In this document: piece by piece, positions 1 to 10,719 of the stretch
Layout of the letters: each line of letters starts with the position of its first letter
Numbering within the stretch: position 1 is the first letter of the stretch
NCBI GenBank assembly: GCA_028713935.1
Contig: JAQTNI010000029.1
Span: 7,535-18,253 of the forward strand
Direction of reading: 5' to 3'
Length of the DNA stretch: 10,719 nucleotides
DNA from: Candidatus Iainarchaeum sp.
GTDB taxonomy: Archaea > Iainarchaeota > Iainarchaeia > Iainarchaeales > GCA-2688035
Notes under the pieces: model-generated
The model's input: only the letters and a program-made list of their open reading frames with translations
What the model was told of the DNA's origin: nothing
Databases searched by the model: none
Position numbers and translations under genes: made by a program

Positions 1-2045
1 TAATTAGTAGCATCTGCGAAAAGTTTTGAATCTCCAAAATCAACTATCTGTATAATTGATGTATTTTTTAGAAGGCAGTCTCTTGTTTTTTGTCCATATC
101 CCGTTTTCATAAATTTGTTTGAAGTTATATATCCTAAATACGCTTTAGGTTTTAGCAATTTAATTCCAAGTTCTATGAAATAAACATACAAATCTGCGCG
201 GCCATCATAAACACTAGGGTATGCTTTTTCTAATTCTTTTTTGTTTTTTACTGCTTCTTGGCGAACATAAGGCGGGTTTCCTACTACGAAGTCGTATTTC
301 TTTTTTTTGAGTTCGTCTATTTTTGTTTTGTCTTTTGCAAGGCTTTGGCCTGTGGAAGTGTAAAAGTTTGTTATGTTTGTTTGATTTGACGGTGTTTCCA
401 ATGAGTCTGTTTCGTAAACCTTGAACCTTGGGACAGTGAAGCTTGGGTTTTCTTTTATTGCTTTTGAATACAGGTCAATTATTTGGAAGAGAAGATTCAT
501 TTCTGTGATGTTTACTGCAAAGGGGTTAATGTCAAAGCCGTGAATGTGCTCTGCTACTGACAAGATTATTTCTTTGCATTCGGAAGGGGTTAGTTTTTCA
601 TATACTTCCGACCAGCGTTTATTGTCAAGTGCTTCTTTTGGAGTTGCTTTGCCGAATTTTACTGCTTGCCTTGCAATCAGCCTTCTTGCAGCCCGAACCA
701 AAAACCCTCCAGAACCACAAGCAGGGTCAATCAGGTCTTTTTCCTCTATTGCTTTGTTGGGAACAAAGTCAACAGAATCTAAAATGTAATCTATTACTTC
801 ATCGGGGGTGTAAAATTCCCCTAGTTTTTTTCTTTCTTCTTTTGGCAAATATTTTTCATAAAGTTTTCCCAAAATATCCCTGTCTACTTTTGAAAAATCA
901 AACTGATTTAACAGCCATAAGACTTTGTTTAATGCTTTGTCCAGTTCTCCGTTTCCGCTTTCATACCAGTCAAGCGGATTGTTCTTTTCATAAAAATGAT
1001 AATAGATTTTTTGTGCTCCGGAATAAGAAAATAGTATTATCTGCTTGAATACTTCGGAATCTCCAACAATTGGTTCGCTTAGTTCTTCTCTTAATCTTTC
1101 AATGCCGCCATTGGAGATTTTTTTCTTTAATAGCCCTTTATCTTCGCAGATTCTAATAAATAAAAGCCTGTTCAAAAGGGCATAAATTGACTCTTTGCAA
1201 AAAATTGGCTTGTTTTCTTCTTCGCTTTCAGGCCTGTTGGATATTGCTTTCCAAATAAAGTAGCCTGAAAATGGCGCGTATCTTTTGAATTTTCCCTCTG
1301 TTTTTAACTCAAATTTTGCTATTTCTGAAGCGTGCTTTGTATTTTTTCCGTTTTGTTTTTTTAGTTCTTCAAGTTCTCCGAGTGTCTGCTTATATTGCAT
1401 ATATCCAGCGTAATATTCGTCAAATGCGCCGTAAGTATATTGCCTCAACAAATCGTTTGAAATATAATTTAGCTGTTCGATCAGTTTTTTGAATCCGTTT
1501 TCTTCCGTAACAGAAATTGTCGCATAATACTCGTTAAATTTTGAATATTTTTTTTCGCTCCAGACTTGTTTTTTTGTAATATTTTCCAAGAACAATATTT
1601 GTTCCGTTTCTTTTGTCGTTAATTTTTCCTCGCTTGTTTTTTTATTGTCTATCAATGCTTTGAAATCAATGTCCGCTTTTAATTTTCTTTCTCCTTTTTC
1701 TATTTCCCAAAGCAAAAAGCGATATCCATTTGTCAAGCCAACAAAATTTGTTGAAGAATCAGCGTATTTGGCGGCTTCGTTCTGCCACTTTTCCGCGGCC
1801 AAATTTTCTTTTGGTCTTTTTGTTTCAATTACTACCATTCGGCGTTTGTTTTCGTCTAACAAGGTTATGTCTGTTCTGCCTCTTTCGAATATATATTCGT
1901 TTCCGTGATAGTCGAGGACTACTTTAATAAAATGGTCTACAAAGCGAGGGCTGAAATCGTGTTCGAGTGTTTCAATGTTTATTTCTTCATTTATTTTTTT
2001 GAATGCATTTAACACTTTTTCTACAAAACTTTCTTCTTTTTGCAA
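1..2045 (-). CDS. Type IIG restriction-modification fusion enzyme: an N-terminal HsdR_N-type PD-(D/E)xK nuclease joined to an Eco57I-family N6-adenine DNA methyltransferase. Partial; the C-terminal part lies beyond the left edge.
   Basis: Absent from the ORF track because no stop codon falls inside the window. My hand translation of the minus strand (codon first bases 2045, 2042 ... 5) is open for 681 codons. An in-frame TAA at 2072..2070 bounds it upstream. Motifs read: TDITLLDENKRRMVVIETKRP (D...ExK, 1818..1871), NFVGLTNGYRF, LLNRLLFIRICEDKGL, DILGKLYEKYL, GEFYTPDEVIDYIL, DPACGSGGFL (SAM motif I, 699..728), GFDINPFAVNITEMNL, DFVVGNPPYV (NPPY, 267..278), ADLYVYFIE, LGYITSNKF. I assign the start to TTG 2045, with AAAAAGG 7 nt upstream; GTG 2015 is an alternative. 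Confidence 0.8.
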   Translation of the reverse strand, partial: MQKEESFVEKVLNAFKKINEEINIETLEHDFSPRFVDHFIKVVLDYHGNEYIFERGRTDITLLDENKRRMVVIETKRPKENLAAEKWQNEAAKYADSSTNFVGLTNGYRFLLWEIEKGERKLKADIDFKALIDNKKTSEEKLTTKETEQILFLENITKKQVWSEKKYSKFNEYYATISVTEENGFKKLIEQLNYISNDLLRQYTYGAFDEYYAGYMQYKQTLGELEELKKQNGKNTKHASEIAKFELKTEGKFKRYAPFSGYFIWKAISNRPESEEENKPIFCKESIYALLNRLLFIRICEDKGLLKKKISNGGIERLREELSEPIVGDSEVFKQIILFSYSGAQKIYYHFYEKNNPLDWYESGNGELDKALNKVLWLLNQFDFSKVDRDILGKLYEKYLPKEERKKLGEFYTPDEVIDYILDSVDFVPNKAIEEKDLIDPACGSGGFLVRAARRLIARQAVKFGKATPKEALDNKRWSEVYEKLTPSECKEIILSVAEHIHGFDINPFAVNITEMNLLFQIIDLYSKAIKENPSFTVPRFKVYETDSLETPSNQTNITNFYTSTGQSLAKDKTKIDELKKKKYDFVVGNPPYVRQEAVKNKKELEKAYPSVYDGRADLYVYFIELGIKLLKPKAYLGYITSNKFMKTGYGQKTRDCLLKNTSIIQIVDFGDSKLFADATN

Positions 2046-2084
2046 AATATCGCCTTTTTTTACTATAACTTAGTTATTGGAACA

Positions 2085-2092
2085 TATTTTAA
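2085..2092 (-). promoter_or_regulatory. Candidate archaeal TATA box (TTAAAATA, preceded by an A-rich BRE-like AAAAAC) for the RM gene
   Basis: The minus strand reads atcAAAAACTTAAAATAtg. The element is centred about 43 nt upstream of TTG 2045, which would give a short leader containing AAAAAGG. This is a motif match only. Confidence 0.25.
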
Positions 2093-2117
2093 GTTTTTGA
2101 TAGTGCCCTGCCACTGT

Positions 2118-4871
2118 TTATTCGCCTTCCTTTATGAATTTTGTTTCAATTATTTTTCCAGTGTTTAATTCCACTATCGGGACAATTCCTGGTGTTGGAG
2201 TATGCCCAAGCTTTACCTGGTAGTTTGTTTGCGCCTGCCAAGTCCCTGAATTGATCACTTTTGTTCCCCTGTATTCCGCATAGTTATTGTGATGCATGTC
2301 CCCGATATAAACAAGGTCCGGCTCTTCCTTTATCACCATAAAATCTTTTTTTTCAGGAACATATGGATGGCTCATTCCATAGCTTGGCATCAAATCCCTT
2401 TTTTTCAATAATTCCACCATTGCCTCTGAAGGCCTGCTTGACTCAAGCGTTGAGGCATTGTCAATCAAGTCATGCAAAGAATCGCCATGATAAATGAGTG
2501 TTTTGAAGCCTTCTATTTCAAGCCAGGTTGGGCTTCCCAAAAAATGAATATTGCTGTATCCTTCCAAATCTTTTGTGAATTCTTTTGGAATTGCAGGCTT
2601 TGGGTCTGCCCATCTGACAGCATCATGCTGCCCAGGAATAATAAAAACTTCAATGTATTCCGGAATTTCTTTTATCAGCCTCCATACCTCTTCATATTGC
2701 TTTCCGATGTCTTTTATGTTAAGGTCGTTAAATTGTGTAGGGTAAATCCCAAGCCCATCACAATTGTGTACCACAATATTTTTTGTTGTATAAGAATTGT
2801 CGTCTGTAACTTGCAGATTGTATACAAATCCCTTATATTCCATTTTTTTGATTTCTCTGATGGGCACCAAAACAAAACCCTCTTCGAGCTGTGCATGCTG
2901 CCTTATCTTTCTTTTTCTTTTTTTCATGAACGGGTGCTTCCAATTCAAGATTTTGCTCATTCTCTCCAAATCTATTCCGCCAACCTCAACATTATATAAT
3001 GCATTTTTTCTTTTCCCTTGTTTGCCTGCGGTTGGAATTTTGTAAATAGTAGGCACGACTCCCAAGCGCAAGAGCAGTATTTTTATTTGCGCAACCAGTT
3101 CTGCAGAAGTGTTGCTTAATGCAAATTTTTGCTTTTTTATGCAGCCATCGCCGTACCAAACGCCCTTCACAATCTCTTTTTGCTGTTCCTTTGGAAGAAG
3201 CATGAATTCGCCTGGCAATTTTTTTCCTTTTTCTGAACTGAACCTTTTGAAAAATGCCGCGATTATTTTTGAGTGAACATAAATTTGGCAACCGTTGTCT
3301 ATTTTTGAATAGTTTCTTTTGGCTTTTACGCCAAATGTTTTTTTGAAGATATTTTCAACATCTTTAAGGCAGGCTTCTTCATTTTTATTGAATGAAAATA
3401 CCACTGTGCCTCTTTTTTTATTAAATTTTATTGAGCCTTCGGCAAGATAATATCCAATCAATCGCATTAAATCTTTTGAAATTTTGATTTTGTCAAATAC
3501 TTTTACTTTAAACCTGTCTTGCCTGAGAGAAATCAAATTTCCTTCTTTTTTTATTCCATTTTTTTTAAAAAGTTTTGAAAGTTTAAATGCAGGCATTTTT
3601 TTTTCTTCTGTAGGAAACGGAAAAATTGCATAGTCCTGTTTTTTTAATTCTCCTGCGGTTATCCATTCTATTTTATAGTTTCTGTAATGCTTGTAAAGGC
3701 ATTCTCTGTTGTAAGAGGCATATTTCTGCCTGATGCATGCCTTGTTGCAAATAGTGGTTTTTCCTTTATTTCTGGAACTTTTGTATTGGCAATGCTTTGT
3801 TCTAACCGCCAGAACCGGGTGTTCAGGGGTAATCCCAAGTGTTTCATTTGAGCCAACAGTTTTCAAATTTATTATTTTTCCATGAAACTCTCTTTTGAAT
3901 TTTTTGACAACTGGGCGGAACTGCCCTTTGTGAGTTAAAACATTTTCGCCATTTTCAATTTCAGAAATATTTTTTTCGCCGGATTTGCAGATTATTTTTG
4001 TGCCTGCACTAACGCAATTGTCGCCGCTTATTACCAAGTACTTTACTTTGCTTACTTTTTCCCTTTCCTTTTCGGAATCAATTCTCCCGTTAATCCATTC
4101 CAAAAAATCGTAAAATTTTTTTTCAAGGAACAATTTGCTTCCCATGTGAATATCGGAAGTTGAGGCAATTGAAACTTCGTCCGGAATTGTTTTTGTTTTG
4201 CGCAATGGCAGGTCTGGAAAAAGGATTTCTTTTGCAATAATCATTTCATCGGCAAACTTCACTCCTTTCACTCCAATCACATTGTCAGGTAAGATAAGCT
4301 CTGCAATTTTTGTCAGGACAGGGTCTGTTTTCATTATGAGCAAAATGCAGCTTGCTTCCTTGTCTTCTATCTGGAAAGCAATATGCCCGTTTTTAGTGAC
4401 CCATTTCTTGAAAACCATTGCAATGACATCAACCTGGTTGTTTTTGGGAATTTTTTTAACCTGGCTTATTGGCCTTGGCTGCAGAGTGTGCCTTTTTTTC
4501 AGCATTTCAGAAAGCAAATCAAATTTTTTTTGGAACAAGGCCAGAAAATTTTTTACTGTGCCTTCTGAATTGCTCTGCCCAGTAACATCGTATTCTGACA
4601 AAAACCTTACTTTTTTTGGCATTCCTTTCGCGTCTGCCTTAAAGGCTCTGTTTTCCACTACTGCCTTTGCCTCAAAAACCTCTGTTTTTGGCCTCTGGAT
4701 TTTTGCCTCAATGTCTTTTGCTTCCAGAACAAATGCATTCGGGTTTTCAGAGCGCCATTCTTCGATTATTTTTTTAAAATCAGTATTTTCAAGCAGTTCA
4801 ATTGCCCTTTTGTCAAGGACAATGTTTTTTTCAGCAGCAAATGCAACAATTCCCTCTTGACTCGTTTCCAA
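2118..4871 (-). CDS. polB: DNA polymerase II (PolD) small subunit DP1, intein-containing precursor (917 aa; about 499 aa after splicing)
   Basis: ORF-track protein. It has an OB-fold region (VDVIAMVFKKWVTKNGHIAFQIED). Calcineurin/Mre11-like phosphoesterase motifs are present: SDIHMGS (I), ISGDN//CDGLGIYP (II, interrupted), IIPGQHDA (III), LIYHGDS (IV), IGDMHH (V). The start is TTG at 4871, preceded by GAGAAAGTGG plus a T tract; there is no in-frame ATG before residue 84. Confidence 0.93.
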   Translation of the reverse strand: METSQEGIVAFAAEKNIVLDKRAIELLENTDFKKIIEEWRSENPNAFVLEAKDIEAKIQRPKTEVFEAKAVVENRAFKADAKGMPKKVRFLSEYDVTGQSNSEGTVKNFLALFQKKFDLLSEMLKKRHTLQPRPISQVKKIPKNNQVDVIAMVFKKWVTKNGHIAFQIEDKEASCILLIMKTDPVLTKIAELILPDNVIGVKGVKFADEMIIAKEILFPDLPLRKTKTIPDEVSIASTSDIHMGSKLFLEKKFYDFLEWINGRIDSEKEREKVSKVKYLVISGDNCVSAGTKIICKSGEKNISEIENGENVLTHKGQFRPVVKKFKREFHGKIINLKTVGSNETLGITPEHPVLAVRTKHCQYKSSRNKGKTTICNKACIRQKYASYNRECLYKHYRNYKIEWITAGELKKQDYAIFPFPTEEKKMPAFKLSKLFKKNGIKKEGNLISLRQDRFKVKVFDKIKISKDLMRLIGYYLAEGSIKFNKKRGTVVFSFNKNEEACLKDVENIFKKTFGVKAKRNYSKIDNGCQIYVHSKIIAAFFKRFSSEKGKKLPGEFMLLPKEQQKEIVKGVWYGDGCIKKQKFALSNTSAELVAQIKILLLRLGVVPTIYKIPTAGKQGKRKNALYNVEVGGIDLERMSKILNWKHPFMKKRKRKIRQHAQLEEGFVLVPIREIKKMEYKGFVYNLQVTDDNSYTTKNIVVHNCDGLGIYPTQFNDLNIKDIGKQYEEVWRLIKEIPEYIEVFIIPGQHDAVRWADPKPAIPKEFTKDLEGYSNIHFLGSPTWLEIEGFKTLIYHGDSLHDLIDNASTLESSRPSEAMVELLKKRDLMPSYGMSHPYVPEKKDFMVIKEEPDLVYIGDMHHNNYAEYRGTKVINSGTWQAQTNYQVKLGHTPTPGIVPIVELNTGKIIETKFIKEGE
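2763..4016 (-). mobile_element. Class 1 intein (418 aa, residues 286-703 of DP1) with an embedded LAGLIDADG homing endonuclease
   Basis: The insert begins with Cys (TGC 4016..4014) immediately after GDN. It ends in VVHN (AAT 2765..2763) and is followed by the +1 Cys (TGT 2762..2760). Block B is LGITPEHP. The two LAGLIDADG motifs are LIGYYLAEGS (3432..3461) and VKGVWYGDGC (3141..3170). Blocks F/G are FVYNLQVTDDNSYTTKNIVVHN. Removing the insert restores GDN-CDGLGIYP, which matches the DP1 GDxxDGxGIYP motif. Confidence 0.9.
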
Positions 4872-4875
4872 AAAA

Positions 4876-4885
4876 CCACTTTCTC
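4876..4885 (-). promoter_or_regulatory. SD-like element GAGAAAGTGG upstream of the DP1 TTG start
   Basis: It lies in the 19-nt gap between the UPF0147 stop (TAG, 4893..4891) and TTG 4871. It is nearly identical to the element upstream of secF. Confidence 0.4.
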
Positions 4886-4890
4886 GAAGC

Positions 4891-5160
4891 CTACTTTACT
4901 TTCTCCTTTAAAGCCTCGAGTTTGGATATTATCTGCCAGATGTCTGTCCTTGCATGCGAAGGCATGTTGATGTCGTTGCTTATGTCATCAAGCAGGTAAA
5001 TTGCGTTGCCAATGCTTGTTGCGTCAATTGTTTTTGCCTGGATTTTTTGCGCCGCATCCTCAACAACAGTCCTTATGTTTCTTGGAACGCTCCTGTCATT
5101 TGCAACTTCTATCATGAGCGCAATAGCTTCTTTTGCTTCTTTTTTTGTTTCTTCTGCCAT
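4891..5160 (-). CDS. UPF0147-family small archaeal protein (about 89 aa)
   Basis: The sequence ...VANDRSVPRNIRTVVEDAAQKI...AIYLLDDISNDINMPSHARTDIWQIISKLE matches my recollection of the UPF0147 signature (VPRNIR ... DPNMPxHxRTxIW). The ORF track starts at GTG 5166; ATG 5160, two codons downstream, is my preferred start. Confidence 0.7.
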   Translation of the reverse strand: MAEETKKEAKEAIALMIEVANDRSVPRNIRTVVEDAAQKIQAKTIDATSIGNAIYLLDDISNDINMPSHARTDIWQIISKLEALKEKVK

Positions 5161-5227
5161 GAACACCAGCTTTTTTTAATTGACAATCAGCGCCGAGCGA
5201 AAAGTTAAATTATCATCCGCGAGGCTT

Positions 5228-5251
5228 AAAGAAAATAAAACAGCAAAAGAC
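5228..5251 (-). terminator. Candidate oligo-T termination tract downstream of the 271-aa gene
   Basis: The minus strand reads cttttgctgttttattttcttt, about 40 nt after the TAA at 5290..5288. Archaeal RNA polymerase terminates at T tracts. Confidence 0.3.
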
Positions 5252-5287
5252 TTTTAAAGGAAAGCAAAATTGGTTTTGTGCTTGCTG

Positions 5288-6103
5288 TTATTGCCCCTGT
5301 TGCGTTTCTTCTATTGCATGAAGGCGTTCCCTGCTTTTTTCAATTTGGCGCAGGCTTGTTCCTGCTAACTTTGCAAGTTCCTGATTGCTAATTTCTTGGC
5401 CTTTTTTCAGCGCCCTGTTCAGAAAGTGAAGAACTTTAAGGTCAAGGGCAGCACGCCTGCGCGCGAAAAAATTTGTTTCAAGAGTTATTACTTGGCATCC
5501 AGTGCCAAACTGGGAATCATCTCTCTTTTCTATAATCTGAGTTGTGGAAATTTTTAATTTTGCGCCGTAAATTTTTGCGACTTGGTTTGCCTGGGTTGTA
5601 AGTTTTTCTGCAAAGTATTTTGCAAACTCCTGTTGTACGATTATTGCGCCCTTTCGGTTCAACAAAGAATGAATCAAAGTAAGCTTGAAATTTGCGCTAT
5701 ACATGAGAGGGAGAGGTTCGAATGAAAAGCTCCAGTCATATACTAATTTTCTTCTTGGGTATAATTGCATTGGCCTTGTTCTAAAAGAGCGAATTTGTCC
5801 AGGTCTTTTTGTGCGCACGAACTTTGTCATTGATTTGCCTGCGTCTGTATAATGGACTTCGCATTCCTGTGCTAATGCCTGCGCCACATCCCCAAAACAA
5901 CCTGCAAAAACCAGAACTTTTTCTTTAGGTTTAATGCCAACTTTTTTTAATAAGTCCTTGTTTGCTGGAATCAATGCTTGGTGCTTAAATGTTCCTGAGT
6001 CTGCTTTCCAGATTTCTTCAGATCGTGGCTTTCTCCGCAAATTTGGGAACTTTTCCCCTGGTTTTCTGCGTTTCAACCATCTCAAAGGGTTGCCAAATGC
6101 CAT
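5288..6103 (-). CDS. Hypothetical protein: basic N-terminus, class I methyltransferase-like Rossmann core with a degenerate motif I, and a C-terminal helix-turn-helix
   Basis: ORF track, 271 aa. KVLVFAGCFGDVAQALAQECEVHYTDAG resembles motifs I and II of SAM methyltransferases. YDWSFSFEP and LNRKGAIIV resemble motifs IV and post-V. The C-terminus ISNQELAKLAGTSLRQIEKSRERL is HTH-like. I recognise no named family. Confidence 0.6.
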   Translation of the reverse strand: MAFGNPLRWLKRRKPGEKFPNLRRKPRSEEIWKADSGTFKHQALIPANKDLLKKVGIKPKEKVLVFAGCFGDVAQALAQECEVHYTDAGKSMTKFVRTKRPGQIRSFRTRPMQLYPRRKLVYDWSFSFEPLPLMYSANFKLTLIHSLLNRKGAIIVQQEFAKYFAEKLTTQANQVAKIYGAKLKISTTQIIEKRDDSQFGTGCQVITLETNFFARRRAALDLKVLHFLNRALKKGQEISNQELAKLAGTSLRQIEKSRERLHAIEETQQGQ

Positions 6104-6120
6104 GCAATAGAATAGTCTTT

Positions 6121-6132
6121 TATTTTTAATAA
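6121..6132 (-). promoter_or_regulatory. Candidate TATA box (TTATTAAAAATA) for a leaderless or near-leaderless transcript of the 271-aa gene
   Basis: It is centred about 23 nt upstream of ATG 6103, within the 36-nt gap after the Nog1 stop. No SD-like purine block precedes the ATG. Confidence 0.3.
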
Positions 6133-6139
6133 TTGTTCC

Positions 6140-7147
6140 TCAGGCTAATTTTTTCTTTTCAAAGATTTTTTCAATGATTTTTTGCTTTAATCCAGAGTCA
6201 ATGTTTTCCCCTTCAATAAGGATTTCATCGGCAATTTTTTCAGCGAGGTTTTTTGCTTTTTCAATTTGTTCTTCCGAAGCGAGGTCTGCCTTGTTCAAAA
6301 CAGTAATTATGTATACTCCGAATTGTTTTTTTGTTTCTTCCATCAGGCCGGCCTGTTCTTCAAGCTTGTAGCCGCATTGTTCTGTCGGGTCTATTACAAA
6401 AATAATTATTTTTGCAAGGTGCCTTATTGCAGCAATTGCTTTTCTTTCAATGGGGTTTCTTTCTTCAAAAGGTCTGTCAAGCAGGCCTGGAGTGTCGATT
6501 ATTTGTATGTCCTGGTATTTTGCCTCAAAATATCCTATCTGCAATTTTTGTGTTGTAAATGGATAAGAGGCTATTTTTGCTTTTGAACCAGTCAATCTCG
6601 CCAGTATTGTTGTTTTGCCAGTATTGGGAAATCCCGCGAGTATTGCTGTCGGCGCTTCTGCTTTGATGTTTGGAAGCTCGTTCATTCTCCTTGCTGTTTC
6701 GTTGTATTGTTCAATGCTTTTATCAAGCCTTTTTGCCGTGCTTGAAATCCTGCCGAAAAAGCTTCTTGTTATTTCCAGAATTTTTTTCTCGCGTTTTCCG
6801 AACATGCGGATTTTTTTTATTTCTTCTTTCTGTATTTTTCTTATTATTTTTGCTGTGATGCTGAATTGTGCAAGCGCTTTTTTTGTTTTTTCAATTTCAA
6901 TTGTGGCTTCAAGCAGTTCTTTCTGGAAAGGAAGCAAATTGTCAACAGATGGAAAGTCTTTTACTGCTTTTTCAAGCTTTTCGGAAAGGATTTCCGCTGC
7001 ATTTTCCATCTGGCTTATTCTTCTTGCCCTTTCAAAGCGCACTTGTTCCCTTTCATTGTGTGCCTTTTCTCCGGGCGCTTCTTTCCTTGCCCTTGAAAAG
7101 GCATTGTCAAGCAGTTCCTGGGGTTTTTGCAAAAAATTCAGCCTCAT
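6140..7147 (-). CDS. Nog1-type (NOG1/MMR_HSR1 family) GTP-binding protein
   Basis: The G motifs are GFPNTGKT (G1), PFTT (G2), DTPG (G3) and NKAD (G4). They follow a helical N-terminal domain (ELLDNAFSRARKEA ... FPSVDNLLPFQKELLE) typical of archaeal Nog1 homologues. The track ORF begins at TTG 7189. I prefer ATG 7147 (MRLNFLQKPQELLDNAF), which has AAGGGATGAG just upstream. Confidence 0.85.
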   Translation of the reverse strand: MRLNFLQKPQELLDNAFSRARKEAPGEKAHNEREQVRFERARRISQMENAAEILSEKLEKAVKDFPSVDNLLPFQKELLEATIEIEKTKKALAQFSITAKIIRKIQKEEIKKIRMFGKREKKILEITRSFFGRISSTAKRLDKSIEQYNETARRMNELPNIKAEAPTAILAGFPNTGKTTILARLTGSKAKIASYPFTTQKLQIGYFEAKYQDIQIIDTPGLLDRPFEERNPIERKAIAAIRHLAKIIIFVIDPTEQCGYKLEEQAGLMEETKKQFGVYIITVLNKADLASEEQIEKAKNLAEKIADEILIEGENIDSGLKQKIIEKIFEKKKLA

Positions 7148-7250
7148 TTTCTCATCCCTTAAAATCAATTGCCTATCGCAGATTTTCAAAAGCTCTTGCC
7201 ACTGTTATCTTTTTAATCCTTTACCTGCCTAATTTTTCCGATTGGCGGGT

Positions 7251-7268
7251 TTTAATAATTTTTAATTC
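7251..7268 (+). promoter_or_regulatory. Candidate TATA-like AT tract in the divergent Nog1/secF intergenic region
   Basis: The sequence is tttaataatttttaattc. A transcription start about 25 nt downstream would leave a short leader carrying GAGAAAGGGG ahead of TTG 7301. Confidence 0.25.
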
Positions 7269-7285
7269 AATCTTTTTTTAAATGC

Positions 7286-7295
7286 GAGAAAGGGG
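7286..7295 (+). promoter_or_regulatory. SD-like element GAGAAAGGGG upstream of the secF TTG start
   Basis: A purine-rich block followed by T5, then TTG at 7301. Confidence 0.4.
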
Positions 7296-7300
7296 TTTTT

Positions 7301-8392
7301 TTGCTGGAAAATTTTTATGAGGGCAAATACAAGATTTTCCTTGGAATTGCAATTGCAATTCTCGTGATAATGGGAATTTTTGCTTTTGCATGGCCTGGCA
7401 TTACAAAAGGCATTGACCTTTCAGGCGGAACACTTTTAATTGCAAGGACTGACAAGGCAATTGATTCCACAAAGCTTTCAGATGCAATTTCCTCAAAACT
7501 TGATTTGGTTGACCTGGCAATTTCAAGCATTGCCTCTCCCACAGGCTACGGAGTCACAATTAAATATGCGCAGAGCAAGGTTCTTGCAGCCGCACAGGCA
7601 GAAATTGATTCTGCAAAGGCTCTTCTTGAAAAAGACCCGAATTCTGCAGAAGCAAAAACCCATGCAGACAATGCAATTGCAATTCTTTCAAAATACCTTT
7701 CTGAAAAGCCTCCTGCCACAAATAATCCCTCTGAATCCGTTGCAAATGCAGATGTTGCTTTCACAGATGCAAAAGCAAGCATTAACAAGCAGATTCAAAA
7801 CACTCTTATTGAAACTTTTGGCCTGAAGCCAGACACTGCTTTTCAGATAAAAGAGGTTTCTCCGACTCTTGGGGCGAGCTTCTGGCAGACAGCAATAAAC
7901 GTGATAATAATTGTCTTAATCCTTGTAATCCTTGTTGTTTTCTTTTTTTTCAGGGAAATAATTCCCAGCATCGTTGTTTTTTCCTGCGGTATTTTTGATG
8001 CTGTTTTTTCCCTTGGTGCAATGGCTTTTTTTGGGATACCTTTAGGGCTTAACACTATCCCTGCCTTGCTTATGCTGATGGGTTACAGCATTGACACTGA
8101 TGTAATGGTTGCTTCAAGAGTCCTGACAAGAAAAGAAGGCACTCCTGAAAAAAGGGCTTCTTCAAGCATGTTAACAGGATTTACAATGACCGGCACTACA
8201 ATTGCGGCTGTCACTGTGATGGTGATAATTTCTTATGTTTACCAGGTTGAAGTTATTTTTGACATTGGAAGCGTTTTATTGCTGGGGCTTATAGGCGACC
8301 TGATAGGAACATGGCTTATGAGCGCTTCATTGCTTTTATGGTATTCCGAGTTCAAGCAGAAAAGAATTGACAAAAAATTTGCAGGCAGGTAA
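7301..8392 (+). CDS. secF: Protein-export membrane protein SecF (archaeal type)
   Basis: An N-terminal transmembrane (TM) helix (IFLGIAIAILVIMGIFAFA) and GIDLSGGT are followed by an extracytoplasmic domain. A C-terminal multi-TM bundle contains IPALLMLMGYSIDTDVMVASRV, which matches the SecF GYSxxD signature. The gene is immediately followed by secD. Confidence 0.85.
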   Translation: MLENFYEGKYKIFLGIAIAILVIMGIFAFAWPGITKGIDLSGGTLLIARTDKAIDSTKLSDAISSKLDLVDLAISSIASPTGYGVTIKYAQSKVLAAAQAEIDSAKALLEKDPNSAEAKTHADNAIAILSKYLSEKPPATNNPSESVANADVAFTDAKASINKQIQNTLIETFGLKPDTAFQIKEVSPTLGASFWQTAINVIIIVLILVILVVFFFFREIIPSIVVFSCGIFDAVFSLGAMAFFGIPLGLNTIPALLMLMGYSIDTDVMVASRVLTRKEGTPEKRASSSMLTGFTMTGTTIAAVTVMVIISYVYQVEVIFDIGSVLLLGLIGDLIGTWLMSASLLLWYSEFKQKRIDKKFAGR

Positions 8393-8418
8393 TTTTAAAT
8401 TTTTGAAAAGGTTTTTTT

Positions 8419-10056
8419 ATGGATGTTCTGAAAAACTGGCGTTTCTGGCTATTGGTTTTGTTCATAGTTGCCAGCATAGCTATTCTTGCATTCAAGGGAG
8501 TTGACTTTGGAATTGATTTTAAAGGAGGGACGCTTTTTACAATTGAATTCTCTCAAAAAATCACTGACCCTGAGCAAAAAGCGAGGATTGCAAACACTGT
8601 TTCGCAGAGGCTTGACTGGACAGGCCTGCGTGATACAACAGTGACTTTTTTTGGCGATGAATTTGTCCTTGCCCAGCTTGCTGAAACAAATCCCGACACA
8701 GTGGCAAGAATTGAATCCTTGTTAAAAAAACAGGGAAATTTTGAAGCCACAATTGACGGCAATATTATTTTTACTGGGTCTGACATTATTGCAATAAACA
8801 GGGAATCAACCCAGGGCTATGGCTTCAGGAAAGAAGGCGATTATGTAAGATGGTACCTGCCTTTTACCTTAAAGGCAGGCATTGGCAGTGCTTCTGAAAG
8901 ATTCAGGGATTTGACTTTCCACAGGTGCACTCTTATTTCCTTTGACCAGGCATCCGGAAAGCAATACGACTGCGACAAGACTTATTTTTTCATTGACAGG
9001 CCAGTTGAATCTGTTTTAATAATTCCCTCTGAATTGTATGATTCAGACAAGGCATTGCTCCTTGCGGGAAACACAACAAACGATATTCAATCAGACCTTA
9101 AAATTGATGAAATTATTCTGAACAGCGGTTCGCCGTATATAAAAATTGACACTAACGGCGCTTTTACAGAGGAACAATTAAATAATTTAAAGGAACTGCA
9201 AAAAACAAATCCAACTGCATTGGTTCAGCCTGGCCTGAATGCACTTATCCTGAACCAATTGAAAGGCATTGGCTTTGAAATAAAAGAAATTCCAAAAACA
9301 CCTGAAATTCCCTGGGTTTGGAATGCATTGGGAGTCAAAACAGCAATTGCACTGAGTTCTGACGTTGCCCATATGGATGTTGCAACAAAAGAGCTTGCCC
9401 AGCCAATTTCAAGTTTGCAGATTACAGGAGTGACAGGAGATTTTGCAACTGCACAGCAAAGGCTTTCTGATTTGGATATTTTGCTTTCAAGCGGCTCCCT
9501 GCCTGTTTCAGTGAAAAGCATTAGCAAAGAATCAATCAGCCCAGCTCTTGGGGAAAATTTTTTCACAACAGTCCTATGGATGGGCCTGCTTGCAATCATC
9601 ACTGTTTCACTTGTTGTTTTTGCAAGATACAGGGCTCCAAAAATAACTGGCCTGCTGGTTTTTTTCATTGTTTCGGAAACACTGATTACAATTGCAATGT
9701 CCTCTCTTTTGAGCAAATTTGACCTCGGCGCAGTGGCGGGAATAATCGCCGCGGTTGGAACAGGAATTGACACTGAAATAATAATCACTGAGGAATTACT
9801 GAGGGGAGAGGCAAGCGAAGAAGTTTCAAGCCTGGTTACAAGGATAAAACGCGCATTGTTCATTGTTTTTGCAGCGGCATCTGTTTCCCTTGCAACAATG
9901 CTTCCAATAATTTTCTTCGGGTTTGGCCTTGGAAAACTTGTAGGGTTTGCAATCACAACTTCAATGGGTGTCCTTATTGGGGTTATAGTTACAAGGCCTG
10001 TCTTTGCGGAGCTAGCAAAAATAGTTGTTGAAGGCTCAAAAGCAAAGCAAAATTGA
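8419..10056 (+). CDS. secD: Protein-export membrane protein SecD (archaeal type)
   Basis: An N-terminal TM helix and GIDFKGGT are followed by a large extracytoplasmic domain. The C-terminal TM bundle contains VAGIIAAVGTGIDTEIIITEE, which matches the SecD GxxVDxxV/I signature. ATG 8419 is preceded by GAAAAGG plus T7. Confidence 0.88.
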   Translation: MDVLKNWRFWLLVLFIVASIAILAFKGVDFGIDFKGGTLFTIEFSQKITDPEQKARIANTVSQRLDWTGLRDTTVTFFGDEFVLAQLAETNPDTVARIESLLKKQGNFEATIDGNIIFTGSDIIAINRESTQGYGFRKEGDYVRWYLPFTLKAGIGSASERFRDLTFHRCTLISFDQASGKQYDCDKTYFFIDRPVESVLIIPSELYDSDKALLLAGNTTNDIQSDLKIDEIILNSGSPYIKIDTNGAFTEEQLNNLKELQKTNPTALVQPGLNALILNQLKGIGFEIKEIPKTPEIPWVWNALGVKTAIALSSDVAHMDVATKELAQPISSLQITGVTGDFATAQQRLSDLDILLSSGSLPVSVKSISKESISPALGENFFTTVLWMGLLAIITVSLVVFARYRAPKITGLLVFFIVSETLITIAMSSLLSKFDLGAVAGIIAAVGTGIDTEIIITEELLRGEASEEVSSLVTRIKRALFIVFAAASVSLATMLPIIFFGFGLGKLVGFAITTSMGVLIGVIVTRPVFAELAKIVVEGSKAKQN

Positions 10057-10075
10057 TTCTGCTTTTAAGCCTACA

Positions 10076-10082
10076 TTTTTTT
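10076..10082 (+). terminator. T7 tract, candidate archaeal terminator for secFD
   Basis: Seven consecutive T residues lie 20 nt after the secD TGA. The tract sits in the 26-nt gap between secD and the convergent 136-aa gene. Confidence 0.4.
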
Positions 10083-10493
10083 CTACAATTTGCCGTGATT
10101 TCGCAAAAATGCTTCTATTACGCGCCGCAAATTACGATTTTTTATGACATTGACTGTTACTGCGCTTGCTTTTTTTGGAATCATAACCCTGCAAAAGTTT
10201 GTATGAAAAAAGTTAATGCCTCGTTGCTCAAAACCCATTTGTTTTAGCACAGTCACCACTGTATGGCGTGGCAGTGTTTTTGGCACTTCAATTCTTTTTG
10301 CATGCGCGTGTTGCGCGGCAATTTTTCGTTCAATCCCTGTTGTCATGCGTTCAGATTTTCCTGGAAATGTTCGGACAATTCCATGTGCATCCACAATTTG
10401 AAATGCGCTTATTCGGGTGCCTGGTTTTAAAGCTGTTCTTGGCGGAGTTTTGGATTGTTGCCTGCACTTTTTGGATTGATTGGGTTTTGGCAT
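10083..10493 (-). CDS. Hypothetical basic protein (136 aa). The C-terminal half is tentatively HicA/YcfA-like.
   Basis: ATG 10493 has a strong AAGGAGA 8 nt upstream (10502..10508), which overlaps the stop codon of the preceding gene. The C-terminal segment LPRHTVVTVLKQMGFEQRGINFFHTNF...AVTVNV...LRRVIEAFLRNHG loosely follows the HicA pattern (xxLxxxGF...H......TV....L.....L). I cannot verify this assignment without a profile search. Confidence 0.55.
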   Translation of the reverse strand: MPKPNQSKKCRQQSKTPPRTALKPGTRISAFQIVDAHGIVRTFPGKSERMTTGIERKIAAQHAHAKRIEVPKTLPRHTVVTVLKQMGFEQRGINFFHTNFCRVMIPKKASAVTVNVIKNRNLRRVIEAFLRNHGKL

Positions 10494-10506
10494 TGGTTCA
10501 TTCTCC

Positions 10507-10719
10507 TTAGAAATTGTTTTGTTTTTTGGCTTTGTAAAAGTATAATCCCATGGCTGTGCAAATTATTATTATCATTGCCAGAAGTGCAATTATTCCTAAT
10601 GGTTGCCCGAATATTCTTATTGGCTCTTGATACTCTGTTGTTGGGTAGGCTATGCAGATTCCTTTGTGGCATTTTTGTGCATAACCGCAGGGAGTGTTGT
10701 CAGGCACCAAAAAAAAGGC
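10507..10719 (-). CDS. C-terminal end of a membrane-anchored protein (Cys-containing ectodomain tail, one TM helix, basic tail). It is either a 67-aa small protein or the 3' end of a longer gene that starts beyond the right edge.
   Basis: The track ORF starts at TTG 10710, but the frame stays open to the window end (GCC TTT TTT upstream). The sequence PCGYAQKCHKGICIAYP is followed by the hydrophobic stretch LGIIALLAMIIIICTAMGLYFY and then KAKKQNNF. Confidence 0.5.
   Translation of the reverse strand, partial: AFFLVPDNTPCGYAQKCHKGICIAYPTTEYQEPIRIFGQPLGIIALLAMIIIICTAMGLYFYKAKKQNNF

Follow-up and report, generated by a model that had tools for sequence, protein, structure and literature searches.

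A predicted class 1 intein in phosphoesterase motif II of the PolD small subunit (DP1) of a DPANN archaeon

We identified an in-frame intein in the gene for DP1, the small subunit of DNA polymerase PolD, in a 10,719-nucleotide stretch of contig JAQTNI010000029.1 from Candidatus Iainarchaeum sp. (hereafter, the window). DP1, which combines a calcineurin-like phosphoesterase with an OB fold, provides proofreading for PolD, a replicative polymerase in most archaea outside Crenarchaeota. The best explanation of the data, which we consider highly probable, is that this DPANN archaeon (Iainarchaeota/Diapherotrites) carries within motif II of DP1 a canonical bifunctional class 1 intein, composed of a Hint splicing domain and a LAGLIDADG homing endonuclease. 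The reading frame is intact over 917 codons and crosses both junctions without a stop (...KYLVISGDN/CVSAGTK...NIVVHN/CDGLGIYP; slashes mark junctions here and below). The sizes originally predicted, 418 aa for the intein and 499 aa for the ligated extein after intein removal, were reproduced with the boundaries listed in Table 1. The precursor was 100% identical to a public NCBI protein, MDD5163555.1 ('Candidatus ainarchaeum sp.' MAG), whose product name is solely 'LAGLIDADG family homing endonuclease'; the sequence was thus already in the databases, though its name says nothing of DP1. Scanning the window for Rfam families and tRNA genes gave no matches.

Table 1. Features of the DP1 precursor gene (window coordinates; residue numbers refer to the precursor unless stated otherwise)
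Feature	Positions	Strand	Remarks
DP1 (PolD small subunit) precursor ORF	2118..4871	(-)	917 aa + stop, TTG start, 105 kDa
N-extein, residues 1-285	4017..4871	(-)	D284 aligns with Pab D407
Motif I SDIHMGS, in N-extein	4137..4157	(-)	
G283-D284-N285, part of motif II closing the N-extein	4017..4025	(-)	
Intein, residues 286-703	2763..4016	(-)	418 aa, 48.3 kDa, pI 10.0
Block A with nucleophile Cys1 (C286)	3978..4016	(-)	Hint_2 and intein_Nterm matches
Block B TPEH (intein T63, H66 = T348, H351)	3819..3830	(-)	T63/H66 invariant
Cys-rich insert after block B (intein C76, C90, C94, C106)	3672..3803	(-)	possibly zinc-binding
LAGLIDADG homing endonuclease domain	2937..3509	(-)	Pfam LAGLIDADG_3, E 4e-19, two stretches
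LAGLIDADG motif 1 MRLIGYYLAEGS (intein E193; GYYLAEG)	3432..3467	(-)	E193 invariant
LAGLIDADG motif 2 EIVKGVWYGDGC (intein D290; GVWYGDG)	3141..3176	(-)	D290 invariant
Blocks F and G, YKGFVYNLQVTDDNSYTTKNIVVHN	2763..2837	(-)	penultimate H702, terminal N703; intein_Cterm match
C-extein, residues 704-917	2121..2762	(-)	
+1 Cys of C-extein	2760..2762	(-)	
C704-D705-G706, part of motif II opening the C-extein	2754..2762	(-)	
Motif III PGQHD, in C-extein	2622..2636	(-)	
Motif IV YHG, in C-extein	2484..2492	(-)	
Motif V GDMHH, in C-extein	2289..2303	(-)	

The DP1 host and the insertion site

The spliced extein aligned with the NCBIfam DP1 equivalog NF003118 without a break (residues 4-494 on model positions 4-479 of 481, E 2e-132), at 442.5 bits, slightly below the curated cutoff of 445; on the unspliced protein this alignment was broken into two stretches. 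Pfam detected DNA_pol_E_B (E 2e-15; 57.2 against a cutoff of 29.1) and Metallophos in the spliced extein, and residues 100-491 aligned to the Pyrococcus abyssi DP1 structures (E 2e-80). These intein-free structures (PDB 5IHE, 6HMS and 6T8H) share conserved motifs I, II and IV with the window DP1, which differs from them in a shorter N-terminal region and in the post-splicing Cys at the position of V409.

The intein had been proposed to split motif II between GDN and CDG; alignment to intein-free homologues upheld this site. Homologues P0003-P0005 (504-506 aa, 70-73% identical across the spliced extein) have GDN[VA]DG as motif II and showed a clean 418-column gap; none aligned through residues 286-703. 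Another intein-free site (L002) reads ...ATAATTTCAGGGGACAAT/GTTGATGGAATAGGGATTTACCCC... The gene order SecD-SecF-NOG1-x-UPF0147-DP1 was also conserved with intein-free homologues. An Eco57I-type methylase gene lies downstream of DP1 in the window, which contains no DP2 gene; in the relatives L003 and L001, DP2 is located two genes downstream of DP1. Judged from the sequences, the intein match and the empty-site evidence are far beyond chance.

In P. abyssi DP1, D407 is one of seven metal ligands (PMC4996933). Its alignment with window D284 bears out the suggested role of motif II in metal coordination, and the insertion point is one residue past this Asp. We compared all seven ligands, which belong to five phosphodiesterase motifs (Pab D363, H365, D407, N453, H500, H563 and H565). 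The window protein keeps D240, H242, D284, H795 and H860, and two positions are changed (Q748 for Pab N453 and D858 for Pab H563). This Q/D pair was common to 31 DP1 sequences of the clade, intein-free relatives included, and reads as a clade variant with no loss of family membership. Since motif II is split, it is reasonable to expect that DP1 would be inactive before splicing.

The +1 Cys is non-native. Because V or I occupies this position in 124 of 128 tabulated DP1 motifs, the spliced enzyme is predicted to bear a substitution adjoining the metal site. Such a Cys is compatible with an intact DP1 gene, since a natural intein-free DP1 (P0183) reads GDICDG.

Splicing and endonuclease domains

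The original prediction of a complete class 1 intein held, with Cys1, a TPEH block B, an HN end and a +1 Cys all present, and on the intein alone the Pfam Intein_splicing profile exceeded its gathering score (E 2.5e-10). Six residues (C1, T63, H66, E193, D290 and N418) were invariant across 33 aligned related inteins, in which the nearly invariant H417 and the +1 Cys were each at least 90% conserved. Block F was recognisable (VYNLQVTDDNSY), with an Asn (VYNLQV) at the position where many inteins have an Asp, such as PI-PkoII (VYDL). This Asn occurred in all five aligned relatives spanning the block, and is therefore likely a family trait and no lesion.

By AlphaFold2 (pLDDT 89.1, pTM 0.89), the intein is predicted to adopt the Hint fold. 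The model's top Foldseek matches in the PDB were the TliVMA intein (7QSU, E 1e-21), PI-SceI (1VDE), PI-PkoII (2CW7) and PI-PfuI (1DQ3), which share its two-domain architecture and fold (E 1e-21 to 1e-14, TM ~0.55-0.66) at 13-16% sequence identity. PI-PkoII was the sole PDB match by sequence (E 6e-8). The hosts of these solved inteins are V-ATPase, PolB and RNR, unlike DP1. For the endonuclease domain, Foldseek matches were to I-DmoI and to the corresponding domains of PI-SceI and PI-PkoII. The window intein retains the acidic residue of each LAGLIDADG motif as well as the conserved Lys, and omega for the domain was 0.07 (window versus L005, a homologous locus described below). The freed intein is probably an active endonuclease against intein-free DP1 alleles.

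We infer protein splicing and DNA cleavage by this element, and the following pathway is proposed. The gene would be translated as a 105-kDa precursor with a 48-kDa insert one residue past the metal ligand Asp284. Cys286 would undergo an N-S acyl shift aided by the block B residues T348 and H351, Cys704 would attack the resulting thioester, Asn703 would cyclise with the assistance of His702, and an S-N shift would join N285 to C704. The expected product is a 57-kDa DP1 with GDNCDG as motif II (GDNVDG in relatives), which would then work with DP2 in proofreading. The freed intein would cut intein-free DP1 alleles at the highly conserved GDNVDGIGIYP coding sequence and be copied into the cut allele during repair (homing).

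The Cys-rich insert deserves separate comment. It spans ~35 residues in the window intein, its four Cys are invariant in all three DP1 inteins described below, and comparable inserts with 3-5 Cys were present in a subset of related inteins; it was missing from two of the five relatives in the family alignment. The AlphaFold2 model did not resolve it (pLDDT 51-73). It is conceivable, if improbable, that redox or zinc would gate splicing through the Cys1/Cys+1 pair and this insert, which would make the element a post-translational switch controlling how active PolD is assembled in DPANN archaea. Splicing could in addition be coupled to metal loading of the host protein, because the intein lies one residue from a DP1 metal ligand.

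Distribution, relatives and selection

We searched for further carriers among the best 150 matches of a search of 1.84 billion representatives and in two pattern-limited collection scans. Within this scope, three lineages carried the DP1 allele. Besides the window itself, these were a sister lineage (L005, L085 and L004) whose intein is 84% identical to that of the window, and a Micrarchaeota MAG (P0002) with 50% identity in the intein and 43% in the exteins. Junction positions were the same at two further, independent DP1 loci, L005/L085 (GDN/CVVGNT..IHN/CDG) and L001/L073 (GDA/CVTPET..VHN/CDG). Apart from P0002, five long proteins (>720 aa) of the best 150 were scanned with Pfam (P0149, P0170, P0193, P0223 and P0260), and no DP1 domain was detected in these five. 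They were rejected as DP1 hosts: P0260 had no detected host domain, and the others were radical SAM, ferredoxin or DNA methylase proteins.

The three DP1 inteins were monophyletic in all 100 neighbor-joining bootstraps, and the window and L005 hosts were sisters in 94 of 100. Between these two, the intein contained no stops or frameshifts and had an omega of 0.10, indicating that it is under purifying selection; omega for the exteins was 0.06-0.17. The intein showed less synonymous divergence than the exteins (pS 0.51 versus 0.65, permutation p ~0.003), a gap that may reflect extein saturation, composition or gene conversion at a later time. The low intein pS had brought to mind a recent horizontal transfer linking the window and L005, but this was rejected: since the hosts are sisters, vertical descent is sufficient and no recent homing is needed for the shared intein. 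In both hosts tested, the intein had a lower G+C content than the extein (0.347 versus 0.391, and 0.483 versus 0.544). With more than 30 lineages of intein-free DP1 separating the hosts, the Micrarchaeota copy requires one or more transfers across phyla. Detection in only three lineages gives little sign that the element is spreading actively.

The best-scoring relatives outside DP1 (33-40% identity) were inteins at the CxxC redox site of thioredoxin reductase (TrxR)-like flavoproteins (P0226, P0044/45/49/52, L087-L093, L095 and L100), at least one of which (P0226) also carries a Cys-rich insert. Their C-extein often starts with CDG, as in DP1 (CAT/C..HN/CDG), but their +1 Cys is the native catalytic Cys of the host, whereas the native residue in DP1 is Val or Ala. 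An ectopic jump from a thioredoxin-reductase CxxC intein, suggested by the CDG start and the best pairwise scores, was not supported by the neighbor-joining tree, in which the TrxR-like inteins formed a separate allele-specific clade and were not resolved as sister to the DP1 inteins.

The allele had also been suspected to be new. None of the papers covered by our literature search describes a DP1 intein, and to that extent the suspicion stands; the allele is not confined to the window, as two further public lineages share it. The top 15 archaeal intein hosts given by Novikova et al. include DP2, for which 80 inteins were counted, and PolB, but not DP1 (PMC4760082). An entry 'DNA polymerase II small subunit' in Table 2 of that survey was rejected as DP1, since the label sits on PolB/COG0417 and was read as a mislabel (PMC4760082). 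In the intein surveys covered by the search, reported hosts were DP2, PolB, MCM, RFC and other replisome proteins, and DP1 was not among them. The DP2 (Pol-II) inteins of Thermococcales, haloarchaea and methanogens are likewise class 1, occur in the same two-subunit polymerase and, like the DP1 intein, fit the clustering of inteins in replisome proteins. However, their host is unrelated (a two-barrel polymerase subunit), their sites and alleles are different, and none interrupts DP1 or a phosphoesterase motif. As far as we found, an ordinary type of element occupies here a host and a site new to the literature.

The DP1 allele leaves the understanding of inteins in general unchanged, but it fills a gap in the list of replisome intein hosts and is a clear case of the rule that inteins occur at catalytic residues of replication proteins. 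Because automated names such as 'LAGLIDADG family homing endonuclease' or 'hypothetical protein' hide the identity of the gene, surveys would score these DPANN genomes as DP1-negative. With a defined and highly conserved target, this predicted compact Cys-to-Cys splicing intein is a candidate tool, and the predicted Val-to-Cys change beside a dinuclear metal centre, in a clade with two altered ligands, makes this DP1 lineage a natural variant of use in studying how the PolD exonuclease site works chemically.

Alternative explanations

The intein might splice and yet have a dead endonuclease, being a vertically inherited passenger kept since imprecise loss would ruin an essential gene. We regard this as rather unlikely. 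One ancestral gain would cover both sister hosts, the allele is rare within the census, and both inteins have drifted to the G+C of their hosts (0.35 and 0.48), implying long residence; on the other hand, the catalytic acidic residues and Lys of the endonuclease are retained, and its omega (0.071) is the lowest of any segment tested save the C-extein (0.063), which is unexpected for a decaying domain. The inter-phylum transfer implied by the Micrarchaeota copy and the lower pS of the intein also speak against a mere passenger.

That DP1 is a pseudogene, or that the intein has lost splicing and replication rests on another polymerase, is very improbable. Damaged copies do occur: in the related scaffold L004, reached via P0121, the frame is broken by a TAA and homology ends past intein residue 384, and P0160 resembles a frameshifted and deleted version. 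L004, however, proved to be a flawed copy of a lineage in which L005 and L085 are intact, and the window frame is uninterrupted, with extein omega values in the constrained range given above. The non-canonical Q748 and D858 might be taken as decay, but their presence in intein-free relatives points to a lineage trait. An artefact with no in-frame intein, whether a homing endonuclease gene standing on its own or an error in assembling the metagenome contig, would agree with the NCBI product name and with the MAG origin of the sequence, but is scarcely credible for a single frame that runs through both junctions, with Hint blocks A, B, F and G on either side of the endonuclease domain. The architecture expected of an in-frame bifunctional intein was moreover repeated in independent assemblies of different projects (NCBI DATDTD010000088.1, JGI Ga0209541_10002657 and NCBI JACCLL010000059.1).

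The DP1 precursor and its insertion site

The DP1 gene of the window (G+C content 38%) encodes a precursor whose translation across the two junctions, marked here by slashes, reads ...SKVKYLVISGDN/CVSAGTKIICKSG ... TTKNIVVHN/CDGLGIYPTQ.... The original prediction of an intein interrupting DP1, the small (proofreading) subunit of PolD, was real and correctly read; translation gave exactly its residues and coordinates (see the table). When the flanks were joined without the intein, a 499-aa protein resulted, which matched the NCBIfam DP1 equivalog NF003118 in one stretch (residues 4-494, model 4-479/481, E 2e-132), and the match of the unspliced precursor was broken into two stretches. P. abyssi DP1 structures (5IHE, 6HMS and 6T8H) also aligned with the spliced protein (E about 1e-80). 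Since even the spliced extein, at 442.5 bits, stays below the 445 cutoff of NF003118, the unspliced precursor does not pass any DP1 equivalog model, a possible reason for the deposited name: MDD5163555.1 at NCBI, 100% identical to the window protein and derived from a MAG with the label 'Candidatus ainarchaeum sp.', carries the product name 'LAGLIDADG family homing endonuclease' and nothing more.

Coordinates of the features discussed, in window numbering
Feature	Position	Strand	Details
DP1 precursor ORF	2118..4871	minus	917 aa
Intein	2763..4016	minus	418 aa, precursor residues 286-703; segment between junctions
Cys-rich insert	3672..3803	minus	~45 residues, intein residues 72-115; after block B
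Q748 (PGQHD)	2622..2636	minus	stands where P. abyssi has N453
D858 (GDMHH)	2289..2303	minus	stands where P. abyssi has H563
271-aa ORF	5288..6103	minus	no Pfam match
136-aa ORF	10083..10493	minus	no Pfam match
Eco57I/N6_Mtase-type (type IIG-like) restriction-modification gene	1..~2100	minus	NPPY motif; runs past left window end

In alignments with intein-free DP1 proteins, including P0003, P0004 and P0005 (504-506 aa, 70-73% identity over the spliced extein) and more distant ones, the 418 residues formed a clean gap, and the intein-free flanks at this site read GDN-[V/A]-DG. Counted along the HMMER alignment, D284 of the precursor corresponds to D407 of P. abyssi DP1, whose metal ligands are D363, H365, D407, N453, H500, H563 and H565 (Sauguet et al., PMC4996933). 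This places the intein between the V408 and V409 equivalents, one residue past a metal ligand. The insertion point is therefore within phosphodiesterase motif II, between GDN and CDG as had been proposed, according to both the intein-free alignment and the P. abyssi numbering.

The spliced motif II reads GDNCDG, and its fourth position was Val or Ile in 124 of the 128 DP1 motifs tabulated. One intein-free DP1 of 477 aa from the representative search, P0183, has GDICDG, so a Cys at the intein +1 position occurs in an intact intein-free gene; this Cys either arose by natural variation or was left as a scar when an intein was lost precisely.

At two of its seven metal-ligand positions, the window DP1 departs from the canonical residue (Q748 and D858). 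Among 115 fetched DP1 sequences, the corresponding pairs were (N,H) in 73, (Q,D) in 31, (N,D) in 7 and (N,E) in 2. As the motif III Gln is also present in intein-free relatives (e.g., P0003-P0005), and 31 sequences have the (Q,D) pair whereas only two intein-bearing proteins were in the set, this is a clade trait independent of the intein. The Q/D pair may signal an altered metal preference of the exonuclease site.

Intein architecture and predicted activities

Pfam searches with the excised intein identified LAGLIDADG_3 (E 4e-19, two stretches) and Intein_splicing (E 2.5e-10, exceeding the gathering score), with weaker Hint_2, Vint, intein_Nterm and intein_Cterm matches at the two ends. In an alignment of 33 related inteins (intein numbering), C1, T63, H66 (block B TPEH) and N418 were invariant, as were G188/E193/G194 of the first LAGLIDADG motif and D290 of the second; H417 and the +1 Cys were kept in at least 90%. 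An AlphaFold2 model built from this alignment was confident (mean pLDDT 89.1, pTM 0.89), and its top PDB matches were the solved bifunctional inteins TliVMA (7QSU, E 1e-21), PI-SceI, PI-PkoII and PI-PfuI; the match to I-DmoI was restricted to the endonuclease domain. Block F contains Asn (VYNLQV) in place of the Asp of PI-PkoII (VYDL), and this Asn was also present in all five aligned relatives covering the block.

The Cys-rich insert has the pattern C-x13-C-x3-C-x11-C (C76, C90, C94 and C106 of the intein), and the four Cys are invariant across the three DP1 inteins. Inserts with 3-5 Cys also occurred in a subset of related inteins of other hosts, such as a TrxR-like protein. The model was poor over this region (pLDDT 51-73). 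The insert may act in DNA recognition or, as a guess, bind zinc.

Standard class 1 splicing would begin with an N-S shift at C286 of the precursor, followed by trans-thioesterification with C704; N703 would then cyclise, and an S-N shift would complete the reaction. The predicted products are a 57.0-kDa DP1 and a 48.3-kDa basic intein (pI 10.0). Before splicing, a 48-kDa domain would occupy the motif II loop adjoining D284, and we infer that the dinuclear site almost certainly could not form. Endonuclease activity is also probable, given the intact catalytic residues and strong purifying selection; the putative target is the conserved GGNGAYAAY/GTNGAYGGNATHGGNATHTAYCC region.

Distribution, origin and novelty of the allele

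Among 5.8 billion proteins, a word-indexed search detected one further intein-bearing DP1, P0002 (NYZ75233.1, 913 aa, junctions GDA/CVTPET...VVHN/CDG), from a Micrarchaeota MAG and named 'hypothetical protein'. We also searched all 1.84 billion cluster representatives with HMMER, using the full protein as query. The best 150 matches, which were inspected, included P0002 and the fragments P0121 and P0160 (83-84% identical to the window intein); all other DP1 proteins among them were of intein-free length, and Pfam found no DP1 domain in five other proteins of more than 720 aa (P0229 and P0233 left out). In 185,579 GTDB species genomes, a pattern scan detected the allele only twice: the P0002 contig (L073) and archaeon SMAG_U8022 (L005), whose gene is intact (GDN/CVVGNT...IHN/CDG) with an intein 84% identical to that of the window. 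Among the matches listed in a JGI metagenome pattern scan, only L085, of the L005 lineage, was added. The copy on a further scaffold of this lineage, L004 (2214..4238), has an in-frame TAA around motif I (HVGS-stop-LF) and a divergent end, with homology gone after intein residue 384. P0160, a copy of the L005-lineage gene, has a frameshift and a deletion, and motif I is gone. These defects reflect either faulty assembly or allele decay in the L005-lineage population.

The three DP1 inteins were monophyletic in 100 of 100 NJ bootstraps among 46 related inteins, a tree in which, as usual, the inteins of each host site (such as TrxR and IscU) grouped in a clade of their own; the tree did not resolve which clade is sister to the DP1 inteins. 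The extein tree joined the window with L005 as sisters (94/100), so one gain in their common ancestor is enough for both inteins; the pair was nested in a clade with P0003-P0005, the remaining members, in which the site is empty. The Micrarchaeota copy was placed outside more than 30 intein-free Iainarchaeota-like DP1 lineages, and its identity to the window sequence was 50% for the intein and 43% for the exteins. This copy is more parsimoniously explained by inter-phylum transfer than by numerous independent losses.

Between the window and L005, omega was 0.10 for the intein (0.07 for the endonuclease domain, 0.13 for the N-terminal Hint region) and 0.06-0.17 for the exteins. The lower pS of the intein (0.51 versus 0.65 for the exteins, permutation p about 0.003) is only suggestive of a later exchange, because the exteins are near saturation. 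Intein G+C content was 4-6 points below that of the exteins in both hosts tested; at 0.35 in one host and 0.48 in the second, it largely tracks host composition, which points to long residence.

Most relatives of this intein (loci L006-L164) directly precede a host Cys in Fe-S or redox proteins, such as SufB (EG/C../CTAP), IscU (GNPV/C../CGD), TrxR-like proteins (CAT/C../CDG), 4Fe-4S ferredoxins and dCMP deaminase, whereas the +1 Cys of the DP1 intein substitutes for Val or Ala.

The suggestion that this insertion allele was new holds in that no paper in the literature searched describes a DP1 intein and database entries are mis-annotated, but in a weaker form, as the allele is present in at least three DPANN lineages and is rare, not unique. 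To our knowledge, DP2 (large-subunit) 'Pol-II' inteins are the sole PolD entries in InBase. The top 15 archaeal intein hosts tabulated by Novikova et al. (PMC4760082) include 80 DP2 and 67 PolB inteins, with DP1 absent from that list. A 'DNA polymerase II small subunit' row in the same source was considered as DP1 and rejected; as it appears there, the row is PolB/COG0417, and we read its name as a mislabel. Inteins of this kind are thoroughly known; this one is new in its host and insertion-site allele, and its location fits their established tendency to occupy catalytic sites in replisome proteins. It is a useful catalogue addition and an annotation warning, with no conceptual surprise.

Gene neighbourhood

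Gene order in the window is SecD, SecF, NOG1-type GTPase, the unannotated 271-aa ORF, UPF0147 and DP1. This order recurs in the intein-free locus L003, where a 242-aa ORF without Pfam match takes the equivalent position between NOG1 and UPF0147; intein-free L002 shares NOG1-UPF0147-DP1. In the DP1 gene itself, the insertion is essentially the sole difference from an ordinary locus. Directly downstream of DP1, the window has the Eco57I-type gene and L003 has a 195-aa gene followed by DP2. In the Micrarchaeota locus L001, a free-standing 270-aa LAGLIDADG_3 gene (4577..5389, plus strand) is located two genes upstream of the intein-bearing DP1.
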